Source: Bacteroidaceae bacterium (lineage in GTDB: Bacteria > Bacteroidota > Bacteroidia > Bacteroidales > Bacteroidaceae). Taken from it: a stretch of DNA of 64,000 nt. Shown here one piece after another: positions 1 to 64,000 of this stretch. How positions within the stretch are numbered: position 1 is the first letter of the stretch; every line of letters starts with the position of its first letter. A model generated the notes under the pieces. The model was given only the letters and a program-made list of their open reading frames with translations. It was not told the origin of the DNA and did no database searches. The position numbers and the translations under genes are program-made. The stretch lies in NCBI GenBank assembly GCA_045220575.1, contig JBGUVX010000032.1, positions 4,055 to 68,054 of the forward strand, read 5' to 3'.

Positions 1-1721
1 GCGAAGAAGGCGTAGATGGGAATCTTGGCCGTGCAGGACATGAAGGGAGTGAGCAGGATGGTCATGCGGCGGTCGCGCTCGCTCGGCAGCGTGCGGCTGG
101 CCATGACGCTGGGCACCGAGCAGCCAAAACCGATGAGCAGGGGCACTATGCTGCGGCCCGAGAGTCCCAGACGGCGCAGCAGTTTGTCAGTGACGAAGGC
201 TATGCGAGCCATGTAGCCCGTGTCCTCAAGCATGCTGAGGAAGAAGAACAGGCAGACAATGAGGGGCAGGAACACCAACACTGTACCCACGCCGTTGTAG
301 ATGCCGTCGATGATGAGCGAATGCACCGCAGGGGCAATGTTCCAACTGGTGAGTGCCTGGTCGCTAATCTCCGTGAACCAGTCGATGCCCGTCTGGAACA
401 GGTCTTGCAGCCATGCGCCGACGGAGGAGAAGGTGAGGTAGAAGACCAGTCCCATGATGAGTACGAACGACGGAAGGGCCGTCCAGCGACCCGTCAGGAT
501 GCGGTCGATGCGGCGGCTGCGGATGTGCTCGTGGCTCTCCCGCGGCTTCACTACGGCCTGACGGGTTACGGCCTCGATGAACTTGAAGCGCATGTCGGCA
601 ATGGCAGCCTGACGGTCGAGCCCGCGCTCCTGCTCCATCTGCACGACGATGTGCTCCACCGTCTCACGCTCGTTCTGCGTCAGCCCCAGCGCCTCAGCCA
701 CCAAGGCGTCGCCCTCTGCCAGTTTGCAGGCAGCAAAGCGGGCTGGGATGTCGGCCCGCTGGCAATGGTCCTCGGTCAGGTGCATGATGGCGTGCAGACA
801 GCGGTGTACGGCACCTCCGTGGTCGTCGGGGTGGCAGAAGTCCTGCCGCTGCGGACGTTCCTGATAGCGGGCGATGTGCAGGGCATGGGCCACAAGTTCG
901 TCCACACCCTCGTTCTTCATCGCCGAGATGGGCACCACAGGCACTCCCAGCAGGGCCTCCATGCGGTTGATGCGCACCGTGCCCCCGTTGGCCTCCAGCT
1001 CGTCCATGATGTTCAGCGCCACCACCATCGGCACGCCCAGCTCCATCAACTGCAGCGTCAGGTAGAGGTTGCGCTCGATGTTCGTGGCGTCAACGATGTT
1101 AATGATTGCCGTGGGGTGCTCGTCCAAGATGTAGCGGCGGCTTACCACCTCCTCGCTCGTGTAGGGCGACAGGCTGTAGATGCCCGGCAGGTCGATGACC
1201 TGAGCCTCGGGGTGACCCTTGATGGTGCCGTACTTGTGCTCCACCGTCACACCCGGGAAGTTTCCCACATGCTGGTTGGCCCCCGTCAGTTGGTTGAAGA
1301 GCGTGGTCTTGCCGCAATTCTGGTTTCCCGCCAGCGCAAAGGTCAGGCGCTGGGTGGCAGGCAGCGGCTTCGCATGCGCCTCCGGCGACTCGTCGTGGTA
1401 GTGGCCGCCCTCACCCAGTCCCGGGTGCTCTATCTGCGACTGGAACTCCGCCTCGTCCCCCTCTTCACCATCAACCTCTAATCCTTCACCATCAACCCTT
1501 AATCCTTCAACCTCTATCTCCCCTGCCTCGGCAATGCGCAACGTCAGTTCGTAGCCGTGGATGCGCACCTCCATCGGGTCGCCCATGGGCGCAAACTGCA
1601 CCAGTGCCAGTTCGGCACCAGGTATCATGCCCATGTCCAGCAGATGCTGGCGAAGGGCACCCTCGCCGCCCACAGCGACAATGCGTGCCCTTTGTCCTAT
1701 TTTCAGTTCACTCAGTTTCAT
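1..1721 (-). CDS. feoB: Fused FeoA-FeoB ferrous iron transporter (N-terminal ~573 aa; C-terminus lies beyond the window start)
   Basis: My own minus-strand translation from the ATG at 1719-1721 gives MKLSELKIGQRARIVAVGGEGALRQHLLDMGMIPG (FeoA-like). A linker follows, then LTFALAGNQNCGKTTLFNQLTG (G1), DLPGIYSL (G3) and membrane segments. The ORF runs off the window, so it is absent from the ORF track. The + ORFs 321-1481, 649-864 and 874-1065 are its antisense shadows. Confidence 0.9.
   Translation of the reverse strand, partial: MKLSELKIGQRARIVAVGGEGALRQHLLDMGMIPGAELALVQFAPMGDPMEVRIHGYELTLRIAEAGEIEVEGLRVDGEGLEVDGEEGDEAEFQSQIEHPGLGEGGHYHDESPEAHAKPLPATQRLTFALAGNQNCGKTTLFNQLTGANQHVGNFPGVTVEHKYGTIKGHPEAQVIDLPGIYSLSPYTSEEVVSRRYILDEHPTAIINIVDATNIERNLYLTLQLMELGVPMVVALNIMDELEANGGTVRINRMEALLGVPVVPISAMKNEGVDELVAHALHIARYQERPQRQDFCHPDDHGGAVHRCLHAIMHLTEDHCQRADIPARFAACKLAEGDALVAEALGLTQNERETVEHIVVQMEQERGLDRQAAIADMRFKFIEAVTRQAVVKPRESHEHIRSRRIDRILTGRWTALPSFVLIMGLVFYLTFSSVGAWLQDLFQTGIDWFTEISDQALTSWNIAPAVHSLIIDGIYNGVGTVLVFLPLIVCLFFFLSMLEDTGYMARIAFVTDKLLRRLGLSGRSIVPLLIGFGCSVPSVMASRTLPSERDRRMTILLTPFMSCTAKIPIYAFF
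1463..1520. repeat. 21-bp (3x7) tandem repeat inside the feoAB linker
   Basis: CTTCACCATCAACCTCTAATC / CTTCACCATCAACCCTTAATC / CTTCAACCTCTATCTC. It encodes EVEGLRVDGEGLEVDGE in frame. Confidence 0.85.
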
Positions 1722-1800
1722 GACCGCAAAATTACAACATTTCGCGCGTCCGTGCAATACCCTATACTGGGTATTTTCAAAACCACAGCCCCGTGCGTAC

Positions 1801-2766
1801 TCAGCGCATGAGCTGCGACACATCGAAATGACCGTCGATGGTGCGAATCTCCACCTTGCCAGCCATGACGTCGAAGAAGAAGTCGCGGATGCGTTCGATG
1901 CTCAGCGTCACGGGATTGCCCTTGGCATCCTTGCCCATGTCGTAGCTCTTCAGCAACTGAGGCCCCAAGGCGGCAGCCGTCAGCAGGAAGTGATTCTGGA
2001 ACTTGTCCGTGTCGATGAGGTCAGCAGCCAGCACCTTGCCCACTACCGAATAGCAGCGCAGGGTCTTCTGCACCTCCTCGTCGGTAAGTGACGACTTTAG
2101 TTCGTCGGCATCCACATCCATCTCTATGCGGCCTGAGTTGGCAGACTGTTCCACACCACGATACAGGGCACCGAGGTCGGCCAGCGACAGATTGAAGAGC
2201 CTTGCCCCGGGAGCCACAGAAAGTTTCTCGATGGAGAAGGCACTGGGCAGCAGCAGATGGTTGGTGCCCGCAATATGAACGTAAGGCGCATTGAAGGTGC
2301 CTACGACGCTTCCCGTAATGTCGATTTGCTGGGTAGCAAACACACCGCCGATGACGACACAGTTCTCCAGCGTCACGTCGTCGGCATAGATGCTTCCGGC
2401 CACGAAGGCATTATAAAGCGTCACCTGCTTGGCATTGACGTCGGAGGCAAAAACGAGCTTACAGCCCGTAGCACGCGACGTTATCGAATTGGCAGAGCCC
2501 ACGGCCTTGCGGAAGGCGATATCGCCCGTAGCCGATGTGTTGACATACAGCTCCAGTTGTGTGAACACAGCTCCCTGCACCTCCAGCGGGCCGTTATTCA
2601 CCTCGAACTTGTGGGCATAGACGGCACCTTCAATGACCGTAGCCCCCTCGATGCTGATGTCGCGGTTCAGTTCGTCCACCTTCTCGGGCAGTATGCCACC
2701 CTTCACTCTGTTATTGTCCAGCTTCACGCCCTTTCCGTTGAAGCGCAATTCTTTCAGTTCTTCCAT
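1801..2766 (-). CDS. Hypothetical protein with a repetitive beta-helix (bactofilin-like) core; last gene of the six-gene operon
   Basis: The ORF track gives 1801-2787 from a TTG start. The first ATG (MEELKELRF) is at 2766. The central ~150 aa is a degenerate V/G/A/T-rich short-strand repeat (IEGATVIEGAVYAHKFEVNNGPLEVQGAVF...VTLENCVVIGGVFATQQIDITGSVVGTF). I do not recognise a family with certainty. Confidence 0.7.
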   Translation of the reverse strand: MEELKELRFNGKGVKLDNNRVKGGILPEKVDELNRDISIEGATVIEGAVYAHKFEVNNGPLEVQGAVFTQLELYVNTSATGDIAFRKAVGSANSITSRATGCKLVFASDVNAKQVTLYNAFVAGSIYADDVTLENCVVIGGVFATQQIDITGSVVGTFNAPYVHIAGTNHLLLPSAFSIEKLSVAPGARLFNLSLADLGALYRGVEQSANSGRIEMDVDADELKSSLTDEEVQKTLRCYSVVGKVLAADLIDTDKFQNHFLLTAAALGPQLLKSYDMGKDAKGNPVTLSIERIRDFFFDVMAGKVEIRTIDGHFDVSQLMR

Positions 2767-2806
2767 ATTTCTTGTGTGTTTTTTCAATAGGTAAATATGT
2801 CATATA

Positions 2807-3832
2807 TCACTTCACCCGCATGATGCGGTTTTTGGAAAACAGGTTGAGCATCATCTGACGCACCCGTTCGTCGTGGGCCGTCGGAGAAGCAAAGTGGCTA
2901 CCCACCTCGGCCTTGAAGTAGTTGGCCACACGTTCCTGCTCGGCATTGCTGACGGGTTCCCACTGACGATGCTCTATCTGGTCGCGCACCACTCCGTTAT
3001 CAATGGCGTTCGTAATGGCCTTCGGGCTATACAGGAAGGTTGACTTCACGCCGTCCTCCCCTACCCGCTCGGTCATCATCAGCGGTACGTAATAGCAGGC
3101 CTCGTCGCCTTGGAACATGTGGTGAGCAATGGTGCTTCGCATGTCGCGCTGACGATAAAGGTATTCACTGGCATGATGCAGCATTTCGGAAGCCTGATGC
3201 TTCAGCGTAGCAGACGACAAGTGAGCCTGCAACTTGGCTTCCTCACTTCCCGTCACTACAACGGTGCTCACCATGTCGCTGTCCGAACCCTTCTGTGCGT
3301 AGGCATCGGCTGTTTCGCGGAACTTGAACACAGGCAGGTCGATTTCGTGGATGCGGTTTTTCAGTTCGGCATTCAGCGTGTCGAACACCTTGATATAGCG
3401 CTGACAGATGCGCTGATAGTCGACGCCCATCTGGTTCTTCTTCTCCAGGCAGCGCTTGGTCTGCTCCACCAGATGCATGGCCAACGACTCCACTTCATTG
3501 GTGAGTTCGTTGATTTGCTGACTGATTTCCGAGCCGATGGTCTTGAAGAAACCGTTGATGATAGTGGATGCCACACGCTTGGAGTTCGAATCCACCGAGG
3601 CCACCTGAGCCGCTTCGGTAGCCGCAACGGCACCCGTCAGGATGTTCACCTGCTGGTTGCAACTGGCCACACTGTTGTCGAAGGGGTTGGTATCGACGTG
3701 CACATTCACGTTCACGACCTCTGTCGCCGTACCGCTGTAGCTCTTGGTTCCGCCAGTCTGCGAGGCAGGATAACTCACCGTACCCGAATAGTGGATGGTG
3801 ATGGTTTTACTTACTGTTCTGGTATAACTCAT
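2807..3832 (-). CDS. Hypothetical protein, paralogue A of a tandem pair
   Basis: 341-aa ORF whose ATG overlaps the stop of the upstream gene (ATGA at 3829-3832). It aligns by eye with 3829-4758 over ~130 aa (VDTNPFD...INGFFKTIGSEISQQ...GVDYQRICQRYIKVFDTLNAELKNRIHEIDLPVFKFRE). Confidence 0.75.
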   Translation of the reverse strand: MSYTRTVSKTITIHYSGTVSYPASQTGGTKSYSGTATEVVNVNVHVDTNPFDNSVASCNQQVNILTGAVAATEAAQVASVDSNSKRVASTIINGFFKTIGSEISQQINELTNEVESLAMHLVEQTKRCLEKKNQMGVDYQRICQRYIKVFDTLNAELKNRIHEIDLPVFKFRETADAYAQKGSDSDMVSTVVVTGSEEAKLQAHLSSATLKHQASEMLHHASEYLYRQRDMRSTIAHHMFQGDEACYYVPLMMTERVGEDGVKSTFLYSPKAITNAIDNGVVRDQIEHRQWEPVSNAEQERVANYFKAEVGSHFASPTAHDERVRQMMLNLFSKNRIMRVK

Positions 3833-4758
3833 GATGCAGCGGTGTTGAAGGTTTCAAAACTATTCTTCTGGAACAGTGTGCGAGCCATCTCCTTCACACG
3901 GTCGCTGGCCTGGGAGGCAGAAAGCAGTCGGTTGAACTCGTTCTGAATCTCGCCACTAATTTCCCCAGTCTGCTTCCAAGGCAGTTCGTTCACTTGTTCG
4001 AGCACACGATTACGGGTTGCCGCCACGGCCTGTGGGGTAATGCCGTTGGCATTGGCCACCACGTTGGTGGTTGTGGCTCCCGAGCTGTCGATACACGCCT
4101 CCGATACGATGTTCGGCAACATGTACAGGGCACTGGGCTTCGAAGTCGGCAGGTGCAGCAAGATGCGGTTGGTCAGCTTCTTCTGGTTGGCCATACCCGC
4201 CAGGAAGGACGACATTGTGTCGATGACCTCCAAGGCATGATGCTTCACGTTGGAAGCGGCAATGCGTTGGCTCATGGTCAGCGACTCCAACTGTGAGAGG
4301 GGCACCGTCGAGGTCAACTGTCGCGGACGGTTGGAAATCAGTTCCAAGTCGCGCTCTGCAAAGTCGAACGTGGGACGGTCCAGTTCATAGACACGCTGCT
4401 TCAGGCTCTGATTCAGGGTGCCAAAGAGTTTGGTATAGCGGGCTGTAATCATGTTGTAGTCGTGTTCCATGCGCGTCTTGATGTTCAGCAACATACGTGT
4501 CTGCTGCTGCAACTGCATGATTAGCGAGTCCACTTGGCTGGTCAGTTTTGCCGTCTTTTGGGAAATCTGCGAACGGATGAGGGTGTAGAAACCACGGTTT
4601 ACGTTGTTGCAGACATGTTCGGCAGCATCGTTTTCGGCTTTTACCACAGCTGCCTTCATCGCCACGACAGCCGTGGTGGTACCCGTCACATGATGGGAGA
4701 TGGAGTTCATCTCACTGGCCATTGGATGGGTGTCGATTATACAATCTATATTTGCCAT
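3829..4758 (-). CDS. Hypothetical protein, paralogue B of a tandem pair
   Basis: 309-aa ORF with an ATG start. It shares a motif set with 2807-3832 (IDTHPMA...VNRGFYTLIRSQISQK...MEHDYNMITARYTKLFGTLNQSLKQRVYELDRPTFDFAE). The middle looks helical. Confidence 0.75.
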   Translation of the reverse strand: MANIDCIIDTHPMASEMNSISHHVTGTTTAVVAMKAAVVKAENDAAEHVCNNVNRGFYTLIRSQISQKTAKLTSQVDSLIMQLQQQTRMLLNIKTRMEHDYNMITARYTKLFGTLNQSLKQRVYELDRPTFDFAERDLELISNRPRQLTSTVPLSQLESLTMSQRIAASNVKHHALEVIDTMSSFLAGMANQKKLTNRILLHLPTSKPSALYMLPNIVSEACIDSSGATTTNVVANANGITPQAVAATRNRVLEQVNELPWKQTGEISGEIQNEFNRLLSASQASDRVKEMARTLFQKNSFETFNTAAS

Positions 4759-4803
4759 AGAACTTATCTTCTTAGTGCAGGGTTCAACATTCCGTTATCA
4801 CTC

Positions 4804-6921
4804 TCATGCCTTTTCTTCGTCGGACTCAGGTTCGTCACCTTCGGATTCGTCGGCCTCAGAGTATTCGGCTTCGGATTCGTCGACTTCCTCAGTCTCTGCC
4901 TCATCGTCCGTAATCTCAGCTTCGTCGTCTACGACCTCATCGCCTGCGGACTCCTCATCGAAGTCCTCTTCAGGTACATCCTCGGGCACGTCTTCGGGTG
5001 TCTCTTCCACTTCGTCAACAGGCTCTTCCTCGGGTTCCGGCTCCTCGTAACGACTGTTGGCAGCATCGGGATCGCCAGTTTGCAACATGGTATCAAGGTC
5101 CTCAAGTGCACGTTGGGCCAGTCCTGGCAGGTTCAACGAGAAGTGTTCGTAGGTGACATCGTCCACCTTGGGCTGCGGCAACAGTTGTGACGTACGTGCC
5201 AACAACGGGTTAGCCAGTGCCAACGGACGGCTGCGGTCGTCGAGCTCGTTGATGGCAGCAGGACTGGAAGCCACGGCTGCATCGTTGAAGTGCGAATCGC
5301 GCAACTTTGCATCGTAGTATTCGATATGTTCGAACTTCACGGCCTTCTGGTCGATGTCTTCCTTCAGGCGTTCGATGTACTCCTCGAAGTCGTCCTGCGT
5401 CTGACGGAACTGTGCCGACTTGGTCTCGAAGGTGGCAATGGTCTCTGCCGTGTTGTCCACGACATCCACCTTTGTAGCATCCAGCGACTGCGATTTCTGC
5501 ATGTTGGCCTCGGTCTGCTGCAAGGAGATGAGGGTATTGTAGGCTGCCACATATTCGCGCAGGGTTTCCTGCATCTGGCTGATAAGCTGCGAACTCTCGG
5601 CACGGTTGGCACGATAGAAGGCATCCGTGTCCTGATGCCACTTGTTCAGGTAGTCCAACTTCTGGTCGCGGATGTGGTTGTAAATCTTCAGGCGCTCGAT
5701 GCGGTTCTCGGCCATCAGGTTCTGCACCACGGGAGCCACTATCTCTTCGTATATCTGATGTACGCCGAAGGGCATCGTCGTCGTGGAACCGTCCTCTGCC
5801 GTCCACATGCCAGAGGCCATATTGAAACGGACGCGGCTGCTGGTACGCAGTTGGAAGGGTTCGTAGCCCTGCACGTCATCGCTATAGTCGAAGCGTTCCA
5901 TGCGGATTCGCTCTATCTCGTCGTGCTCGAGCATGGGGGAATAGTGGTTGTAGGGAGCCTTCAGAATTTGGTACAGCAGTTTGTTGGACTCCAGCACCAC
6001 CTTGTCCACTGAAGCCACTTTCAGCGACGATATGGCCTGCACCGAGCCTGCCATCGTCACCATCAGCTCCTTCAACACATCCTCGAACTGCTTGGTCTTC
6101 GTGGACAGCGAGTCCTTCAGGGCATTGAGTTCCTGGAACTTGTTGATACCCTTTTCGTAGCGCTGGTCGTCGAAGACCTTCAGCACGGCTGCGTCCTCGG
6201 GTAGGTCTTTCGTGGCAAATTCGTTCAGGAATGCCTGATAGTCGCTGTTTTTGCTCACGAGAGGCAGGGACACCGACGATGTATCGAGGTCGTCCATGCA
6301 ATAGGCGATGGTGCGTAACGAATGGTCGAGTTTCCCGAAATAGTCGTGCTGGTTGATTTCCTGAATAGAGGGTGAGTAATCAGCCGTCTCCACGGTCTCC
6401 GTGTCCTCAGAGGTCTCTACCAAGGGAGCTTCAGCCGACAGTTTCTCCAAATCGGCTATCGTCTCCACCAGAAGGTCGTTCTGCCGCGACATCTGCAACG
6501 TGACTTCCGATTCGGGAACGCTTCCCGTATAGTCCACGATGAAACTCTCGTCCTCGTACTTCACCTGATTGGCAATGGGGGTATAGACCACACCCATCTT
6601 CGTTATCTTGTAGTCACGGAATATCTCGTCGTGCTGTTTCTTGAACTCTCTGATGCGAGGTTCTATGTCATCGATTTGCTTCTGCAGTCCCTTCTTCTTA
6701 AAATAATAGAAGATGAAAAGGACGATTGTGTAGGGCCACCACCAGATTTTGGCGATTTCCTCTTCGATACGCTTCTTCTGTTTCTCCAGGTCGGCAATTT
6801 CTTTCTCTATCCGTTCCTCTTCCTGGACAATCTTCTGAGCCGACCTCATGTAATAGTCGAACAACAATTTAGCCTGATCTTGGTAAACATTCTCCGACTG
6901 AGCAAAAACTTTTCCCGTCAT
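4804..6921 (-). CDS. Large hypothetical protein: N-terminal coiled coil, one TM helix, long helical body and a ~70-aa polyacidic tail
   Basis: 705-aa ORF with an ATG start. Charged heptad-like N-terminus (EEERIEKEIADLEKQKKRIEEEIAKI), hydrophobic segment WWWPYTIVLFIFYYF, and a C-terminal E/D-rich tail (EEPEPEEEPVDEVEETPEDVPEDVPEEDFDEE...). I saw no P-loop or other catalytic motif. Confidence 0.75.
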   Translation of the reverse strand: MTGKVFAQSENVYQDQAKLLFDYYMRSAQKIVQEEERIEKEIADLEKQKKRIEEEIAKIWWWPYTIVLFIFYYFKKKGLQKQIDDIEPRIREFKKQHDEIFRDYKITKMGVVYTPIANQVKYEDESFIVDYTGSVPESEVTLQMSRQNDLLVETIADLEKLSAEAPLVETSEDTETVETADYSPSIQEINQHDYFGKLDHSLRTIAYCMDDLDTSSVSLPLVSKNSDYQAFLNEFATKDLPEDAAVLKVFDDQRYEKGINKFQELNALKDSLSTKTKQFEDVLKELMVTMAGSVQAISSLKVASVDKVVLESNKLLYQILKAPYNHYSPMLEHDEIERIRMERFDYSDDVQGYEPFQLRTSSRVRFNMASGMWTAEDGSTTTMPFGVHQIYEEIVAPVVQNLMAENRIERLKIYNHIRDQKLDYLNKWHQDTDAFYRANRAESSQLISQMQETLREYVAAYNTLISLQQTEANMQKSQSLDATKVDVVDNTAETIATFETKSAQFRQTQDDFEEYIERLKEDIDQKAVKFEHIEYYDAKLRDSHFNDAAVASSPAAINELDDRSRPLALANPLLARTSQLLPQPKVDDVTYEHFSLNLPGLAQRALEDLDTMLQTGDPDAANSRYEEPEPEEEPVDEVEETPEDVPEDVPEEDFDEESAGDEVVDDEAEITDDEAETEEVDESEAEYSEADESEGDEPESDEEKA

Positions 6922-6961
6922 GGCATTAGATTTAGGAGTAAATATTAAGGTTATTCAATCT

Positions 6962-7645
6962 TCAATAGCTCTGTCTGCGAGCCTTCACAAGTTTGTCGAG
7001 CTTGTCGAGCAGGTTCGAAACCTCTTCCTGTCTGCCGGCATCCAGCGAGGCATCCAGCGAGGTAACAAGCTGCAGGATGCGGCTCTCAATAGCGCGTGTC
7101 TCAGGATTCTCACTGGCCGAGGTATAGCGCAGATCCTCCTTCATGGCTTCGATGCGCTGACGCACGTTGATGTCGGCAATGTCGTGCTCCAACAACAACA
7201 TGTTAACGCTTTTCCTGATTTCCTCGAGCGAGCTGCGCATGGCTTCCTCGCGGGCATGCACACTGGCAACCTTATCATTCATACCGAAAACGCCCGAATA
7301 GCCCAAAGACAACAGTCCCAACAGGGCAATTTGGGCAAAAAGCTGTATGCTAAAGGACCATTCCAACTTAGCACCCAGAAAAATTACGGCAATGGCCAGT
7401 AGGGCATACATCCAGTTCACCGTCCAGCGCAATCCCAACGAGCCCACTTTACGCTGAGCCTTATCGGCAAGATTGAGCCAAGGTACGAAGATGTCTACAA
7501 AGAACAAGCCGTAGATGATGAGGGAGACCACGATGTCCAGCGCCAGCACCTTATCGGGCAGTGCAGGACGACCGAATAGCAGAAATGCTCCGACGATGGC
7601 ACCTGCTCCTATGAGACAGGCCAAAATGCTTAATGCTTTTCTCAT
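6962..7645 (-). CDS. Hypothetical 4-TM membrane protein with a C-terminal helical/coiled-coil tail
   Basis: The ORF track gives 6962-7699 from a GTG start that would overlap the upstream gene by 20 nt. The first ATG (MRKALSILACLIGAGAIVGAFLLFG) is at 7645. There are four hydrophobic segments followed by a ~100-aa charged helical tail. Confidence 0.7.
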   Translation of the reverse strand: MRKALSILACLIGAGAIVGAFLLFGRPALPDKVLALDIVVSLIIYGLFFVDIFVPWLNLADKAQRKVGSLGLRWTVNWMYALLAIAVIFLGAKLEWSFSIQLFAQIALLGLLSLGYSGVFGMNDKVASVHAREEAMRSSLEEIRKSVNMLLLEHDIADINVRQRIEAMKEDLRYTSASENPETRAIESRILQLVTSLDASLDAGRQEEVSNLLDKLDKLVKARRQSY

Positions 7646-7679
7646 AGCCGTATCAGTTATATGGATAAAATGTTTCGCT

Positions 7680-8969
7680 TTAATCGCGCTTTTTGCCACA
7701 TTTAGGGCAGAACTTCACATTTGCCGGCATGGGAGTGCCACAGCGGCTGCATACGAAGTTGGCCGTGATAATCTGTGCCCCACAGTTACCGCAGAAGGTC
7801 TGGCCTGGCATAACGGGCTGTCCGCAGTTGGGACAACGGTCCTGAGCCTGCTGCAAGGTGGCTCCGCAACTGACACAGCGGCGTGCGCCCTCGGCATTGT
7901 CTGCCCCGCAATTGGGACACGGATTATAGGGGTCGCCGCAGTAGGGGCAGAACTTGGAAGTGCTGGGATATTTCTTGGCACAGTTCGAACAATAGACCAT
8001 CCGCACCTGTCCTTGTGGTACCTGCTGGCCGTCCTGCACGAAACCCTGCTGCTGACCGCCGCCCTGACCGCCGAAGGTGGGTTGGTTGTACTGGGGGTTC
8101 ATCATTCCGGCTCCCATACCGGCGCCCATGCCATTCATCATTCCCAAGGCCATGATGCCGCCAAGCATGCCGCCGCCTGTGCCGCGTCCCATGCCTTGGA
8201 CAGCCTCTTGAGCCACGCCGAACATCTGCTCCTGCTGCCAGGTGCGTCCCGTTATGGACTGCGCACTCTGCTGCGATATGGCTTCGTGTACCTTGCGACC
8301 AGCTTCCGTCGAGGTGTCGATGTCGATGCCCGTCACATAGAACTTCGTCAGTTCCAGTCCTATCTCGCTCCAGAACGAACTTGTGGCTTCCTTGAGGTAC
8401 TGGGAGAGTTGGTCGAGGTAGGCCGAAATGGACTTGAAGCCCACATGGTTCTGCATCATGAACTGCACGATGCAGGATTTCGTCTTTGTCACAAACTCTC
8501 CGTATGCCTGGTCCGTAAGGTCGCTCTCCGTGAACGTGGCACGTGTACCCACCAAACGAACCAGGAAGCGTTCGGCATCCATCACCCTCAGGCCGTAGCG
8601 ACCACTGGCCACCAGCGGCAACTGGGTCTGGTAGTCGACATCCTGAATGGACATGCTGTCGGTAGTCCAGTCCAAATTGGCGGGCAGGATTTTGTTGACG
8701 AACCACACCTCGGCCATGAAGGGGTTCTTGCCCCCAAAGGGAATGCCGAAGAGGTTGCGTAACAAGGGAATGTTCTCGGTGTCCAGAGTGTACTTTCCGG
8801 GACCGAACTTCTGCAGCAGACGTCCCTTGGAGAAGAGCACAGCCTCCTGCGACTCCTGCACGAGCAACTGTGTCCATGTGGAAAGATTGGTTTCGGGATA
8901 GCGGTAGGCAAAAATGGTCTCTTCTCGCGAATCGCGGGGAGTCCAGCTAACTAAGTCAATTATAGCCAT
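7680..8969 (-). CDS. YdjI-like SPFH/Band-7-type protein with a Gly/Met/Gln-rich linker and four C-terminal zinc ribbons
   Basis: The track start at 8975 is TTG; the ATG (MAIIDLVSW) is at 8969. The architecture matches my recollection of B. subtilis YdjI / COG4260: an N-terminal SPFH-like domain, a low-complexity linker (GMGRGTGGGMLGGIMALGMMNGMGAGMGAGMM) and a C-terminal zinc-ribbon region. Here that region holds 8 CxxC pairs (CSNC, CPYC, CPNC, CVSC, CPNC, CGNC, CSRC, CPKC). Confidence 0.8.
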   Translation of the reverse strand: MAIIDLVSWTPRDSREETIFAYRYPETNLSTWTQLLVQESQEAVLFSKGRLLQKFGPGKYTLDTENIPLLRNLFGIPFGGKNPFMAEVWFVNKILPANLDWTTDSMSIQDVDYQTQLPLVASGRYGLRVMDAERFLVRLVGTRATFTESDLTDQAYGEFVTKTKSCIVQFMMQNHVGFKSISAYLDQLSQYLKEATSSFWSEIGLELTKFYVTGIDIDTSTEAGRKVHEAISQQSAQSITGRTWQQEQMFGVAQEAVQGMGRGTGGGMLGGIMALGMMNGMGAGMGAGMMNPQYNQPTFGGQGGGQQQGFVQDGQQVPQGQVRMVYCSNCAKKYPSTSKFCPYCGDPYNPCPNCGADNAEGARRCVSCGATLQQAQDRCPNCGQPVMPGQTFCGNCGAQIITANFVCSRCGTPMPANVKFCPKCGKKRD

Positions 8970-9000
8970 ATTCAATGTGTTTTTTGGTACGTAGCGGTCA

Positions 9001-9008
9001 CAAATCTA
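9001..9008 (-). promoter_or_regulatory. -7 box TAGATTTG for the six-gene operon
   Basis: The reverse complement of CAAATCTA matches the Bacteroidota TAnnTTTG consensus. It lies 32 nt upstream of the ATG at 8969. Confidence 0.55.
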
Positions 9009-9035
9009 ATAAATAATCATGGAATAGCGTGCATG

Positions 9036-9079
9036 ATGATGTTAAAATTTGCAGTCACGCAAACATTTTTTAACATCAT
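9036..9079. repeat. Perfect 12-bp inverted repeat (ATGATGTTAAAA / TTTTAACATCAT) with a 20-nt loop
   Basis: Read directly from the sequence. It lies upstream of the operon promoter in the divergent 8970-9440 spacer. Confidence 0.8.
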
Positions 9080-9092
9080 ACCGTAAAATTCT

Positions 9093-9241
9093 CATTACAG
9101 ATTACAATTACAGTTAGGGTAGAGGCGTTTTGAAACTTGTTACTTACAATCTTTAATCTATTATATTTATTATATATTAATATATAATAACCATCTGTAT
9201 TCATTTTTCTGAAAACCTATCTGTAATCTGTAATTGTAATG
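9093..9241. mobile_element. MITE-like unit: 21-bp heptamer-word terminal inverted repeats around an AT-rich core
   Basis: Left arm CATTACAGATTACAATTACAG (9093-9113) and right arm CTGTAATCTGTAATTGTAATG (9221-9241) are 19/21 complementary. The core contains the perfect 18-bp palindrome TTATATATTAATATATAA (9170-9187). Confidence 0.6.
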
Positions 9242-9260
9242 GCTTGTGTACTTACGCCCA

Positions 9261-9334
9261 TAGGTTCGTGAACTTGTTGTCGTAGGTTCGTGAACCTTCC
9301 CTTTCAACGTGCACAAGTGTCGTATCTTCAATCA
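9261..9334. repeat. 22-bp phased units: 2x TAGGTTCGTGAAC followed by an ACGTG/GTGTCGTATC unit
   Basis: Copies at 9261-9273 and 9283-9295. The next unit is CAACGTGCACAAGTGTCGTATCTTCAA. Compare 52040-52061 (CGACGTGTCGTATCCTTCGAAG) and 52216 (CAACGTGTCGC). Confidence 0.7.
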
Positions 9335-9385
9335 TGGTGCTTGTATTTTTATGCGCTGAAATTTGCGTTTTCGCTCAGTTTGCAC

Positions 9386-9393
9386 TACCTTTG
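9386..9393 (+). promoter_or_regulatory. -7 box TACCTTTG for the SGNH hydrolase gene
   Basis: Matches TAnnTTTG, with a TTTG at 9362-9365 (20-nt spacer, -33-like). The ATG is at 9441. Confidence 0.6.
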
Positions 9394-9440
9394 ACCTGCA
9401 GAAACGATGTAACTAACCATTAATACTAATAACAAAGGAC

Positions 9441-10142
9441 ATGAAAAGACTGAGAATGGCAGGAATGACTCTCCTGCTTTGGATGGTGAGTGCTAACGGA
9501 GTGTGGGCGCAGAAGCACGACTTTGCCAACTGGAAGCGCTATGCCCAGCAAAATCAGGAACTGGGGGCCCCGAAGAAGGGCGAGAAGCGCGTGGTGCTGA
9601 TGGGTAACTCCATCACCGACGGATGGCCCGGAAAGCGCCCAGAGTTCTTCAAGGACAACGACCTCATCGGACGCGGCATAGGCGGACAGACGAGCTACCA
9701 GTTCCTGCTGCGATTCCGCGAGGATGTCATCAACCTGCAGCCCAAGGTGGTAGTCATCAACTACGGCACGAACGACATTGCCGAGAACACGGGAGCCTAC
9801 GACGAGGACCTGACCTTCGGCAACGTGCTGTCGATGGTGGAACTGGCCCGCTACCACAAGTGCAAGGTCATACTCACCAGTTGCCTGCCCGCCGCAGGGT
9901 TCTGCTGGCGCACCGAAATCAAGGATGCGATGGAGAAAATACGCCACCTGAACGAGCGCGTGAAGGCCTACGCCAAGGAGAACAAGATTCCGTATGTCGA
10001 CTATTTCAGTGCCTTGGTGAGCGAGGACGGTAGCGGCATGAAGCCCGAACTGGGCGAGGACACGCCTGCCGTGCACCCCAACAAGGACGGCTACGCTGTC
10101 ATGGAGAGCCTGCTGCTCCCCGTCATCGAAAAACTGCGTTAA
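9441..10142 (+). CDS. Secreted SGNH/GDSL-family hydrolase
   Basis: Signal peptide, then VVLMGNSITDGW (block I GDS-like), GIGGQTS, and NYGTNDIAE (block III). 233 aa. Confidence 0.85.
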   Translation: MKRLRMAGMTLLLWMVSANGVWAQKHDFANWKRYAQQNQELGAPKKGEKRVVLMGNSITDGWPGKRPEFFKDNDLIGRGIGGQTSYQFLLRFREDVINLQPKVVVINYGTNDIAENTGAYDEDLTFGNVLSMVELARYHKCKVILTSCLPAAGFCWRTEIKDAMEKIRHLNERVKAYAKENKIPYVDYFSALVSEDGSGMKPELGEDTPAVHPNKDGYAVMESLLLPVIEKLR

Positions 10143-11302
10143 AGCAGGCGCTGGATTTCCTCTTCCAGATTCCCAAGGAACTCCATGCGCCCCACGAGAT
10201 TGGAGCCGCGGTCGACGAGGAACCACGTGGGCAGCGTCTGCAGGTTGTAGATACTGACAATGTCGTTCTGCAGCCCCTCGCTGTCCCACACGCAAACCCA
10301 AGGCAGGGTTTCCGAGACGGTCTTCCAGTAGTGTTCGTCGCCGTCGAGCGACACCTGGTAAATCTCCAGTCCGAGGGCATGATATTTGCTATACAACTGT
10401 CGCAGGGCCAAGGTACGGTCCTGCGACCCTTTTATGCTGTAGGCCGTAAAGTCGAGGAGCACCACCTGACCCTTCAGGTCTGACAGACGGCGTTCGCGAC
10501 CCGCACAGTCGGGAAAGCCCATGTCGATGATGCCCGTTTCCGACACCTTCGCGTTGTCCATATCTATCTCCAGCACCTTCTGGCGCGTGTTGGCACGGCC
10601 CTGCAGGGCAATGTTGCGCAGGTTCTCGCCGCGCTGGCTGCCTGGATAGAGCAATTCCCATGAGTTGGCCAAGGCCGTGAACCACGTCACGTCGCCCGGG
10701 TCGCTCACGGGGTTGAACACCATCTGCTCGCCCACCATCTGGAACATGGCGTAGTACGACGAAGCCGCCCCGTAGCGGTTCTGGATGAAACGCAGCTTCA
10801 CGTCCGTCTTGTAGGCATCGATGAGCCGCTGTATCTGCTCCTCGCGCTCCGTGAGCATCAGTCCGCGGTCGTCGGCCACGCGCCGAACCTGCTGCACCAG
10901 CGTGTCCAGTTTCAGCGCCAGAAGGCGGATGGTGTCGCAGTTGCCGCTGCCGCTCACCTGATAGCCCAGGGCCATCTGTGGCAGGCGGGCCTCCACGCGC
11001 ACCGTCTCCGTAGAGTCGATGCTCAGGTTCACCACCTGCATGCCGATGCGCAAGCGGTAGAACTCGGGATTCGAGGGACGCGGGCCGTGGAGCGAGAAAT
11101 CGCCCGTTTCATCGAGCTTTACGCTGTCGAGCCCCACCACGCCGTCGGCCAGCGACAAGTGCTCCAGATAAAGCATCGTGTCCTGCGCCTCGGCGATGCA
11201 GCCCTCTACGGTGAACTGCTCCCCCTTCTCCCTGCAGGCGGAAAAGAAGATGAGTACAAAACCAAAGGCTACGAATAAGAAAAGCGGTCGTTTCATTGTC
11301 AT
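10139..11302 (-). CDS. TlpA-like thioredoxin-fold lipoprotein (AhpC/TSA-type C-terminal domain)
   Basis: Lipoprotein signal (LIFFSAC), an N-terminal beta-rich domain and a C-terminal thioredoxin-like region (GQVVLLDFTAYS...LPTWFLVDRGSNLV). The alternative ATG at 11296 is equally possible. Confidence 0.7.
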   Translation of the reverse strand: MTMKRPLFLFVAFGFVLIFFSACREKGEQFTVEGCIAEAQDTMLYLEHLSLADGVVGLDSVKLDETGDFSLHGPRPSNPEFYRLRIGMQVVNLSIDSTETVRVEARLPQMALGYQVSGSGNCDTIRLLALKLDTLVQQVRRVADDRGLMLTEREEQIQRLIDAYKTDVKLRFIQNRYGAASSYYAMFQMVGEQMVFNPVSDPGDVTWFTALANSWELLYPGSQRGENLRNIALQGRANTRQKVLEIDMDNAKVSETGIIDMGFPDCAGRERRLSDLKGQVVLLDFTAYSIKGSQDRTLALRQLYSKYHALGLEIYQVSLDGDEHYWKTVSETLPWVCVWDSEGLQNDIVSIYNLQTLPTWFLVDRGSNLVGRMEFLGNLEEEIQRLL

Positions 11303-11319
11303 TTCGTCGTTTTATCAGG

Positions 11320-11327
11320 CAAAAGTA
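11320..11327 (-). promoter_or_regulatory. -7 box TACTTTTG for the TlpA-like gene
   Basis: Reverse complement of CAAAAGTA; 18 nt upstream of the ATG at 11302. Confidence 0.5.
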
Positions 11328-11350
11328 CGAATTTATTCAAAAATATTTTG

Positions 11351-11358
11351 TATCTTTG
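11351..11358 (+). promoter_or_regulatory. -7 box TATCTTTG for pnp
   Basis: Perfect TAnnTTTG; 57 nt upstream of the ATG at 11415. Confidence 0.6.
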
Positions 11359-11414
11359 CGCGACTTTTCGAAAGGAAGGCCACTATTTATACACTTTTTA
11401 TACACAAAACTTAG

Positions 11415-13697
11415 ATGAACGTTATTACAAAGACAGTCGAGTTGCCTGATGGAAGAACCATCAGCATCGAGACCGGGAAACTGGCGAAACAAGCCGATGG
11501 AGCCGTCATGCTGCGCATGAACAACACTATGCTCCTGGCCACTGTTTGCGCCGCCAAAGATGCCGTTCCCGGAACAGATTTCATGCCCTTGCAGGTAGAG
11601 TACAGAGAAAAGTATTCCGCAGCTGGAAGATTCCCAGGCGGATTCACGAAGCGCGAGGGTAAGGCTAACGACGACGAGATTCTCACCTGTCGTCTGGTGG
11701 ACCGCGCACTGCGTCCCCTCTTCCCCAGCAACTATCATGCTGAGGTCTACGTGAATGTAATCCTCTTCTCCGCCGATGGCGTGGACATGCCCGATGCACT
11801 GGCCGGTTTTGCCGCCTCTGCTGCTCTGGCTGCCAGCGATATACCCTTCGAGGGCCCCATCTCCGAAGTACGCGTCGCCCGAATCAACGGCGAGTTTGTC
11901 ATCAACCCCACCTTCGAGCAACTGAAGCAGGCCGACATGGACCTGATGGTAGGTGCCACCGAAGAGAACATCATGATGGTTGAGGGTGAGATGAAGGAAG
12001 TGCAGGAGAGCGATCTCCTGGCCGCACTGAAGGCTGCCCACGAGGCCATCAAGCCCATGTGCCGCCTGCAGAAGGAACTCAGCAAGGAACTGGGTACCGA
12101 CGTCAAGCGCGAGTATTGCCACGAGGTCAATGACGAGGAACTGCGCGAGCAGGTGAAGAACGAATGCTACCAGCCCGCCTACGACGTTACGAAGCAGGCT
12201 CTGGAGAAGCACGCCCGTGCCGAGGCCTTCGAGAAGATTCGCGAGGACTTCAAGGTGCGCTACGCCGAGGCTCACGCCGACATGGCTGCCGAGGAACTGG
12301 AAGAGAAGAACGCACTCATCGACCGCTACTACCACGACGTAGAGCGCGATGCCATGCGCCGCTGCGTGCTGGACGAGGGTATCCGTCTCGACGGTCGTAA
12401 GACCACCGACATCCGTCCCATCTGGTGCGAGGCAGGCCCCCTGCCCATGCCCCACGGAAGTGCCATCTTCACCCGTGGCGAGACTCAGTCGCTGAGCACC
12501 ACCACCCTGGGCACGAAACTCGACGAGAAACTGGTGGACGACGTACTCGACAAGAGCTACATGCGTTTCCTCCTTCACTATAACTTCCCTCCCTTCTCAA
12601 CAGGCGAGGCAAAGGCACAGCGCGGCGTAGGCCGTCGTGAAATCGGTCACGGCCACTTGGCTTGGCGCGGTCTGAAGGGCCAGATTCCTGAGGACTACCC
12701 CTACACCATCCGCGTGGTGAGCGACATCCTGGAGTCCAACGGTTCCTCTTCTATGGCCACCGTTTGCGCAGGCTGCCTCAGCTTGATGGATGCTGGTGTG
12801 CCCCTGAAGGCCCCCGTCAGCGGTATCGCCATGGGACTCATCAAGAACCCCGGCGAAGACAAGTACGCCGTGCTCTCTGACATCCTCGGCGACGAGGATC
12901 ACTTGGGCGACATGGACTTCAAGACCACAGGTACTCCCAAGGGCCTGACCGCCACCCAGATGGACATCAAGTGCGACGGCCTCAGCTACGAGATTCTGGA
13001 GAAGGCCCTGATGCAGGCCAAGGCAGGCCGCGAGCACATCCTGGCCGAGATGCTGAAGACCCTGCCCGCTCCACGTCCCGAACTGAAGCCTCACGTACCA
13101 CGCATCGAGCAAATCATCATCCCGAAGGAATTCATCGGAGCCGTCATCGGCCCGGGTGGAAAGATTATCCAGGGAATGCAGGAAGAGACTGGTGCCGTCA
13201 TCACCATCGACGAGGAAGACGGCGTAGGCAAGGTGCAGGTTTGCGCCTCCAACAAGGAGAGCATCGATGCTGCACTGGCCAAGATTCGCGCCATCGTTGC
13301 CCTGCCCGAGGTTGGTGAGGTTTACGAAGGCGAGGTTCGCAGCATCATGCCCTACGGAGCATTCGTAGAGTTCATGCCCGGCAAGGACGGTCTGCTCCAC
13401 ATCAGCGAAATCGACTGGAAGCGCCTTGAGACCGTCGAAGAGGCAGGCCTGAAGGAAGGCGACAAGATTCAGGTGAAGCTCATCGACATCGACGAGAAGA
13501 CCGGCAAGTTCAAGCTCAGCCGCCGCGCCCTCATGGAGAAGCCCGAAGGCTATGTTGAGCGCGAGCGTCGTCCCCGTCCCGAACGTGGAGAGCGCCGCGA
13601 GCGTGCCGAAGGCGAACGCCGTGAACGCCGCGACAGAGGCGAGCGTCGTCCCCGTCCAGAACGTGGCGAGCACAACGAGCACAAGAGCGAAGAGTAA
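11415..13697 (+). CDS. pnp: Polyribonucleotide nucleotidyltransferase (PNPase)
   Basis: 760 aa with two RNase PH-like domains, KH ([18 protein letters not shown]) and S1 ([20 protein letters not shown]) domains, and a basic ERR-repeat tail. Confidence 0.97.
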
Positions 13698-13720
13698 TCC
13701 TTCGCCCCATCCATAAATTA

Positions 13721-13756
13721 AGCGCCGCAGCCCATCAAGGTCGCGGCGCTTTTCTT
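13721..13756. terminator. Bidirectional intrinsic terminator between convergent pnp and the fumarate hydratase gene
   Basis: AGCGCCGC (13721-13728) pairs with GCGGCGCT (13743-13750), followed by TTTCTTT. Confidence 0.75.
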
Positions 13757-13797
13757 TAGACTATAACTTCGTCGAGCTTACTCGCAGGTTTCGATTA

Positions 13798-15438
13798 TCA
13801 ATTCAGGATGGTGCAGCCGGCGCAGGGCTTGAGCTGCTTAAAGAAGTCGTTGCCCTTGTCGTCGACGAGGATGAAGGCGGGGAAGTCCTCGACCTCGATC
13901 TTCCAGATGGCTTCCATGCCGAGTTCGGGATACTCGACGCACTCGATGGACTTAATGTTGTTCTGGGCAAGGATGGCAGCGGGACCGCCGATGGAACCCA
14001 GATAGAAGCCGCCGTGCTTCTTGCAGGCATCGGTGACATCCTGCGAACGGTTGCCCTTGGCAAGCATAATCATCGAGCCGCCGTGGTCTTGGAACTCGTT
14101 GACGTAGGGGTCCATGCGACCTGCTGTGGTGGGACCCATAGAGCCGCAAGCCATGCCCGCAGGAGTCTTGGCTGGTCCAGCGTAGTAGATGGGATGATCC
14201 TTGAGGTACTGGGGCATGCCTTCGCCAGCATCGAGGCGCGCCTTAATCTTAGCGTGAGCAATGTCGCGGCCCACGATGATGGTGCCGTTCAACGAGAGGC
14301 GGGTGCTTACGGGGTACTGCGAGAGCTGCTTGCAGACCTCCGACATGGGGCGGTTCAGGTCCACGCGAACCACCTCGCCCTCGCCTGCTTTGCGCAGTTC
14401 TGCAGGGATGAGTTCGTAGGGTTTGTCGTCCATCTTCTCAATCCAGATGCCGTCCTTGTTAATCTTGGCCTTGATGTTGCGGTCGGCAGAGCAGCTTACA
14501 CCCAAGCCGATGGGGCACGAGGCACCATGACGGGGCAGACGAACCACGCGAACGTCGTGAGCCATGTACTTGCCGCCGAACTGGGCACCGAGTCCAATCT
14601 TGTAGGCCTCCTGCAGGAGTTCCTTCTCCAGCTCAACGTCGCGGAAGGCACGACCTGTCTCGTCGCCCGTTGTGGGCAGGCTGTCGTAGTAGTGCGTCGA
14701 GGCAAGTTTCACCGTCAGCAGATTCTTCTCGGCACTGGTACCGCCGATGACGATGGCGATGTGATAGGGAGGACAGGCAGCGGTGCCGAGGCTCTTCATC
14801 TTCTCCACGAGGAAGGGGATGAGCGTGCCGCGATTCTGGATGCGGGCCTTGGTCTCCTGATAGAGGTAGGTCTTGTTGGCAGAACCGCCACCCTTGGTAA
14901 CCATGAGGAAGCGGTATTCCATACCCTCGGCAGCCTCAAGGTCGATCTGTGCGGGCAGGTTGCACTTGGTGTTCACTTCGTCGAACATAGTGAGCGGAGC
15001 ATTCTGACTGTAGCGCAGGTTGTCCTCAGTGTAGGTCTCGAAAACGCCCTTCGACAGCGCCTCTTCATCGCAGAAGCCCGTCCATACCTGCTGGCCCTTC
15101 TCGCCATGAATAATGGCAGTACCGGTGTCCTGACACAGGGGAAGCTGTCCCTTGCAAGCCACCTCGGCATTGCGCAGGAAGGTGAGTGCCACATACTTGT
15201 CGTTCTCACTGGCCTCTGGGTCGCGCAGAATCTTGGCTACCTGCTCGTTGTGGCTGCGGCGCAGCATGAAGCTGACATCGTGGAAAGCCTGCTTCGACAT
15301 CATGGTCAGCGCCTCGGGGCTTACCTTCAGGATGGGGTGTCCCTCGAATTCGCTCACGCTAACTCCCTCCTTCGAAAGGAGGTAATACTCGGTCTCGTCT
15401 TTGCCCAACTGGAACATGGGCGCATACTTGAATTCCAT
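13798..15438 (-). CDS. fumB: Class I (Fe-S) fumarate hydratase
   Basis: 546 aa. [21 protein letters not shown]..., CQDTGTAII and GGTSAE motifs are typical of FumA/FumB-type hydratases. Confidence 0.9.
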
Positions 15439-15441
15439 ATG

Positions 15442-15539
15442 TAAAGTTTAAAGTTTATGGTTTAGAGTTTAGAGGCTTGGTTTTTCAATTTTCACTTCTC
15501 ACTTCTCAATCTTCAATTTTCAATCTTCAATTATTTAAT
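15442..15539. repeat. Heptamer-phased tract (14 words)
   Basis: TAAAGTT TAAAGTT TATGGTT TAGAGTT TAGAGGC TTGGTTT TTCAATT TTCACTT CTCACTT CTCAATC TTCAATT TTCAATC TTCAATT ATTTAAT. It fills the spacer between the stop at 15531 and the fumarate hydratase start at 15438. Confidence 0.85.
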
Positions 15540-15938
15540 GTCCTTGAGGCGGAGGAGGCTGTCAGGGTCTATGCCTTCCTGAATGAGAGCCTCGCGCAAC
15601 AGTTCGTTGTTCGACTTTATGTGCTCGTATTCCCACAGCTTCTTGGCAATCTTCTTGCGACGACGTTCCTCCTTACGTTGCTTTACGGCAAAGGGGTGCA
15701 TAATCATGTCTGTTGCCTTCTTTCCAATGAGGTCGCTCAGCCGCGGCACACGGGGAGTCTGCTCCTTGGTCTGCGGGTTGACGAAAATAGGCAGGCGGCG
15801 GTCCTTCGTTACTATGACCTCGCGCATCTTCACGCCCTGCAACGTAGTGTCGGGATTGAGCGTATCTTTCTTCTCGCTCTGTGCCCACACATAATGGGCG
15901 CATAAAACGAGCGTTATAAGCAGTAATATGCGTTTCAT
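15531..15938 (-). CDS. Small secreted basic hypothetical protein
   Basis: 135 aa with a signal peptide (LLLITLVLCAHYVWAQ) and a Lys/Arg-rich middle. No family recognised. Confidence 0.6.
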   Translation of the reverse strand: MKRILLLITLVLCAHYVWAQSEKKDTLNPDTTLQGVKMREVIVTKDRRLPIFVNPQTKEQTPRVPRLSDLIGKKATDMIMHPFAVKQRKEERRRKKIAKKLWEYEHIKSNNELLREALIQEGIDPDSLLRLKDIK

Positions 15939-15943
15939 GAACG

Positions 15944-15951
15944 CAAAGATA
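15944..15951 (-). promoter_or_regulatory. -7 box TATCTTTG for 15531-15938
   Basis: Reverse complement of CAAAGATA. It directly abuts the ATG at 15938. Confidence 0.45.
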
Positions 15952-15956
15952 CAACA

Positions 15957-15990
15957 TTAATTAAAAATTAAAAATTAAAAATTAAAAATT
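15957..15990. repeat. (AAAAATT)x4 heptamer tract
   Basis: TTAATT then four perfect AAAAATT units, located between divergent -7 boxes. Confidence 0.9.
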
Positions 15991-16005
15991 GTCGTGTTTT
16001 TAACG

Positions 16006-16013
16006 TAACTTTG
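16006..16013 (+). promoter_or_regulatory. -7 box TAACTTTG for the ATP-grasp-like operon
   Basis: Perfect TAnnTTTG, 8 nt before the ATG at 16022, which implies a very short or absent leader. Confidence 0.5.
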
Positions 16014-16021
16014 TGCTCGTT

Positions 16022-17020
16022 ATGTTACCTGCACTGTTCAATCCGTCGAACGACATGGCTCTGGCAGCAAACGTGCGCCAGTACTTTCCGCCACAACGCA
16101 TCCAGCAGATGGAGGACGACCTTGCCGACCTTTCACGATTCTGGGATTCAGGTCCTTGGGGATGGAGCTTAGCCACGAAGCAGCGCTATCACCGCATGGG
16201 CGTTCCTGCCGACCAGTTGCCAAGCGACGAATGGCTCGCCGAGGTGCGACGGCTGTCGAGTCGAGAGTTCGGGGTAGCATATTATCAGAAGTTGACCCCC
16301 CTCTTATCCCCCCATGATGGAGGAAGAAATCCCTTATTACCTAGTCAAGTACAATACATCAAATCCATTCCGCAGGAACTTTTTCTCTCCCCATTATGGG
16401 GGAGCAGGAGGGGGCTCATTATTAAAGCTCCCTGGTCGAGCAGCGGGCGAGGGAATATTATTATCGGCAAAGAAATTGCCGACCACGCTACATTGCAGCA
16501 CATTGAGCGAATCATACGCGAGCAGGGAGGAATAGTTGTGGAGCCGTACTATGACAATAAGGCACTGGACTTCGCGACGGAATTCGAAGTCACCGATGAC
16601 GGTACGGAATTTGTAGGGTATAGCGTATTTTATGCCGATGAAACGGGGCATTATGGTGGTAACTTAGTAAAGAGTCAGGCTGAACTACTTTCTATTATCG
16701 ACTTGCCACAGCCGCTGCTTGACGAACTCATTGCATTTCATCGTCGAGAGCTTGGCAAATTAGCATATCGCGGTCCCGTGGGAATAGACATGATGCGACT
16801 TCGCGACGGTCGAGTGCATCCTTGCGTGGAAGTGAATTTCCGCATGACCATGGGACTGTTGGCCATCCTCCTCCATCGGCAGGGTATAACCGACGACCAA
16901 CTTCTGGCCGGCCATCCCGACCAAGGATTCTCAGCCTCCATCAAACAGGGAATCCTCGTTATCGACTATAAACCATTATCGAAAAAGCAACTCCAAGAAG
17001 AACTAAACAAAAGAAAATGA
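16022..17020 (+). CDS. ATP-grasp-like hypothetical protein carrying an in-frame palindromic insertion
   Basis: The track start at 16013 is GTG and lies inside the -7 box; the ATG is at 16022. ATP-grasp-like blocks are KAPWSSSGRGNIII, IVVEPYY and GPVGIDMM...CVEVNFRMTMG. Residues LSPHDGGRN...LSPLWGSRRG are encoded by the 16295-16416 palindrome pair. Confidence 0.6.
   Translation: MLPALFNPSNDMALAANVRQYFPPQRIQQMEDDLADLSRFWDSGPWGWSLATKQRYHRMGVPADQLPSDEWLAEVRRLSSREFGVAYYQKLTPLLSPHDGGRNPLLPSQVQYIKSIPQELFLSPLWGSRRGLIIKAPWSSSGRGNIIIGKEIADHATLQHIERIIREQGGIVVEPYYDNKALDFATEFEVTDDGTEFVGYSVFYADETGHYGGNLVKSQAELLSIIDLPQPLLDELIAFHRRELGKLAYRGPVGIDMMRLRDGRVHPCVEVNFRMTMGLLAILLHRQGITDDQLLAGHPDQGFSASIKQGILVIDYKPLSKKQLQEELNKRK
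16295..16416. repeat. Cargo-less C-run/G-run palindrome pair embedded in frame in a CDS
   Basis: CCCCCCATGATGGAGG (16308-16323) and the perfect 17-bp palindrome CTCCCCATTATGGGGAG (16387-16403), followed by CAGGAGGGGGCT. Same end motifs and same order as the birA cassette. Confidence 0.7.
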
Positions 17021-17493
17021 AGAAAATTATCAATCCCTGGCGCAATCATCCCGAATACGATTGTTTCGGCTGCAGCCCCGATAACCCCATTGGACTGCAC
17101 ATGGAGTTTTACGAAGACGGCGACTACATCGTTAGTACATGGCATCCAAGCACCCACTATCAGGGTTGGGTGAATACGATGCACGGCGGCATATTGAGTA
17201 CGCTGATTGACGAAGTGTGCGGATGGGTGGTTACCCGCAAGCTGCAAACCAGCGGCTATACGGTGCAACTGACAGTTAAGTTCCGCAAGGCCATCCCGAC
17301 AACCGATCCGGAATTGACCATACGTGCCAAAGTAACGAAGCAGGTGCGGAATCTGGCCTACATCAACGCTGAGATTATCAACTCGAAGGGAGAACTCTGC
17401 AATGAAGGCGAGGCCATCTACTTCCTGATGAACGAAGAAAAGGCCAAGGAAATGGGATTCATTCGTTGCGAAGTGGAGGATAAGGATGAATAA
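17017..17493 (+). CDS. PaaI-family hotdog-fold thioesterase
   Basis: 158 aa with GCSPDNPIGLHMEF and MHGGILSTLIDEVCG motifs. ATGA overlap with the upstream gene. Confidence 0.8.
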   Translation: MKKIINPWRNHPEYDCFGCSPDNPIGLHMEFYEDGDYIVSTWHPSTHYQGWVNTMHGGILSTLIDEVCGWVVTRKLQTSGYTVQLTVKFRKAIPTTDPELTIRAKVTKQVRNLAYINAEIINSKGELCNEGEAIYFLMNEEKAKEMGFIRCEVEDKDE

Positions 17494-17788
17494 GGTTCGG
17501 ATTACTGCCATTCGCCAGACGGTCTATACAGACTTGATGGCGAAATATGAGAACCCTATTGAGCACACTTGCGATGTCAGGGAGGGACAACAGTGGGTTT
17601 CCATAGACGGAGCACGCCCAAAGGGGATGTGTCCCGAAGCTTGGTCTTCCATGCGCAAGTTTGTGGAGTCTCTGGCAAAGGGCGAAGGTAATTTCTACGA
17701 AGGATGGATGAAGAACCCCATGAGTGCAATGATTAGCTGCAACGACGGTTTCCGTCCTTTCAGTTTTTACATCGAAGCTATTGAGTGA
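17486..17788 (+). CDS. TIGR04076-family small protein
   Basis: 100 aa. KVRITAI..., PKGMCPEAW and ISCNDGFRPFSFYIE match the family as I recall it. 8-nt overlap with the upstream gene. Confidence 0.65.
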   Translation: MNKVRITAIRQTVYTDLMAKYENPIEHTCDVREGQQWVSIDGARPKGMCPEAWSSMRKFVESLAKGEGNFYEGWMKNPMSAMISCNDGFRPFSFYIEAIE

Positions 17789-17793
17789 TTACT

Positions 17794-19353
17794 ATGTTTA
17801 TATTTGAGAAGAACGGACTATTGCATAGATTCATGCTGCTGGCAACAGCTTTGCTGGTATTCGCAGAGGCAAGGCTATCCGCCACGGATGTCATCCCCCT
17901 GCGCAGTTGCAGGATGGGAACACCCAATCCCCAGTTTTCGCCCCGTCGTGCCAAGGCTATGACAAACGGCGAGAACCCATATATCGGCCAACGCCGTCAG
18001 TTGGTTATTTTGGCTTCCTTCCAAGATCAGGACTTCATCGGAGAACCTGAAGCCACGCTGCAGACGTGGAACAATATCTTAAATGCCGAGGACTTCACCG
18101 AAGGCCAGTTTGCAGGCTCGGTTCGCGACTATTTCCTGGCACAAAGTTACGGACTATTTGACCTGACATTCGACCTTGTGATGGTGACACTGCCCGATGT
18201 GCGCTATAAATATCGCAGTACTGACGATGATGAAAACTCGCAATACATGGTTGACGACATCATAGATGTCTTGCAAAATGAGCCGATAAACTGGAGCATA
18301 TACGACTGGGACGGCGACGGCTTCGTAAATCAACTGCTCATCATCTATGCAGGAAAAGGTATGAATGCTGGTGGTGGCAGCAACACCATTTGGCCCCACC
18401 AGTGGTGGCTCAGTCAGCACATGAACCTTGAGACGGAAGATCCCAACGATTTCCGCAGTTACCGCACCGTATTCAGCGGTAACAAAGAATACATCATCGA
18501 CTGCTATTGCTGTGTGCAGGAATATGTGAATCATGGTGACGTTCAGAGCTCGTTTGGAACTCTCTGCCACGAGTACAGCCATTGTTTCGGATTCCCCGAC
18601 TTCTATTATGATGGCGGAACACAGGTGGTGAGCACCTGGGACCTCATGGACTACGGAAACTACAATGAGCACGGATTCCGCCCCACTGGCTATTCGGCTC
18701 ACGAGCGCATGCTAATGGGGTGGCTCACACCTACGGAACTCACCGAAGCCACCACTATCACCGATCTGCCTGCCCTGTGCGACGAGCCACAGGCCTATCT
18801 CATCCGCAACGATGGTGCAGAAAACGAATTCTTCATCATCGAGAACCGCCAGCAGAGCGGTTGGGACCTGCGACTGCCAGGCAGTGGCATCGTCATCTTC
18901 CACATCGACTACGACAAGGAGATATGGGAGGGAACCACCTCTGTTCCCAATAGCTACGCGAAAAAACGCTATAGCATTTTCCCTGCCAACAACGGAACCA
19001 GTATATATAGACGTCAAAGTTGGGCCTACCCATATATCGTGAAAGGCAGTCAGGACAATGATTCGGTGGCAAATAACTGCTTGACCAACACATCAAAGCC
19101 CGCCGCTACGTTGAACAATGCAAATGCCGACGGAGAATACCTGATGTCGAAACCCATCACCCAGATGTCTGTTGACGCGAACGGTATGGCAAGCTTCGTC
19201 TTCATGGACGAGACAACAGGAATATCAGAGTTTCCAAAGCAATCAGAGCATCCCGACAGAAAATGGTACACCCCCGACGGTTGCAGGCTCAGCTACAAGC
19301 CTACCTCCAAGGGCGTGTATATACATAAAGGAAACAAAGTCGTGATTAAGTAA
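17794..19353 (+). CDS. M6-family (InhA-like) metalloprotease with a T9SS C-terminal sorting domain
   Basis: The track start at 17785 is GTG; the ATG is at 17794. Contains HExxH in LCHEYSHCFGFPDFY and a T9SS-type C-terminal tail (KGVYIHKGNKVVIK). Confidence 0.8.
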   Translation: MFIFEKNGLLHRFMLLATALLVFAEARLSATDVIPLRSCRMGTPNPQFSPRRAKAMTNGENPYIGQRRQLVILASFQDQDFIGEPEATLQTWNNILNAEDFTEGQFAGSVRDYFLAQSYGLFDLTFDLVMVTLPDVRYKYRSTDDDENSQYMVDDIIDVLQNEPINWSIYDWDGDGFVNQLLIIYAGKGMNAGGGSNTIWPHQWWLSQHMNLETEDPNDFRSYRTVFSGNKEYIIDCYCCVQEYVNHGDVQSSFGTLCHEYSHCFGFPDFYYDGGTQVVSTWDLMDYGNYNEHGFRPTGYSAHERMLMGWLTPTELTEATTITDLPALCDEPQAYLIRNDGAENEFFIIENRQQSGWDLRLPGSGIVIFHIDYDKEIWEGTTSVPNSYAKKRYSIFPANNGTSIYRRQSWAYPYIVKGSQDNDSVANNCLTNTSKPAATLNNANADGEYLMSKPITQMSVDANGMASFVFMDETTGISEFPKQSEHPDRKWYTPDGCRLSYKPTSKGVYIHKGNKVVIK

Positions 19354-19379
19354 CATGATTAAATGATGACACCCACAAA

Positions 19380-20588
19380 ATGATAATGGCTATGCGAAAA
19401 GTCTGTTTCTGCCTTTTTATACTGATGAGTTGTCTGCCTCCCCTTTCCTTGGAAGCCAAGCCCAAAGCCAAGCATCCAGAAATCCCCATCTTGGCCTGGT
19501 TCAGCATTCCTGATGGGAAATATGCCACAAAGGAACAATATCAGGCATTGAAAGATTGCGGATTCACCCTCTCGTTCTCTCACATCTATACCTATGAAGG
19601 GGCTATGCGAGCCCTGAATCTTTGTGCCAAGGTGGGTATGAAGTCCATCTTCATGTGCCCGGAACTGGAGAAAAAGCCTGAGGAGACAGTGAGGAAAGTA
19701 AAGAAACATCCTGGACTGGGAGGCTATTTCCTACGAGATGAGCCCCAAAACGATGCCATGAAAGCACTGGGAGAATGGGCACGGCGCATACAAAGCGTGG
19801 ACAAGAAACACCCCTGCTACCTGAACCTGTTGCCCGTTCAAGGAATGCCAGAAGGGACCTACAAGGAGCATCTGCGACTTTTCAACGAATTGACTCCCCT
19901 GCCCCAACTCTCTTACGACCACTATCCCGTGAAAGCCAACGAGAAAGGCGAAGTGAACCTAAACACCACATTCTATCAGAATCTGGAAATGGTTGCAGCG
20001 GAAGGAAAGCGGACGGAAAAGCCCTTCTGGGCCTTTGCCTTATCGACGGCACATGGCTCTTACCCCATCCCCACCATAGAACATCTTCGTCTGCAGATGT
20101 ATAGCAATTTGGCCTACGGAGCCCAGGTGCTACAGTATTTCACTTACTGGAATCCTGGCACAGAAACGTGGGACTTTCACCAAGCTCCCGTGACAGCAGA
20201 AGGCTTGCGCAGCACTGTCTATGAGCTGGTGCGAGAGTTCAACCAAGAAATCCAACAACGGGCCTTCGTATGGGCTGGTTGCAAGATGGAGTCAGTCTTT
20301 CATTTGGGCGAGAATATTCCCAAGGGAACAAGCCGTCTCACTACCCTGCCCCCGCACTTTAATCAACTAAGCGTCGAAAAAGGTTCTATCCTTATATCCA
20401 CGCTGACAAACGGTAGCAAGCATTACATACAAGTAGTGAATACAAGTCCCTCACAGTCTGCACAATTCCGACTGGTCACCGACAACAAGGTCAGCCTTGT
20501 CCGTCGCGATGGCAGCCGACAACAAGCCAGTCTTTATGATTCGCTACACATACTTGCTCCTGGCGACACCGAGATTTACGGCTATTGA
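19380..20588 (+). CDS. Secreted hypothetical protein, possibly a TIM-barrel glycoside hydrolase-like fold
   Basis: 402 aa with a signal peptide. The functional guess rests only on a loose resemblance (GGYFLRDEPQ, YDHYP, FTYWNP) to GH42-like N-domains. Confidence 0.5.
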   Translation: MIMAMRKVCFCLFILMSCLPPLSLEAKPKAKHPEIPILAWFSIPDGKYATKEQYQALKDCGFTLSFSHIYTYEGAMRALNLCAKVGMKSIFMCPELEKKPEETVRKVKKHPGLGGYFLRDEPQNDAMKALGEWARRIQSVDKKHPCYLNLLPVQGMPEGTYKEHLRLFNELTPLPQLSYDHYPVKANEKGEVNLNTTFYQNLEMVAAEGKRTEKPFWAFALSTAHGSYPIPTIEHLRLQMYSNLAYGAQVLQYFTYWNPGTETWDFHQAPVTAEGLRSTVYELVREFNQEIQQRAFVWAGCKMESVFHLGENIPKGTSRLTTLPPHFNQLSVEKGSILISTLTNGSKHYIQVVNTSPSQSAQFRLVTDNKVSLVRRDGSRQQASLYDSLHILAPGDTEIYGY

Positions 20589-20589
20589 A

Positions 20590-21522
20590 TTATAGTATCG
20601 ATTCTCCAAGAAAGAACAGGCTGACACCAACGACAGATATGACGGCTCCAATGATGGCACGCCATGTGATTCTTTCGTGGAAAAGCCACCAAGCGGGAAG
20701 AAGGATGATGATGGGTGTCATAGCCATCAGCGTGGAAGCAATGCCGGCAGCCGTGTATTGAACAGCCATCAGCGAAAAACCGACGCCTACAAAGGGACCG
20801 AAGATGGTTGTGGCGATGGCCACCGTGAGGCCTTTCCTATCGCGAACAGCATGACGCAACGGTTCCAGTCCATCGCGGAAATATAGCAACACCGAAAAAC
20901 CGATAATGCCAGCAACACAACGATAGAAGTTGGCACTGAAAGGCACAAGCCATTCGGGCATTCCACTAACAGGAACGTAATGGTCCATGCCGACTTTGCT
21001 GAGCACAAGCCCAATACCCTGACACAATGCTGCACCAATGGCAAAGAGGATGCCGTTGAGCGGCAAGCGTAGAGAAATCCTATGGTGCTCGCCTCGTCCG
21101 AGGATGGAGATGCTTATACCAAAGAGCGTCACCAACATAGCTACAATGTTCATCGGTGTCATCTGCTGACCCAACGCAATCCAAGCCGTCAGTGCTGCCG
21201 AAAGGGGCGCAAGCGTCATAAACAGCTGGCCAAAGCGCGAACCGATGATGATGTAGCACTGAAACAAGCAGAAGTCGCCAATCACATAGCCCACACAACC
21301 CGACAACAACATCCAGCCAATAGCTTCCGACGAAGCTCCCGGAGGCAACGGACTCCCAGTTACTACCATGAACAATAGCAGCGAGAACGACAATGCCAAT
21401 GCCATACGCAGCACGTTCAGCGTAAGATTGCCCAAACGCTTGCTGCCAAACTCACTCAGCAACGCCGTTGCCGTCCATGAGAATGCTACGCCTATCGATA
21501 TCAGTTCACCTATGTATGCCAT
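20590..21522 (-). CDS. EamA/DMT-family transporter
   Basis: 10-TM pattern with duplicated EamA halves. I start it at the ATG at 21522 (MAYIGELISIG) because a -7 box (21566-21573) lies inside the longer track ORF that runs to 21618. Confidence 0.8.
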   Translation of the reverse strand: MAYIGELISIGVAFSWTATALLSEFGSKRLGNLTLNVLRMALALSFSLLLFMVVTGSPLPPGASSEAIGWMLLSGCVGYVIGDFCLFQCYIIIGSRFGQLFMTLAPLSAALTAWIALGQQMTPMNIVAMLVTLFGISISILGRGEHHRISLRLPLNGILFAIGAALCQGIGLVLSKVGMDHYVPVSGMPEWLVPFSANFYRCVAGIIGFSVLLYFRDGLEPLRHAVRDRKGLTVAIATTIFGPFVGVGFSLMAVQYTAAGIASTLMAMTPIIILLPAWWLFHERITWRAIIGAVISVVGVSLFFLGESIL

Positions 21523-21565
21523 TATCCTCTTGAAAATGAAGTATATCTGTTGGGAAAAGCCGCTG

Positions 21566-21573
21566 CAAAAATA
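21566..21573 (-). promoter_or_regulatory. -7 box TATTTTTG for the EamA transporter gene
   Basis: Reverse complement of CAAAAATA; 44 nt upstream of the ATG at 21522. Confidence 0.5.
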
Positions 21574-21668
21574 CACTTTTCCCGACAAACTCTTATGATT
21601 TCGACGCATTATTTTCATCTAATCGACTATTTTCTGAAGTTTTCGGGCTGTATTAGGGGTAGATTATG

Positions 21669-21676
21669 TATCTTTG
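21669..21676 (+). promoter_or_regulatory. -7 box TATCTTTG for the ccsA-like gene
   Basis: Perfect TAnnTTTG, 4 nt before the ATG at 21681. Confidence 0.5.
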
Positions 21677-21680
21677 CACT

Positions 21681-22862
21681 ATGAAACGCAAACTTCCGTT
21701 TATCCTGTTAGGTATTGTGGCAATGGTCATTGCCGCAGCCACATTTGTAGAGAATCGTCTGGGCACTCACTATGTTCTGCAGAACATCTACGGCGCATGG
21801 TGGTTCATCTTGCTATGGGGGCTGACTGCCATAACCGGATGCTGGCTTTTGTTGAAGAAAAGGATGTGGAAACGCATGCCTGTCATGCTTTTGCACGTAA
21901 GCCTCCTTATCATCCTGGCTGGAGCGCTCACGACTCACATCACCAGCAAGAAAGGGATGATGCACCTGCGCAAAGGGGAGGTCAGCCGTACATACTGGAC
22001 AAAAAACGAACTGGGCTACTACACCTTGACAGAGGAAATGCCATTTTATCTGGCACTCAACGAATTCAAGGTCATGTACGATGCCGACGGCGTGACGCCC
22101 AGCGACTATGTCAGCAAAGTGGTAATTGCCACTACGGAAGGAGAAGAGCAGACGACCATCTCCATGAACAACATCGGACGCGTCAAGGGCTATCGCATCT
22201 ATCAGACTTCCTTCGATGACGATTTGGGCGGAAGCACCTTCACCATTAGCTACGACCCGTGGGGAACGGCCATCACGTATGCCGGCTATCTGCTGCTGGC
22301 CATCAGCATGATTCTTGTTTCGTTGAAAAAGAAGCAGCACACTACCCTCATTAGCAAAGCATCAGCTGCCGACACTCAACTCGACAAAGCCAAGAAGCGC
22401 TTCGGCGGCGAGAAGTTCTCCATTATTTTGCTGGCGTTCTGTGGAATTGTCATGGCTTCGTATATGGTGATAGCCATTTGCATGAGGCCACTGGTTCCCG
22501 TGCTGCGTTCCCCGTACCTTGTTGTTCACGTGGGCTCTATTATGCTCAGCTACATTCTGCTGGTAGTGAGCATCGTACGCCGCAGTCTATTGCGCCCTGC
22601 CGTATTCCTGTTGGCTACGGGAATCTTCCTTGGGGCCGTATGGGCTAATGTGTCATGGGGCACTTACTGGAGCTGGGACCCGAAGGAAAGCTGGGCACTT
22701 GTTACCTTATTAATATATAGTCTGCCACTGCACTCCGAGAGTCTTCCATGGTTCCGTTCCGAACGAAACTACAGACTCTACTCACTCCTGGCACTGGCCT
22801 CACTCCTGATGACTTATTTCGGAGTGAACTTCCTGTTAGGAGGGTTGCACAGCTACACTTGA
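21681..22862 (+). CDS. ccsA: Cytochrome c biogenesis protein, CcsA/ResC-like (WWD motif)
   Basis: Polytopic membrane protein with WGTYWSWDPKESWAL (tryptophan-rich heme-handling motif). The ATG at 21681 lies 5 nt after a -7 box. Confidence 0.7.
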   Translation: MKRKLPFILLGIVAMVIAAATFVENRLGTHYVLQNIYGAWWFILLWGLTAITGCWLLLKKRMWKRMPVMLLHVSLLIILAGALTTHITSKKGMMHLRKGEVSRTYWTKNELGYYTLTEEMPFYLALNEFKVMYDADGVTPSDYVSKVVIATTEGEEQTTISMNNIGRVKGYRIYQTSFDDDLGGSTFTISYDPWGTAITYAGYLLLAISMILVSLKKKQHTTLISKASAADTQLDKAKKRFGGEKFSIILLAFCGIVMASYMVIAICMRPLVPVLRSPYLVVHVGSIMLSYILLVVSIVRRSLLRPAVFLLATGIFLGAVWANVSWGTYWSWDPKESWALVTLLIYSLPLHSESLPWFRSERNYRLYSLLALASLLMTYFGVNFLLGGLHSYT

Positions 22863-22873
22863 TTTCCTTTCCC

Positions 22874-24337
22874 TTAGCGCTTTGAATAAGCAAAACGAAG
22901 CGTAGCGAGGACGGTAACGACAGAGGCAAAGACGAGTGACAGCCAATAGTTGAGACCCAGAATGGTGGGAGATACGAAGAAGAAGTCCGTAACCACCATT
23001 GTCATGAACATGGCTGGCAGCAGGGTCATCCAATAGCATTTGTGCTCCTGACGGAGATAGACGGTACACATCCACAGGGTGATGGCAGCCATCACCTGAG
23101 TTCCCCAAGCCACATACTGCCACACGGTGCCGAAGCCCGAAGGATTGCCTATCTGCCAAGCCAGCAGGGCGATGCCCACGGCAAAGACGGGCAACGAGAG
23201 TAACAAGCGGCTGCGCACGGAAGTCTGGGACCAGCCAAAAGCTTCGGAAAGGATGAGACGTGCGGCGCGGAACGACGAACCACCCGTGGTGATGGGGGCT
23301 GCCACAATGCCCAACAGCGCCAGAATGCTGCCTGCAACACCCAACCAACTATGGCACACGATGTTGACCACCGTGGGTGCATCGAAGAACTGAATGAGGG
23401 TGAGATCCGACTGACCCGTGAAGGCAGCCACCGTTTCGGGTGTACAAACCTGGCGCCAACCGTCAGCAAAGAAGAAGTAGCTGCTGATGGTAGCCCAGAC
23501 CAAGGCAACAATGCCCTCCGTAATCATGGCACCGTAGAAAACGGCTCGTCCCTGACGTTCCGACTTCATGCAACGAGCCATCATGGGCGACTGCGTGGCA
23601 TGGAAACCACTGACCGCTCCACAGGCAATGGTCACGAACAAGGCGGGGAAGATAGTTTGCTTCAGTCCGAAGCGTGCCTGCCCCCAGTTGCCCAGTCCGT
23701 CCCACACCTCGGGCAGTACAGGATGCTTGATGATGAGCACCACGCCCAAGGCCAGCACCATGAACAACATAGAAAGGGCAAAGAGGGGATAGATGCGACC
23801 GATAACCTTGTCGATGGGCATCATCGTGGTAGCAACGTAATAGGCAAAGATGATGAACACCCACATCATCTTCTCGCCCCAGATGCCACTGAGGATGATG
23901 GCTGGACAATAGACGAAGAAGGCGCCCACGAGCATCATCATCATCATGGTGAACACCACAAGTCCCTTGCGGGCGGCAGAACCCAGATAACGGCCCGTCA
24001 GTTCGGGCAGGCTCTGTCCGTCGTGGCGCAGCGAGAGCATACCACTCAGGTAGTCGTGCGTGGCACCGCCAAAGATGCAACCCAGCACAATCCACAGGTA
24101 GGCAGAAGGCCCGAACCACATGCCCATGATGGCACCGAAGATGGGACCTGTCCCTGCGATATTCAAGAACTGTATCATGAAGATGCGCCAGCCGGGCAAT
24201 ACGATATAGTCGATTCCATCAGCCTTTCTGATGGCTGGTGTTTCACGGTCGTCCGGACCGAACACACGCTCCACCACCCTACCATATACCATGTAGCCCA
24301 CAATCAAGGCCAGCAAACTAATCAAGAACGATACCAT
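22874..24337 (-). CDS. cstA: Carbon starvation protein A (peptide/pyruvate transporter family)
   Basis: 487 aa. N-terminal GRVVERVFGPDD and FLNIAGTGPIFGAIMG are typical of CstA. Confidence 0.85.
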   Translation of the reverse strand: MVSFLISLLALIVGYMVYGRVVERVFGPDDRETPAIRKADGIDYIVLPGWRIFMIQFLNIAGTGPIFGAIMGMWFGPSAYLWIVLGCIFGGATHDYLSGMLSLRHDGQSLPELTGRYLGSAARKGLVVFTMMMMMLVGAFFVYCPAIILSGIWGEKMMWVFIIFAYYVATTMMPIDKVIGRIYPLFALSMLFMVLALGVVLIIKHPVLPEVWDGLGNWGQARFGLKQTIFPALFVTIACGAVSGFHATQSPMMARCMKSERQGRAVFYGAMITEGIVALVWATISSYFFFADGWRQVCTPETVAAFTGQSDLTLIQFFDAPTVVNIVCHSWLGVAGSILALLGIVAAPITTGGSSFRAARLILSEAFGWSQTSVRSRLLLSLPVFAVGIALLAWQIGNPSGFGTVWQYVAWGTQVMAAITLWMCTVYLRQEHKCYWMTLLPAMFMTMVVTDFFFVSPTILGLNYWLSLVFASVVTVLATLRFAYSKR

Positions 24338-24372
24338 CTCTTTACCTTATTTATATAATACTGTTTCGCGAA

Positions 24373-25572
24373 TCAGCTATTAATGCTTTCGTTTGAGGAC
24401 GAATTATTTACCCCCCCCCATTTCTTTTGGTTGCGATAGAACGACTGCATGGAATCATAGCCCGAACGATGCGCCACCTCAGTCATTGACAAATTGGGCT
24501 GATGATGATGCAACTCGTTGGCATGGGAGATACGCCGACAGTTGACATAGTCCGAGAACGTGGCTCCGATGACCCGATTGAAGGCCATCGATATGTATTT
24601 CACGTTCGTCCCCAGCTTTTCCGCAACATCACTGACCCGAAGGTCTGGCTTCAAGTAGAATTCCTCCTTCGTCATCAATTCTTCGATTTGACGTGCCAAC
24701 AACGCAATCTTAGAAGTCATCTCCTCATCAGTCTCTACCGCTTCATCTAAATCGTCATGTATCTCCTGCCGATGCTCGGCCTGGAAGTCGGCAAAAGAGA
24801 ACATGGAGCGACTTCCGATATAGCAAACCAAATAAAGCATGATGGAGAATACGACGGAGGGTATGGCCAACAGCGAGACAGACTCCTGAAAGAACTGACG
24901 TCCGACGACGATAGATACCGAAGACAGGAGAGAAGCGAACACAAACACCATGAGCATAACATGCACAGGACGAAGGGTTCGGCCTTCCAAATCGGCATAC
25001 ATCTGAGCCATTCGGTGCTCAAAATTGTGAAGATGCTTGAATCCAAGCCAGCCTATCAGCATCACATTCCACAGGAACACCAACTTGAAGAACTGATGAG
25101 TCCAAGCCAAAGCAACACCAATACTCGACATCTGAGTGAAGCTTTCCTGATAAATATATTTCTCGATGAAATCGAGCGTTTCCGCCTCATCCATGCATGC
25201 ATACAGCACAGCATACAACACCCCACAGAGCACGCTGGGCAACAGCGTCAGCCAATGACGGGGAAGCAGACGACCTTGGGTCAGTTGCACGATATACAGG
25301 AAATACATGGGATAGACGGCAAGGTTTGCCATACCATAAAGCGTGTCAGTGACAGGAATCAAATTATTGAAATGCAAGAAGAAAACAGCATGACCCGCAT
25401 AAAGCACAACAGCTGTCAGACAGAACACCAGCAGGCGGAATGTGACGGCTGAACGATTCAGCAAGTAATCCAGCAAAAGATGGAGTGCCCACATCGAACA
25501 CACCATAAAAGGTAGTATTGCAAAAAGAAACCTTGTCATAGCGGATGCAAAGATACTACTTTTTATCGTCAC
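24373..25572 (-). CDS. Membrane-anchored AraC-family transcriptional regulator
   Basis: Multi-TM N-terminal half plus a C-terminal AraC HTH (VSDVAEKLGTNVKYISMAFNR...VAHRSGYDSMQSFYRNQKK). The track start is GTG; an alternative ATG lies at 25539. Confidence 0.75.
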   Translation of the reverse strand: MTIKSSIFASAMTRFLFAILPFMVCSMWALHLLLDYLLNRSAVTFRLLVFCLTAVVLYAGHAVFFLHFNNLIPVTDTLYGMANLAVYPMYFLYIVQLTQGRLLPRHWLTLLPSVLCGVLYAVLYACMDEAETLDFIEKYIYQESFTQMSSIGVALAWTHQFFKLVFLWNVMLIGWLGFKHLHNFEHRMAQMYADLEGRTLRPVHVMLMVFVFASLLSSVSIVVGRQFFQESVSLLAIPSVVFSIMLYLVCYIGSRSMFSFADFQAEHRQEIHDDLDEAVETDEEMTSKIALLARQIEELMTKEEFYLKPDLRVSDVAEKLGTNVKYISMAFNRVIGATFSDYVNCRRISHANELHHHQPNLSMTEVAHRSGYDSMQSFYRNQKKWGGVNNSSSNESINS

Positions 25573-25673
25573 AAAATAAGAATATTCGTATCAATAATAG
25601 AAAAAGTGAAGGATTTCTCGATTTGAGACTATTATTTTCATGTTATAAGGTACAACGTACTACGCTTTCGCCT

Positions 25674-25681
25674 TAACTTTG
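25674..25681 (+). promoter_or_regulatory. -7 box TAACTTTG for the 773-aa lipoprotein gene
   Basis: Perfect TAnnTTTG, 31 nt before the ATG at 25713. Confidence 0.55.
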
Positions 25682-25712
25682 CGATATACTTTAATTATTA
25701 TTATTTAATAAC

Positions 25713-28034
25713 ATGCTTATGAAAAAGATGAATTCTTGGCTGCTTGCCAGCCTGTTCATGGGAGCAATGGCATTCAGTGCTTGCTCCAGCAGTGACGACA
25801 CTCCGAGTGGCGGTACCACTCCCAGCGTTCAGCCTGGTACACCCGTCAACCCTGCCAACATGAAGATGTCGGCTCTGTCGGGTTTCGTTAAAGATGCTTA
25901 TGGATATGCCCTGAAGGATGTAGAAGTCATTTCAGGTACAGAGACCACAAAGACCGATGCCAATGGTGGTTTCGTTCTGAACAGCGTGAACGCGCAGAAC
26001 GGCCGTACCGTTGTAAAGTTCCAGAAGGATGGCTACATGGAAATCGTGCGTGCTGCCGAGAAAGTAGACGGCGACGTATGGGAAGTTGTTATGGTTTCCA
26101 CTTGGGATACCGATATTGCCCTGAATCAAGCCTATTCTACGTCAAGTACAGGTCTTAGCAAGAACGGTATGTCGGTTAATTTGCAGGCCGATGGCTACAA
26201 GGTTGATGCCACAGGTTCTGCATTCAGCGGTCTGGTTAACCAGCAGATGTTGTATCTGAGTCCCGACAAAGAGAACTTTGGCGAGATGATGCCCGGTGGC
26301 GACTTGGCAGCTGTACGTAGCGGTGAGAACGGTGGTACTGCTGGCGAGCAGGTACAGCTCATTTCCTACGGTATGACCAAGGTTGACCTGACGGATGTTG
26401 CAAGCGGTCAGAAGCTGCAGTTGGCTGACGGCAAGCCCGCAACCCTGACTTTCCCCGTTCCTGAGAAGTTCAAGGACAACACTCCCGCTGAGATTCCCCT
26501 CTGGAGCTTCAACGAGACCACGGGTCTGTGGGAAGAGGAAGGTATTGCCACATACGATGCTGGTCAAAATGTTTACGTAGGTACTGTAACCCACTTCTCT
26601 TGGGTTAACCTCGACTATCCCGAAAGACGTGTTACCCTGAAGGTTATCGTGAAGGACGCAAATGGCAACGTAGTGCCCAACGTAAAGGTGGACATCGATG
26701 GTCAGAAGAACATCACCACCAACAACAAGGGTGAGGCCGAGACTTATGTGCCCAGAGCTACCGATTTCTATGTAACTATTCACTCTGAGGACTATGCCAA
26801 CTACCCCAACGAGGTGAAGGTTGAGGTTGAGCCTCTGTACGAGGACAAGACCGTCACCATCGAACTGCCCACGCTGGCACACATCAGCGGTAAGATTATC
26901 AACAAGGGCGAGGGTGGCAACATTGCTACTGTCTGGATTGAATACAACGGCAAGTCAACCAAGAAGGTGCACAGCGACGTCAATGGTCAGTTCTATCTGA
27001 ATGCACCTGCTGACTACGAGGGTGTAGCCGTACTGAAGGTTCGCACGGGCGACGGCAAGACCAAGTCCATCAACCTCGAGCTCAACGGCAAGGACCAGGC
27101 CTTCGAAATCACCGTCAACAGCGCAGTTGGCAACGGTGGAGCTGTCCAGCTCAAGTACCAAGATAAGACTTGGGACCTGACCATCGATCCTATAGATGAT
27201 GACGAACTGTATGGTGCTACCATCTTGGACGACGAATTCTATATCGAGCCCAACGAGCACCGTCAGGGTCAGGAGATAGACTGGGAAAAGGGTATCATCA
27301 TGTTCTACACAAGAATTGAGAAATTCAAGGACGGCGTAGCCCGCTACGACAGCATCGACTTTGGTGTTAACCGTCATGGTGGAGAATACGTTAGTGCAAA
27401 CGGCAGCGGTGCCGGTACGGTTACGAAGAGTGGCGACACGTATCGCATCCAGGCTGAAGTAAATGCACTCATCTACGCTGATGGTATTGAAAGTAGCGGC
27501 AAGAACGAAACCAACGGCACCATGAAGGTAGACGTGAGCATACCGTTGCTGTATAAGGCTGTTACCAAGAAGAACGTGAAGGCCGCTGACGTACCCAGCT
27601 TCGTTACCCTGCTTTCCGGTCGCAGCAACATTGCCGCCGTCATTACCGAAAGTGCTAAACTGGGTAAGGGCTGCTCTATTGTCTACGGCGACAGTACGCT
27701 GACCAGCAAAGACTTCAATACACTGAAGGAGGCTGCCAAGAAGCAGTTTGGCGAACCCATGTACGACTCGAACGCCGGTGGTCGCGAAGTAAGTGACGAC
27801 AACTATCAGGAAGTCAAGTTCTTCAAGGATGGCAAATATCTGTTTATAGCCTATAATCCTTGGGATAAGTGGGCAGACGAAGATTTAGATAACGTATATT
27901 TCAACTTCAACTATCCCAACGGACGCATCGGCATCATCGCTCTTCCTGCTGTAACCGTTCCCATTTCTGCCCTTGACTACTATGTAAAGGCAGAGCGCAA
28001 GGACTGGCAGCCCGTTTGGAGCAAGCGCAAGTAA
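25713..28034 (+). CDS. Large surface lipoprotein with carboxypeptidase-regulatory-like beta-sandwich repeats
   Basis: Lipobox (MAFSACSSSDD). Repeated G.V.D..G..L..V....T..TD.NG.F segments. 773 aa. Confidence 0.65.
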   Translation: MLMKKMNSWLLASLFMGAMAFSACSSSDDTPSGGTTPSVQPGTPVNPANMKMSALSGFVKDAYGYALKDVEVISGTETTKTDANGGFVLNSVNAQNGRTVVKFQKDGYMEIVRAAEKVDGDVWEVVMVSTWDTDIALNQAYSTSSTGLSKNGMSVNLQADGYKVDATGSAFSGLVNQQMLYLSPDKENFGEMMPGGDLAAVRSGENGGTAGEQVQLISYGMTKVDLTDVASGQKLQLADGKPATLTFPVPEKFKDNTPAEIPLWSFNETTGLWEEEGIATYDAGQNVYVGTVTHFSWVNLDYPERRVTLKVIVKDANGNVVPNVKVDIDGQKNITTNNKGEAETYVPRATDFYVTIHSEDYANYPNEVKVEVEPLYEDKTVTIELPTLAHISGKIINKGEGGNIATVWIEYNGKSTKKVHSDVNGQFYLNAPADYEGVAVLKVRTGDGKTKSINLELNGKDQAFEITVNSAVGNGGAVQLKYQDKTWDLTIDPIDDDELYGATILDDEFYIEPNEHRQGQEIDWEKGIIMFYTRIEKFKDGVARYDSIDFGVNRHGGEYVSANGSGAGTVTKSGDTYRIQAEVNALIYADGIESSGKNETNGTMKVDVSIPLLYKAVTKKNVKAADVPSFVTLLSGRSNIAAVITESAKLGKGCSIVYGDSTLTSKDFNTLKEAAKKQFGEPMYDSNAGGREVSDDNYQEVKFFKDGKYLFIAYNPWDKWADEDLDNVYFNFNYPNGRIGIIALPAVTVPISALDYYVKAERKDWQPVWSKRK

Positions 28035-28227
28035 AAAATATCATTAACTCTTGTTTATAGTGAGAGGGGGGTGTTCCTTAGTGGGCATCCCCTTCTTCGT
28101 GCCCTTTGGTCAGGGTGCGGAAGGGATAAGGACGAACGACTGGTCTGCCGTGCCTCGGCTCGAAGCGTGCCGACATCTTCACGAAGACGACGCATTGACT
28201 CCCAGACAGCGACAGGACGTTCAGGAA

Positions 28228-28319
28228 AGTGCCATAGTATGAAACTACCCAGTGCCATAGTATGGTACCAAGTAGTGCCATAGTATGGAACAGCCCAGTA
28301 CCATAGTATGGCACTTTTG
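28228..28319. repeat. Four 23-bp phased units with the palindromic core GTGCCATAGTATGG(C/T)AC
   Basis: AGTGCCATAGTATG starts at 28228, 28251 and 28274; AGTACCATAGTATG starts at 28297. The next unit contains ACGACGTGTTGC (28323-28334) and a GCGAAGC-TAC-GCTTCGC hairpin. Confidence 0.9.
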
Positions 28320-28413
28320 GGAACGACGTGTTGCTATAAGCGAAGCTACGCTTCGCATAACGGTTCGGCACAAAATAAGTTGAAAGACGGAAGCCGAAAT
28401 AGAAAGTTTTTTG

Positions 28414-28421
28414 TAATTTTG
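28414..28421 (+). promoter_or_regulatory. -7 box TAATTTTG for xerD
   Basis: Perfect TAnnTTTG, 6 nt before the ATG at 28428. Confidence 0.5.
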
Positions 28422-28427
28422 TAAGCG

Positions 28428-29351
28428 ATGAGGACGAGAATCGTTTACAACAACGCCGTGCCTGCTGCCATCCTGCGGCGCTACGAGCAATACCTGAGAC
28501 TGGAGAAATCGTTCTCCGTCAACACGCTCGACGCCTACCTTCGCGACCTGCAGAAGCTCATCAACTTCTATGCACAGCGAGGCATCGACTTCCGCACAGT
28601 TACCCTTCAGCAAATCGACCAGTTTGCCGGCACGCTGCTCGACAGCGGAGTGACGCAGAAGACCATCGCCCGCATCCTGGCTGGCGTGCGTTCGTTCTAC
28701 AAGTTCCTGCTGTTGGAAAAGGAGATAGAGACCGACCCTACGGAGCTGTTGCCTTTTCCCAAGCGAGGTCTCTATCTACCAGAGGTGCTTTCCCTCGATG
28801 AAATCGACCGAATTGAGAAAATCATAGACATTTCGAAGGAGGAGGGCGTGCGCGACCGTGCCATCGTGGAAACGCTGTACAGCTGTGGGTTGCGCGTGTC
28901 GGAGCTTTGCAACCTCACCTTCTCGAACCTGTTTCTGGAGGAAGGCTACATCCACGTGCGCGGCAAGGGTAACAAGGACCGCCTCGTACCCATCTCACAG
29001 ACCGCCATCGACGAACTGCGACGCTGGTTCGTCACACGGCAGGGCATCAACGTGAAGCCGGGCGAGGAGGATTTTGTCTTCATCACAAAGCGAGGCAGTC
29101 GCATGAGTCGCATCACCGTCTTCCACAACATCAAGCAATACGCCCAGGCGGCAGGCATCCAGAAAGAAATCTCGCCCCACACCTTCCGACACTCCTTTGC
29201 CACCCACCTGCTGGAACGCGGCGCAAACCTGAGCGGCGTGCGAGCCATGCTGGGGCACGAAAACATCTCAACAACAGAAATTTACCTACATCTCAACCGT
29301 CAACACCTGCGCGAGGAAATCCTCACCTGCCACCCCCGTAACAAGAAATAA
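28428..29351 (+). CDS. xerD: Tyrosine site-specific recombinase XerD
   Basis: 307 aa with SAM-like N-domain motifs (NTLDAYLRDL). The catalytic region has ...GLRVSEL..., HTFRHSFATHLLERGANL, LGHENISTTEIYLH. Confidence 0.88.
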   Translation: MRTRIVYNNAVPAAILRRYEQYLRLEKSFSVNTLDAYLRDLQKLINFYAQRGIDFRTVTLQQIDQFAGTLLDSGVTQKTIARILAGVRSFYKFLLLEKEIETDPTELLPFPKRGLYLPEVLSLDEIDRIEKIIDISKEEGVRDRAIVETLYSCGLRVSELCNLTFSNLFLEEGYIHVRGKGNKDRLVPISQTAIDELRRWFVTRQGINVKPGEEDFVFITKRGSRMSRITVFHNIKQYAQAAGIQKEISPHTFRHSFATHLLERGANLSGVRAMLGHENISTTEIYLHLNRQHLREEILTCHPRNKK

Positions 29352-29381
29352 ATCGTGGGCTGCAGGCGGGCTGGTTTCTTG

Positions 29382-30404
29382 CTAATAAGGCTTGCGGTAG
29401 CGGTCCTCGTCCTTGTCGTCGAGCATTCCTAAATAAGAGGTATAGCGGCTCTGGGCGATGCGTCCCTCCTCCAAGGCCTGCAGGACGGCGCAGCCAGGTT
29501 CGTGGGTGTGGGTGCAGTCCTGGAAACGGCACTCCTGCCCGATAGTGAAGATTTCGCGGAAATAATGTCCCACCTCCGTGCGTTCGATGTCGAAGGTGCC
29601 AAAGCCCTTGATGCCCGGCGTGTCGATGAGACTGCCGCCCGTTGGCAGGTCGAAGAGTTCGCTGTAGGTGGTGGTGTGCTGCCCGGTATCGTGGGAAAGG
29701 CTGATTTCCTCCGTTCGCGCCTTCAAGCCGGGAATGAGGGCATTCAGCAGCGTGCTCTTGCCCACACCGCTGTTTCCGCTCAGCAGGGTGGTCTTGTCGC
29801 AGAGCAACTGGGTAAGCGGCGCTATTCCCTCGCCCGTAAGTGCCGAGCAGGGCACGCAGGTATAGCCAATTGCGCTATACAGCTCCACCAGTTGACGCAT
29901 GCGATTCTGCGCCATTTCATCATAAATATCGGTCTTGTTGAAGACCAGGATGACAGGCACCCTGTAGGCCTCTGCAGTAGCGAGGAAACGGTCAACAAAG
30001 GTGGTGCTGGTTTCCGGGTGGGCAATGGTGACGAGCAGCAGCACCTGGTCGACATTGGCAGCCAGGATGTGGCTTTGCTTAGAAAGGTTCGAGGCCTTGC
30101 GGATGATGTAGTTACGACGGTCGCAGATGTCGGTTATCAGCCCGACAAGTTCTGAGTTCAAAGTGCTGAGTGCTGAGTTTCCGCTGCCATTAGACGTTGA
30201 ATCCTCCGAACTCTGAACTCCCAACTCCGAACTGGCCGCAATATTAGCGGCCTTAAATACTACCCTGTCGCCCACGGCAACAGGATTGGTGCTGCGAATG
30301 CCGCGAAGGCGGAAGTTGCCCTTCACCTTGCACGAAAAAAGCTGGTCGTCGTCCGTGCGGACAACGTACCAGCTTCCTGTGTTCTTGATGACTGTACCAA
30401 TCAT
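29382..30404 (-). CDS. rsgA: Ribosome small-subunit-dependent GTPase A, with a 28-aa in-frame repeat insertion in the OB domain
   Basis: OB domain (VAVGDRV), circularly permuted GTPase motifs ([19 protein letters not shown]) and a Zn knuckle ([16 protein letters not shown]). The extra segment [28 protein letters not shown] is encoded by 30149-30232. Confidence 0.9.
30149..30232. repeat. 84-bp palindromic heptamer element inserted in frame in rsgA
   Basis: Left arm GTTCTGA GTTCAAA GTGCTGA GTGCTGA GTTTCCG. Right arm TCCGAAC TCTGAAC TCCCAAC TCCGAAC, which is the reverse complement of GTTCGGA/GTTGGGA/GTTCAGA words. 12x7 nt = 28 codons. Confidence 0.8.
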
Positions 30405-30964
30405 TAGACGGTCATGATTTCCTTCTCCTTGGCAGCGAGCAGGTCCTCAATCTTCTTGATGTACCTGTCGTGGAGCTTCTGCAGCTTGTCCTCGGCATCC
30501 TTCTCGGCATCCTCGGCAAGGCCGTCCTTCACGCCCTTCTTCAGTTTGTCGATAATCTCGCGACGACCGTTGCGCACGCTCACCTTGGCCTGTTCCTCCT
30601 CCTTGCCGCACTGCTTCACGAGCTGCTTACGACGCTCCTCCGTGAGAGGGGGAATGTTGATGCGAATGATTTCGCCGTTGTTCTCAGGCATAATGCCCAG
30701 GTCGCTGTCGATGATGGCCTTTTCGATGATGCGGAACATGCTCTTGTCCCAAGGCTTGATGGCAATGGTGCGGGCATCGGGAGTGTTCACGGCTGCCACA
30801 TTGTTCAGGGGAACCATAGAGCCGTAGCTGTCAACACGAATGTTATCCAGCAACTTAATGTTAGCCTTCCCGGCACGAATGCGAGCCAATGCATCCTCGA
30901 GATACATCACGGTTTCCTCGAAGCGCTCTTCCGCTTCGTTCAGAGTCTCTTTTACGTCTATCAT
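30404..30964 (-). CDS. frr: Ribosome recycling factor
   Basis: 186 aa with typical RRF sequence ([22 protein letters not shown]...[14 protein letters not shown]). TAATG overlap with rsgA. Confidence 0.95.
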
Positions 30965-30989
30965 AGCATTATTTTTAGAGTAATTTGTG

Positions 30990-30997
30990 CAAAAATA
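30990..30997 (-). promoter_or_regulatory. -7 box TATTTTTG for frr-rsgA
   Basis: Reverse complement of CAAAAATA; 26 nt upstream of the ATG at 30964. Confidence 0.55.
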
Positions 30998-31000
30998 CGA

Positions 31001-31049
31001 AATAATTCTTAATTCTTAATTCTTAATTCTCAATTTATTTGTATTTTTG
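31001..31049. repeat. Heptamer tract (CTTAATT words)
   Basis: AATAATT CTTAATT CTTAATT CTTAATT CTCAATT TATTTGT ATTTTTG. The last word overlaps the VTC -7 box. Confidence 0.85.
31042..31049 (+). promoter_or_regulatory. -7 box TATTTTTG for the VTC cluster
   Basis: Perfect TAnnTTTG, 10 nt before the ATG at 31060. Confidence 0.5.
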
Positions 31050-31059
31050 TCCCGAATCT

Positions 31060-31854
31060 ATGGTGAAAAACAAGAATATAGACGAACGAATCGGGACTTT
31101 GGTTAACGAATTGGAACCGATTACGTTGGAAGAGATGTCGGGCATCAAACTGATGAACCGCACGGATACCAAGTTCGTCACCAACAAACAGCATCTGGCC
31201 CGACTGCTGGAACTGGCTCAGGGCAAATACTACGCCCAGGAGACCAACGACACCCGCATTGCCGAATACATCACAACGTATTGGGACACAGACGACTTGG
31301 AATACTATTTCCAGCACCACAACGGACGCGCGCCGCGACAGAAAGTGAGGGTGCGCACATACGTGGGCAGCGACCTTACCTTCCTGGAAGTGAAGACCAA
31401 GAACAACCACGGGCGGACGAAGAAGAAACGCATCGAAGTGCCCAGTCAGGAGGTGGCAAAGGTGAAGGCCGAGGCCGATGAGTTCCTGATGCACAGGGCA
31501 AACCGCACGCTGGACGACATACACCCCACGGTGCAGAACCATTTCCATCGCATCACCCTGGTCAACAAAGGAAAGACGGAACGCCTGACCATAGACTTCG
31601 ACGTGGAGTTCCACAACTTCGAGACCAGCGACGAGAAGCAGACCGGCGACTTGGTCATCATCGAACTGAAGCGCGACGGCAACGTGCCCTCGCCCGTGCT
31701 CGACATCCTGCGCCAACTGCGCATCAAGCCCTCCGGCTTCAGCAAATACTGCATCGGCTCCGTGATGACGAATCGCGGCCTCAAGCACAACATGTTCATG
31801 GAGAAGATGGTGTGGATAAACAAACTGGTTGGAAAACCGTTGGGAACTGAATGA
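31060..31854 (+). CDS. VTC-domain (polyphosphate polymerase-like) protein
   Basis: ATG at 31060, 11 nt after a -7 box. RTDTKFV, VRVRTYVGSDLTFLEVKTKNNHGRTKKKR and VIIELK resemble the bacterial VTC (PF09359) family as I recall it. Confidence 0.7.
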   Translation: MVKNKNIDERIGTLVNELEPITLEEMSGIKLMNRTDTKFVTNKQHLARLLELAQGKYYAQETNDTRIAEYITTYWDTDDLEYYFQHHNGRAPRQKVRVRTYVGSDLTFLEVKTKNNHGRTKKKRIEVPSQEVAKVKAEADEFLMHRANRTLDDIHPTVQNHFHRITLVNKGKTERLTIDFDVEFHNFETSDEKQTGDLVIIELKRDGNVPSPVLDILRQLRIKPSGFSKYCIGSVMTNRGLKHNMFMEKMVWINKLVGKPLGTE

Positions 31855-31881
31855 AAGATTAATACATAATAATAGTATACT

Positions 31882-32589
31882 ATGGATTTCACTCTGATTA
31901 ACAACCAATTGGGCGACATGTTCGGTGTTACCCTATTCGACCCCCAGCAATTCATCTCGCTGGTACTGCGCTTTGTGATTAACCTGGTAGTGGTGTTCAC
32001 CATTGCCCGCTTCTTCTACTATCCACACAGCCGCAGGCGCGACTACATGTTCATCTTCATCCTCATGTCAATGAGCATCTTCCTGCTCGTGAGCCTGATG
32101 GAAGGCGGAGGCATGGAACTGGGAGCCGCTATGGGTCTGTTCGCCATCTTCGGCATCATGCGCTTCCGTACAGAAGCCGTACCCATCCGCGAGATGACCT
32201 ACCTGTTCATGCTGATTGCCGTCAGCGTAATCAACGCCGTTGCCCAAGGCGACTACCACCCGAAGGCACAGTACTGGGACGGCGTGGGCATTGTCACCAT
32301 CCTTTTCGTGAACCTCGTCTTCATCCTGATGGCTTGGCTCTTCGAGTCGAGCAAGATTATGACCGACAGTTGCTCGAAGTACATCAAGTACGATAACGTG
32401 GCTCTGGTGGCTCCCGACAAGCGCGAGGAGCTGAAGGCAGACCTTGAGAAGCGTACGGGACTGAAGATTCAGCGCATCGAGGTGGGCATGATCGACTACC
32501 TGAAGGATGCCGTCCTCATCCGCATCTTTTACAACGAGAAGATGGACCGCGGCAGCAGCATCGAGGGAATGACGAAGATGCCAAGATAA
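31882..32589 (+). CDS. DUF4956-like membrane protein
   Basis: 235 aa with 4-5 TM helices and a soluble C-terminal domain. Its position directly after a VTC gene is the usual pairing, from memory. Confidence 0.65.
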   Translation: MDFTLINNQLGDMFGVTLFDPQQFISLVLRFVINLVVVFTIARFFYYPHSRRRDYMFIFILMSMSIFLLVSLMEGGGMELGAAMGLFAIFGIMRFRTEAVPIREMTYLFMLIAVSVINAVAQGDYHPKAQYWDGVGIVTILFVNLVFILMAWLFESSKIMTDSCSKYIKYDNVALVAPDKREELKADLEKRTGLKIQRIEVGMIDYLKDAVLIRIFYNEKMDRGSSIEGMTKMPR

Positions 32590-32635
32590 TTAAGAGTTAA
32601 GAGTTAAGAGTTAAGAATTAAAAGATAAATAAAGA
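32587..32635. repeat. Heptamer tract (GAGTTAA words), inverted relative to 31001-31049
   Basis: TAATTAA GAGTTAA GAGTTAA GAGTTAA GAATTAA AAGATAA ATAAAGA. It spans exactly from the DUF4956 stop to the next ATG. Confidence 0.85.
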
Positions 32636-33456
32636 TGAAGCGGCTAAGCCTTTTTGTTGTCGTATTATCTCAACTTCTCATTTCTGCATCGGCACGGGCT
32701 GATGACAACACGGGTGCCTTGTGGACGGAGGTGGGCGTGACAAAGGCCCTCCCCTACAACCTGAGCGTGGAAGGCAACGTGGGGCACCGCACCATCGACT
32801 GGTTCGACTGGTCGAGCCGCACCGATGTGGGTGCAGGGCTGGGCTATAAGCCGAACAAATACGTGAAGCTCGGCTTCGGCTATGCCTACATTGCCAAGCA
32901 CAACCAGGAAACGTGGAAGCCCCACTTGAACGCTGCTGACAACTGGAACGGCTACAACGTGGACGCTGCCAACTGGGCTCAGCGCCACCGCCTGATGCTG
33001 GATGTGACGGGCACCATCCGTGCAAAGAAGCTGGTGCGCTTCTCGCTGCGCGAACGCTACCAGTACACCTACCAGCCGGCACGCGACGTCGACCGTACCA
33101 AACTGCGCAAGCCCCTGCCCGGCATCACGGAAGGCTACGAGGAATGGGACGGATATGCCAGCTCCACACAGGTGGTTGACCACAAGCACCACAAGAACCG
33201 CCATCTGCTTCGTTCGCGACTGAAAATCAGCATCGACAAGAAGGGCTGGAAGTGGGAGCCCTACGTCAGCGTAGAGACCCACAACGACCTGCAGAGGAGC
33301 ATGCACCTCGACAAGATTCGCACCGCCGTGGGCGTCGACTACAGCATAAACAAGCATCACGAGGTGGGCATGGGCTACATCTTCAACCACGAGAACGACG
33401 ACGATGGCGACCAGAACATCCACGCCATCTCCATCGGCTACAACATCAAGTTCTGA
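32635..33456 (+). CDS. Putative outer-membrane beta-barrel protein (DUF2490-like)
   Basis: Signal peptide, alternating beta-strand pattern, aromatic C-terminal signal (SIGYNIKF). Confidence 0.55.
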   Translation: MKRLSLFVVVLSQLLISASARADDNTGALWTEVGVTKALPYNLSVEGNVGHRTIDWFDWSSRTDVGAGLGYKPNKYVKLGFGYAYIAKHNQETWKPHLNAADNWNGYNVDAANWAQRHRLMLDVTGTIRAKKLVRFSLRERYQYTYQPARDVDRTKLRKPLPGITEGYEEWDGYASSTQVVDHKHHKNRHLLRSRLKISIDKKGWKWEPYVSVETHNDLQRSMHLDKIRTAVGVDYSINKHHEVGMGYIFNHENDDDGDQNIHAISIGYNIKF

Positions 33457-33490
33457 CACATACTATTATTAATTAAAGAGGAACACCGCT

Positions 33491-33847
33491 ATGAAAAAAT
33501 TGTTAATCATGGTTTTGCTTGCTGTCGGCACAGCAGCCTTTGCTGACGACTACAAGTACCTGACAATGGGATATAACAGCGTGGAAAAGAGCATCGAACT
33601 GTCCACCATACAGAAAATCACCTTCGAGAACGGACAGGTGGTGGTGGCTACGAGCAATGGCAACCAGACCTTCGCGCTGACGGAGATGGAAAAGATGTAT
33701 TTCAGCGAGGAGGCAACGGCCATCGAGCGCGTCAACCAGGAGAAAGAGCCGGCAGACGAGGTGGTCTACGACCTTTGCGGTCGCGCCGTCACCCGTCCCG
33801 CCAAGGGCATCTACATCGTGAATGGCAAGAAAGTATTAATCAAGTAA
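33491..33847 (+). CDS. Small secreted protein with a T9SS-type C-terminal tail
   Basis: 118 aa. Signal peptide, ~50-aa beta module, tail VVYDLCGRAVTRPAKGIYIVNGKKVLIK. Paralogous to 37429-37839 and 63616-63993. Confidence 0.7.
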   Translation: MKKLLIMVLLAVGTAAFADDYKYLTMGYNSVEKSIELSTIQKITFENGQVVVATSNGNQTFALTEMEKMYFSEEATAIERVNQEKEPADEVVYDLCGRAVTRPAKGIYIVNGKKVLIK

Positions 33848-33860
33848 GCACAGCACGACT

Positions 33861-35099
33861 ATGAAAAAGATTATACTTCTTCTCGCATTCCTTTCCGCCC
33901 AGTTGGGCACGCAGGCACAGGAGCTCATCCGCATCTGGCAAAACGGCGAATCCACGAAGGTGGCTCTGTCGAGTGCCGGAAACATGGTGTATAGCAACAA
34001 CGGTGCTACGCTCACCATTGCTGGAGTCACCTACCAGACCGCAGCCATCGACAGCATCACGCTGGTACATCAGGTTGCCGTCACCTATTCCGAAGGGACG
34101 GCAAATGTCACCGTACCTCAACTCGTGGCAAACGACATAACGGTTCAAAAAGACGGCGCAAACGTGACCATCACGAACAACAACGTCAGCAACGAAATAG
34201 AGTTCGTGCTCAAAGGCTCTGCCAGCAACGGCTCGTTCACCTACAACGGCTCGTACAAGACCACGCTGCGACTGAACGGCCTCAGCCTGACAAGCCAGAA
34301 GGGCGCGGCACTGGACATCCTGTGCGGCAAGCGCGTGGCAATGGTGCTGGAGGACGGAACCACGAACACCCTGGCCGACTATGCCAAGGGAAGCCAGAAG
34401 GCGAGTCTCTACTGCAAGGGACACTTGGAAGTGGAGGGCTCGGGCACGCTGAACGTCACGGGTAACCTGACCCACGCCATCAAGACCAAGGAATACCTGG
34501 AACTGAAGAAGGGCACGGGCACCATCAACATCGTGAGTGCCGCTGGCGACGCCATCCACGCAGGACAGTACTACAAGCAGAACGGCGGCACCGTCAACAT
34601 CACCTCCACCACACAGGCCGACGGCATTCAGGTGGAACAGTTGACGCTGGACGACGACGTGACCCCAGACCCCGACAAGGAACTGAACGGACAACTGATT
34701 ATCAAGGGCGGCACCCTGAACATCGAGGTTGCACACGAAGACTGCAAAGCCATAAAAGCCGACGCCGACATCACCATCTCGGGCGGCACCTTCACCCTTA
34801 AGGCCAGCGGCAACGGCAGTCGCGGCATCCAGACCGACGGCAACATGGTCATCGGCACAGAGAATGCCACTACCAAAATCACCATCACAGCCACTGGCGG
34901 CATCTGCACGGCAGAAGCCGATGCCGACGACCCACACCGCTGCATGGGCATCAAGGTGGACGGCAACCTCACCATCAACGCAGGCACCGTCACCGTCACA
35001 GCCACAGGCAAGAAGTCTCGCAGCATACGCGTAGGCGGCACCTACACCGTAGGCAAAAACGCCACCGTAACCGCCAGCCCCGACCCCAAAGTCGGATAA
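33861..35099 (+). CDS. Cthe_2159-type (PF14262-like) right-handed beta-helix 'carbohydrate-binding domain' protein
   Basis: 412 aa. Signal peptide, then repeated GxGTLN(I/V)... and ...I(T/S)GGT(L/F)... coils. Same repeat logic as 61676-63619. Confidence 0.65.
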   Translation: MKKIILLLAFLSAQLGTQAQELIRIWQNGESTKVALSSAGNMVYSNNGATLTIAGVTYQTAAIDSITLVHQVAVTYSEGTANVTVPQLVANDITVQKDGANVTITNNNVSNEIEFVLKGSASNGSFTYNGSYKTTLRLNGLSLTSQKGAALDILCGKRVAMVLEDGTTNTLADYAKGSQKASLYCKGHLEVEGSGTLNVTGNLTHAIKTKEYLELKKGTGTINIVSAAGDAIHAGQYYKQNGGTVNITSTTQADGIQVEQLTLDDDVTPDPDKELNGQLIIKGGTLNIEVAHEDCKAIKADADITISGGTFTLKASGNGSRGIQTDGNMVIGTENATTKITITATGGICTAEADADDPHRCMGIKVDGNLTINAGTVTVTATGKKSRSIRVGGTYTVGKNATVTASPDPKVG

Positions 35100-35120
35100 C
35101 AAACCCCACATACAAAGAAA

Positions 35121-35153
35121 AGCCTTTTCGCCCACAAAGCGGGAAGGCTTTTT
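35121..35153 (+). terminator. Intrinsic terminator after the Cthe_2159-type gene
   Basis: AGCCTTTTCGC...GCGGGAAGGCT stem followed by TTTTG. Confidence 0.7.
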
Positions 35154-35406
35154 GTGTGTAGGGGATTCTGGTGAGCCGATTTTAGAGGGGAAAACAAGAG
35201 AAATTACGCTGGTACACAAAATTGTGGACCACAAACTTGTGTACTTCTCCTCATTGGTCCCATAAGCCCCCTTAGGCCCCTCCCGACCTCGCCCGTCGTA
35301 CCCTCCTTCGCGACACGTCGCATCCCATCACGCGATACTATCCCTGTGGCTGATGCATTACTATCGCGTCGCCCCTGAAAAACGTACACTCACGGAAAAA
35401 CCTCCC

Positions 35407-35452
35407 AACCTCCCCCAGAGCCGATGAATAAAGGGCTCGCGAGGGGGAGGTT
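35407..35452. repeat. G-run hairpin H1 (perfect 10-bp stem AACCTCCCCC / GGGGGAGGTT)
   Basis: The loop contains GCCGATGAATAAAGGG and the stem is followed by TTTATTTG. Related to H2 at 35608-35664. Confidence 0.75.
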
Positions 35453-35607
35453 TATTTGTAAAGGTCACCCAGACCTCACCTAAACCTCCCCGCTTTGATT
35501 TGATTGCTCCAAAGTGTAAATCATTGATTTTCAATTACCCCGTTTTTGATATAGTCCTTAATCGGAGGGGAGGTTTGGGGGACTTTTGGGTGAGGTTTGG
35601 AGGCAAA

Positions 35608-35664
35608 CCTCACCGCCTCCAGCCCCGATAAATAAAGGGAAGGGGGAGGTGAGGAGGTGTTTTT
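35608..35664. repeat. G-run hairpin H2 (CCTCACC...GGTGAGG), related to H1
   Basis: The loop contains CCCCGATAAATAAAGGG and the stem is followed by GTGTTTTT. Confidence 0.65.
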
Positions 35665-35892
35665 AAAGTTTTGACTAAATGTCAAAACGGCCCGACGAAG
35701 GGAGCCATAACTCCTATGGCGATGGAGGGATGTGAGGTTTCCTGCAGAATTCCCTCATTTTTGCAACAACCGTCAACCTATTGCAGGGTTAAAAGGTGAG
35801 AGTCAATCTATATAAGTTTTAATGTTTAACCGAGTCAACTAATCTTAGGGTTTAGACATACTGACAGTCAACCCTAATCAGGAAACGTCATT

Positions 35893-35951
35893 TTTGCAAA
35901 AATCCTGCGATTCTCTTTCGGCTGTGAAAATCTTTTCGTAATTTAGCAGCC
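35893..35951 (+). repeat. 59-bp direct repeat, copy 1
   Basis: TTTGCAAAAATCCTGCGATTCTCTTTCGGCTGTGAAAATCTTTTCGTAATTTAGCAGCC. 57/59 identical to 37094-37152. Confidence 0.9.
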
Positions 35952-36036
35952 AAGTACCCGCTAATTTTCGTGTCACATGGAGAGTAGCCATAAGGAAGAA
36001 AAGGAGTAAACAAGAAAAAACAACAACTATAGATAT

Positions 36037-36084
36037 ATGAGCAACAAAGAACCCGGCTACGTTTACATTCTTGAAAATAATTGA
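36037..36084 (+). pseudogene. Possible 15-codon remnant of a GIY-YIG-type nuclease gene
   Basis: ATG at 36037 gives MSNKEPGYVYILENN then a stop. KPGYVYIL.N is the usual N-terminal GIY block. It is too short to be functional. Confidence 0.3.
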
Positions 36085-36085
36085 T

Positions 36086-36093
36086 TATCTTTG
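36086..36093 (+). promoter_or_regulatory. -7 box TATCTTTG for dinD
   Basis: Perfect TAnnTTTG, 53 nt before the ATG at 36147. Confidence 0.55.
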
Positions 36094-36146
36094 CACCAAT
36101 AACAAGTAATCAGCAGAGTCGTCCCTGTAATTCAACATATAGGAAT

Positions 36147-37004
36147 ATGGATATACAGAAAATACAAGAATACAAATCAGCCTTTGACTTGATAGCAAAG
36201 AATATCAAGGATGAAGAAGGTAATACTATTGAAGTATGGTACGCCCGCGAGCTGCAACAAGTGTTAGGCTATTCCAGATGGGAGAATTTTGTCGTAGCCA
36301 TTGGTCGTGCAATGGAATCATGTAAAACACTGGGAATCAACATTGACGATCATTTTCGTGAGGTCACGAAAATGATAGCGTTGGCAAAGGGTGCTCAGCG
36401 TGATATTCAGGACTTCATGCTCACCAGATATGCCTGCTATCTGATAGCTCAGAATGGTGACCCGAAGAAGGAAGAGATTGCTTTTGCTCAAAGTTATTTT
36501 GCCGTGCAGACTCGCAAGGCAGAACTCATAGAGGAGCGTTTGAATGAGTTTGCCCGCCTCAATACCCGTGAGCGTTTACGTGCATCGGAGAAACAACTTA
36601 GTCGCAATATTTATGAGCGTGGAGTGGATGACAAAGGCTTTGGCCGTATCCGTTCCAAAGGCGATTGTGCCCTGTTCGGCGGACTCTCTACAGAGCAGAT
36701 GAAGAAGCGGTTGGGCATCAAAAGCGGTGCTTTGGCCGACTATTTGCCGACGCTCACCATCGCTGCCAAGAATCTGGCGACGGAGATGACCAACTACAAT
36801 GTGGAACAGAAGGACCTCTATGGCGAGGCCAACATTACTGCCGAGCATGTTCAGAACAACCGTAGTGTTCGTAGTATGCTGGGCCAGCGAGGCATCAAGC
36901 CTGAGAACCTCCCACCTGCTGAGGACATCAAGAAGGTAGAAAGGCGTGTAGCCAAAGATGAAAAGAGTATGCAGAAAGATACACCAAAATTACCTAAGAA
37001 ATGA
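36147..37004 (+). CDS. dinD: DNA damage-inducible protein D homologue
   Basis: Aligns by eye with E. coli DinD (ARELQQVLGYSRWENF, IDDHFRE, LTRYACYLIAQNGDPKK, SYFAVQTRKAEL). The track start at 36081 is TTG; ATG at 36147. Confidence 0.85.
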   Translation: MDIQKIQEYKSAFDLIAKNIKDEEGNTIEVWYARELQQVLGYSRWENFVVAIGRAMESCKTLGINIDDHFREVTKMIALAKGAQRDIQDFMLTRYACYLIAQNGDPKKEEIAFAQSYFAVQTRKAELIEERLNEFARLNTRERLRASEKQLSRNIYERGVDDKGFGRIRSKGDCALFGGLSTEQMKKRLGIKSGALADYLPTLTIAAKNLATEMTNYNVEQKDLYGEANITAEHVQNNRSVRSMLGQRGIKPENLPPAEDIKKVERRVAKDEKSMQKDTPKLPKK

Positions 37005-37093
37005 GAAGGCCTAATATTTACGATTGCACTTTTATATGCTCCTATGACATTATAATATTTGGACTATACCGAAGTGCTTGAAGTCCACGAGGC

Positions 37094-37152
37094 TTTGCAA
37101 AAATCCTGCGAATCTCTTTCGGCTGTGAAAAACTTTTCGTAATTTAGCAGCC
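37094..37152 (+). repeat. 59-bp direct repeat, copy 2
   Basis: TTTGCAAAAATCCTGCGAATCTCTTTCGGCTGTGAAAAACTTTTCGTAATTTAGCAGCC. It lies 1201 bp downstream of copy 1. Confidence 0.9.
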
Positions 37153-37375
37153 GTAACAACCAAAATTGACTGCCAATGGAATAATATATTGATGTAAGGA
37201 CATACAGACAGAAGCGTCCGCTTAGATTCTTGTTCTACAAATTCGCCAAAATTTCAAGAACTATCAAGAGTAAAGGCACGGATGCTCACGCCGATGGCGT
37301 GGGCTTTTACTCGGATATGATAGTTGGGTGTTTGGCGATACCTGTAGAGCGTAGACGAATGAAGTCCACGTCTTT

Positions 37376-37383
37376 TATATTTG
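37376..37383 (+). promoter_or_regulatory. -7 box TATATTTG for 37429-39467
   Basis: Perfect TAnnTTTG, 45 nt before the ATG at 37429. Confidence 0.5.
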
Positions 37384-37428
37384 TATACAATACATCTCTT
37401 CCAAATAAGATTCTAAATCTTTAAAGCA

Positions 37429-37839
37429 ATGAAGAAAAAGTTACTTCTTTTATTATTTTCAACAATATCTCCTTTAGCTGGTATAGGCCAATGTAGTATT
37501 CTTACAATATGGCAAACAGGCAAACCAGCAGTGGAATTCGCTTTCGAGAACAAACCGCGAATTACTTACCAAGCAGAGACGATGCTTCTCAAGGCCAATA
37601 ACATTCAAGTTGAATATCCTCTTAAAGAAATAGAGAGAATTACATTCAATGGAGCACAGCAGGATGCAATCAGTTTTCTATATGTTAAAGCTAAATCAGG
37701 AGGGACCAGCGTGTACTCTATGGATGGGCAACTCATCCAAACTATTGACCAGGAAAGACAACTGAACTTAGACGCGCTTCCCAAGGGTGTCTATGTCATT
37801 GAACGCAATGGCGTAACATTTAAATTGCTGAAGAAATGA
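37429..37839 (+). CDS. Small secreted protein with a T9SS-like tail (paralogue of 33491-33847)
   Basis: 136 aa. Signal peptide, N-terminal beta module, tail SVYSMDGQLIQ...LPKGVYVIERNGVTFKLLKK. AT-rich codon usage. Confidence 0.65.
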   Translation: MKKKLLLLLFSTISPLAGIGQCSILTIWQTGKPAVEFAFENKPRITYQAETMLLKANNIQVEYPLKEIERITFNGAQQDAISFLYVKAKSGGTSVYSMDGQLIQTIDQERQLNLDALPKGVYVIERNGVTFKLLKK

Positions 37840-39467
37840 GAACGATTTACACTTACGCACTTTTGTTTGCACTGTCAGCGACGTTGAGGATAGAAGCACA
37901 GACCATTCAGGTTTATCGCAAAAACCTTGGATTAGAACAATACATGTCTTCAAAGGTTGATTCGATTTTATCATTCTATGATGGTATAGAATACTTTCAC
38001 GAGATAAGGCAAGGCGAGAACAGCGAAACAATATATGTCAATGATATTGATAGTATCATCTGCACTTCTGAGGGGAATCAACAGGTCACAGGTCCAACTG
38101 TAGGACGTTTCCTTGCTGATTGTTTGGAAAATCCGATCTCAGGATACCAAGTCTGGGCAAAGCTAACACAGGCTACAGGATTCAAGGATTCTCTAAACGC
38201 CACCTCACAAAATTCATGGGAATCCCGATTTACCCTCTTCGCTGAACCTGACACCTGCTGGGAAAAGATATTGAGTAAACCTGCAGCGGACATAACTGTT
38301 GAAGATATTAAAGGATACATCCTTCAGGTAGATAATTCATTGGATGGAACCAATGATAATGAATACACAAACGATTCAAATGTTGTTCATCAGTTTGTGG
38401 CATACCATATTCTACCCGTGCAGCTCTCTCCTTATCAACTGGTCGTGCATGCAAACGAATATGCTTACGACATAAATCGCCCTGGAAAGTTAACCATCCC
38501 CGTGATGGATTATTACCAGACAATGAATAGTCGTCTACTGAAAGTGTATGAATCAGCTGAGAGTAATGGCATATACCTGAACAGATTCCCTGTCCTTGAC
38601 AATTCACGTCATGGAACTGGGCATGAAATTTCATGTTCCCAAGAATATATTGGTGTGAGGGTTCAAAAGGACAATGCCATATTGAACCTGACTAATGGCA
38701 TCATCTATCCTATCGAAGGTTTACTCTTGTATGATACAAAAACAAAGCATTCATTAGCAGACAGTCGTTTACGCTTTGATGCTATTACCCTGTTCCCAGA
38801 ATTATTGAATCTCGGTATACGTCGAAAATGCTCAAAAGAAGAAGCAGACCAAAATGTTTCAATACCCGTTGATACAATATTCCAAGGTTCTGACAATCTT
38901 GAAGCGAACGATGAAACTTCACTTGTATATTTCAATGGATATAAAGAAAACTATTGTTATTATCAAGGCGATGTCCTTAACTTCAATGGCGATTCTTATA
39001 ATATAGTTATTAAACTCCCACCAATTCCTGCAACGGGAACATATCAATTTAGAATAGGTTCAACCTTAGCAGATGATAGGAGCTTATATCAGTTATATTT
39101 CGGAGAAGATAAAAACATGTTGATGCCTATGGGAATTCCTCAAGATTGGCGTACAAGGATGATTGAATCCTCTGGTTGGAAGGAAGATACAAATGATGAT
39201 GAGACAAATGCACTACATGATAAAAATATGCGAAACTTAGGATTTTGCAAAGGACCTTTCAGCTACGGAGGTGAAGGCTATGAGTCAGCACGTAATAATC
39301 CCAAAAGTTTAAGAAATATTGGTTTCATCCAAAAAATGGAAGTGGATAAATCCTATTACATCCGCATTAAAAATGTATGGCAGGGAAATGGCATCTTCCT
39401 CGATTATATTGAATTAGTTCCTGAATCGATATATAATAATCCCAATATAGAAGAAGACATTTGGTGA
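37836..39467 (+). CDS. Secreted hypothetical protein (543 aa)
   Basis: Signal peptide. ATGA overlap with the upstream small gene. AT-rich. FVAYHILP is faintly FAS1-like, but I am not confident of any family. Confidence 0.65.
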   Translation: MRTIYTYALLFALSATLRIEAQTIQVYRKNLGLEQYMSSKVDSILSFYDGIEYFHEIRQGENSETIYVNDIDSIICTSEGNQQVTGPTVGRFLADCLENPISGYQVWAKLTQATGFKDSLNATSQNSWESRFTLFAEPDTCWEKILSKPAADITVEDIKGYILQVDNSLDGTNDNEYTNDSNVVHQFVAYHILPVQLSPYQLVVHANEYAYDINRPGKLTIPVMDYYQTMNSRLLKVYESAESNGIYLNRFPVLDNSRHGTGHEISCSQEYIGVRVQKDNAILNLTNGIIYPIEGLLLYDTKTKHSLADSRLRFDAITLFPELLNLGIRRKCSKEEADQNVSIPVDTIFQGSDNLEANDETSLVYFNGYKENYCYYQGDVLNFNGDSYNIVIKLPPIPATGTYQFRIGSTLADDRSLYQLYFGEDKNMLMPMGIPQDWRTRMIESSGWKEDTNDDETNALHDKNMRNLGFCKGPFSYGGEGYESARNNPKSLRNIGFIQKMEVDKSYYIRIKNVWQGNGIFLDYIELVPESIYNNPNIEEDIW

Positions 39468-39667
39468 ACTGCATCAACGAACATGAGAGTCATAGGGACG
39501 GCTTCGCTAACCTTATGAGGGCATTTACGAATAGAAAAACCGCATTTGTCACTCAGTTAGGTGGCAGGTGCGGTAGAACGCGAAAGGGCAGATAAAAGGG
39601 CAGATAAACAAATATATAAAAGGAGATTAACATCCCGAACCACAAACTATCGACTATTGGAAAGAAA

Positions 39668-39709
39668 CACCGCACTTGTCACTCATCGTGGCAGGTGCGG
39701 TTTGGTTTT
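39668..39709. terminator. Strong hairpin terminator between convergent genes
   Basis: CACCGCACTTGTCAC-TCATC-GTGGCAGGTGCGGT (about 14 bp including G-U pairs) followed by TTTGGTTTT. A related hairpin lies at 39539-39574. Confidence 0.75.
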
Positions 39710-39872
39710 GTGGTGAAGCAGGGGCGGTTAGAAGGCGCGTTCGGCCCAGTCGCTACGGTCGAGGTTGCGGTAGCCGATGGCTTCGGCGATGTGGTGGGAT
39801 TGCAGGTATTCACATCCTATGTTCCGATGGCGGACTGCCTTGGCACGATGATGGGGTGATGTCTGCGAAGGG

Positions 39873-42437
39873 TTATTTGGCTACGATCTTATTGCCGCCC
39901 TGGATGTAGATGTTCCCTTTTTCTACCTTGTTGACTCGCACGCCGCTGAGGTGGTAGATAGGCTGAGCGTGGGTTTCCGCTTCTGTGATGCGGTTCGCCC
40001 CTGTCTCGATAACATCATAGACTGTGATCTTCCAGTCGGTGGACCAGTTATATTGGTCAGACTGCACGGTGTTGTTTGATGCTTTGTATTTACCGCCCAT
40101 ATCACCATTCTCGGAAGAGGCTGACCACACACCATTGATGCGCATTGACAGACAACCGGCGGCAACACCGGGCTCGATGGTATAGACGGCCCCCGTGGCA
40201 TCCACGCCCTCGTACGTCAGATAACGGCCTTCTGCCTTGGCGGATTCAAACTTCCAGCCGCCATCCACCTTCACAGCCCTCCAACCGCCGTCGCTGTCGG
40301 TAGGTGGGGTAGTGCTCATCGAACGGGTCGTGCCGTCGTAGTAAACGTAGTTGGTGGTGCCGCCATTGCGGGCAACATATCCCGCGATGGTATATAGCTG
40401 GCCGTCCTGAACTTGTAGGCGGTCGAAATCGGAAGCGTCCACCTCTTCAATCTTGTACTTACAGCCGTCATCGCTCAAATTGCTGCCGCCGCCCCAGTTC
40501 AGAATGTTGTAGGGGGTGTTGTTCTGCTGGTTGAGCTGGTTCGTGCCGCTCTTGATGATAAACAGCCCGGGGGTGTTGCTCTCGACAAACGACCATCCGT
40601 TGGCGGGTTTTGCCTTTGTCGTGGAAATAGGCGAGGTCATGGCCATGTAGGAGTCGTCATAGACGCTCTTGATGTCGAAAGAGCCATCGTTACGTCCCTC
40701 CAACTGCCATACTTGACTGTCGAAGGTGGTTAGTGGCAGACCAGACATGGTTGTGCCGCTGCCGTTGTTTGTCAGATAGCGGGAACCGCGGTTGGGAGTA
40801 TAGAGGCGGAAGTACTTGCCTGCTGTGTTCGCACTTGTGGGGGCAATCACCTCAAGACCGGCCTTAAGCGCATTGACGGCATTCGTCACCTCGGCATCGG
40901 TGATGGTCTGCTGGGCCAGCACGCTAAATGCGGCATCCTCTGCAGCCCTGAAGGCACTGACGCTGGCTTCGGTGTAGTCGCCGACTTTCGTCCCGGCCAC
41001 TATGTCACGACCAGCGGTGATGGCTGTTCCGATGGTGTTGCGGCGCGTGGCCATGGCATAGTTGGTGTTGCCTGTCTCAACGGATACGGGAACCAGTTGG
41101 TTGGTGTCAAAATCGGCATTGTAGGCGGCAGCCATCGCATTGGCAAAGACTACACTACCTTTTCCGAGGAGGTATTGGTTGCTGTTGACGTAGTTGCCAT
41201 CCGCATTGTCACCATTGAGCAACGGGGTGTAAGTATCTACGAACTTGACATTCGCGTCGCCGGCAGCGAGCGTATTATTTAACCAGTTGTTGAAGGTGGT
41301 GATGCGGCCTGTATTCAGAGAGGCATTGTTGTAGCGAGGATGGATGGCCATCACGTAGATCTTAGCTGTCGGGGCTTTCGCCTTCAGCTTGTTGATGAGC
41401 GCTGTGTAGTTCGACTGCACCGTTGCCATGGCGGTAGAGCCTGTGACATCGCTCGTTCCTGTATATACGAAGATGGCTCTCGGACAGCCGGACTTGTCGG
41501 CGCCGGTGGCTGCCCATGTGGCATCCACTTCCTTGCTGGTTGTGGCGATGTCTCCGCTGTTGTTCCAGCCCGTGCCGCGGTTCTTGACGTTGGGGTTGCC
41601 CAGCAGCTCCCACCATTCGGCCGTCTTGATCTCGGCATCGCCGAATATCATGATGTCATCGTCGCTGATGGGCATCACCGAGAACATGGTGGCACGTCCA
41701 CCGTGCATACTGGTGAGGCCGTCCTGACGCTGAACGGTGGTGAGGTCTCCGTTGACATCGTCGTACACGCTGGTGACATTCTCGCCTAAGTAGGGTAGGA
41801 TGGCGTGACACCATATCTTATAGGCGGCGGCATTGGGGTGGAGGTTGTCATTGCTCCAGGCTCCGCCGTTAGCCAGATTCTGCAGTGCGTCGTAGATATC
41901 TACGAAGGTGAGGAGGGCATCGTTCGATGTGTTGATGTAGTCCTTCAGGATCTCGTTGTAGTGCAGCCACGTTGCCCGAACACGATTACCAGTGTTGTTG
42001 TTCAGAATCGGGTACAGGTAGATATGTGTGCTTGGCGAACGCCGGTGAATGCGATTCACCATGCTCTTGACATAGCTGAGCACCTGCTCGGGGGTGAAGT
42101 TGAGGCCGCCGCTGGTGGCGATGTCGTTTGTGCCTATCATCAGAAACACCTTGGATGGTCCGTTGGCAATGTAGCTCTCGATGTTCTCACTCTGCTCCGT
42201 GGAGTAGGAACCCGAGTTTCCGCGGTTGCAGATGGGTAGGTAGTTGCCGTTGGCATCCCGGAATACCTCCTGCCAGATGTGCATGTCGGTGATGCTGTTA
42301 CCGATCATCAGGATACTGCCTGCCTTGGGAGACAACACCTTGAAACCGTCATAGCGTGCAGTACGGAATGGACCGTCGGCCCATGATAGAACGATGCCGC
42401 AGATGAGCAACATCAGTGTAGTTAAGGTCTTTTTCAT
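39873..42437 (-). CDS. Secreted tandem SGNH/GDSL esterase with lectin-like domains and a T9SS C-terminal sorting domain
   Basis: 854 aa. Contains ILMIGNSITDMH and LMIGTNDI, then a second SGNH-like half (IMIFGDAEI, VYTGTSDV). Tail is IYHLSGVRVNKVEKGNIYIQGGNKIVAK. Confidence 0.8.
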   Translation of the reverse strand: MKKTLTTLMLLICGIVLSWADGPFRTARYDGFKVLSPKAGSILMIGNSITDMHIWQEVFRDANGNYLPICNRGNSGSYSTEQSENIESYIANGPSKVFLMIGTNDIATSGGLNFTPEQVLSYVKSMVNRIHRRSPSTHIYLYPILNNNTGNRVRATWLHYNEILKDYINTSNDALLTFVDIYDALQNLANGGAWSNDNLHPNAAAYKIWCHAILPYLGENVTSVYDDVNGDLTTVQRQDGLTSMHGGRATMFSVMPISDDDIMIFGDAEIKTAEWWELLGNPNVKNRGTGWNNSGDIATTSKEVDATWAATGADKSGCPRAIFVYTGTSDVTGSTAMATVQSNYTALINKLKAKAPTAKIYVMAIHPRYNNASLNTGRITTFNNWLNNTLAAGDANVKFVDTYTPLLNGDNADGNYVNSNQYLLGKGSVVFANAMAAAYNADFDTNQLVPVSVETGNTNYAMATRRNTIGTAITAGRDIVAGTKVGDYTEASVSAFRAAEDAAFSVLAQQTITDAEVTNAVNALKAGLEVIAPTSANTAGKYFRLYTPNRGSRYLTNNGSGTTMSGLPLTTFDSQVWQLEGRNDGSFDIKSVYDDSYMAMTSPISTTKAKPANGWSFVESNTPGLFIIKSGTNQLNQQNNTPYNILNWGGGSNLSDDGCKYKIEEVDASDFDRLQVQDGQLYTIAGYVARNGGTTNYVYYDGTTRSMSTTPPTDSDGGWRAVKVDGGWKFESAKAEGRYLTYEGVDATGAVYTIEPGVAAGCLSMRINGVWSASSENGDMGGKYKASNNTVQSDQYNWSTDWKITVYDVIETGANRITEAETHAQPIYHLSGVRVNKVEKGNIYIQGGNKIVAK

Positions 42438-42521
42438 AGTTGTAACTTATTGGTTGAGTTATTTAATTTCCGTTTGTCTATTTACCATCTGACGATTTAT
42501 GATTTATCATTTACCGTTTAT
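42438..42521. repeat. Heptamer-phased spacer (12 words)
   Basis: AGTTGTA ACTTATT GGTTGAG TTATTTA ATTTCCG TTTGTCT ATTTACC ATCTGAC GATTTAT GATTTAT CATTTAC CGTTTAT. It is the whole comM-to-esterase spacer. Confidence 0.75.
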
Positions 42522-42523
42522 TG

Positions 42524-44083
42524 TCACTCTCCCCACGTTTCGCGGTCGAGACTGCGGTAACCGATGGCCTCGGCAATATGCTGGCGCTGCACCTTCTCCG
42601 AGCCTTCGAGGTCTGCAATGGTGCGGGCCACCTTCAAGATGCGAGTGTAGGCACGAGCCGAGAGGCTTAGCTTCTCCATAGCCATTCGCAGCATATCGAA
42701 ACTCTGTGCATCGGGTTCGGCAAACTGGTGCAGCATCTTTTCCGTCATTTGTGCATTGCAATAGATGCGTGAGGCGCCCTCGGCAATAGGGAGCGAACGG
42801 AAACGCTCTTCCTGAATCTGTCTTGCCTTGATGACTCGCTCTCGAATCTTTTCGCTTGGTTCCCCTGGCTGCATCTGACTAAGCTGAGCAAAGGGCACGG
42901 GCTGTATCTCGCACTGGATGTCTATGCGGTCGAGCAGCGGGCCGCTGATTTTGCTCATATACTGCTGGATGCGACCGGGCGTGCAGGTACAGGTGTGGGT
43001 AGGGTCGCCATAATAGCCGCAGGGGCATGGATTCATGCTGGCAACGAACATGAAGGATGCAGGATAGGTGACGGCATAGCGAGCACGGGATACGTTGATA
43101 ATCCTGTCCTCCAAAGGCTGGCGCAGGACTTCGAGCACCGAACGCGAAAACTCTGGCAATTCATCAAGGAAAAGAACTCCATTGTGAGCCAGGCTAATCT
43201 CGCCCGGCTGCGGGTTTTGTCCACCTCCCACGAGAGCCACCTGTGAGATGGTATGATGAGGCGAGCGGAAGGGACGCTGGGCAATGAGCGACGTATCGCG
43301 GTTCAGCTTTCCTGCCACAGAATGAATCTGTGTCGTTTCCAAGCTTTCGCTGAGCGTAAGAGGTGGCAATATGGTTGGAAGCCGCTTGGCCAACATGGAC
43401 TTTCCACTTCCCGGCGGCCCTATCATTATCATATTGTGCCCTCCAGCAGCAGCCACCTCCATCGCACGCTTCACAGCCTCTTGTCCCTTGACATCTGCAA
43501 AGTCCAGCTCAAAGTCATTCTGGCGACGATAAAACTCCTCGCGCGTCTGCACCTCGGTAGGTGAGATGGCAAGTGGGGTGTCGTTGAGCAGGTCGATGAC
43601 CTGTTGCATGTTGTCGGCCCCGTAGACCTGCAACTTATTGACCACAGCAGCCTCACGCACATTCTGCTGAGGCACGATGAGCCCTTCGTAACCTTGTTCA
43701 CGAGCCATTATGGCTATGGGCAAGGCACCACGTATGGGCAGCAGGGAACCGTCGAGACTGAGTTCGCCCACCATCAGGAACTTCGGCAGGCGCTCGGTAG
43801 AAACTTCACCCGCCGTAGCCATAATGCCGATGGCTATGGGCAGGTCATAAGCCGAGCCTTCCTTCTTCAGGTCGGCAGGCGTGAGGTTCACCGTCAGGTT
43901 CTGCATGGGGAAGCGGTAGCCGCTGTTCTGAATGGCAGCCACAATGCGCTGGTAGCTTTCCTTAACCGCATTGTCCGGGAGTCCCACGAGGAAGAAGTGC
44001 ATACCTCGCGAGGCATTTACCTCCGTCGTTACGGGAATGGCTTCCAAACCCTGTACTGCTGCTGCGTGAACCTTAACGAGCAT
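42524..44083 (-). CDS. comM: YifB/ComM-family Mg-chelatase-like AAA+ ATPase
   Basis: 519 aa. Lon-like N-domain, Walker A (IGPPGSGKSMLAKRL), FLDELPEF, and a C-terminal ChlI-like domain. Confidence 0.9.
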   Translation of the reverse strand: MLVKVHAAAVQGLEAIPVTTEVNASRGMHFFLVGLPDNAVKESYQRIVAAIQNSGYRFPMQNLTVNLTPADLKKEGSAYDLPIAIGIMATAGEVSTERLPKFLMVGELSLDGSLLPIRGALPIAIMAREQGYEGLIVPQQNVREAAVVNKLQVYGADNMQQVIDLLNDTPLAISPTEVQTREEFYRRQNDFELDFADVKGQEAVKRAMEVAAAGGHNMIMIGPPGSGKSMLAKRLPTILPPLTLSESLETTQIHSVAGKLNRDTSLIAQRPFRSPHHTISQVALVGGGQNPQPGEISLAHNGVLFLDELPEFSRSVLEVLRQPLEDRIINVSRARYAVTYPASFMFVASMNPCPCGYYGDPTHTCTCTPGRIQQYMSKISGPLLDRIDIQCEIQPVPFAQLSQMQPGEPSEKIRERVIKARQIQEERFRSLPIAEGASRIYCNAQMTEKMLHQFAEPDAQSFDMLRMAMEKLSLSARAYTRILKVARTIADLEGSEKVQRQHIAEAIGYRSLDRETWGE

Positions 44084-44086
44084 AGT

Positions 44087-44503
44087 CTATTCTTCGTTGA
44101 GAATTTCCTGAAGCGGCATCATCACGAATTCGCGTTCGTTGATGTGGGGATGCGGCAGCACAAGGTCGGGTTCTTCGATGTGCAAGTCGTCATACATCAG
44201 CAGGTCGATGTCGATGGTGCGATCCTGAAAGAGACCGTTCTCCGTTTTATCGGTACGTCCCAACTGACGCTCGATACGCTGCGACTCCTTCAGACAACGC
44301 TGTGGCGAGAGCGTGGTGATGACCAGTGCGGCGGCATTGAGGAATTCATTCTCGGACTCGAATCCCCAAGGTGCCGTTTCATAGTACGACGACACACGAA
44401 CAACCTGCCCGATGCGTTCGTCAACCAGTTGCAACGCCTCGTCGAGCAAAGCCTTACGGTCGCCCAGATTACTGCCCAGACCAATATACAACTTGTGTTC
44501 CAT
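44087..44503 (-). CDS. folK: 2-amino-4-hydroxy-6-hydroxymethyldihydropteridine diphosphokinase
   Basis: Starts at the ATG at 44503 ([16 protein letters not shown]), which forms an ATGA overlap with the queA stop. Contains IDIDLL, LVLPHP. Confidence 0.88.
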   Translation of the reverse strand: MEHKLYIGLGSNLGDRKALLDEALQLVDERIGQVVRVSSYYETAPWGFESENEFLNAAALVITTLSPQRCLKESQRIERQLGRTDKTENGLFQDRTIDIDLLMYDDLHIEEPDLVLPHPHINEREFVMMPLQEILNEE

Positions 44504-45567
44504 CAGTCTTGAATAATAAGCATGGCATCGCCGTAAACGCCAAAGCGGTAGCGCTTGTCGTGAAGGGCTTCGTTGTAGGCTTTCATAATACGTTCGTAGC
44601 CACCGTAGGCACAAGTGAGCATGAGCATCGTGCTCTGTGGCATATAGAAATTAGCCACCATAGCATCGGCTATCTGGAACTCGTAGGGAGGGAAGATGAA
44701 GCGGTTGGTCCAGCCCTCGAATTCCTTTATCTTTCCATCGGCAGAAACGGCTGTTTCGAGAACACGCTGCACGGTGGTACCCACGGCACAAATCTTGTTT
44801 CCCTCTTCCTTGGCCTTGTTCACGGCATCGCAAGCCTGCTGTCCGACGTGCATCTCCTCGCTGTCCATCTTGTGCTTGGTCAGGTCTTCGACATCGATTT
44901 CGCGGAAGTTACCCAAACCGCAATGCATGGTGACATAGGCAAACTCGATACCCTTGATTTCCATGCGCTTCAACAGTTGGCGCGAGAAGTGGAGTCCTGA
45001 GCAAGGAGCCGTCACGGCACCTTCGTTACGGGCATAGATGCACTGGAAGTTTTCCATGTCATCGGGCTCAGACGGACGCTTTATCATCTCCTTCGGCAGC
45101 GGAGCCTCACCAAGGGCAAAGAGTGCCTGCTTGAATTCTTCGTGGTCGCCATCGTAGAGGAAGCGAAGCGTACGACCGCGGCTTGTGGTATTGTCGATGA
45201 CTTCGGCCACCATAGAATCGTCCTGACCAAAATAAAGTTTGTTGCCGATACGAATCTTTCGTGCCGGGTCGACGAGGACGTCCCACAGGCGTAACTTCTC
45301 ATTCAACTCCCGAAGCAGGAACACCTCAATCTTGGCACCTGTCTTCTCCTTGTTACCATAGAGGCGGGCAGGGAACACCTGCGTGTCGTTGAACACGAAA
45401 ACATCCTTCTCATCGAAATAATCCAGTATGTCACGGAACTGATCACGATGTTCGATGACGCCACTCTTGGTATGAATGACCATCAGTCGGCAATCGTCAC
45501 GATAGGGGGTGGGATACTGTGCTATGCGTTCCTCTGGAAGTTTGTAGTTGAATTGTGAAAGCTTCAT
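44503..45567 (-). CDS. queA: S-adenosylmethionine:tRNA ribosyltransferase-isomerase
   Basis: 354 aa. [41 protein letters not shown]. Confidence 0.95.
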
Positions 45568-45630
45568 ATAAACAATTTAACGATTAACTATTTACAATTT
45601 ATTTACGATTTACTATTACCGATTTGACAA
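45568..45630. repeat. Heptamer tract (ATTTAC words)
   Basis: ATAAACA ATTTAAC GATTAAC TATTTAC AATTTAT TTACGAT TTACTAT TACCGAT TTGACAA. It covers the truB stop and the spacer up to the queA start. Confidence 0.8.
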
Positions 45631-46313
45631 TGTTCGAGCCACGACTCGAAGTCGTCAATCTGCATACATTGCTCCACCCGAACATCAGCAATTCGTGTGC
45701 GGCGCAGGGCAATGAGGTGTGCCCCACTCTGCAGGGCCTGCCCTATGTCGCGAGCCAAGGCCCTTATATAGGTTCCCTTGCTGCAGACAATGCGAAGGGT
45801 CAGTTGCATCTTCCCTGCATCGAATGCCACAAGCTCCAGTTCATCGATAACCAGAATCTTCGGTTTCAACGGCACATCCTCGCCCCGTCGGGCCAGTTTG
45901 TACGCCCTGTGCCCATCGACCTTGCAGGCAGAGAAGGCAGGGGGAACCTGCTCGATGCGTCCCATGAAACGGGGCAGAATCTGCTGAATGAGCTCAAGGG
46001 TGATGTGTTCGGTGGGATAGGTCTGGTCTATGGGTTTCTCCAAGTCGAAGCAGGGCGTGGTGGCTCCCAGTTGCAAGGTTGCCACATATTCCTTGGTGCC
46101 TGCCTGCAGTTCATCGATGCGCTTTGTGGCGCGACCGGTGCAAACGATGAGCACCCCTGTTGCCAGAGGGTCGAGTGTGCCGGCATGTCCCACCTTCAAT
46201 TTCTTCAGACCGAGGCGCTGACAAAGCATCCAGCGCACCTTGGCCACCAGATTAAACGATGTCCAACGCAGCGGTTTGTCGAAATAGAGAATCTGTCCTT
46301 CTTCGAAATCCAT
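45603..46313 (-). CDS. truB: tRNA pseudouridine(55) synthase
   Basis: 236 aa. KVGHAGTLDPLATGVL catalytic block. The last ~8 codons (CQIGNSKS) are encoded by a heptamer tract. Confidence 0.93.
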   Translation of the reverse strand: MDFEEGQILYFDKPLRWTSFNLVAKVRWMLCQRLGLKKLKVGHAGTLDPLATGVLIVCTGRATKRIDELQAGTKEYVATLQLGATTPCFDLEKPIDQTYPTEHITLELIQQILPRFMGRIEQVPPAFSACKVDGHRAYKLARRGEDVPLKPKILVIDELELVAFDAGKMQLTLRIVCSKGTYIRALARDIGQALQSGAHLIALRRTRIADVRVEQCMQIDDFESWLEHCQIGNSKS

Positions 46314-46353
46314 ATTTCTTTGTTTTGCCCGGATAGCACCGGGTCATCCAAGG

Positions 46354-47157
46354 TTATCCCAGGAAGATTAGCAGCAAACCTACGATGGCACAATAGATGC
46401 CAAAGTAGATGAGTTTTCCACGGCGTACAATACCTATCATCCAACGGCAAGCCAGACATCCGCTGACGAAAGCAGCCAGAAAACCTGCCACAAGAGGCCA
46501 CAGTCCTATGCCGGCTGTTGCAGCCTCCGTCCCTTCCTTCATGGCCTTCATGACATCGAGCAATGCCTCACCTAATATGGGAGGTATGACCATCAGGAAG
46601 GAGAACTGTGCCAGCTTCTCCTTCTTGTTACCCAACAAAAGACCCGTGGCAATGGTGCTGCCCGAACGGCTGAGGCCTGGCAGGACGGCTGCGGCCTGAG
46701 CCAATCCGATGATGAAGGCATCTCCTAAAGAAACATACTCCTTACGGCGAGGTTTGGCGTAGTAGCTGAAAATGAGCAAAGCAGCCGTCAGCAGCAGGCA
46801 GCAGCCGACGACAAACAGTCCAGCGCCGAATATCTCTTCAACGTAGTCCTTAAAGAATACGCCCACAATGCCCACGGGAATCATTGAGACCAAGATGGCC
46901 AAAGCATAGCGCTGTTCGGCATTCATGGCTCCGTCCCACTTGAAGAGGCCGCGCAATATCCACACGATTTCCTTCCACAGGATGACGAGTGTAGAGAGCA
47001 CCGTAGCCACATGTACGGCAACGGTAAATGTAAGGTTCTGCTCTCCGTCGACACCCAAGAAATGCGATGCAATGGTCAGATGACCACTGCTCGATACGGG
47101 CAGGTACTCCGTCAGTCCCTGCAGTATGCCCATCAATATGGCTTCAATCGTACTCAT
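46354..47157 (-). CDS. uppP: Undecaprenyl-diphosphate phosphatase
   Basis: 267 aa. [18 protein letters not shown] and PGLSRSG motifs. Confidence 0.93.
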
Positions 47158-47384
47158 GCCTTGTCGCTGGGTTTATGCATAATACCATAAATCATGAACA
47201 GGAATCCCAGGAAGCATACCACTGGGGCCACCTTGATGCGCTGGGCGCTGAAGATGTCAGCATTGAAGGTGGTCTCGTTGCTACCCGAGCCAGCCATCAA
47301 CACAAAGCCCAGAATGATGACAACCATGCCGATAGCCAGCAGGATGTAGTTCATTCGGCCAAATGCAAAATCTTTCTTACTCAT
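47154..47384 (-). CDS. DUF3098-like small 2-TM protein
   Basis: 76 aa with two TM helices. ATGA overlap with uppP. Its position between ftsX and uppP is typical of Bacteroidota, from memory. Confidence 0.7.
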
Positions 47385-47412
47385 ATCTAATGTTTAGTCG
47401 TTAATGTGAGTT
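47385..47412. repeat. Short heptamer tract
   Basis: ATCTAAT GTTTAGT CGTTAAT GTGAGTT. It is the whole ftsX-to-DUF3098 spacer. Confidence 0.6.
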
Positions 47413-48284
47413 TAACCGTAAAGCTCCTTTTCGCGCATGGAGAGGAAGTGGCTGACGCTGATGAAGGTGCAGAGCAGCGTCAAAAGCAATCCGCAGCCCA
47501 AGACTGCCAAAGCCGTAATGATGACATTCTCCTGCGTAACATAGGCCTGCATAACAGGGTCGTAGTTCCACAGCGCACGGATGCCTCCGAGCAAGACGGC
47601 ATCGGCCAACACGCTTGCAGCCAGTCCTATCCACAAGGCACGCAGCATGAAGGGACGTCGGATGAATCCCCAACTGGCACCCACGAGCTTCATGGTGTGT
47701 ATGATGAAGCGACGCGAATAGACCGACAGGCGCACGGTATTGTTGATGAGCACCAGCGTAACGAGCAACAGCAGAATCGCAATGCCCAGCAGTACGTAGG
47801 TCACTTTACGCAGGTTGCTGTTCAGTCGCTCTATCAGTTCCTTCTGGTATATGACGTCCGTCACCAGTTTGTTGCTCTTCAGGCGCTTGCTTATCCACAG
47901 CAGGCTGTCGGTGCAGGCATAGTCAGCTACGAGGTACAGTTCCAGCGAGGGGGTGAAAGGGTTCACTCCTCCCAGGAAGTCTGTTGGATCGGTGCCCAAG
48001 GCTTCGGTCTGCTCTTCGAGAGCCTGTTCGCGGCTGATGAAGGTGATGTCCTTCACCCAGGGACGTTTCTCAAGCTTTGCCTTGTAGTCGAGCGCATCCT
48101 GATTCGAGGCGTCGTCGCCCATCATCACCATGACGGTCAGGCTTTCCCTCACACTCTCGCTCAACTGTCGGGCGGTGAGGGCACAAATGACAACCAGCCC
48201 CATCAGTATGAGCACAAAGGTCGTACTGATGGTGCTGGTGAGGGCCTGCCAACGCAGGGATATCTTCTTTCTTTTTCTTGGCAT
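47412..48284 (-). CDS. ftsX: FtsX-like cell-division permease
   Basis: 290 aa with 4 TM helices and a periplasmic loop; FtsX topology. Confidence 0.8.
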   Translation of the reverse strand: MPRKRKKISLRWQALTSTISTTFVLILMGLVVICALTARQLSESVRESLTVMVMMGDDASNQDALDYKAKLEKRPWVKDITFISREQALEEQTEALGTDPTDFLGGVNPFTPSLELYLVADYACTDSLLWISKRLKSNKLVTDVIYQKELIERLNSNLRKVTYVLLGIAILLLLVTLVLINNTVRLSVYSRRFIIHTMKLVGASWGFIRRPFMLRALWIGLAASVLADAVLLGGIRALWNYDPVMQAYVTQENVIITALAVLGCGLLLTLLCTFISVSHFLSMREKELYG

Positions 48285-48291
48285 TACACAG

Positions 48292-48326
48292 CGCTTAGTT
48301 CTTCACTTCTATTTCTTAATCCTTCA
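48292..48326. repeat. Heptamer tract (CTT words)
   Basis: CGCTTAG TTCTTCA CTTCTAT TTCTTAA TCCTTCA. It overlaps the stop of the CoA-transferase gene. Confidence 0.65.
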
Positions 48327-49830
48327 AATACTCAGCCCAGTCGGTCAAGCGCATATCACCTTTGCGCAGGAAGGTATCGTGCATGGCAAAGGCAGCGCTG
48401 AGGCAGTGGTGAGTGTGACCACCCGTCTTCTCGGCATACTTCAGGTAGTCCATCAGCATGGGGCGATAGTCGGGATGAGCCACCTTGATGAGTTCGAGGC
48501 TCTTCTGCATGTCGCTCTTGTGACGCAGGTCAGCCACGCCGTATTCCGTAATCACGGCATTGACAAAGTGGTTGGTGTGGTCGATGTGGCTGGCGAAGGG
48601 CACGATGCTCGAAATGGCACCACCCTTGGTGGTAGAGCCGCAGGTGAAGATAGAGAGGTAGGCATTATTCGTGAAGTCGGCGCTTCCACCGATGCCGTTC
48701 ATCATCTTCGTACCGCAAATCTTGGTGGAGTTGACGTGTCCATAGAGGTCAACCTCGATAGCAGTGTTCAGCGAGCAAACGCCGATGCGTGCAATGACTT
48801 CGGGATTGTTGGAGATTTCGGAGGGACGCAGCACCAGCTTGTCCTTAAAGAAGTCCATATCACGATAGATGCCCTTCATGCACTCGTTTGTGACGGTGAG
48901 CGAGCAGGCAGAGGCAGAGAGCACGCGGCCCTCGCGCATCAATTCGATGGGAGCATCCTGCAGCACCTCGGTGTAGATGTTGAAGTTGGGCACCTCGGGG
49001 CACTGTCCCAGTGCGCCCAGCACGGCGTTTGCACCACTGCCCACACCGCTCTGCAGGTTCAGGAATGTGGGAGGAATCTTGCCTGCCTTCATGTTTGCCA
49101 GCAGGAAGTCGGCTACGTTCTGACCAATCTGTGTGGTGATGGGGTCGGCATCCTTGAACGAACGGGCCTCATCGGGGATATTGCCCTCTACAACGCCTAC
49201 GATGCGGTCGGCATCCACCTCGATATAGGGTTTACCGATGCGGTCGCTGGGCTTCATAATCATGATGGGCTTACGGTAGGGATGGTCCTCTATCTCGTAA
49301 ACGTCGTGAATGCCCATTCCGCTACGCTCGTGGAAGGCGTTCAGCTCGATGATGATGCCCTCGGTGGCCAGTCGGCAGACAGTGGGGGCGATACCGCCGG
49401 CAGCAGTCAGGTAGATGTGTGCCTTGTTGCCAACCTTCTCGATAGCGCAAGCCTCGATAATAGCCCAGTTGACAGGGCCAAGATAGCCTTGGCGAATCTG
49501 CGTGGCCATGTTCGAGAGGTTCAGGTCGCTATAGTTCAGCTCGTTCAGGTTCACGTGTTTACGGAAGTCAGGGTTCGTAGTGTAGGGGGCGCGGAAGTCG
49601 ATTGCCTGTGCGTTCGACATAGCACCGTCGCAGCTCTGACCCGTAGAGGCTCCCGTAAAGATGTTTACCTTGTAGGGGCGTCCGGCAGCATGTTCTGCCT
49701 CTGCCAGCTTAGCAATCTCGGCAGTAGTCATCTTGGCTGTGCCGGCAGGTGTGAATCCACTCAATCCGATGGTCTGACCATTCTTTACCAACGCTGCAGC
49801 TTCGGCAGCGGTAATTTTATTGAAATCCAT
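48316..49830 (-). CDS. Acetyl-CoA hydrolase/transferase family protein (succinate/acetate CoA-transferase type)
   Basis: 504 aa. GLSGFTPAG, SGVGSGANAVL, and the EVDLYGHVNST...NGIGGSADF blocks. Confidence 0.88.
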   Translation of the reverse strand: MDFNKITAAEAAALVKNGQTIGLSGFTPAGTAKMTTAEIAKLAEAEHAAGRPYKVNIFTGASTGQSCDGAMSNAQAIDFRAPYTTNPDFRKHVNLNELNYSDLNLSNMATQIRQGYLGPVNWAIIEACAIEKVGNKAHIYLTAAGGIAPTVCRLATEGIIIELNAFHERSGMGIHDVYEIEDHPYRKPIMIMKPSDRIGKPYIEVDADRIVGVVEGNIPDEARSFKDADPITTQIGQNVADFLLANMKAGKIPPTFLNLQSGVGSGANAVLGALGQCPEVPNFNIYTEVLQDAPIELMREGRVLSASACSLTVTNECMKGIYRDMDFFKDKLVLRPSEISNNPEVIARIGVCSLNTAIEVDLYGHVNSTKICGTKMMNGIGGSADFTNNAYLSIFTCGSTTKGGAISSIVPFASHIDHTNHFVNAVITEYGVADLRHKSDMQKSLELIKVAHPDYRPMLMDYLKYAEKTGGHTHHCLSAAFAMHDTFLRKGDMRLTDWAEYLKD

Positions 49831-49863
49831 ATTGTTTTAGTTTTGATTTTGGTTTAGCGCGTG

Positions 49864-49871
49864 CAAAGATA
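49864..49871 (-). promoter_or_regulatory. -7 box TATCTTTG for the CoA-transferase gene
   Basis: Reverse complement of CAAAGATA; 34 nt upstream of the ATG at 49830. Confidence 0.55.
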
Positions 49872-49875
49872 CAAT

Positions 49876-49920
49876 AATTTAATTAAAAATTAAAATATTG
49901 AAAATTAAAATTTGATTTGA
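49876..49920. repeat. Heptamer tract (TTAAAAA words)
   Basis: ...TTAAAAA TTAAAAT ATTGAAA ATTAAAA TTTGATT TGA. It lies between the pyrH stop and the CoA-transferase promoter. Confidence 0.75.
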
Positions 49921-49924
49921 GGGC

Positions 49925-50635
49925 TCAATTATGCACGAGCGTACCTATTTCCTCGCCTGCCATCACCTTCTTCAGGTTGCCGACGATGTCCATGTTGAAG
50001 ACGTAGATGGGCAGGTCGTTCATCTTACACATGGTAGTGGCTGTCAGGTCCATCACCTTCAGACCGCGGTTGTAAATTTCGTCGTAGGTGATTTCCTTGA
50101 ACTTCGTAGCCGTGGGGTCTTTCTCCGGGTCGGCGGTATAAACGCCATCTACACGTGTTCCCTTCAGCATCACGTCGGCCTCAATCTCTATGCCGCGAAG
50201 CGAAGAGCCCGTGTCGGTAGTGAAGTAGGGATTGCCTGTCCCGCCACTCATGATGACCACCTCGCCGCGCTCCATTGCCTCGATGGCCTTCCATTTAGTG
50301 TACAGCTCGCCGATGGGTTCCATGCGGATAGCCGTCAGCACCGTCGTCTTTTGTCCGATGGCTTGCAGGGCACTGCACAGGCCCAGCGAGTTGATGACGG
50401 TTGCCAGCATTCCCATCTGGTCGCCCCTGACGCGGTCGAAGCCCTTGCCGGCTCCAGTCAGACCGCGGAAGATGTTTCCGCCTCCGATGACGATTCCCAC
50501 CTGGACACCCATGTCCACTACTTCCTTAATCTGACGTGCATAGTCGTTCAGACGGTTCACGTCGATGCCATAACCCTGTTCTCCCTGCAGGCTCTCGCCC
50601 GAGAGCTTCAGCAGAATTCTCTTAAACTTTGCCAT
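49925..50635 (-). CDS. pyrH: UMP kinase
   Basis: 236 aa. RILLKLSGE, VIGGGNIFRG, TGNPYFTTD. Confidence 0.96.
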   Translation of the reverse strand: MAKFKRILLKLSGESLQGEQGYGIDVNRLNDYARQIKEVVDMGVQVGIVIGGGNIFRGLTGAGKGFDRVRGDQMGMLATVINSLGLCSALQAIGQKTTVLTAIRMEPIGELYTKWKAIEAMERGEVVIMSGGTGNPYFTTDTGSSLRGIEIEADVMLKGTRVDGVYTADPEKDPTATKFKEITYDEIYNRGLKVMDLTATTMCKMNDLPIYVFNMDIVGNLKKVMAGEEIGTLVHN

Positions 50636-50677
50636 AATATCTTAATTCTTAACTCTTAATTTTTAATTCTTAATTTG
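50636..50677. repeat. Heptamer tract (TAATTCT words), inverted relative to 49876-49920
   Basis: AATATCT TAATTCT TAACTCT TAATTTT TAATTCT TAATTTG. It encodes the birA C-terminal KLRIKN plus stop, and the whole birA-pyrH spacer. Confidence 0.85.
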
Positions 50678-51891
50678 TATTCCACTTCCTTAAAGCCATA
50701 GCTTCGTTTTCTGCCCGTTTCATCGACAATTATCAGGTGCCCCGCAGGCTCCACATCCACGATGGTGCCCACGAACTCCCCATCCTTGTCGCGAAACGTA
50801 TGCTTCTCGCCGCGACGATAGAGTTGATCGAGGTACATCTCGTGCAGTTCGTCCAACCGCCCCTGTTCCGTCCACTCGTAGTAGTGGGTAAAGTTCTCCA
50901 CCACCCTTTCAAGGACGAAGCGACGTTCCACCTCCTCGCCCACAATCTGTACCAACGACACAGGTTCTGCCATTCGTCGCAGGCCGTCCTGTTGGGTTCT
51001 GTCGAATGTGAACTCCGTCTGGTTAATGTTGATGCCCACGCCCATCACCGAGCGCTCTATCCTGTCGCCCCTCAGTTCGTTCTCGATGAGCATTCCACAT
51101 ATCTTCCTGTCGCCCCAATAAATATCGTTGGGCCACTTGATTTGAAGCCCCCCACCATCTCCCCCCATAATGGGGGAGGGTTGCAAAGCCACTTGAAGAG
51201 TACGACACACGTTTTGTGTATTACCAATTATTTCTTCGTTCGTGAAACGTATAACTCTGAACCCCATACGTTGTAGCGAGGCTGTTCTATCGGCATCACA
51301 TTCCTTTTGCTCCGAGTGTTTATGGTAGCCACCATCTATTTCAACTATCAAGTTGTGCTGAAGGCATACGAAATCAACTATATAGTCTCCAATAATATGT
51401 TGTCTTCTGAAGGAAACCCCCAGATTTTTATTTTTTAATATTTCCCACATAGCATTCTCTGCCTCTGTGGGATATTGTCTGTTTTCTTTTGCGAATTCCT
51501 TCAGCAGTTTGTATCTGTCTGGCGAGGCTGTCTTATAGGCATCACGTCCATTACTGCGGGCAAAGTCCCCCCTCATGGGGGGATTTAGGGAGGCCTGGAT
51601 GGCGAGGGAAAGGACCTCGCTGAGGACGAACATGCGGTCGGCAGGGATGTGGCGAGGGTGCAGGAGCAAGCTGAACAGCAGGTTCTGCCCAGGCTGCGAC
51701 TCCCACCGGTTGCTGCCCGCCCCGCGACCAGCCGTCTGGTATTCCGCCGTCACCAGCGTCAAGCGTCGCTCCGGCCCCACAGGGCGGTAGTTGCGCAGGA
51801 AGTCGTTCGTGCTCGTCACCTCCCCCAGCTCCACCATACGGAACTCGGGCGAGTCGTCCAGACAAAAATGTCTATCCAATTTATAGTCCAT
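50656..51891 (-). CDS. birA: Biotin--[acetyl-CoA-carboxylase] ligase interrupted in frame by a ~145-aa DUF559 endonuclease cassette
   Basis: Starts at the ATG at 51891 (MDYKL), downstream of the -7 box at 51929-51936. BirA blocks are TAEYQTAGRGAGSNRWES and, after the insert, IKWPNDIYWGDRKICGMLIE, GVGININ. One uninterrupted reading frame runs through the insert. Confidence 0.85.
   Translation of the reverse strand: MDYKLDRHFCLDDSPEFRMVELGEVTSTNDFLRNYRPVGPERRLTLVTAEYQTAGRGAGSNRWESQPGQNLLFSLLLHPRHIPADRMFVLSEVLSLAIQASLNPPMRGDFARSNGRDAYKTASPDRYKLLKEFAKENRQYPTEAENAMWEILKNKNLGVSFRRQHIIGDYIVDFVCLQHNLIVEIDGGYHKHSEQKECDADRTASLQRMGFRVIRFTNEEIIGNTQNVCRTLQVALQPSPIMGGDGGGLQIKWPNDIYWGDRKICGMLIENELRGDRIERSVMGVGININQTEFTFDRTQQDGLRRMAEPVSLVQIVGEEVERRFVLERVVENFTHYYEWTEQGRLDELHEMYLDQLYRRGEKHTFRDKDGEFVGTIVDVEPAGHLIIVDETGRKRSYGFKEVEYKLRIKN
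51147..51593 (-). mobile_element. Palindrome-bounded DUF559 (Vsr-like PD-(D/E)xK endonuclease) cassette inserted in frame in birA
   Basis: The encoded segment PPMRGD...YPTEAENAMWEILKNKNLGVSFRRQHIIGDYIVDFVCLQHNLIVEIDGGYH...RMGFRVIRFTNEEI...SPIMGGDGGGLQ matches DUF559 as I recall it. Its boundaries are CCCCCCTCATGGGGGG (51567-51582) and CCCCCATAATGGGGG (51162-51176). The interior is visibly AT-rich compared with birA. Confidence 0.75.
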
Positions 51892-51928
51892 AACCTGATG
51901 GCAACGCGATGCCGATATCAAAACCACA

Positions 51929-51936
51929 CAAAGATA
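51929..51936 (-). promoter_or_regulatory. -7 box TATCTTTG for birA
   Basis: Reverse complement of CAAAGATA; 38 nt upstream of the ATG at 51891. It lies inside the longer track ORF, which argues for the shorter start. Confidence 0.55.
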
Positions 51937-52017
51937 GAAAATATTTGCGAATTGTGCATTATGAATCCCGCTTTATTTATGGATTAGGTCTTAATCAACG
52001 TGAGTTCTTGGACAAGG

Positions 52018-52237
52018 CGACGTGTTGTTAACGATAAGACGACGTGTCGTATCCTTCGAAGCGACGTGTCGTTAGTTTAAAAGGATAATTATCCGACATC
52101 GATAGGATAATTATCCGATGGCATTAACATAATTATCCGTTTGTGATAGGATAATTATCCTGTTTTGAAAAGATAATTGCACGAGTAAAGCAACGATACG
52201 TCGCTTGGAGGCAAACAACGTGTCGCTCCGCCTGTTT
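52018..52237. repeat. Ten contiguous 22-bp phased units: 3x CGACGTGT(C/T)G, 5x (G)GATAATTATCC-type, 2x ACGT(G)TCGC-type
   Basis: Units start at 52018, 52040, 52062, 52084, 52106, 52128, 52150, 52172, 52194 and 52216. The perfect 12-bp palindrome GGATAATTATCC occurs at 52083, 52105 and 52149, with degenerate copies at 52127 and 52171. Confidence 0.9.
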
Positions 52238-52410
52238 TTTCCCGTTGAGTTTGGCGGAAGGAACGGAATACATTCCATACACTTCTTGCAGATGGGAAAA
52301 GGGGAACAAAAGGTTAGTAGATAGGGAGAGTTTTTGGTCGTTTGGCTTTTTATTTGTAATTTTAGCGCGAAATAAACGATATTGCCCATAAAAACATAGA
52401 AGAAAGTCTC

Positions 52411-56966
<4,556 letters not shown>

Positions 56967-56968
56967 GC

Positions 56969-57649
56969 ATGAAAGTTATAGTATCGAAGGAAATAGAACA
57001 GGTGTGCCCCGATTTCGTGGGGGCCTGCGTGGAGGCACAAGTGGTGAATTCGCCCTATTGTCAGGAGCTTTGGCAAGAGATAGAGGTGTTGGGCGAGCGC
57101 TTCCGCAGCGAACTGACAACGGAGTCGCTGAAAGACATAGCCAGCATTGCCGCCACCCGCAGGGTATACAAGGCCTGCGGCAAGGACCCCTCGCGCTACC
57201 GGCCCGCCTCAGAGGCACTGATACGGCGCGTGCTGCAAGGCAAGGAACTCTATCAGCGCGACACGCTGGTGGACTTGGTGAATCTGGCCTCCATAGCCTA
57301 TGGTTACAGCATCGGAGGCTTCGATGCCGACCGCTTCGTGGGCGACACGCTGACGCTGGGCATCGGACGCGAAGGCGAACCCTATGAGGGCATCGGACGG
57401 GGTATGCTGAACATCGAGGGACTGCCCGTCTATCGCGATGCCATGGGCGGAGTGGGTACTCCCACCAGCGACAACGAGCGAACGAAAATGACGCTCGACA
57501 CCACACATCTGGTGGTGCTAATCAACGGATACGACGGCAACGAACAGCGCGTCCGTGAGAATGCCGAATACATCCAGCAGCTTCTTCGCAGGTATTGCCA
57601 AAGCGACGGGGGAAGTTATGAAGTGTACAGAAGCCCCTCTTCTAATTAA
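56969..57649 (+). CDS. B3/B4 tRNA-binding-domain protein (PheT-related)
   Basis: Re-called from the ATG at 56969 (MKVIVSKEI). The track ORF from 56750 would overlap the GH2 gene. RRVYKACGKDPSRYRPASEAL and LVDLVN are typical of the family. Confidence 0.75.
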   Translation: MKVIVSKEIEQVCPDFVGACVEAQVVNSPYCQELWQEIEVLGERFRSELTTESLKDIASIAATRRVYKACGKDPSRYRPASEALIRRVLQGKELYQRDTLVDLVNLASIAYGYSIGGFDADRFVGDTLTLGIGREGEPYEGIGRGMLNIEGLPVYRDAMGGVGTPTSDNERTKMTLDTTHLVVLINGYDGNEQRVRENAEYIQQLLRRYCQSDGGSYEVYRSPSSN

Positions 57650-57661
57650 TGAGGGAATAAA

Positions 57662-59698
57662 ATGATATATGATATGAAAGGAAAGGGATTATTGTGTTTG
57701 GTGATGCTGATGGGCATCCTGACGGGAGGGAGCGCCCGTGCCGAAGAGACGGAAAAACCGTTTTGGACCTTGAACGACGAGGGAGGGATTACATGGACAA
57801 ACGATGGAAGGGCGCATAGCGACCACATCGAGATGTCGGGCAAGCGGATGTCGGTGGTGCTGCACTATGGCATAGCACCCGAGGGGAACTTCACCTGCGA
57901 ACGTCATTTGGTGTTTCCCATGCTCAGAACTATCCCCAACGACACGCACGCCAGCTTCATCCGCTACGTCAACTGGAATCCGCTGGAGAGTGTGCTCATC
58001 GGGCAGAGCCGCTTGACGAACCGCAAGGAGCGGGTGGAAAAGATTTCCCTGCAGGAGGGCGCGATGGTGGTAGAAAGCCACTTTGGCAACATCAGCGTCA
58101 GCCGCAGGCTGAGTCCTTCGCCAACATTGCCCGCGCTGGTAGAGCTGTACGCGCTGACGAATACGGGCGACCGCACCTTGTCCGTCAGCATCGAACCCAC
58201 GGAACACCGCATAACGAGCGATGCCTCCAAAGGCGTGGACGGAGCCTACGTAGTGGAGTCCAGGCTTTACGATACAGGCACTTTCCAGTTGAAGCCCAAA
58301 GAGAGCCTGACCTTCTCGTCAGTAGTCAGCGCCCGCAGGCAAAGCGAACAGCCGCTGACCTGTGATGCTTCAGCAGAGATGGCAGCCCGACGGGAATTAG
58401 TGGAAAGCTGGCAAAAGAATCTGGTGCTACAGACGCCAGACCCCGTGCTCGACCGCATGTTCGCCTTCTCCAAGATTCGTGCCTGCGAGAGCATCTACGA
58501 GACCAAGAACGGCCCCATGCACGGGCCAGGCGGCGAACGCTACTATGCTGCCATCTGGGCTAACGACCAGGCGGAATATGCCAATCCCTTCTTCCCCTTC
58601 ATCGGCGACGAATATGCCAACGCATCAGCTATGAACTCGTGGCGGATGTTTGCTGCGTGGATGAACGATGAATGGAAACCCATACCCAGCAGCATCATTG
58701 CCGAAGGCACGGACTACTGGAACGGCGCAGGCGACCGCGGCGATGCTGCCATGATTGCCTACGGTGCCTCACGCTATGCACTGGCTCGTGGCAACCTTGA
58801 GGAAGCCCGACAACTGTGGCCTCTCATCCAGTGGACACTGGAATACTGCCACCGGCAGTTGAACGAGGCTGGTGTGGTGCGCTCCGACCGCGACGAACTG
58901 GAGGGACGTTTCCCCAGCGGCAATGCCAACCTCTGCACCTCCTCGCTGTACTACGACGCCCTGCTCTCTGCCGCCTATCTGGCACGCGACCTGAAGCAGC
59001 CGGCAACTGTAGCGAAGAGCTATGAACGGCAGGCCCGCGAGTTGCGCACGGCTATGGACCAATACTTCCACGCCGAGGTGGAGGGTTTCGACACCTATCG
59101 CTACTACGAAGGTAACGATGTACTGCGCTCGTGGATTTGCATCCCCCTGACAATGGGCATCTTCGAGCGGGCAAAGGGAACCATCGACGCACTGTATTCG
59201 CCTCGGTTGTGGACGAAGGACGGCATGCTGACACAGGCTGGCAGCGAGACCTTCTGGGACCGCTCCACACTCTACGCCCTACGCGGAGCACTGATGGCCG
59301 GCGACACGGAGCGCACGCTGAGGTTCCTACAATATTATTCGCGTACGCGCCTGTTGGGAAGTCATGTGCCCTACGCCATCGAGGCGTGGCCTGAAGGCAA
59401 CCAGCGCCACCTCTCCGCCGAGAGTGCCCTGTACGGTCGCATCATCACGGAAGGACTGTTCGGCATACGCCCCACAGGGCTGCATAGTTTCAGCGTAGCC
59501 CCTCGCCTGCCCAAGGACTGGCCGGAGATGAGTCTGCGCCACATCCGCATCGGCGGCGGCGACTTCGACCTGCGAGTCTATCGCGATGCCAAACAACGCA
59601 TCCGCGTACAACTCATCGAGGGCAACAAGGTGGTGAAGGAGCACATCGGCATGTTACCGAAAGTGTTTGATATTCCCTGCAATCCTGAAAAGCCGTAA
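57662..59698 (+). CDS. Secreted (alpha/alpha)6-barrel-like glycoside hydrolase-family protein (family not assigned)
   Basis: 678 aa. Signal peptide, beta-sandwich N-domain, and a helical-repeat C-domain reminiscent of glucoamylase/debranching-type folds. Confidence 0.55.
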   Translation: MIYDMKGKGLLCLVMLMGILTGGSARAEETEKPFWTLNDEGGITWTNDGRAHSDHIEMSGKRMSVVLHYGIAPEGNFTCERHLVFPMLRTIPNDTHASFIRYVNWNPLESVLIGQSRLTNRKERVEKISLQEGAMVVESHFGNISVSRRLSPSPTLPALVELYALTNTGDRTLSVSIEPTEHRITSDASKGVDGAYVVESRLYDTGTFQLKPKESLTFSSVVSARRQSEQPLTCDASAEMAARRELVESWQKNLVLQTPDPVLDRMFAFSKIRACESIYETKNGPMHGPGGERYYAAIWANDQAEYANPFFPFIGDEYANASAMNSWRMFAAWMNDEWKPIPSSIIAEGTDYWNGAGDRGDAAMIAYGASRYALARGNLEEARQLWPLIQWTLEYCHRQLNEAGVVRSDRDELEGRFPSGNANLCTSSLYYDALLSAAYLARDLKQPATVAKSYERQARELRTAMDQYFHAEVEGFDTYRYYEGNDVLRSWICIPLTMGIFERAKGTIDALYSPRLWTKDGMLTQAGSETFWDRSTLYALRGALMAGDTERTLRFLQYYSRTRLLGSHVPYAIEAWPEGNQRHLSAESALYGRIITEGLFGIRPTGLHSFSVAPRLPKDWPEMSLRHIRIGGGDFDLRVYRDAKQRIRVQLIEGNKVVKEHIGMLPKVFDIPCNPEKP

Positions 59699-59701
59699 AG
59701 A

Positions 59702-60415
59702 TTATTTGCTGAGGAATCTTGTATCGAGAAAAGAGCGGAAGGCATCTTTGTAGAGATCGCCGATGGGCAGGCGGGTGTTGGCATCCAAGATAACGCGGTT
59801 CTTGTCGACCTCCTGTATCTTGTTGAGGTTGACGATATATGAACGGTGGATACGCATGAAGCCGTCGGGCAGGTACTCTTCCATCTTCTTCATCGACAGC
59901 AGGGTGACGATGGGTTTCGGCTCGCCTTCCAGCCAGACCTTCAGATACTCGCTCATGCTCTCGACATAGCGGATGTCGCGGACAGAGACCTTGACGATGC
60001 GTGAATCGGCCTTCAGGAAAATATCGGAACCATCCCCCTCCCCACGCTGTGACGGCTGGGGGGAGAGCCTTTCCCTCAACCGATTTGCCGCCCGCTGGAA
60101 GTCCTGCAGGCCAAAGGGCTTCAGCAGATAATCGACAGCATTCACGCGAAAACCCTCGACAGCGTACTCCGAGTAGGCCGTGGTGAAGACAACGAGGGGC
60201 GGCGAGGCGAGCGACTTCACGAAGTCCATGCCGTTGAGGTCGGGCATGTTGATGTCGCAGAAGATGGCATCGACTGTGTCGTGCTCCAGGAACGAACGGG
60301 CCTCTATGGCGCTCTGGCACTGAGCGGCGAGTTCGAGGAAAGGCACCTTGCTGATGTAGGTGACGAGTTGTCGGAGCGCCAACGGCTCATCGTCAATAGC
60401 CATGCAACGTATCAT
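59702..60415 (-). CDS. LytTR-family response regulator
   Basis: REC domain (MAIDDEPLAL...DINMPDLNG) plus a LytTR domain (IRYVESMSEYLKVWL...HRSYIVNLNKI). The linker LSPQPSQRGEGDGSD is encoded by a C-run/G-run inverted repeat. Confidence 0.9.
   Translation of the reverse strand: MIRCMAIDDEPLALRQLVTYISKVPFLELAAQCQSAIEARSFLEHDTVDAIFCDINMPDLNGMDFVKSLASPPLVVFTTAYSEYAVEGFRVNAVDYLLKPFGLQDFQRAANRLRERLSPQPSQRGEGDGSDIFLKADSRIVKVSVRDIRYVESMSEYLKVWLEGEPKPIVTLLSMKKMEEYLPDGFMRIHRSYIVNLNKIQEVDKNRVILDANTRLPIGDLYKDAFRSFLDTRFLSK
60033..60067. repeat. Solo C-run/G-run inverted repeat in the response-regulator linker
   Basis: TCCCCCTCCCC-N14-GGGGGGAGAG on the + strand. It is read in frame as LSPQPSQRGEGDG on the gene strand. 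Confidence 0.45.
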
Positions 60416-60427
60416 GCGGGTGAAGGA

Positions 60428-61561
60428 TTAAGGGTGGAGGGGAATGACAAGGTTTACGGTAAAGACGCTGGCCTCGTCGTGTATGCTGAGGGTGTAGTTG
60501 TTGCCGTAGAGCAGGTCGAGGCGCTTGCGGACGTTGACAAGCCCCACGCCGCCCTTCTCCTCGTTGGGTTTCTCTGCCTTCGAGTTGCGGCAACGGAACT
60601 GCAGCCTGCCGTCTTCGACAGCCACCTTCACCTCGATGAACGAATCGCGCTGATAGCTGACGCCGTGCTTGAAGGCGTTCTCGATGAAGGTGATGAGGAT
60701 GAGTGGTGGTATCTGGTAATTGGGCGCGTCCATAGGCAGTTCGAGGGTTATCTTCACCTTATCGGTATAGCGCAACTGCATCAGTGCGACATAGTGGCGG
60801 ATGAAATCCAGTTCCTGAGTGAGGGGTACACCTTGTTTGTTGCCCTCATAGAGCACGAAGCGCATCATCTTCGACAGTTCCACAATGGTTTCCTTCGCCT
60901 GTTCCGGGTCGATATCGACGAGGGCGTGGATGTTGTTGAGCGTGTTCATGAAGAAGTGTGGATTAATCTGATAGCGTAGGTACTCCAGCTGCTGCTCCAG
61001 ATTCTCGTGCTCCAACTGTGCCAGCCGCCTGCGGTCGTCGCGGCTACGGAAATAGCCCTTGATGCCCAGATTGGCGCCGAACATCAGTAGCAGCACCACT
61101 ATGGCCATAATGTCGTGCTCGCCGACTATTAGCGGCGGACGGCGGTCTTGTCCGAAACGCGGCGGTTCGGGTCGTTCAGGAAAGTCCGAATCGTGTGAGG
61201 GCTCATGAAACTCGGGTCGATTCATTTCGCGGGAGGGACGCCCGTCGGGTATCTGCGGTCGGCTGTTGCACTGATAGAGCGTGAAGGTGGCAACGATGAC
61301 AGCCATTACGGAAAAGTATGCCGCACGCTTGTGTTTGTGCACCAACAGCGGTGCCAGCAGGAAATTGTGGACGAGGAACAGCAGCAGGTAAATCGCGAAC
61401 TTACGCCACACGACGAACACCTCGAACCAGTCGAATACGGCATTGGCATCGCTGGCCATGCGCACATACAAACTCAGCAGCGGGGATGCAAAGAGCAAAC
61501 CCCACACTGCCAAGTATAGCATATTTTCCTGTCGCGACTGGTGTTTCATCAGATGTGTCAT
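60428..61561 (-). CDS. LytS/YehU-type sensor histidine kinase
   Basis: N-terminal TM helices, His_kinase block (LRYQINPHFFMNTLNNIHALV) and a HATPase_c-like C-terminus. Confidence 0.85.
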   Translation of the reverse strand: MTHLMKHQSRQENMLYLAVWGLLFASPLLSLYVRMASDANAVFDWFEVFVVWRKFAIYLLLFLVHNFLLAPLLVHKHKRAAYFSVMAVIVATFTLYQCNSRPQIPDGRPSREMNRPEFHEPSHDSDFPERPEPPRFGQDRRPPLIVGEHDIMAIVVLLLMFGANLGIKGYFRSRDDRRRLAQLEHENLEQQLEYLRYQINPHFFMNTLNNIHALVDIDPEQAKETIVELSKMMRFVLYEGNKQGVPLTQELDFIRHYVALMQLRYTDKVKITLELPMDAPNYQIPPLILITFIENAFKHGVSYQRDSFIEVKVAVEDGRLQFRCRNSKAEKPNEEKGGVGLVNVRKRLDLLYGNNYTLSIHDEASVFTVNLVIPLHP

Positions 61562-61628
61562 TTCAATTTTTTGAAGTTCTTGCTAGCAAGCGTCTCTTCG
61601 AGCCGAGCGAATGAGCTTTACTCCATCT

Positions 61629-61657
61629 CCTCCCCTCGGGGAGGTCGGGAGGGGGCT
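61629..61657. repeat. Intergenic copy of the C-run/G-run palindrome end motif
   Basis: CCTCCCCTCGGGGAGGTCGGGAGGGGGCT. Compare 16387-16416, CTCCCCATTATGGGGAGCAGGAGGGGGCT. Confidence 0.7.
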
Positions 61658-61675
61658 GTTTCTCATTTTCGAGTC

Positions 61676-63619
61676 TTACCACCAAGGGCCTCCACCACCG
61701 CCGGGGCCTCCGCCGCCTCCGCTGTTACCTGTGTAGGAGGAGAGGCTGACGGACGAGCCGCTGCTGACGGTGGGACTGATGTTGCCCATGCCGCCGAAGA
61801 TGCTTGTGCCGCCCGTGACGGTGACGCCAGACTTCAGCGTGGGTTGCGATGCACCGCTGACAACGATTCCGCTGCCGCCGCTCGACGGGGTCTTGAAGGC
61901 GAAAACGTCAGAGCCGACGGTGATGCTGTACCAAGTGCTCTTGCTCCACGACGAGGACTGATAGCAGCTCTGTGTGAGGCTGCTGCCGTTCTCCAGGCCG
62001 CCAATGGCGATGATGGTGCCGCCCGTGACGTAGAGTTTGTAGCCGCCCTCGGTATTGGCATCGAGGCCCACTTCCGGCGAACCCTTGCAGATGGCATAGA
62101 CGAGGCCGCCCTTGATGTACATGTTGCCGTTGGAGTCGAGGCCGTCGTTGCCCGTTGAGTAGCCCATGACGTAGCCGCCGCTGACGGTGAGGTGACTGGC
62201 CGCGTTGATGGCATCGTCGCTGGCCTGAACGGAAACCTGTCCGCCACTGATGTCAATGGTTCCCTTCGATTCCAGTCCCTCGTGGTTTGCCGAGTAGACG
62301 GAGAGCGTGCCGCCCGTGATGACGATGTTGCCGTCGGCCTTCACGCCCTTGGCATATTTGTGGCTGGAGCTCGAACTGCCGCCGCCACCGGGCCGTGCGC
62401 CGCCACCGCTGGACGAACCGTAGTTCGAACCTTCGGCACGAGCTGTGATGTTGCCTCCGCTGATGGTAAGGGTTCCGTCGGAGTTGATAGCACGTCCGCC
62501 CTGTCCGCTGTTGGTCAGCGTCAGTGTGCCGCCAGCGATGTTTATGGCCTTGTCGCTTTTCAGGCAGGCACTGGCCGAGAGGTCTGAGGAGTTGGTCGTA
62601 TCCACGCCACCCTTGTTCGTCACCTTGACGACTGTCTCGCTGCTGCTTTCGTTTATGAAGAGTTCGCCCGTGGCCTTGATGCCCTTCGAGGCCGTTGCCG
62701 TTGTGCTCACGTTGAGCGTGCCGCCCTGGATGTAGATGTTGCCGCTGTCCTCATCGTCGTGGTCGGTGGTCTCGCCCGTCGAGGTGTCGCCGTCCAGGTC
62801 GCACTGGATGCCGTCGTCGCCCACGCCGCTGATGCTCACCGTGCCGCTTTCCATCAGGAAGTATTCGTTGCACGAGATGCCGTCGCCCACGGCCTTCGTG
62901 ATGTTCAGCACGAGGTTCTTCACGGCGATGTAGTCACCGCTCTTGATGCCGTGCTTCGTGTTGCCCACGATGTTCAGCGTGCCGTTGCCCTGCAGTTGCA
63001 ACTGTCCCTTGCTGTAGATGCAGGCCTTCTGCTCGCCGCTGGCGCCGTCCGTCAGCGTGTTCACGGTGTTCTTCTTCGCACTCAGTTGTATGCGCTTGCC
63101 GTTCGTTATGCTGATGGCAGCGCCGCTGGGGTTGGTCAGCGTCAGGCCGCCCAGCGCGATGCTGCACTTGTAGGAACCCGTGAGGGAGAACTCGCCGTCG
63201 GTGGTCGTGCCGCTCAGGGTGTAGGTTATCTCGTCGTCGTCCACAGCTTCAGTATTCGTCTGGGCGATGCTGACGTGCGCTCCGCTGACGGTTGGCGTGA
63301 CGTACTGAGCCACATTGCCTGCCACCGTCACCGTTGCCGATGCGCCGTCGTAGGTCACCGTCACTGCGTTGTCCTTCACCGTTGTGTTGTCAACATCCAT
63401 TGCATCCACCTCGCTGAGTGCGAAGGTCCTGCCCATGATGGTCACCGACTCACCGTTGTTGTAGGGCATTTCGCCCGTTTTCGAGGCGGGGAACTGGTAA
63501 ACCACATTTCCCGTGCGGACGTTCAATGTCTGCGCCCCCGCTGTCAGTGTCAGCACGAGGGCTATAAAAAGAACAAATATCTTTTTACCCATTAGGAGAA
63601 AAATCATCGAATCCTTCAT
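61676..63619 (-). CDS. Cthe_2159-type beta-helix 'carbohydrate-binding domain' protein with a Gly/Pro-rich C-terminus
   Basis: 647 aa. Signal peptide, repeated GGT(L/I)x(V/I) and GxGTLNI coils, ending ...GNSGGGGGPGGGGGPWW. ATGA overlap with the upstream small gene. Confidence 0.7.
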   Translation of the reverse strand: MKDSMIFLLMGKKIFVLFIALVLTLTAGAQTLNVRTGNVVYQFPASKTGEMPYNNGESVTIMGRTFALSEVDAMDVDNTTVKDNAVTVTYDGASATVTVAGNVAQYVTPTVSGAHVSIAQTNTEAVDDDEITYTLSGTTTDGEFSLTGSYKCSIALGGLTLTNPSGAAISITNGKRIQLSAKKNTVNTLTDGASGEQKACIYSKGQLQLQGNGTLNIVGNTKHGIKSGDYIAVKNLVLNITKAVGDGISCNEYFLMESGTVSISGVGDDGIQCDLDGDTSTGETTDHDDEDSGNIYIQGGTLNVSTTATASKGIKATGELFINESSSETVVKVTNKGGVDTTNSSDLSASACLKSDKAINIAGGTLTLTNSGQGGRAINSDGTLTISGGNITARAEGSNYGSSSGGGARPGGGGSSSSSHKYAKGVKADGNIVITGGTLSVYSANHEGLESKGTIDISGGQVSVQASDDAINAASHLTVSGGYVMGYSTGNDGLDSNGNMYIKGGLVYAICKGSPEVGLDANTEGGYKLYVTGGTIIAIGGLENGSSLTQSCYQSSSWSKSTWYSITVGSDVFAFKTPSSGGSGIVVSGASQPTLKSGVTVTGGTSIFGGMGNISPTVSSGSSVSLSSYTGNSGGGGGPGGGGGPWW

Positions 63620-63993
63620 CTTACTACTATTTTATAGGTCTTTTCTTTTGTCTTCACGATGTACACACCATGAGGTAATTTACCATTTGACAATTTACTA
63701 TTTACAATTTTCTTTCCGCTGAGGTCGTAGATAGAATCGTCCGATTCTAAATCGTCCAATTGTCCAATTGTCTCAATACCCGTAGTCTCGTCGGCATCCG
63801 AGAAGTACATCTTGGCAAGGTTCACGAGGGTGAACGACTGCGAACCAGCCTTCAGCGTGGTCCCGCTGATGCTCAGCGACAGCGACTCAACAGGCACAGA
63901 CACCCGTGCCCCGTCCGTAGTCTCAAAGGTCAGGTAGGGAAAGCCCTCGGCATTTACCGCGATTGCTCCCACAGACATGAGCAACGTTAACAT
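63616..63993 (-). CDS. Small secreted protein with a T9SS-like tail (paralogue of 33491-33847)
   Basis: 125 aa. PYLTFETTDGARVSVPVESLSLSI...LAKMYFSD module; tail IYDLSGKKIVNSKLSNGKLPHGVYIVKTKEKTYKIVVR. The ATG lies 7 nt from the window end. Confidence 0.65.
   Translation of the reverse strand: MLTLLMSVGAIAVNAEGFPYLTFETTDGARVSVPVESLSLSISGTTLKAGSQSFTLVNLAKMYFSDADETTGIETIGQLDDLESDDSIYDLSGKKIVNSKLSNGKLPHGVYIVKTKEKTYKIVVR
63676..63717. repeat. Heptamer tract inside the T9SS tail of 63616-63993
   Basis: TAATTTA CCATTTG ACAATTT ACTATTT ACAATTT TCTTTCC. It encodes KIVNSKLSNGKLP on the minus strand. Confidence 0.7.
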
Positions 63994-64000
63994 AAGTTTT

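Follow-up and report, generated by a model that had tools for sequence, protein, structure and literature searches.

A conserved six-gene cassette of Bacteroidota encoding a YdjI-type SPFH protein and a probable membrane-associated protein machine

In the 64,000-nucleotide stretch of Bacteroidaceae DNA analysed here (the window), we find that six adjacent minus-strand genes, termed A to F, form a conserved cassette that almost certainly acts as a single functional unit. The cassette probably encodes an undescribed membrane-associated protein machine, whose function can be assigned only putatively, and its conserved core is C, the paralogues D and E, and F rather than the SPFH gene at its head, which is a new point. 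No description of the cassette was found in the literature that we searched and five of its products fall into no described family, in keeping with an earlier reading made without database searches (the sequence-only reading), which had singled out the locus as a candidate undescribed system. We hypothesize, with a probability of about 0.4, that the products form a scaffold or polymer assembly anchored at the inner membrane, which would be an analogue of the PspA-YdjGHI system and not a homologue of it.

Table 1. Features of the cassette, with positions in the window and the basis of each assignment
Feature	Position	Strand	Description	Basis
Promoter box	9001..9008	-	TAGATTTG, Bacteroidota-type -7 promoter box, 31 nt upstream of the ATG of A	
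Gene A	7680..8969	-	429-aa soluble Band_7_1/YdjI-type SPFH protein	Pfam match, hydrophobicity scan
A, SPFH domain	8310..8906	-	Band_7_1, residues 22-220	Pfam
A, linker	8010..8309	-	Low-complexity, Gly/Met/Gln-rich, residues ~221-320	Sequence
A, zinc ribbons	7689..8000	-	Four CxxC...CxxC zinc ribbons, residues 324-427	Pfam DZR, Zn_Ribbon_1
Gene B	6962..7645	-	227-aa membrane protein	Hydrophobicity scan, alignment of 39 homologues
Gene C	4804..6921	-	705-aa protein, best-conserved partner	Homologue comparison
C, hydrophobic segment	6700..6753	-	Aromatic, residues ~57-74, likely membrane anchor	Sequence, homologues
C, polyacidic tail	4807..5013	-	69 residues, 39 D/E and 1 K/R	Composition count
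Gene D	3829..4758	-	309-aa protein	AF2 model, homologues
Gene E	2807..3832	-	341-aa paralogue of D with an extra conserved ~38-residue N-terminal extension	BLASTP, alignment
Gene F	1801..2766	-	321-aa protein	Pfam, homologues

Layout, conservation and spread of the cassette

The six open reading frames of the sequence-only reading were all confirmed at their coordinates, and the tight packing that it described, with gaps from -4 to about 45 nt, was recovered when spacing was recomputed from the ORF coordinates: 34 nt separate A from B, 40 nt B from C, 45 nt C from D and 40 nt E from F, while D and E overlap by 4 nt. The ATG starts of A (8969), B (7645) and F (2766) match the N-termini conserved in homologues, with which longer GTG- or TTG-initiated versions of these three ORFs disagree. 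All sufficiently long loci among 80 others at species level preserve the order A-B-C-D-E-F and the strand, with median gaps of 5-21 nt; the carriers span Bacteroidales, Flavobacteriales, Chitinophagales and Marinilabiliales, with one Melioribacteraceae MAG. Since the same genes recur in the same order in other species-level loci, the arrangement is not a product of chance, and the synteny across Bacteroidota on which the earlier idea of a real, self-contained unit depended is thereby established. Identity across orders is about 32% for B, 63% for C, 50% for D, 42% for E and 65% for F, and about 60% across the phylum for A; with identities of about 32-65% across orders, the cassette is under strong purifying selection. 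The flanks are unrelated between loci, 255 of the 287 flank-protein clusters being singletons.

The promoter box upstream of A, of the form TAnnTTTG, had been taken as the sole one. The box is there, but a second, TAGTTTTG, lies directly before E at 3862-3855. Among the related loci the motif occurs within 120 nt upstream of A in 29 of 71, against a background of 3.4%, and upstream of B to F in 0-3 of 73-80 loci per gene; it is enriched before A only and before none of B-F. Given its absence before E in all 79 related loci, compared with its frequency before A and with the background, the copy before E looks like a chance occurrence.

An alternative would be six unrelated genes that lie side by side and share no function. 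Against this stand the identical order in the sufficiently long loci of the 80, in different orders and between unrelated flanks, the D/E overlap with gaps of at most 45 nt, the enrichment of the promoter motif before A only and the retention of C, D/E and F in distant variants; chance adjacency is effectively refuted by the synteny, and we give this explanation next to no weight. The six genes would instead be one co-transcribed and co-inherited cassette.

The distribution of the cassette is patchy, with at least 176 species-level pattern matches among 185,579 genomes, and cassettes at least 78% identical are common to different orders and classes. Together, these two observations, which are also new, suggest that the cassette has spread by lateral transfer. 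At least four carriers are cultured: Capnocytophaga sputigena NCTC11653, Labilibaculum filiforme, Dysgonomonas termitidis and Barnesiella sp. An55. A patchy, cross-order distribution is less expected for basic membrane maintenance; accessory or conflict systems show it more typically.

The core triad and its genomic company

Seven distant loci retain C, D/E and F without A and B, so we regard this triad as the core and A/B as one of several interchangeable front ends; the description of the operon as built around its SPFH protein does not hold. In three of these loci (L087, L091 and L095) the triad is accompanied by a TPR-double-AAA+ ATPase with a lid of the Pfam AAA_lid_6 type, in one by a Ser/Thr kinase, and in several by zinc-ribbon membrane proteins. 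The Walker-region motifs of the AAA+ protein presumably resemble the SpoVK/CbbX/EccA group more than Vps4. A triad with varying AAA+ or zinc-ribbon partners fits a polymer or scaffold core on which various organisers or remodellers act. Genes for a Mu-type transposase, a PemK toxin or AAA/nSTAND3/HTH_17 proteins occur in the vicinity of some distant loci.

The partners B-F gave nothing significant against Pfam, NCBIfam, PADLOC, PHROGs and PDB sequences, as expected from the earlier impression that the five were unplaceable. None of A-F matched any of 5027 PADLOC models (PADLOC-DB v2) at E <= 0.01, the sole weaker matches, to ZorA (0.036) and LmuB (0.064), being confined to coiled-coil parts of C. 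The family searches (Pfam, PADLOC, NCBIfam) also found no catalytic domain in any of the six proteins, consistent with the sequence-only reading, which had seen no catalytic motif in the five partners. Immediate neighbours (within one gene on either side, at 70-odd loci) are mostly housekeeping genes, among them those for ribosomal proteins, DapB, FeoB, PGK and rpoC; integrases account for 2 of 127, a few match PADLOC models such as MkoA/MkoC and ThsB, and a search for phage or plasmid copies of the cassette found none. Within this range, the genomic context appears to add nothing to the earlier suggestion of an abortive-infection or defence module.

Such an accessory anti-phage system, in which the zinc-ribbon/SPFH (or AAA+ or kinase) modules would sense infection and the C-D/E-F core would disrupt or seal the membrane, could account for the patchy occurrence of near-identical cassettes across orders, for a self-contained cassette at differing chromosomal sites and for a constant core with swappable SPFH plus 4TM, TPR-AAA+ or Ser/Thr kinase modules, and would sit well with the transposase, PemK toxin and AAA/nSTAND3/HTH_17 genes near some distant loci and with the few PADLOC-matching neighbours. 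We nevertheless judge it unlikely, given that the PADLOC models recognise none of the six proteins, that the neighbours are overwhelmingly housekeeping genes with hardly an integrase among them, that phage and plasmid copies were not found, that Pfam and NCBIfam recognise no nuclease, NADase, protease or pore-former effector domain, and that sequence conservation is unusually high for a conflict system. A role in defence is not supported, but it keeps a low probability.

Features of the six products

Gene A has the YdjI-type layout with which the sequence-only reading had credited it. The protein matches Pfam Band_7_1 (PF13421) at 6.1e-34 and 117.9 bits, above the gathering score of 24, whereas the match to Band_7 (PF01145) is at 0.069; the hydrophobicity scan finds no hydrophobic segment, so that A has neither a TM helix nor a hairpin anchor and is soluble; and the low-complexity region is followed by C-terminal zinc ribbons, matched by DZR (8.7e-27) and Zn_Ribbon_1 (3.6e-25) in four stretches each. 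There are 17 Cys in the protein. Gene B, previously called a 4-TM protein, indeed has four hydrophobic segments (TM helices) at residues 5-120 (window 7286-7633), followed by some 105 residues of helical tail that include a conserved R-Y-x-S-P motif; the charge distribution, with MRK at the N-terminus and a K/R-rich loop 2, suggests that this tail is cytoplasmic.

Over some 600 residues, the product of gene C has numerous aromatic, His and Pro positions that never vary, and apart from its low-complexity tail it has no match in Pfam, NCBIfam or the PDB. It had been described as a single-TM protein with a polyacidic tail of about 70 residues. The tail was confirmed, but the hydrophobic stretch, IWWWPYTIVLFIFYYF, falls below the Kyte-Doolittle cut-off, although distant relatives of C have one or two clear TM helices at this position; the consensus in homologues is LWVWFLTIILFFVYFI, followed by KK, and the stretch is likely to be a membrane anchor. 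The tail varies in length among homologues, some of which additionally have zinc ribbons or a Rho_N domain. The AF2 model of C (pLDDT 53) was unusable.

Genes D and E are the tandem paralogues that they had been taken for (29% identity, E = 8e-36 in BLASTP). The D protein carries a conserved DTxPM motif in its N-terminal part and consists of one helix of some 130 residues, another helix and, at the C-terminus, a small alpha/beta domain; in its AF2 model (mean pLDDT 76.7) the helices span residues 11-142 and 154-199, and strands and helices occupy residues 217-304. Neither D nor E has a match in the PDB by sequence, and the D model has none in the PDB or BFVD (Foldseek, E < 0.03). We considered whether the cassette might be a cryptic but true PspA-YdjGHI homologue, in which D/E would be ESCRT-III/PspA proteins of extreme divergence and B/C would correspond to YdjG/YdjH. 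Gene A does share the YdjI architecture (PMC8581546), the D helix lengths are not unlike those of the open ESCRT-III form, and Gly 56 is invariant. We stress, however, that PspA_IM30 (PF04012) matches none of B-F, that the D and D/E profiles, aligned by hhalign with a hand-entered E. coli PspA sequence, reach probabilities of 0.2-0.3%, that residues 11-142 of the D model are one continuous helix with a pLDDT of about 90 across Gly56 and no hairpin, that Foldseek with this model finds no ESCRT-III or PspA structure, and that a tblastn search with PspA is negative for the window and for every related locus. The earlier statement that no partner resembles PspA is upheld, and we consider such homology highly improbable.

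Gene F contains a bactofilin-like repeat region at about residues 40-190 (window 2197-2649). The resemblance noted in the sequence-only reading is present, but it is sub-threshold and limited to the N-terminal half: Pfam Bactofilin (PF04519) matches residues 107-189 at 1.6e-5 with 25.5 bits, short of the cut-off of 27.9. Weak matches (E <= 0.01) occur in 28 of 41 F homologues, the window protein being the best of the 41, and the F profile finds no solved bactofilin and no sequence match in the PDB. The N-terminal half is common to the distant triad-only loci, which do not share the C-terminal domain of some 130 residues that the six-gene type conserves strongly. In Caulobacter, Myxococcus and Helicobacter, bactofilins are bound to the membrane and serve as spatial organisers. 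A cytoskeletal or positioning apparatus attached to the membrane and acting in cell shape, division-site or cargo placement, with an F polymer and D/E rods tethered by C and B, would be consistent with the bactofilin-like region, the long-helix paralogues, the membrane anchors in B and C, the housekeeping neighbourhoods and the very high conservation of C and F. It appears improbable to us, for the F match is sub-threshold, the cassette occurs in a minority of Bacteroidota, seemingly without the best-studied species (judged from organism names among the matches), it appears to be laterally transferred, and no cell-wall or division gene is linked to it among the flanks.

Proposed assembly and comparison with known systems

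From their domains, we think it likely that the products form a membrane-associated multi-protein assembly. In the scaffold or polymer assembly that we favour, the six products would come together at the inner membrane, on its cytoplasmic side, around a structural core made of C (N-proximal anchor, large conserved helical body and polyacidic tail), of D/E, whose long helices would form a probable hetero-oligomeric coiled coil, and of F, which would contribute a bactofilin-like beta-helix. B, with its four TM helices and cytoplasmic helical tail, and A, with its soluble SPFH domain, disordered linker and zinc ribbons, would constitute a membrane-recruitment or organising module. Judged from their sequences, C, E and F may have polymer character. 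By analogy, the task of the assembly may tentatively be placed in local membrane maintenance, remodelling or stress handling.

SPFH proteins are near-universal, yet to our knowledge their molecular partners are known in a few cases only (FtsH, NfeD, PspA). The cassette would provide another, genetically tidy set of SPFH partners, with four families (B, C, D/E and F) that have no described relatives, two of which, C and F, keep about 60-65% identity throughout a phylum that is dominant in gut and rumen microbiomes. The alternative pairing of the core with a double-AAA+ ATPase hints at a cycle of assembly and disassembly, and if this is true the cassette would represent a new membrane-remodelling or cytoskeletal principle in bacteria; if it is instead an immunity system, it would be of a new type with no known effector domain.

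One close comparison is with PspA-YdjGHI (SamGHI) of Bacillus subtilis, an envelope-stress module in which YdjI, which lacks a membrane anchor (PMC8581546), needs YdjG/YdjH for membrane recruitment and then recruits PspA (PMC8581546; bioRxiv 10.64898/2026.02.06.704340). Like YdjI, A is soluble and combines a Band_7_1 SPFH domain with a low-complexity linker and, at the C-terminus, a zinc finger. Its gene stands together with genes for integral membrane proteins through which it could be recruited, so that B and C could play a role analogous to that of YdjG/YdjH, and its partners look structural or polymer-forming rather than enzymatic. Unlike PspA-YdjGHI, the cassette has no PspA/ESCRT-III protein and five partners of no known family, A has four zinc ribbons and not one motif, the SPFH gene is dispensable in the wider cassette family, as the triad-only loci indicate, and the cassette occurs in Bacteroidota. 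Because no homology to PspA/ESCRT-III is seen, it is gene A by itself that carries the analogy.

With the bactofilins (PF04519: BacA/B, CcmA, BacM), F shares the repetitive hydrophobic/Gly pattern over its repeat region and the weak Pfam match of most homologues, but it stays below the gathering cut-off, retrieves no solved bactofilin, includes two parts that bactofilins lack, a conserved segment at the N-terminus and a C-terminal domain of 130 residues, and is always linked to C and D/E. SPFH proteins in general reportedly oligomerise into membrane-associated rings or cages (Ma et al. 2022, as cited in PMC10936438). As in HflK/C-FtsH, stomatin-NfeD and the flotillins, the SPFH protein of the cassette is encoded with membrane partners, whereas A falls in the Band_7_1 branch and lacks an anchor of the TM or hairpin kind, and neither NfeD nor an FtsH-type protease is present.

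Archaeal ESCRT loci combine helical polymer-like proteins with an SPFH-coiled-coil-zinc-ribbon protein or an AAA+ ATPase (Makarova et al. 2024, PMC10936438). The pairing of the triad with either SPFH-zinc ribbons or the TPR-double-AAA+ protein recalls both these loci and ESCRT-III/Vps4; however, no sequence similarity of D/E (from their profiles) or fold similarity (from the model of D) to ESCRT-III was detected, and the AAA+ protein differs in having a lid of the AAA_lid_6 type. More speculatively, and with rather low confidence, C, D/E and F might represent a hitherto unrecognised family of membrane-bound filaments or remodelling machines of bacteria, which would have new folds, would be driven interchangeably by an SPFH-zinc-ribbon protein together with a 4-TM receptor, by a SpoVK/EccA-like double-AAA+ ATPase or by a kinase, would have spread laterally in Bacteroidota and relatives and would run parallel to ESCRT-III/PspA with Vps4.

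A six-gene cassette with one promoter region

The six minus-strand open reading frames proposed from sequence, termed A to F in order of transcription, are all present in a mechanical ORF list (table), and the ATG starts chosen earlier for A, B and F agree with N-termini conserved in their homologues. The intergenic gaps are 34 (A to B), 40 (B to C), 45 (C to D), -4 (D to E) and 40 nt (E to F). In the NCBI gene call of the source MAG, D has 297 rather than 309 residues (P0253), the difference lying at window 4723-4758; the longer form is probably right, since it begins with MAxIDCxVDT, an N-terminus that is conserved among homologues.

A profile search with D reached at least 176 species-level genomes, from which we fetched 80 loci and compared all of their ORFs with the six window proteins by BLASTP. 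The order A-B-C-D-E-F, on one strand, is kept wherever a locus is long enough for all six genes, so that the synteny check across Bacteroidota upholds the proposed operon. Protein sizes are near-constant across the 80 loci, median gaps between cassette genes in related loci are 5-21 nt, and identities to the window proteins are approximately 60% (A), 32% (B), 63% (C), 50% (D), 42% (E) and 65% (F). The flanks are unrelated: 255 of 333 flanking ORFs are singletons, the largest cluster has at most five members, and no conserved seventh gene was found among them.

A single promoter box had been placed ahead of the operon. This box, TAGATTTG, sits at the A-proximal end of an AT-rich spacer of 460 nt. 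The motif is present in the 120 nt preceding A in 29 of 71 related loci, compared with 3.4% of background windows, and before B-F in only 0-3 of 73-80; the family thus has a single promoter region, ahead of A, although the window itself carries a second box, before E. Downstream of F, a feoA-feoB fusion gene has its own box, TAATTTTG, and is thus a separate unit; a short repeated GLRVDGEG/LEVDGEEG linker joins its FeoA and FeoB parts. A terminator hairpin sought after F was no better than shuffled sequence (z = -1.7). The cassette is one conserved, self-contained unit with one promoter region.

The spacer upstream of A also contains a 26-nt imperfect inverted repeat (73% complementary, with two perfect 13-nt cores) enclosing 97 nt of very AT-rich DNA, and a direct repeat, GTTCACGAACCTA...GTTCACGAACCTA, whose related copies we term repeat family D2; a perfect 12-nt palindrome pair lies near the promoter box. 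Directly upstream of A, some related loci carry a C/A-rich element of about 285 nt that is not detectable in the window. Besides the six loci tabulated, it occurs in L018 and L023, and its 3' ~100 nt also in L065, L074 and L043. Copies of the element share 78-92% identity (85-89% for L067, L040 and L057); the six genes of the loci that carry it, with the exception of L015, have DNA identities of only 54-75%. A 75-codon ORF within it was rejected as coding: it has no third-position substitution bias, its stop is not conserved and its frame is broken in L057. An Rfam scan of window 1-12000 and the L001 leader returned no match, and covariation analysed with RNAalifold did not support a fold of the leader.

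Coordinates of the cassette genes (mechanical ORF list) and associated features; L numbers denote homologous loci from other genomes
Feature	Location	Strand	Length	Remark
Gene A	7680-8969	minus	429 aa	
Gene B	6962-7645	minus	227 aa	
Gene C	4804-6921	minus	705 aa	
Gene D	3829-4758	minus	309 aa	
Gene E	2807-3832	minus	341 aa	
Gene F	1801-2766	minus	321 aa	
Promoter box TAGATTTG	9008-9001	minus		31 nt before ATG of A
Second box	3862-3855			before E
feoA-feoB fusion	1-1721	minus		start 1721, runs past window end
Box TAATTTTG	1734-1727			5 nt before ATG of feoA-feoB
Palindrome pair	9036-9047/9068-9079			
Inverted repeat	9093-9118/9216-9241			
Direct repeat	9260-9300	minus		
C/A-rich element	L001 5440-5727			
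C/A-rich element	L015 3432-3716			
C/A-rich element	L067 3486-3768			
C/A-rich element	L040 3585-3867			
C/A-rich element	L057 3521-3806			
C/A-rich element	L060 3440-3725			
TPR-AAA protein	L087 7689-9992		~760-780 aa	directly upstream of triad
TPR-AAA protein	L091 243-2516		~760-780 aa	directly upstream of triad
TPR-AAA protein	L095 7617-9959		~760-780 aa	directly upstream of triad

Properties of the six products

Scans of all six proteins against Pfam, NCBIfam, PADLOC and PHROGs returned only the domains of A and a weak Bactofilin match for F, with no significant match for B-F, and no enzyme was detectable among the products. Among 41 homologues of F and of C, Pfam revealed nothing further except occasional zinc ribbons in relatives of C. 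PDB sequences searched with profiles of B, C, D, E and F, and with widened profiles of D/E and F, yielded only matches to the acidic tail of C and to generic coiled coils. Public annotation names A an 'SPFH domain-containing protein' and the others 'hypothetical'.

A belongs to the Band_7_1/YdjI family, every feature tested being present: a Band_7_1 domain (6.1e-34, well over the Pfam cut-off), a Gly/Met/Gln-rich linker and four zinc ribbons (Pfam DZR, 8.7e-27). Only the zinc ribbons matched PDB sequences, and a hydrophobicity scan of A found no hydrophobic segment. B has four hydrophobic segments in residues 5-120, followed by a helical tail that carries a conserved R-Y-x-S-P motif and, from the K/R distribution, would be cytoplasmic. 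C has an aromatic hydrophobic stretch at about residues 57-74, then KKK, about 560 residues rich in invariant positions and a 69-residue tail of which 39 are acidic; its AlphaFold2 model (pLDDT 53.5) is too poor for use. Judged by sequence, A is a soluble SPFH-zinc-ribbon protein, and B and C are membrane-anchored, the anchor of C being a predicted one.

D and E are long-helix paralogues (29% identical, E = 8e-36). For D, AlphaFold2 modelling from 46 homologues (mean pLDDT 76.7) gives a helix at 11-142, a second at 154-199 and a small alpha/beta domain, and Foldseek found no match for this model in either the PDB (best E = 0.49) or BFVD (best E = 0.03). True homology of D/E to PspA is highly improbable, and we discarded it: hhalign probability is 0.2-0.3% for the D and D/E profiles against E. 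coli PspA, the D model has no hairpin, and tblastn with PspA found no match in the window or the loci. F is beta-helix-like by its sub-threshold Bactofilin match (1.6e-5; 25.5 bits against a 27.9-bit cut-off), which recurs weakly in 28 of 41 F homologues; because the score is under threshold, we do not call F a bactofilin. Its C-terminal domain is very conserved. The sequence-only reading had called the five partners of A unplaceable, which holds for B-F by family searches and for the D model, with the weak match of F as a qualification.

A core triad with alternative partners

Of the 323 matches that an exhaustive phmmer search of 1.84 billion cluster representatives returned for C residues 1-640, some are full-length relatives at 21-28% identity, whose loci we scanned with HMMs of the six families. 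Two loci are of a divergent six-gene type with A, B, C and then D/E-like genes (L090, and L093, which is incomplete). Seven others hold distant relatives C', D/E' and F' of C, D/E and F, and in none of these seven did the scan find an SPFH gene or B homologue. In L087, L091 and L095 a TPR protein with two AAA (AAA_lid_6) ATPase domains precedes C', one D/E-like gene and F'; in L088 a Ser/Thr kinase does; L089, L092 and L096 have neither. Judged by gene content, the core is C + D/E + F and does not include the SPFH gene, which overturns the earlier view of an operon built around that protein. D, E and D/E' have the signature GF...D...RYxK...L...R...D...P in common, and F shares with F' its N-terminal bactofilin-like half.

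The TPR-AAA proteins of L087 and L091 are 37.5% identical over 736 residues, and the motifs of this protein type presumably resemble those of the SpoVK/CbbX/EccA group. The existence of an AAA+ protein as alternative partner suggests remodelling or disassembly of the core assembly. The L087-like subtype is rare (11 clusters at 90% identity), and a metagenome scan for further triad-only loci yielded a single 1.8-kb contig. In L087, L091 and L095 the A profile matches F' through its zinc-ribbon part, a C-terminal CPxC...CxxC being visible in the alignment rows of L087 and L091, and small N-terminal zinc-ribbon membrane proteins occur in runs after the triad in L087 and L095. Some C homologues (P0150, P0185 and two members of alignment A3) also carry zinc-ribbon or Rho_N domains, a further link between zinc ribbons and the core. 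We speculate that the polyacidic tail of C and the zinc ribbons, those of A or of separate proteins in the triad-only type, might form an electrostatic docking pair.

Distribution and possible role

By submitters' names, carriers include Bacteroidales (Alistipes, Barnesiella, Muribaculaceae, Paludibacter, Dysgonomonas, Tannerella), Marinilabiliales (Labilibaculum filiforme, Draconibacterium), Flavobacteriales (Capnocytophaga sputigena NCTC11653, Lutibacter), Chitinophagales and one Melioribacteraceae MAG; the nearest relative of the window cassette is in a rumen Bacteroidaceae MAG (92% for D). Clustering concatenated A+D+F at 78% identity or more puts different orders, and even classes, into the same clusters (e.g. 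Chitinophagales, Lutibacter and Labilibaculum), which, with the low carrier fraction and with the caveat of MAG taxonomy labels, points to lateral spread within the phylum. Alistipes has at least three distinct cassette types. In one MAG (USPA_maxbin.052) two contigs (L018 and L020) each carry a complete cassette, the two differing from each other, which could reflect a true duplicate or a mixed bin, and L038 has a second, distant Band_7_1-like gene after F (11322-12449; 26% identical to A).

Patchy distribution and modular build would suit a role in defence, including the abortive infection proposed earlier, yet we consider this unlikely given the high conservation, the lack of any effector or PADLOC match among the six proteins and an unfavourable context: the 127 immediate neighbours are mostly housekeeping genes (ribosomal S12, DapB, FeoB, PGK, GH65), with two integrases and a handful of matches to PADLOC models, and no C homologue was found on phage or plasmid records.

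We favour, at a probability of only about 40%, a role in membrane maintenance or remodelling, by analogy. B and C would be inner-membrane proteins, most of each lying on the cytoplasmic side, and A would be recruited to the membrane as YdjI, the SPFH protein of the Bacillus subtilis envelope-stress module, is by YdjG/YdjH (PMC8581546; bioRxiv 10.64898/2026.02.06.704340), and would oligomerise in SPFH manner. D/E and F would form an extended structural part on C; that the cassette instead serves a cytoskeletal or positioning role seems to us no likelier than defence.

A literature search (SPFH, bactofilin and YdjI-type proteins, defence) found no description of this cassette. The system reported from sequence is real and undescribed; the observation is confirmed and its interpretation holds in part, though the SPFH protein is not the core and a defence role is unsupported. 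The cassette, above all the C-D/E-F triad, is new in composition, as the PspA test fails, F falls under the bactofilin threshold and no description exists in the literature searched. With no PspA protein found in it, the cassette falls outside the PspA-YdjGHI system, and SPFH/PspA-type membrane systems may serve as its working analogy.

Follow-up and report, generated by a model that had tools for sequence, protein, structure and literature searches.

Two adjacent genes on the reverse strand of a Bacteroidaceae bacterium lie within the 64,000-nucleotide stretch of contig JBGUVX010000032.1 that was analysed here (defined as the window). Their products look alike to the eye. Are the two proteins truly related, with what other genes do they belong, and what might such a pair do?

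A and B are products of one old duplication

Paralogue A (3829..4758, reverse strand) is a soluble, basic protein of 309 amino acids (pI 8.7), and paralogue B (2807..3832, reverse strand) is a soluble, near-neutral protein of 341 amino acids (pI 6.5). The first-pass annotation had read the two as tandem paralogues, and formal alignment confirms this. BLASTP aligned residues 1-299 of A with residues 39-335 of B at 29% identity and 49% positives (E 8e-36), and hhalign matched the A-family and B-family alignments over 291 columns with a probability of 100% (E 2.9e-40). The conserved core of about 130 amino acids that had been noticed is also real: residues 5-135 of A (4354..4746, reverse strand) pair with residues 43-173 of B (3314..3706, reverse strand) at 38% identity, and identity is 15-20% elsewhere. 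The C-terminal halves, described earlier as diverged, are indeed so at this level of identity, yet they are still homologous, as the profile alignment reaches both C-termini and the homology thus spans the whole length. The recurring motif proposed from the single pair holds across both families, with 30 columns that are identical between A and B at a conservation of 90% or more. These include G56/F57, S63-I65-S66-Q67, D100, R107-Y108, K110, F112, L119, R122, P129 and F133, and in A the core motifs read DT.P, T..AVVA...A, GF...S.ISQ and DY...(R)Y.K.F..LN..L..R..EL..P.F. No further copy of the core was found in the other proteins of the cassette described below, in the rest of the window or in the genome.

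The likeness of these coiled-coil reading frames could in principle arise by chance or from composition, or one of them might not be a gene. The general danger of spurious coiled-coil matches is all that speaks for this, and its probability is practically nil. It is refuted by the two E-values, by identically conserved columns that include Gly, Pro and aromatic residues, by hundreds of full-length orthologues for A and hundreds for B, and by dN/dS ratios around 0.1. The latter are 0.058 and 0.099 for A, and 0.059 and 0.133 for B, against the orthologues in L023 and L024, respectively. Purifying selection acts on A as well as on B (dN/dS 0.06-0.13), and B is evolving faster than A.

The family comprises about 700 cluster representatives among 1.8 billion proteins. 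In a tree of 80 A and 76 B sequences, the split between A and B falls on a single branch (SH-aLRT 100). As A and B thus form two clean clades, they derive from one old duplication within an undescribed protein family. Every complete cassette among the approximately 100 loci examined has exactly one A and one B, with A before B. The ATGA overlap reported for the pair is present (3829..3832, reverse strand), the stop codon of A overlapping the start codon of B, and tight coupling of the two genes is borne out across loci, where the spacing from A to B ranges from -4 to +12 nt. The overlap itself is not general to the family: 17 loci share the spacing of -4 nt, and elsewhere the two genes are +2 to +12 nt apart.

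The two paralogues differ in consistent ways. At fourteen columns each family conserves a residue of its own, as in K68/Q106, K71/E109 and R96/Q134. Over residues 58-126 of A (4381..4587, reverse strand), the basic amphipathic part of a long helix, hydrophobicity has a period of 3.6-3.67 residues. The net charge of this segment is +7.0 ± 0.9 in all 80 A proteins and 0.0 ± 1.2 in B, and A is the more positive in 76 of 76 loci. B has an N-terminal extension (residues 1-38; 3719..3832, reverse strand) that is beta-rich and conserved in the B family only, with two YSG motifs in the consensus MSY.RS...I.VHYSG.V.SYPASQ.GG...YSGT.YE.V. Alignment gives it 38 amino acids, not the approximately 45 first estimated, and longer versions occur in P0252, P0315, P0338 and P0350. 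The charge difference, the family-specific columns and the extension are consistent with subfunctionalisation of A and B. Among the 15 pairs of cassette genes, the A and B distance matrices are the most strongly correlated (r 0.92, partial r 0.53), and A and the bactofilin-like protein rank third by partial correlation (0.33); such mirror-tree correlation of paralogues may reflect shared constraints, not contact. From the retained pairing, the single-branch split, the co-variation and the asymmetry, we infer that A and B may form a hetero-oligomer, with which these observations are consistent.

A and B are an obligatory pair within a rigid six-gene cassette

All six genes of the cassette are on the reverse strand, with A and B at positions 4 and 5. 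Gene 1 (7680..8975) encodes a YdjI/SamI-type SPFH protein with a Band_7_1 domain (E 6.2e-34), a Met/Gly/Gln low-complexity linker and four zinc ribbons (DZR, E 9e-27). Gene 2 (6962..7699, start codon uncertain) encodes a 245-aa protein with four hydrophobic helices (4-TM) and a C-terminal coiled coil. Gene 3 (4804..6921) encodes a 705-aa coiled-coil protein with a single short hydrophobic segment at about residues 59-75 and a poly-acidic tail (net charge -82). Strong acidity is a conserved trait of this protein, with a mean net charge of -76 overall and -35 in the tail. No Pfam or NCBIfam family matched the 245-aa or the 705-aa protein; the AF2 model of the latter is of low confidence (pLDDT 59) and retrieved only generic coiled-coil noise with Foldseek. 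Gene 6 (1801..2766) encodes a bactofilin-like beta-helix protein, 321 aa long if translation starts at the ATG at 2766. Its residues 114-196 match Bactofilin (PF04519) with an E-value of 1.5e-5 and 25.6 bits, under the 27.9-bit cut-off, and no PDB sequence matched it. Nucleases, NTPases, proteases and the other usual effector or sensor domains were not detected in the six proteins by Pfam or NCBIfam.

The order SPFH/zinc ribbon, 4-TM, acidic coiled coil, A, B, bactofilin-like is found in 68 of 80 loci, the remaining 12 being cut by contig ends. It is identical in all five other GTDB genomes with the cassette and in divergent lineages, including a Fibrimonadales MAG. A and B are thus an obligatory pair at fixed positions of a rigid cassette without a recognisable enzyme. 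Scanning for sigma-70 promoters and terminators gave no more matches than expected by chance.

The cassette was detected in 5 of 400 order-level genomes (about 1% of species genomes) and in none of 400 phylum-level genomes. Its tree disagrees with taxonomy: Capnocytophaga is nested among Bacteroidales, and the cassettes of Chitinophagales, Labilibaculum and Dysgonamonadaceae are nearly identical. Segatella copri F3-48 carries a decayed copy. The cassette is self-contained and its flanks vary. They consist of housekeeping genes (ribosomal operon, PGK, FeoB), and no flanking gene, whether for defence, mobility or otherwise, recurs across loci. We searched plasmid, phage and IMG/VR collections and found no relatives of A or B. 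Empty sites were sought in genomes of the same family, which are too distant for the comparison: their FeoB is only 35-50% identical and the other flanking gene was not found. The cassette is scattered and has probably been exchanged horizontally, mainly among Bacteroidota.

Predicted structure and family searches

The AF2 model of A (mean pLDDT 82.7) consists of a 116-residue helix (residues 11-126), two shorter helices (128-142 and 155-199) and a small C-terminal alpha/beta domain (216-304); with a pTM of 0.31, the tertiary arrangement is not fixed by the model. B has the same architecture plus its N-terminal extension. The motif shared by A and B had not been recognised in the first pass, and database searches agree: Pfam, NCBIfam, PADLOC and PHROG returned no match for either protein, and PDB sequence searches with A, B, the A+B profile and the B profile gave nothing significant. 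With Foldseek, the A model had no match in the PDB (best E 1.1) or among viral BFVD structures (best E 0.026, TM 0.12). A single-sequence search with the distant variant P0338 was empty, and an alignment was required for detection. Neither protein has a transmembrane segment, the top 19-residue hydropathy windows being 0.93 (A) and 1.2 (B), and the SPFH domains Band_7 and Band_7_1 did not match A, B or 125 relatives.

Two candidate relationships were rejected. The DisA-linker (PF10635) matches B with 14.9 bits, against a Pfam gathering cut-off of 25, and weakly matches 21 of 125 members (best E 1.7e-6), and the A+B and B profiles retrieved no DisA chain from the PDB. We read these matches as noise from helical composition. 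Binary alpha-helical pore-forming toxins of the ClyA/XaxAB/YaxAB type share a fold and a hydrophobic membrane-inserting head or tongue. No such chain was among the Foldseek PDB matches, and the hydropathy of A and B falls short of what a membrane segment needs.

The long helix of A resembles the amphipathic helices with eleven-residue repeats of apolipoproteins, perilipins and alpha-synuclein, in which hydrophobicity likewise recurs about every 3.67 residues along a very long helix; in A the helix is also basic, a conserved trait. A few members of the family weakly match Pfam ApoL, Perilipin or Apolipoprotein, but such matches are scattered (1-5 of 125 members, E > 4e-4) and none reaches its cut-off. 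Unlike these proteins, A and B add a conserved alpha/beta C-terminal domain.

Candidate roles of the pair

Our preferred reading, to which we give a little less than an even chance, is that A and B might be the hetero-oligomeric helical subunit of an SPFH-linked membrane scaffold, by analogy with pspA-ydjGHI of B. subtilis. The tightly coupled genes would yield near-equal amounts of A and B, which could associate side by side through their amphipathic helices of about 115 residues to give an elongated hetero-oligomer. Anionic lipid or the poly-acidic tail of the 705-aa protein could be the docking site for the strongly basic helical face of A, and a different component could be that for the beta-rich extension of B. 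Recruitment of the soluble pair to the inner side of the cytoplasmic membrane would depend on the SPFH protein and the two membrane-anchored proteins, and there the pair may contribute to a scaffold or coat with a role in membrane maintenance or remodelling. A and B would then occupy the position that PspA fills in B. subtilis, without being homologous to it.

YdjI consists of Band_7_1, a low-complexity linker and a zinc ribbon (PMC8581546); it requires membrane partners and recruits PspA (PMC8581546, PMC13713150). Of these partners, YdjG has a zinc ribbon, an NTF2-like domain and a TM segment, and YdjH has a TPM domain (PMC11237479). Both pspA-ydjGHI (pspA-samGHI) and the cassette are thus centred on a soluble SPFH protein that joins Band_7_1 to a low-complexity linker and a C-terminal zinc ribbon, and both combine it with membrane-anchored partners and a soluble long-helical protein, whose membrane recruitment is known for PspA and proposed here. 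The cassette differs in that its helical component is a paralogue pair with no detectable PspA homology, TPM and NTF2-like domains, as in YdjH and YdjG, are absent from its membrane partners, the SPFH protein carries as many as four zinc ribbons as a fusion, two proteins are added, one bactofilin-like and the other an acidic coiled-coil protein of 700 aa, and it occurs, patchily, in Bacteroidota. The scaffold reading is also supported by the conserved acidity of the coiled-coil partner and by the lack of any PspA gene in genome G000 and four further genomes with the cassette; PspA is, however, rare across class Bacteroidia, and therefore its absence from these five genomes says little. HflK/HflC and other heteromeric SPFH paralogue pairs offer a parallel in logic only, not in fold: they too are an ancient tandem duplication and an obligatory, co-translated pair expected to alternate in a membrane oligomer, whereas A and B lack an SPFH domain and the cassette encodes one SPFH protein, in a gene of its own. 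Several observations run counter to a scaffold. The PspA analogy hangs on one shared component, the SPFH protein; partners of the YdjG/YdjH type (TPM, NTF2-like) were not detected here; and patchiness together with conflict between tree and taxonomy is seen more typically in an accessory or conflict system than in core housekeeping of the membrane.

Could A and B instead be highly diverged members of the PspA/Vipp1/ESCRT-III superfamily? They are long, helical and soluble, they are linked to a YdjI-type SPFH gene as pspA is in B. subtilis, and PspA (PF04012) was not matched in the window, in genome G000 or in the four other genomes with the cassette. Membership is nonetheless very improbable, and is refuted at the level of sequence profiles. 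PspA_IM30 (PF04012) and Snf7 (PF03357) match neither the window proteins nor the 125 members, the 125-sequence A+B profile aligns to 21 Bacteroidota-phylum PspA proteins with an hhalign probability of 0.18%, and no PspA, Vipp1 or ESCRT-III/CHMP chain was retrieved by the PDB profile searches and no ESCRT-III-like chain by Foldseek. Furthermore, A is modelled as one continuous helix, not as an alpha1-alpha2 hairpin, although this is a monomer model of low pTM. An unlikely but less remote alternative is that A and B are structural or effector subunits of an undescribed system of anti-phage defence or inter-bacterial conflict. The SPFH and membrane proteins would sense envelope perturbation, and the helices of A and B would act on the membrane, for example by permeabilisation of the abortive-infection type or by blocking injection. 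The sporadic occurrence of the cassette, the mixing of orders in its tree, its self-contained build with variable flanks and the decayed S. copri copy all fit this. Against it, none of 5027 PADLOC models (PADLOC-DB 2.0) matches any of the six proteins, the values for the 705-aa protein (E 0.036-0.064) being noise. None of the usual effector or sensor domains was found in the cassette, housekeeping genes flank it and no defence or mobility gene recurs beside it, the family is missing from plasmid and viral collections, and A and B have no hydrophobic segment that would insert into a membrane.

The remaining alternative, that A and B are coiled-coil-rich filament proteins acting with a bactofilin-like polymer in cell shape or in division-site or polar organisation, with the SPFH and TM proteins as mere tethers, seems to us improbable. 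It draws on a beta-helix protein with a bactofilin-like stretch that invariably adjoins B, on the third-ranking correlation of that protein with A, on very long helices of regular hydrophobic periodicity and on the lack of enzymes. Cytoskeletons of bactofilins and coiled-coil proteins likewise place a beta-helical bactofilin-like gene beside long coiled-coil genes and include no enzymes. Here, however, the membership of gene 6 is borderline, with a sub-threshold Pfam score and no PDB sequence match, and a shape cytoskeleton would be expected lineage-wide, not in about 1% of species over many families. Hosts of the cassette also have no obvious morphology in common, their shapes ranging between rods and filaments. 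We know of no bactofilin and coiled-coil cytoskeleton that is organised with an SPFH protein, and among the papers searched none joined "SPFH" and "bactofilin".

Returning to a scaffold recruited by the SPFH protein, a bolder version can be put forward as a speculation that we consider unlikely as it stands. A and B would be a new, non-homologous polymer that coats or remodels membranes, recruited by a YdjI-type SPFH platform and replacing PspA/ESCRT-III in Bacteroidota without PspA. A would rest its basic helix, with its 11-residue periodicity, on the anionic inner leaflet, and B would form the link to the beta-helix of the bactofilin-like protein.

Membrane organisation by SPFH proteins is universal, but few of their bacterial clients are known; to our knowledge there is one well-studied case of the YdjI type, and its client is PspA. 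In the cassette, an SPFH protein of this kind is fixed in an invariant set of six genes, with an obligatory paralogue pair as its helical partner and with a family behind that pair that has no annotation, solved structure or detectable relatives. If A and B are a membrane-bound heteropolymer, they would represent an independent evolutionary solution to the task of PspA/ESCRT-III, and would open a way to study how Bacteroidota, dominant in gut communities and mostly without PspA, maintain their membranes. The cassette also occurs in culturable species, namely Capnocytophaga sputigena, C. periodontitidis, Labilibaculum filiforme and Dysgonomonas termitidis, and these carriers make the question of A and B directly testable.

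A tandem paralogue pair without an annotated family

Two adjacent ORFs on the minus strand of the window encode A (309 aa, 3829-4758) and B (341 aa, 2807-3832), an ancient, constrained, co-inherited and asymmetric pair of paralogues. The first-pass annotation had proposed tandem paralogues, and pairwise alignment and profile comparison both find significant similarity. A and B align by BLASTP with an E-value of 8e-36 (29% identity, 49% positives; residues 1-299 of A to 39-335 of B), and alignments of the two families match with a probability of 100% (hhalign, E = 2.9e-40, 291 columns). Given these two ranges, the homology covers whole proteins and extends beyond the core. The core of about 130 aa described at first pass corresponds to residues 5-135 of A, the best-conserved part, with 38% identity, and the same core-high pattern occurs in 76 A/B pairs from the same locus. 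Beyond the core, identity is 15-20%; the C-terminal halves have thus diverged as described, although homology still runs the full length. The ATGA overlap taken as evidence of coupling, in which the stop codon of A meets the start codon of B, is present at 3829-3832 (minus strand).

In thirty columns the two families share the same residue at 90% conservation or more. Because Gly, Pro and aromatic residues are among them (G56, F57, Y108, F112, P129, F133 and P215), we excluded compositional coiled-coil similarity as the source of the likeness. Both genes are under purifying selection (dN/dS of 0.06-0.13 against two orthologous loci), and a genome search found A and B to be the only family copies.

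The motif had been reported as unfamiliar, and this holds: neither protein has a significant match in Pfam, NCBIfam, PADLOC or PHROGs, nor do PDB sequence searches with A, B, an A+B profile or a B profile return one. Every named homologue carries the annotation "hypothetical protein." A Pfam scan of 125 aligned family members gave only scattered sub-threshold matches, the most common being DisA-linker (21 members, best E = 1.7e-6), which we treated as noise because no DisA chain turned up when the family profiles were run against the PDB. When 1.84 billion cluster representatives were scanned in full with HMMER and the A+B profile, only 702 proteins reached E ≤ 1e-3, 476 of them at E ≤ 1e-30; they form two length classes of about 305 and 340 aa. 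Judged from these profile searches, the family is small and closed.

The six-gene cassette and its distribution

A and B are embedded in an invariant, enzyme-free cassette centered on an SPFH protein, with all six genes on the minus strand. The SPFH protein (7680-8975; Band_7_1, E = 6e-34) carries a low-complexity linker and four zinc ribbons. It is followed by a 4-TM protein (6962-7699), a 705-aa coiled-coil protein (CC705, 4804-6921) that has a single short hydrophobic stretch and a poly-acidic tail, A, B and, adjoining B, a beta-helix protein (1801-2766) whose match to bactofilin is borderline. The mechanical ORF of this last gene (1801-2787) begins at TTG 2787; homologue lengths of 321-325 aa and alignments point to ATG 2766 (MEELKELRF...) as the start. 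For the FeoA-FeoB fusion, the probable start is MKLSELKIG (about 1721) rather than 1823.

The cassette order is the same in every one of the five other GTDB genomes with the family, in two metagenomic examples and, of the 80 loci obtained by scanning 185,579 species genomes, in 68, the remaining 12 being cut by contig ends. It also recurs in divergent lineages (Salinivirgaceae, Porphyromonas, Chitinophagaceae, Saprospiraceae-like and a Fibrimonadales MAG). None of the complete loci examined has just one of A and B, and the spacing between the two genes is -4 to +12 nt at all loci.

The hydrophobic segment of CC705 (residues about 56-75) is of the LWVWFLTIILFFVYFIKK type. In Chitinophagales/Flavobacteriales-type cassettes (L056, L061, L074, L081, L086, L090, L095 and L096) it is replaced by a basic amphipathic stretch, SSFWNRIKLWFQGKLKK, a replacement that favors a monotopic or peripheral mode of anchoring over a true transmembrane helix.

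Of 400 genomes sampled from the order, 5 have the family, each in a different family-level taxon; in a phylum-level sample of 400 genomes, none has it. Named carriers are chiefly Bacteroidales MAGs from rumen, gut and termite samples, along with Capnocytophaga sputigena, C. periodontitidis, C. sp. oral taxon 863, Labilibaculum filiforme, Dysgonomonas termitidis, members of Chitinophagales, Sphingobacteriales and Flavobacteriales, one Melioribacteraceae MAG and one Fibrimonadales MAG. The confirmed range is Bacteroidota plus single MAGs labeled Ignavibacteria-type, Fibrobacterota-type and, doubtfully, Clostridia or Saccharibacteria. The concatenated cassette tree disagrees with taxonomy, placing Capnocytophaga within a Bacteroidales clade and revealing near-identical cassettes in Chitinophagales, Labilibaculum and Dysgonamonadaceae. 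This incongruence suggests horizontal exchange of the whole cassette, although the taxonomic labels of MAGs are not always correct. The flanks are variable and mostly housekeeping, with no recurrent neighbor across loci, and no relatives of A or B were found in plasmid, phage and IMG/VR collections.

A few loci depart from the common picture. In Segatella copri strain F3-48 (L216, NZ_JAPEIV010000016.1) the cassette looks decayed: the coiled-coil gene matches query residues 2-427 only, A is found about 2.3 kb farther along, B matches residues 51-197 only and the bactofilin-like gene was not found. Two MAGs hold two cassettes each, distinct in sequence in USPA_maxbin.052 (L034 and L036) and identical in RGIG5009 (L072 and L073), which could be true duplication, strain mixture or a binning artefact. 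On the Tenuifilaceae-type contigs L018, L019 and L020, SiaC-family (PF09345) genes lie on both flanks, with a DUF6272 gene and a 75-aa ORF just upstream of the SPFH gene, a setting absent from the other loci.

Duplication, asymmetry and predicted structure

In their joint tree, a single branch (SH-aLRT 100) separates the 80 A sequences from the 76 B sequences and indicates one duplication older than every sampled cassette. The A-B distance matrices have the highest correlation of the 15 cassette gene pairs (raw r = 0.92; partial r = 0.53 with the mean of the other proteins removed, the next being SPFH-CC705 at 0.39).

Fourteen columns are conserved in both families with different residues (e.g., K68/Q106, K71/E109 and R96/Q134), and 53 are conserved in A only and 16 in B only. 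The net charge of segment 58-126 is +7.0 ± 0.9 in every A, versus 0.0 ± 1.2 for the B equivalent, and A is the more positive in 76 of 76 loci. The extreme acidity of CC705 is conserved (mean net charge -76); the protein is thus, like anionic lipid, a candidate for binding the basic face of A. B alone has a conserved, beta-rich N-terminal extension (MSY.RS...HYSG.V.SYPAS...YSGT.YE.V). An extra N-terminal piece had been described at first pass, but it measures 38 rather than about 45 aa; in some lineages it reaches about 100 aa and retains the MSY start. In the long forms (60-100 aa; family proteins P0252, P0315, P0338, P0350 and P0386, and L163-L166 and L213 from Salinivirgaceae MAGs), the MSY(x)(R/K) start and VDT.(P)FD junction are kept and the middle is variable and beta-rich. 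The asymmetry and co-variation are compatible with A and B being non-redundant subunits of a single assembly, but stop short of proving contact.

An AlphaFold2 model of A, built from a 125-sequence alignment, has a mean pLDDT of 82.7 but a pTM of only 0.31. It predicts a single helix (11-126), two further helices (128-142 and 155-199) and a compact alpha/beta domain (216-304). Averaged over the family, the hydrophobicity of the long helix has its periodicity peak at 3.67 residues, equivalent to 11-residue repeats, and neither A nor B has a membrane-spanning segment. Foldseek searches with the model found nothing in the PDB (best E = 1.1) or among viral structures (best E = 0.026, TM 0.12).

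Possible roles and comparison with pspA-ydjGHI

In the pspA-ydjGHI operon of Bacillus subtilis, which the cassette resembles, the SPFH protein YdjI requires the membrane proteins YdjG and YdjH, and recruits PspA, an ESCRT-III homologue (PMC8581546, PMC13713150, PMC11237479). A and B may hetero-oligomerize via their long helices. By analogy with this operon, the SPFH and anchor proteins would bring them to the inner face of the membrane, where they would act as a scaffold or coat comparable to PspA. A conflict or defense system would be in keeping with the patchy, mobile distribution of the cassette, but neither PADLOC nor the gene neighborhood supports it. The cassette could alternatively be a bactofilin-associated cytoskeleton. 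The predicted structure of CC705 is of low confidence and gave no usable match.

The scaffold or coat reading does not make A and B diverged PspA, which we ruled out: comparison by hhalign with 21 aligned PspA proteins of the phylum gives a probability of 0.18%, and there is no fold or PDB match. PspA is undetectable in the genome of the window and four other cassette genomes, which is weak evidence because PspA is rare in the class as a whole. In a phylum-level sample, PspA (PF04012) occurred in 51 of 151 genomes, of which just two belong to the window's class and none to its order; it appears largely missing from the class.

Other Bacteroidales Band_7_1 proteins have different partners and never A or B; thus, the pair is specific to the cassette. 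The ~335-aa type adjoins proteins with N-terminal zinc ribbons. At two Bacteroidales loci, G542:C38 (L158) and G566:C47 (L159), it directly follows one or two 415-446-aa proteins that start with a zinc ribbon (MAKLKTIKCPQCGS...), an arrangement like YdjG-YdjI but without A or B. The common high-scoring type (~380 aa) has neighbors that differ from those of the cassette and scores 300-360 bits, versus 120-134 bits for the cassette SPFH protein, a divergent subtype.

Follow-up and report, generated by a model that had tools for sequence, protein, structure and literature searches.

The stretch of DNA analyzed here, 64 kb long and referred to as the window, contains a forward-strand open reading frame (16013-17020) in which two G/C-rich palindromes are translated as part of the peptide LSPHDGGRNPLLPSQVQYIKSIPQELFLSPLWGSRRG. 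Searches of Pfam, NCBIfam and the PDB with the protein sequence returned nothing significant, and the protein was identified by fold comparison only: its AlphaFold model (pLDDT 86.4, pTM 0.87) adopts an ATP-grasp fold with a best Foldseek match in the PDB at an E-value of 8e-10, in agreement with the label given in the earlier note on this DNA. The first palindrome is CCCCCCATGATGGAGG at 16308-16323, as that note had read it. It is the partly decayed hairpin (CCCCCC-ATGAT-GGAGG) of a repeat unit, designated unit A, that occupies 16295-16323 in the reverse orientation; on the forward strand the hairpin is preceded by the spacer TTAT and by the C-rich complement of a tail, ACCCCCCTC (16295-16303). 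The unit is translated as TPLLSPHDGG. The second palindrome, previously described as a perfect 17-bp palindrome at 16387-16403, is 18 nt long (CTCCCCATTATGGGGGAG, 16387-16404) and has five G. It is followed by CAGGAGGGGGCT, which ends at 16416 and had been reported correctly. Unit B (16387-16416, forward orientation) is composed of the hairpin CTCCCC-ATTAT-GGGGGAG, the spacer CAG and the tail GAGGGGGCT, and is translated as SPLWGSRRGL. The reverse complement of unit A, CCTCCATCATGGGGGGATAAGAGGGGGGT, is the same unit as unit B; that the 5' palindrome is a unit in reverse orientation had been overlooked. The 63 bp between the units (16324-16386, forward strand, RNPLLPSQVQYIKSIPQELF) are native ATP-grasp coding sequence and belong to no element. 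The segment 16295-16416 is two separate, inverted units with their tails outward, placed around host coding sequence, and both palindromes are translated through in one reading frame with the peptide stated earlier.

Two other places in the window carry the unit. A solo intergenic copy, CTCCCCTCGGGGAGGTCGGGAGGGGGCT, lies on the forward strand at 61630-61657, essentially where a recurrence of the end motif had been placed (61629-61657). It lies 19 nt past the stop of a minus-strand gene (61676-63619) and lies upstream of a histidine kinase gene (60428-61561). The third place is birA (50656-51927, minus strand), whose reading frame contains PPMRGD...SPIMGGDGGG as described before and has only DUF559 and BPL_LplA_LipB as Pfam domains. 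The DUF559 reading frame, encoding a Vsr-like PD-(D/E)xK nuclease, runs in frame within birA at 51183-51566 on the minus strand (PF04480, E 1e-33), and its closest solved structure is PDB 3HRL, an 'endonuclease-like protein' (E 2e-18). The 5' end of this cassette (51567-51596, minus strand, translated as ASLNPPMRG) has a hairpin CCCCCC-ATGA-GGGGGG at 51567-51582, before which stands a degenerate C-rich tail, AGGCCTCCCTAAAT. The 3' terminal unit (51146-51180, minus strand, translated as PSPIMGGDGGG) reads CCCTCCCCC-ATTAT-GGGGGGAG-ATGGT-GGGGGGCT. The ATP-grasp pair and the birA cassette share one arrangement, with the units tails-outward in both.

The unit is 28-32 nt long and consists of a C-rich arm, a loop of 2-6 nt, a G-rich arm, 3-5 further nt and a G-rich tail, a mirror image of the 3' arm. 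Its consensus is a G/C hairpin, CTCCCC(C)-loop-GGGG(G)AG, followed by 3-5 nt and the tail GRGGGGGCT. The composite pattern CTCCCC-N2-8-GGGGAG-N3-5-GRGGGGGCT has two exact matches in the 64-kb window, unit B and the intergenic copy, against 0.00 expected from 100 shuffles. We scanned one genome per species from 185,579 species with this pattern and obtained at least 120 matching stretches. Bacteroidota accounted for 118 of the 120 matches listed, and the rough chance expectation over the whole collection was about 10. The hosts include Prevotella and Bacteroidaceae rumen MAGs, Mucilaginibacter, Chitinophagaceae, Ferruginibacter, Draconibacterium and Mesonia. The 120 listed loci hold 133 exact copies with sharp ends and unrelated flanks, and several loci can come from one genome, as in Mucilaginibacter CTOTU41436 (L003, L036, L105 and L106). 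Viral contigs of IMG/VR contributed another 100 copies in 82 stretches. A profile HMM built from the 133 outside copies and searched with nhmmer recovered four units in the window: the intergenic copy (61625-61661, E 3e-6), unit B (16385-16420, E 4e-5), unit A (16297-16328, reverse, E 0.034) and the 5' hairpin of the birA cassette (51566-51588, E 0.073). The 3' end of the cassette scored more weakly than these four. The window tally is five units or hairpins at three places, in place of the four copies counted before.

These numbers bear on whether there is an element at all. The motifs might be chance G/C-rich matches or conserved Pro/Gly protein motifs, and the simpler searches are what such a reading can draw upon: C4-loop-G4 hairpins are only mildly in excess in the window (5 versus 2.4 expected), and GGAGGGGGCT with one mismatch is not enriched there (7 versus 3.9 expected). 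The composite unit, however, was found in none of the 100 shuffles and is restricted to one phylum; it is absent from most orthologues, and it is the DNA rather than the peptide that is conserved. The earlier note had held that its reading would fall if the motifs occurred at the frequency expected from base composition or if distant orthologues had the same residues as conserved protein sequence, and the observations went the other way on both counts. The chance or protein-motif reading is refuted, and we give it a negligible probability. The unit is a real, non-chance repeat family specific to the Bacteroidota lineage.

The placement of the 133 copies was classified by stop-to-stop open reading frames rather than by gene calls. 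Long ORFs span 44 of them (33%), compared with 68% of random 30-mers from the same loci, indicating that the units are tolerated in genes and not preferred there. The copies within ORFs lie in diverse proteins, in all three reading frames and in both orientations. The suggestion that the element prefers in-frame insertion did not hold. Being rich in C and G and free of stop codons, the unit can be read through as a Pro/Ser/Gly-rich linker. Among the 80 intergenic units in chromosomes, 31 are found within 40 nt past a stop, and 27 of these 31 share one orientation. The intergenic copy of the window has this usual orientation relative to its upstream gene. Viral contigs show clustering past stops as well, with 32 of 40 units in the common orientation, and contigs with multiple copies carry them co-oriented. 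When neighboring units lie within 700 bp of each other, 32 of the 36 pairs are tails-outward, with spacers of 8-576 bp.

A further copy had been proposed in the linker of a LytTR regulator, at 60033-60067. The HMM detected no unit in that stretch even at E<10, and its folding was no better than that of shuffled sequences (z +0.5). The linker between receiver and LytTR domain is hypervariable in all 120 homologues, and the 13 residues of the window's protein are not longer than the common forms. The linker was rejected as a decayed unit on all three grounds. As a side observation, some LytTR orthologues do have a true reverse unit in that linker (SPLQLPLKGE).

Units at orthologous sites are 88-97% identical in DNA, whereas the surrounding genes reach 63-71% overall and only 41-51% when third codon positions are considered. 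What is conserved is the DNA sequence, which stays close to the consensus of the family, and not the encoded peptide. The high identity could come from constraint acting on DNA or RNA, from concerted evolution or from repeated re-insertion. In an alternative account the units are host-selected DNA or RNA signals, such as 3'-end or stability elements, pausing sites or recombination sites, that are kept by selection, do not move and are merely targeted by DUF559. Nucleotide conservation far above that of synonymous sites would fit such signals, as would the fixed orientation and position directly past stops in chromosomes and viral contigs alike and the co-orientation of units on multi-copy viral contigs. 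On the other hand, one third of the units lie within ORFs in any frame and either orientation, and their presence at orthologous sites is patchy. The intergenic copy in the window lacks a terminator-like U-tract and is not a canonical intrinsic terminator, and Rfam at gathering thresholds gave no match in the window or in five outside loci. We regard the host-signal account as unlikely; it is nevertheless compatible with the explanation favored below, because REPs are both mobile and functional.

The orthologues of the ATP-grasp gene allow the two units to be followed separately. Four orthologues compared at the DNA level represent all combinations, namely unit B alone (P0034), unit A alone (P0017), both (P0005) and neither (P0004). 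The unit B site is thus filled in P0034 and P0005 and empty in P0017 and P0004; in P0034 the unit at the matching site reads CTCCTCCCCATTATGGGGGAGGTTGGGAGGGGGG, and the copy in P0005 is identical to unit B at 28 of 32 nt. P0017 carries a better copy of unit A at the matching site, with 26 of 29 nt identical as compared with 41% identity at the third codon positions of the gene. There is insertion-deletion polymorphism at both sites. In orthologues without a unit, the loop at that place often carries another repeat. The 21 residues between the two units are a different matter. They form a conserved host segment, LLPCQARFCTSL..E, which aligns in all 120 homologues including those free of palindromes, and its motif LLPxQxx[F/Y]..S.P is present in every orthologue. 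In the AlphaFold model the 10-residue blocks that contain unit-coded residues (91-110 and 121-130) have a mean pLDDT of 65-77, while residues 111-120 between them have a pLDDT of 90, and the inter-unit segment is modelled as a structured strand and helix.

The earlier note had seen in 16295-16416 a member of a family of MITEs with autonomous relatives. Palindromes of one family do also form the ends of DUF559 cassettes, so this part of the idea stands. The other part, that 16295-16416 is a single non-autonomous MITE, a DUF559 cassette minus its cargo that inserted in frame as one piece, fares less well. The pair is tails-outward like the cassette and like the great majority of neighboring pairs; as RNA, units A and B pair with each other into one long stem (-50 kcal/mol, z -4.15); and some pairs are true insertions where relatives have DUF559, as for the tails-outward pair at the SpoIIE site of L097. 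The interior at 16295-16416, however, is host sequence, conserved in homologues that have neither unit and modelled as structured, and the units occur singly in some orthologues. The interiors of other pairs are related neither to each other nor to DUF559, and doublet interiors were rejected on this ground as DUF559 remnants or as one MITE family. In GltB of L002, too, the spacer between paired units is native coding sequence. The one-piece reading is largely refuted for 16295-16416 and in our judgment very improbable. The bias toward tails-outward pairs suggests that pairs arise jointly, which fits poorly with two independent insertions at 16295-16416. Since four pairs have other orientations, one or two tails-outward pairs would be expected by chance, and the pairs in the window and in L002 could be those.

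The site of the cassette in birA is a length-variable loop directly before KWPNDIY. Distant orthologues have nothing inserted there and several others have a solo unit, whereas the window and P0121 have the cassette with one hairpin on each side. In P0307 the solo unit is a symmetric tail-hairpin-tail, AGCCCCCCTAAAT-CCCCCCATTATGGGGGG-AGATGG-AGGGGGGCT, and its upstream tail AGCCCCCCTAAAT, shared with P0121, complements the 3' tail exactly. The 3' terminal unit of the window's cassette is nearly identical to the solo units at the same site in P0289 (32 of 34 nt) and P0307. Outside the insert, birA of P0298, which is empty and carries a solo unit, is 96% identical in DNA to the filled birA of P0121, and the difference is exactly 405 bp. 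The two genes are a clean and recent presence/absence of the cassette on a solo unit. The loop of the solo unit is ATGAT in P0298, as in the 5' hairpin, and ATTAT in P0307, as in the 3' hairpin; with both loop types found, the solo unit could be either the landing site of the cassette or a footprint that remained after the two hairpins recombined. The 16-nt hairpin on both sides of the cassette could be a duplication or part of the element, and DUF559 is no known transposase. Direct repeats were not seen in the flanks of the 133 units. We found no relatives more than 90% identical that differ by a single unit, and mobility is thus directly demonstrated for the cassette only and not for solo units.

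When the window is compared with P0121, pN of the DUF559 frame is 0.175 and pS is 0.75, at which synonymous change is saturated, similar to the BirA part; the low pN against a saturated pS indicates purifying selection on the DUF559 protein. The model of the BirA protein keeps a confident ligase fold with the insert as a separate domain, joined by hairpin-coded linkers with pLDDT below 50. A splicing module was not detected in the cassette, either as a Hint domain in Pfam or as an intron RNA in Rfam. The DUF559 insert thus appears to be retained when the protein matures.

The association between unit and nuclease is not confined to birA. Besides the window, DUF559 lies between inverted units or adjoins one in L045, L093, L118, L058 and L034, and in all five the DUF559 frame follows the orientation and reading frame of an ORF of 441-1288 codons. 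These are five of the 120 genome loci among the matches listed, so that most units have no nuclease nearby. An exhaustive search among cluster representatives with the 145-residue cassette gave 24,626 matches at E <1e-3. Among the best 150 of these 24,626 DUF559 relatives, about 40% are internal to a large protein, with LeuRS, IleRS, a DegT aminotransferase, epimerases, SpoIID, SpoIIE and a glycosyltransferase as hosts. In a non-exhaustive literature search that included the literal motif strings, we did not find the unit or unit-bounded DUF559 cassettes described. Literature on programmed inversion that mentions DUF559 (PMC9881135) was considered and set aside as irrelevant to the unit-bounded cassette.

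Taken as a whole, the best explanation is that 16295-16416 carries two independent, inverted REP-like units in permissive loops, and that pairs of such units elsewhere bound in-frame DUF559 genes. We consider this account probable, including its proposal that units A and B occupy length-variable surface loops of the ATP-grasp enzyme and are translated there as Pro/Ser/Gly-rich linkers. Under this explanation a REP-like unit would spread through Bacteroidota genomes, and its copies within genes may persist only in loops that can accommodate about 10 additional residues. The unit would serve both as the ends and as the landing pad of an in-frame DUF559 cassette. The association of the two suggests that the DUF559 nuclease may recognize or nick the hairpin and so drive the spread, with copying into other units possibly proceeding by repair across the shared 30-nt ends. 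A bolder extension, which we put forward tentatively and hold to be somewhat less probable than its negation, makes DUF559 the engine of a class of selfish elements in Bacteroidota. Each would be an in-frame, non-spliced nuclease domain of about 400 bp that uses a dispersed 30-nt hairpin as its ends and landing pad, colonizes surface loops of many essential enzymes and is retained in the mature protein; the hairpin units, solo or paired, would be the seeds or footprints of such an element, the two at 16295-16416 among them.

If the link between unit and nuclease is true, DUF559, a very large domain family to which no function has been assigned, would acquire a role analogous to that of RAYT for REPs. 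The two together would be a second repeat-plus-enzyme system, mechanistically unlike REP-RAYT, and would account for Pro/Gly-rich insertions, and for whole inserted domains, that recur in housekeeping proteins of Bacteroidota. For gut and rumen bacteria this would be relevant to the annotation of genes, the alignment of protein families and the prediction of structures. The idea lends itself to direct testing in vitro, given the empty and filled birA genes and a defined 30-nt unit.

Among the closest parallels are the REP, BIME and REPIN sequences and their RAYT enzymes in Proteobacteria and other bacteria. These are imperfect palindromes of 20-40 nt, present in many copies, mainly extragenic downstream of genes and often arranged as inverted doublets, with the associated gene between two inverted units and occasional copies within ORFs (PMC3116915, PMC3733652). 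The unit described here resembles them in its length, its many copies, its mainly extragenic position past stops, its inverted doublets and its enzyme gene flanked by two inverted units. It differs in sequence: the GTAG/CGTC tag used as a criterion for REPs (PMC3733652) is present in none of the 133 units, which start with CTCCCC, end with GGGGGCT and have a G-rich tail mirroring the 3' arm. It also differs in the flanked gene, which in the window and the five loci encodes a DUF559/Vsr-like PD-(D/E)xK nuclease rather than a Y1 HUH transposase and is itself often in frame inside host genes, and in the phylum, Bacteroidota. With MITEs the family shares inverted terminal units that are common to DUF559 cassettes and cargo-less doublets, but a MITE inserts as one piece with its own or a parental interior, whereas the interior in the window is host coding sequence.

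The translated copies recall the Rickettsia palindromic elements, palindromic repeats that occur in unrelated genes, are read through in frame and lie at places permitted by the protein fold (PMC10969869). The one third of units that lie inside long ORFs of diverse proteins, and the lower model confidence around unit-coded residues, are similar. The Rickettsia elements, however, are about 100-150 bp long, are confined to Rickettsia and lack a known associated enzyme, while the present units are about 30 nt long, belong to Bacteroidota, lie mostly between genes and have a link to a nuclease cassette. IS1397 and ISKpn1 are insertion sequences that target REP hairpins, with a DDE transposase, inverted repeats of their own and intergenic positions. 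ISPpu9 is likewise an insertion sequence that targets REP hairpins (PMC8450116). As in these elements, a palindromic repeat is the landing site of a coding element that sits on it or within it; unlike them, the cassette described here, about 400 bp long, codes for a nuclease domain of 110 residues alone and keeps to the reading frame of the host gene. Homing endonuclease genes in inteins and introns, which include the Vsr-like (EDxHD) I-Bth0305I (PMC3239194, PMC2677866), offer the remaining comparison. Here too a small nuclease gene of Vsr-like fold lies in conserved housekeeping genes and is present or absent at the same site in related lineages, but Pfam and Rfam showed no intein or intron around it in birA, and the flanks of the cassette are a dispersed repeat instead of a unique target, so that many different genes are hit. 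By analogy, then, the family works like REP/REPIN sequences and Rickettsia palindromic elements, but with a different associated enzyme.

The protein loops that hold G/C hairpin units appear to be hot spots for short repeats in general. In some lineages, the loops that hold these units in others are occupied by an AT-rich short repeat resembling TTTTCAATTTTCAATTT, which is found in the birA gene of the BirA orthologue P0272 (locus L129, about 319-1155) and in locus L125 (1501-2472), and is translated in these two loci as FQFSIYNFQF or EFLIFNFSLLI. The BirA protein that carries the AT-rich repeat is 90% identical to the BirA of the window.

Other inserts were observed at the two unit sites of the ATP-grasp gene. 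In the orthologue P0017 (locus L123, gene 1501-2508), the site of unit B is filled by a different palindromic insert, which is translated as FRSATTGDACVAQRSK and has the direct repeats AATGTTCAATGTTCAAT on its flanks. The FRSATTGDACVAQRSK peptide was found again in several ATP-grasp homologues (P0017-P0019, P0022 and P0024). The homologue P0038 holds at the site of unit A a tandem peptide repeat, APCSLPP/APCPLSP, in about 8 copies, and this repeat is another route by which the unit A loop is expanded.

A comparison of the glutamate synthase (GltB) locus L063, read on the reverse strand, with L002 (7400-7900) showed a unit at the same site in both rumen Bacteroidaceae MAGs. The upstream GltB site is occupied by a reverse unit in one MAG and by a different hairpin, CCCCTCTCCCGTGAGAGAGGGG, in the second. 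The window itself holds a C4/G5 hairpin that lacks the G-rich tail (CCCCGATTTCGTGGGGG, 57007-57023). This hairpin is probably unrelated to the unit family, since the unit HMM gave no match at 57007-57023.

Units are also present on viral contigs, some of which carry six or more. Four of the viral loci with units (L132, L145, L151 and L179) all come from IMGVR_UViG_3300030047_000019, and further viral loci likewise contain them. Co-orientation is near-universal among the units of one viral contig, in contrast with the pairs with outward-pointing tails that occur in chromosomes.

In all units, for example that at 16387-16416 of the window, the 3' arm of the hairpin, GGGGGAG, comes after a CTCCCCC arm and is mirrored by the G-rich tail, GAGGGGG. 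A unit with this pyrimidine-purine-purine layout could fold into an intramolecular triplex or into alternative hairpins. Within the tail there is also a GGAGG motif, which resembles the Shine-Dalgarno sequence; Bacteroidota are known not to rely on Shine-Dalgarno pairing.

Follow-up and report, generated by a model that had tools for sequence, protein, structure and literature searches.

Four copies of one palindrome, set exactly 23 bp apart, lie upstream of a xerD-like tyrosine recombinase gene, and the question raised by this locus is whether such an array serves the gene that it precedes or belongs to something else. A preliminary description of the sequence had proposed a recombinase accessory or regulatory array, or a relic origin or partition site. 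The window, by which we mean the whole stretch of 64,000 nucleotides that was analysed, corresponds to G000:C32:4055-68054, where G000 is the window's own genome, a 2.7-Mb assembly. The features that concern the argument are the following.

25713..28034, + strand: 773-aa CarboxypepD_reg/Big_1 lipoprotein gene, context, upstream of the array
28209..28222, no strand assigned: left flank ACG unit GCGACAGGACGTTC, which repeats the right flank unit in inverted orientation; read directly and by self-BLAST
28229..28245, + strand: palindrome unit 1, GTGCCATAGTATGAAAC, centre 28237
28252..28268, + strand: palindrome unit 2, GTGCCATAGTATGGTAC, centre 28260
28275..28291, + strand: palindrome unit 3, GTGCCATAGTATGGAAC, centre 28283
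28298..28314, + strand: palindrome unit 4, GTACCATAGTATGGCAC, centre 28306
28321..28334, no strand assigned: right flank ACG(TG) unit GAACGACGTGTTGC, in phase with the array
28340..28356, no strand assigned: small hairpin GCGAAGC-TAC-GCTTCGC, outside the repeat family
28416..28423, + strand: -7-like box TAATTTTG of the xerD promoter; the stretch TTTTTTGTAAYTTTG is conserved upstream of xerD in relatives
28428..29351, + strand: xerD-like tyrosine recombinase gene (Phage_integrase 7.6e-50, Phage_int_SAM_1 2.9e-21), context

The spacer between the lipoprotein gene and xerD (28035–28427, 393 bp) contains the whole array, and the neighbourhood is completed by rsgA and frr. The four 17-bp palindromes, of the form GTGCCATA-G-TATGGCAC, occupy 28229–28314 with a period of exactly 23 bp, the word AGTGCCATAGTATG beginning at 28228, 28251 and 28274 and its variant AGTACCATAGTATG at 28297. 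This phasing had been noted before and is borne out by direct reading, by TRF (28228–28311, period 23, 3.7 copies, score 105) and by motif statistics: GTRCCATAGTATGG, with up to 2 mismatches, has seven matches in the window, every one inside this array, against 0.5 expected, and seven or more were obtained in none of 100 shuffles. The inner 11 bp (CCATAGTATGG) are intact in units 2–4, while unit 1 reads ...TATGA, and the outer arms are imperfect across the units (GAAAC, GGTAC, GGAAC, GGCAC). The shape supports the earlier suggestion of a dyad suited to a dimeric binder.

The array is also flanked on both sides. The left unit at 28209–28222, which is absent from the preliminary description, agrees with the reverse complement of the right one at 11 of 14 positions, both 14-bp units lie 21.5 bp from the nearest palindrome centre, and in a reverse-complement BLAST of the window against itself 28188–28355 matches itself with 68% identity. 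Since the two inverted flank units are equally spaced, the whole is a symmetric six-unit composite of about 126 bp. As a single strand it is predicted to fold into one long hairpin in which the inverted flanks are paired (-74.8 kcal/mol, z = -9). The right flank unit is related to GCGACGTGTCGC units that flank other arrays, including one at 52016–52075. A word had been said to be common to this position and that array; it is indeed common as the 10-mer CGACGTGTTG (28324–28333 and 52018–52027), but not as the whole 12-mer. The small hairpin beyond the right flank was found where it had been described. An Rfam scan of the window gave no family, and a search of JGI metagenomes with the right junction of the array gave no match to the same locus.

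There are points in favour of a role of the array as an accessory or regulatory site of XerD or of xerD expression, or as a relic replication origin or partition site. The array had been placed upstream of the -7 box of xerD, and its four units were measured at 97–188 bp upstream of it; its geometry is iteron-like; and the xerD orthologue of G023 has at a similar place a four-unit array of 22-bp period, built from a different palindrome (AACCAGTCACTGGTT). The distribution argues against such a role. The array is found at only one of 30 xerD orthologues of the genus, that of G000 itself, and any array of 21–23-bp period upstream of the gene at only two (G000 and G023), with different cores, so that 28 of the 30 have none. 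The proposed link to tyrosine recombinases fares no better, as among about 20 arrays of this core in seven genomes only the copy in the window adjoins a recombinase gene. In G019 the same lipoprotein-xerD gene pair has a short spacer and no array. The xerD promoter is conserved outside the array: TTTTTTGTAAYTTTG is kept upstream of xerD in G000, G001 and G019, and in the latter two it is present with the array absent. No dif-like 11-6-11 core site was found. An origin or partition site is opposed by the lack of a DnaA box between 26905 and 30546 (within 1.3 kb), of an AT-rich unwinding stretch (the GC content around the array is 0.465–0.545) and of rep or par genes near the array. Scans of the spacer for sigma-70 promoters and intrinsic terminators, which do not cover Bacteroidota promoters, found none. 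The XerD or origin reading is thus largely refuted by distribution and we regard it as extremely improbable; annotating the array as a site of xerD control or of recombination would be a mistake.

The preliminary description had counted its reading as refuted if the motif was found only here, or if the repeat was part of a longer known family or an IS end. The repeat does belong to a longer family, dispersed in this genome and in relatives, though one that the literature does not describe. Its members share the core xTGCCATA[G/C]TATGGCAx in 23-bp phased arrays. There are three such arrays in G000, the other two having three units each at 23 bp: C38:25799-25861, between a queA-like gene and a Zn-metalloprotease gene (DUF5117/DUF5118/DUF4953), and C31:102953-103015, between a CbiK-like gene and a TonB-dependent receptor gene. 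Single sites of the core occur at C34:60241, C20:52246 and C41:27748. Five genomes of related rumen Bacteroidaceae also carry 23-bp arrays of this core, and no array there adjoins a recombinase gene. When 185,579 species were scanned, with one genome per species, phased pairs of CCATAGTATGG were found only in six rumen Bacteroidaceae MAGs, apart from one odd, unrelated-looking match. Of the 121 genus genomes, exactly six carry TGCCATAGTATGGCA in multiple copies (G001, G019, G023, G230, G257 and G000), and the remaining genomes have 0–2 scattered one-mismatch matches.

The neighbours of the roughly 20 arrays in seven genomes comprise Zn-metalloprotease, TonB receptor and T9SS cargo genes, rpsO and DUF6078. 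A metal regulon (Fur-like 7-1-7) was considered on account of the Zn-protease, CbiK and TonB neighbours and rejected, as the neighbours in other genomes are unrelated and some arrays lie between convergent genes. A small RHH gene beside the single site at C34:60241 was likewise dismissed, the match being weak (RHH_5, E = 0.0035) and not recurring in other genomes.

The array between queA and the metalloprotease gene is present in G000, G001, RGIG10155 and RUG14659, where the cores are kept and the spacers and other intergenic DNA have diverged, a pattern which indicates selection or concerted evolution, not neutral decay. The outer bases vary between genomes but, within a genome, agree between copies next to a DUF6078 gene (home copies, see below) and copies elsewhere (away copies): GTGCC in G000, G001 and P0003, CTGCC or TTGCC in G019, G023, G257 and P0010. 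At least eight units of G001 have asymmetric arms (GTTCC...GGCAC), and some G001 arrays sit between convergent genes. Arrays also come and go as blocks, as an array on C18 of G001 corresponds to an empty 49-bp spacer in G000.

Of the genes next to these arrays, the one encoding DUF6078 recurs in a fixed arrangement. On C43 of G001, a Cys-rich ORF of 168 aa, assigned by Pfam to DUF6078 (PF19555, 6.5e-37), is followed by an array at a distance of about 10 bp from its stop codon. Arrays of the core found near xerD follow DUF6078 genes at G001:C43, G019:C13, G023:C12, G257/G227:C65 and G230:C49, with 3–4 units within about 10–40 bp of the stop codon; we refer to these as home arrays. Homologues on metagenome contigs repeat the arrangement, as P0003, L141, P0010 and P0008 (74, 72, 58 and 48% identity) all have 3–4 units of this core, with a period of 23 bp, after the stop codon. 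More generally, 3–4 phased palindromes follow all six DUF6078 genes of G000, G001, G019 and G023. In a survey of 150 Bacteroidaceae genomes, from which 35 DUF6078 genes were sampled, an array (TRF, period 20–24 bp, at least 2.5 copies) was present within 250 bp after the stop codon in 24 of 35 cases. As controls, the upstream 250 bp held such an array in 1 of 35 cases and the region 600–850 bp downstream in 0 of 32. Strict chaining of palindromes with perfect arms gave 11 of 35 and was too stringent, so that TRF was used instead. By eye, several more of the 35 genes have degenerate arrays. Other DUF6078 paralogues have their home array just upstream of a VapE-like primase-helicase gene, a further point in favour of the XerD or origin reading.

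The half-site differs for each DUF6078 paralogue, mostly conforming to xTxxCA-N4-6-TGxxAx. The protein encoded in G000 at C38:64621-65064 is 35% identical to that of G001:C43 and its gene is followed by three TTCCCA-N4-TGGGAA units at 22 bp, while P0014 (43% identity, no basic C-terminal tail) has TTTATCAC-N4-GTGATAAA at 22 bp. An extra basic tail (GFGSxHS...RT..RL) distinguishes the subfamily whose arrays have a conserved 5-bp TAGTA centre and a period of 23 bp, whereas subfamilies lacking the tail have non-conserved 4-bp centres and a 22-bp period; judging from this correlation, the tail may contact the centre. Gene and array also coincide between genomes. Close orthologues of the G001 protein (49–100% identity) exist in exactly five of 121 genus genomes (G001, G019, G023, G230 and G257), the next-best matches being at most 40% identical, and multi-copy arrays occur in 5 of 5 genomes with a close orthologue versus 1 of 116 without (G000). 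Four genomes at a similar distance from G000 by XerD identity (G053, G051, G066 and G044) have neither orthologue nor arrays. The absence of both from comparably distant relatives means that the pattern does not merely trace one clade, even if related genomes do not count as independent samples. A DUF6078 gene and its home array lie side by side, so that simple inheritance together could account for some of their co-variation. An exchange in place is seen at one orthologous spacer, which has one TAGTA unit in G001 and three TTCCCA-N4-TGGGAA units in G000 (C1:76636-76753), within conserved ACGTC/ACGTG flank units; at the swapped spacer each genome thus shows the word of its own DUF6078 gene.

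A literature search returned no mention of DUF6078 or PF19555, and nothing relevant on tandem palindromes of Prevotella; the DUF6078-linked phased palindrome arrays are a family undescribed in the literature. That the array near xerD belongs to it we consider very probable.

Proteins of the cognate subfamily have 168–198 aa, four invariant cysteines and a basic C-terminal tail, and 25 of 25 collected DUF6078 homologues are named hypothetical. B. thetaiotaomicron has one DUF6078 gene. The invariant residues are C17, C22, C28, C57, L29, P49, A69, G71 and Q116; there is no invariant His-U-His, Tyr, Asp/Glu or Ser/Lys position among them. A confident AlphaFold2 model (pLDDT 87.9, pTM 0.77) gave nothing significant in Foldseek, the best E being 0.19 for PDB and 0.087 for BFVD. 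The top PDB rows were IS200/IS605 TnpA proteins (E of at least 0.19, TM about 0.2, rmsd about 10 Å), which we regard as noise. Weak PDB matches include Xre/cI-type HTH proteins (BldD, TP901-1 CI, lambda repressor, DdrO, HigA and HipB), aligned to the helical part over about 55–60 residues only, with rmsd 3.6–4.4 Å and not significant; those in BFVD are small phage HTH-like proteins, the best of them at E = 0.087 with TMt 0.54. Profile searches of PDB sequences and Pfam returned nothing besides PF19555. From the model it is plausible that DUF6078 is a zinc-stabilised DNA-binding protein.

Co-variation with the arrays and weak HTH-like fold matches point indirectly to DUF6078 as a candidate binder, and with moderate confidence we take it to be the reader of this array family. 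We infer that the protein would read each 17-bp dyad as a dimer. The spacing of about two helical turns between units would bring three to five such dimers onto one face of the DNA, where they may form a short cooperative nucleoprotein block. The home cluster would then adjoin the gene of its reader, as in repressor-operator, Rep-iteron, ParB-parS and RAYT-REP pairs. Effects on neighbouring genes may consist of insulation, a roadblock or regulation. Away arrays precede genes or directly follow stop codons, and some separate convergent genes; for this reason an insulating, roadblock or chromosome-organising role would fit better than that of a classical promoter operator; our confidence in any specific cellular role is low.

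The genome of the window itself appears to have lost the cognate DUF6078 gene. Its single DUF6078 gene is of the TTCCCA type and adjoins a home array of another core. Both in G001 and on the P0003 contig, the cognate gene stands after a gene for diacylglycerol kinase; the corresponding Crp-miaA-DAGK block of G000 (C46:6274-8633) is uninterrupted and leads into 110 bp without an array and then a convergent gene of 702 aa. The cognate gene is thus absent from its syntenic position, although the assembly is only 93.55% complete, so that a copy elsewhere is possible. RUG14659 is a second genome with an away array and no cognate DUF6078 gene in the assembly. With the cognate gene missing from the syntenic site, the array near xerD is probably an orphan "away" copy, either a recent relic or read by another protein. 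The TAGTA cores of G000 are still well kept despite the missing cognate subfamily, a point, like the case of RUG14659, against DUF6078 as the reader.

Phased arrays are abundant in this genome. With TRF applied to the whole G000 assembly, the periods 21, 22 and 23 account for 39, 59 and 57 rows, compared with 6 rows for period 20 and 9 for period 24. The iteron- or operator-like geometry recognised at the outset is real and constrained, the tandem-repeat periods of the genome piling up at 21–23 bp. Merged, these arrays amount to about 136 loci with many distinct palindromic cores, among them GGAATAGTAATCC, GCGATAGTATCGC, CATGACCGTAGTCATG, GGATAATTATCC, GCGACGTGTCGC and CCATCGGCGATGG. The period is about two helical turns regardless of the length of the core, which argues for a constraint on duplex DNA. 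A GCGACGTGTCGC-like unit lies within 45 bp of 16 of 131 arrays versus 2.2% of control intergenic windows. By class of spacer, 51 loci are tandem, 29 divergent and 7 convergent, which is near the proportion of bases in each class. Five HU-HIG (PF18291) genes of G000 have their upstream DNA assembled, and each of the five is preceded by four phased units of a core different from the others. With about 136 arrays of many cores, a single DUF6078 gene and arrays at HU-HIG genes, other readers must exist.

It could be argued that the reader of the array near xerD is a member of another diversified DNA-binding family, for example an HU-HIG paralogue, and that DUF6078 genes are mere favoured landing or target sites. 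HU-HIG arrays resemble the array near xerD in being phased palindromes of 21–23 bp in the same genome, with one core per paralogue; one of these cores is TAGTA-centred (AAGCTTAGTAAGGTT); the 14 HU-HIG matches of G000 are close in number to its array families; and TAGTA arrays are kept in this genome in the absence of the cognate DUF6078. HU-HIG arrays differ in that they stand upstream of their genes, whereas DUF6078 home arrays follow the stop codon. No HU-HIG gene lies beside an array of the core in question in G000, G001, G019 or G023, nor does this core occur in the HU-HIG arrays of G000, whereas the DUF6078 subfamily and the core are found together at 9 of 9 home loci and in 5 of 5 genomes. 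HU-HIG proteins have moreover been judged unlikely to be sequence-specific factors (Burroughs et al. 2017, PMC5499826). A reader of this kind seems to us improbable. Because the composite is predicted to form a long single-strand hairpin, REPIN- or MITE-like behaviour and a role at the RNA level are rivals as well. In the latter case, tandem hairpins or one long hairpin, formed in a read-through transcript or in the 3' untranslated part of the upstream lipoprotein mRNA, would act as a terminator or stabiliser like REP/BIME. A strong fold is predicted, many arrays, every home array among them, start a few bases beyond a stop codon, where one would expect a terminator, and no canonical intrinsic terminator was found in the lipoprotein-xerD spacer. 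Such a role is difficult to reconcile with outer arms that are conserved in an asymmetric, non-pairing form, with an inner sequence that is invariant across genomes beyond the needs of pairing, with a period of 21–23 nt whatever the stem length, and with the absence of an Rfam match, and we think it no likelier than an HU-HIG reader.

A rival of greater weight, though still an unlikely one, is that of a hairpin-forming repeat, selfish or neutral and comparable to MITEs, REPINs or BrickBuilt, gained and lost in blocks and lacking host function, whose position at xerD is accidental. The stability of the predicted hairpin, the presence or absence of whole blocks (the array on C18 of G001 and the xerD spacer of G019), the arrays between convergent genes and the distribution of loci over spacer classes in rough proportion to their bases are all consistent with it, and BrickBuilt provides a precedent as a dispersed intergenic 23-nt tandem repeat (PMC4596501). 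Against this, neither IS-type terminal inverted repeats nor a target-site duplication nor a transposase was found; conserved catalytic residues are absent from DUF6078, in which four Cys and L, P, A, G and Q are invariant; G000 has three arrays only; the cores are kept at an orthologous site in four species with drifting spacers; and the strict 21–23-bp period over varied core lengths fits phasing on duplex DNA better than hairpins. This rival overlaps with the explanation that we prefer, since DUF6078 could be the cognate factor of such an element. The explanation in terms of a DUF6078 reader can be extended to a wider scheme, which we advance tentatively and as slightly less likely than not: DUF6078 proteins would be dimeric, sequence-specific readers throughout the Bacteroidales, composed of a four-cysteine zinc module and an HTH-like domain and co-diversifying with phased arrays, sites being swapped in place and the xerD array having been orphaned.

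If this scheme is true, paralogues and species differ in a private code of reader and array, and the xerD array is an orphaned code word that has outlasted its reader. The gut and rumen Bacteroidales are among the best-studied commensals, yet they carry an intergenic layer of arrays that has neither a described function nor a reader. The tie of one array family to one DUF6078 subfamily is a directly testable pairing of a protein with a DNA word. Confirmation of binding would give DUF6078 a name, would explain common "mystery repeats" that break MAG assemblies, and would supply natural orthogonal protein-operator pairs for Bacteroides genetics.

Among described systems, those nearest to the array are REP/REPIN-RAYT pairs, BrickBuilt and operator or iteron arrays, and the array departs from the first two in the features that define them. 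REP, BIME and REPIN-RAYT systems (TnpA-REP, Y1 HUH; "REPtrons", Proteobacteria) are also dispersed, intergenic, short hairpin-forming palindromes, and they share with the present arrays a repeat family tied to a single-copy gene beside one copy of the repeat and a patchy occurrence among relatives. In these systems REPs flank the cognate gene, which encodes a Y1 HUH transposase (PF01797), while DUF6078 matches PF19555 only; a RAYT-like nature of DUF6078 found no support, as it has no conserved HUH or Tyr and the TnpA matches in Foldseek have E of at least 0.19 and TM of about 0.2. REPs form inverted doublets on both sides of the gene, at hundreds of loci per genome, whereas DUF6078 arrays are head-to-tail at 21–23 bp, on one side, and those linked to DUF6078 number a handful. 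The family of the array near xerD is dispersed and predicted to form hairpins, but it is organised in direct phased arrays with inverted flank units, and its copies are few. BrickBuilt, a minisatellite/MITE of P. gingivalis, is a dispersed intergenic 23-nt tandem repeat with long stem-loops (Klein et al. 2015, PMC4596501); its leader can reach 285 nt and its tail 318 nt, and both terminate in IS5-like TIRs, GAGACCTTTGCA / TGCAAAGGTCTC (PMC4596501). No cognate protein has been proposed for it (PMC4596501). Compared by layout, as the BrickBuilt unit is published only as a figure, the two are alike in 23-nt tandem units without spacers and in a dispersed, intergenic occurrence. BrickBuilt extends to 22.8 units, versus 4 in the array near xerD, and in 28035–28427 there is no leader, tail or TIR end of the BrickBuilt type, 14-bp ACG units being the flanks instead.

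In the lambda operators OR and OL, three 17-bp pseudo-palindromes spaced at 23–24 bp bind cooperative cI dimers, and iterons of plasmids or phages are phased at about 22 bp. Origin iterons are accompanied by an AT-rich element, DnaA boxes and an initiator gene, and the array near xerD lacks all three. The likeness to the lambda operators extends to 17-bp dyads with a central base pair, to 3–5 sites about two helical turns apart, to a cluster of sites adjoining the gene of its (presumed) binder, and to a DUF6078 model that is weakly Xre/cI HTH-like. The lambda operators overlap a promoter, whereas DUF6078 home arrays lie downstream of the gene and have extra copies round the chromosome; and compared with lambda cI, DUF6078 is a new protein family, with an N-terminal four-cysteine module.

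At one spacer between orthologous genes, the array type has been swapped in place between the genome that contains the window (G000) and a related rumen Bacteroidaceae genome (G001):

G000 contig C1, 76636-76753: three TTCCCA-N4-TGGGAA units
G001 contig C22 (locus L071, 3979-4042): one GTGCCATAGTATGGCAC unit

The ACGTC/ACGTG flank units are conserved around both versions, and the array type agrees with the resident DUF6078 gene of each genome. A variant of the array family studied upstream of xerD occurs in RGIG3567 (L079, L080 and L090), where two TTCCCATAGTATGGGAA units are followed by TTCCCACGCGTGGGAA, so that the TAGTA centre is changed to CGCG and the arms are unchanged. This variant shows that arms and centre are modules varying independently. 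A queA-like ORF enters the first array unit and ends there in both G000 (C38:25830-25861) and G001 (L069:4002-4009), its stop codon thus being supplied by the array (TAG in CCATAGTATGG).

Across the whole G000 genome there are about 136 tandem-repeat loci with a period of 21–23 bp (rows per period: 6 for 20 bp, 39 for 21, 59 for 22, 57 for 23 and 9 for 24), with at least a dozen distinct palindromic cores. Single spacers often hold two or three different arrays in series, examples of array loci being window 52016-52232 and contig C32, 396-562. Several contigs of this assembly start or finish within such arrays.

Wherever the DNA upstream of a G000 HU-HIG (PF18291) gene is assembled, it carries a four-unit phased palindrome array, the core differing from gene to gene:

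C26, 13088-13185
C20, 110414-110521
C51, 34090-34160
C1, 67538-67613
C34, 43950-44150

Four other HU-HIG genes lie exactly at contig ends.

Among 30 xerD genes compared, only that of G023, another rumen relative, has such an array besides G000. Its orthologue (L043, contig C15) is preceded at about 170–260 bp by a four-unit 22-bp array, AACCAGTCACTGGTT, which is not the studied core and is followed by an ACGTG-containing unit. In most xerD orthologues of the genus, the stretch immediately before the promoter holds runs of 7-bp tandem repeats (e.g. AAGTTCA, TAATTCT, AAAGATT) instead of any 22–23-bp array (relatives' loci L038, L047, L050 and L054-L060).

Two species, G019 (contig C13, L074) and G023 (contig C12, L078), share a module made up of a DUF6078 gene, its four-unit array and, downstream, a gene for a small membrane protein, with about 98% identity across more than 450 bp. 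The XerD proteins of these species are only about 75% identical relative to G000. This suggests that the module has been transferred horizontally, and recently. With some DUF6078 paralogues, the DUF6078 gene is followed by the array and then by a gene for a 705-aa BT4734-like_N/VapE-like primase-helicase:

G000 contig C38, 64621-67322
L139, the metagenome contig encoding the DUF6078 homologue P0014

Such an order would be in keeping with an integrated element whose origin is iteron-like.
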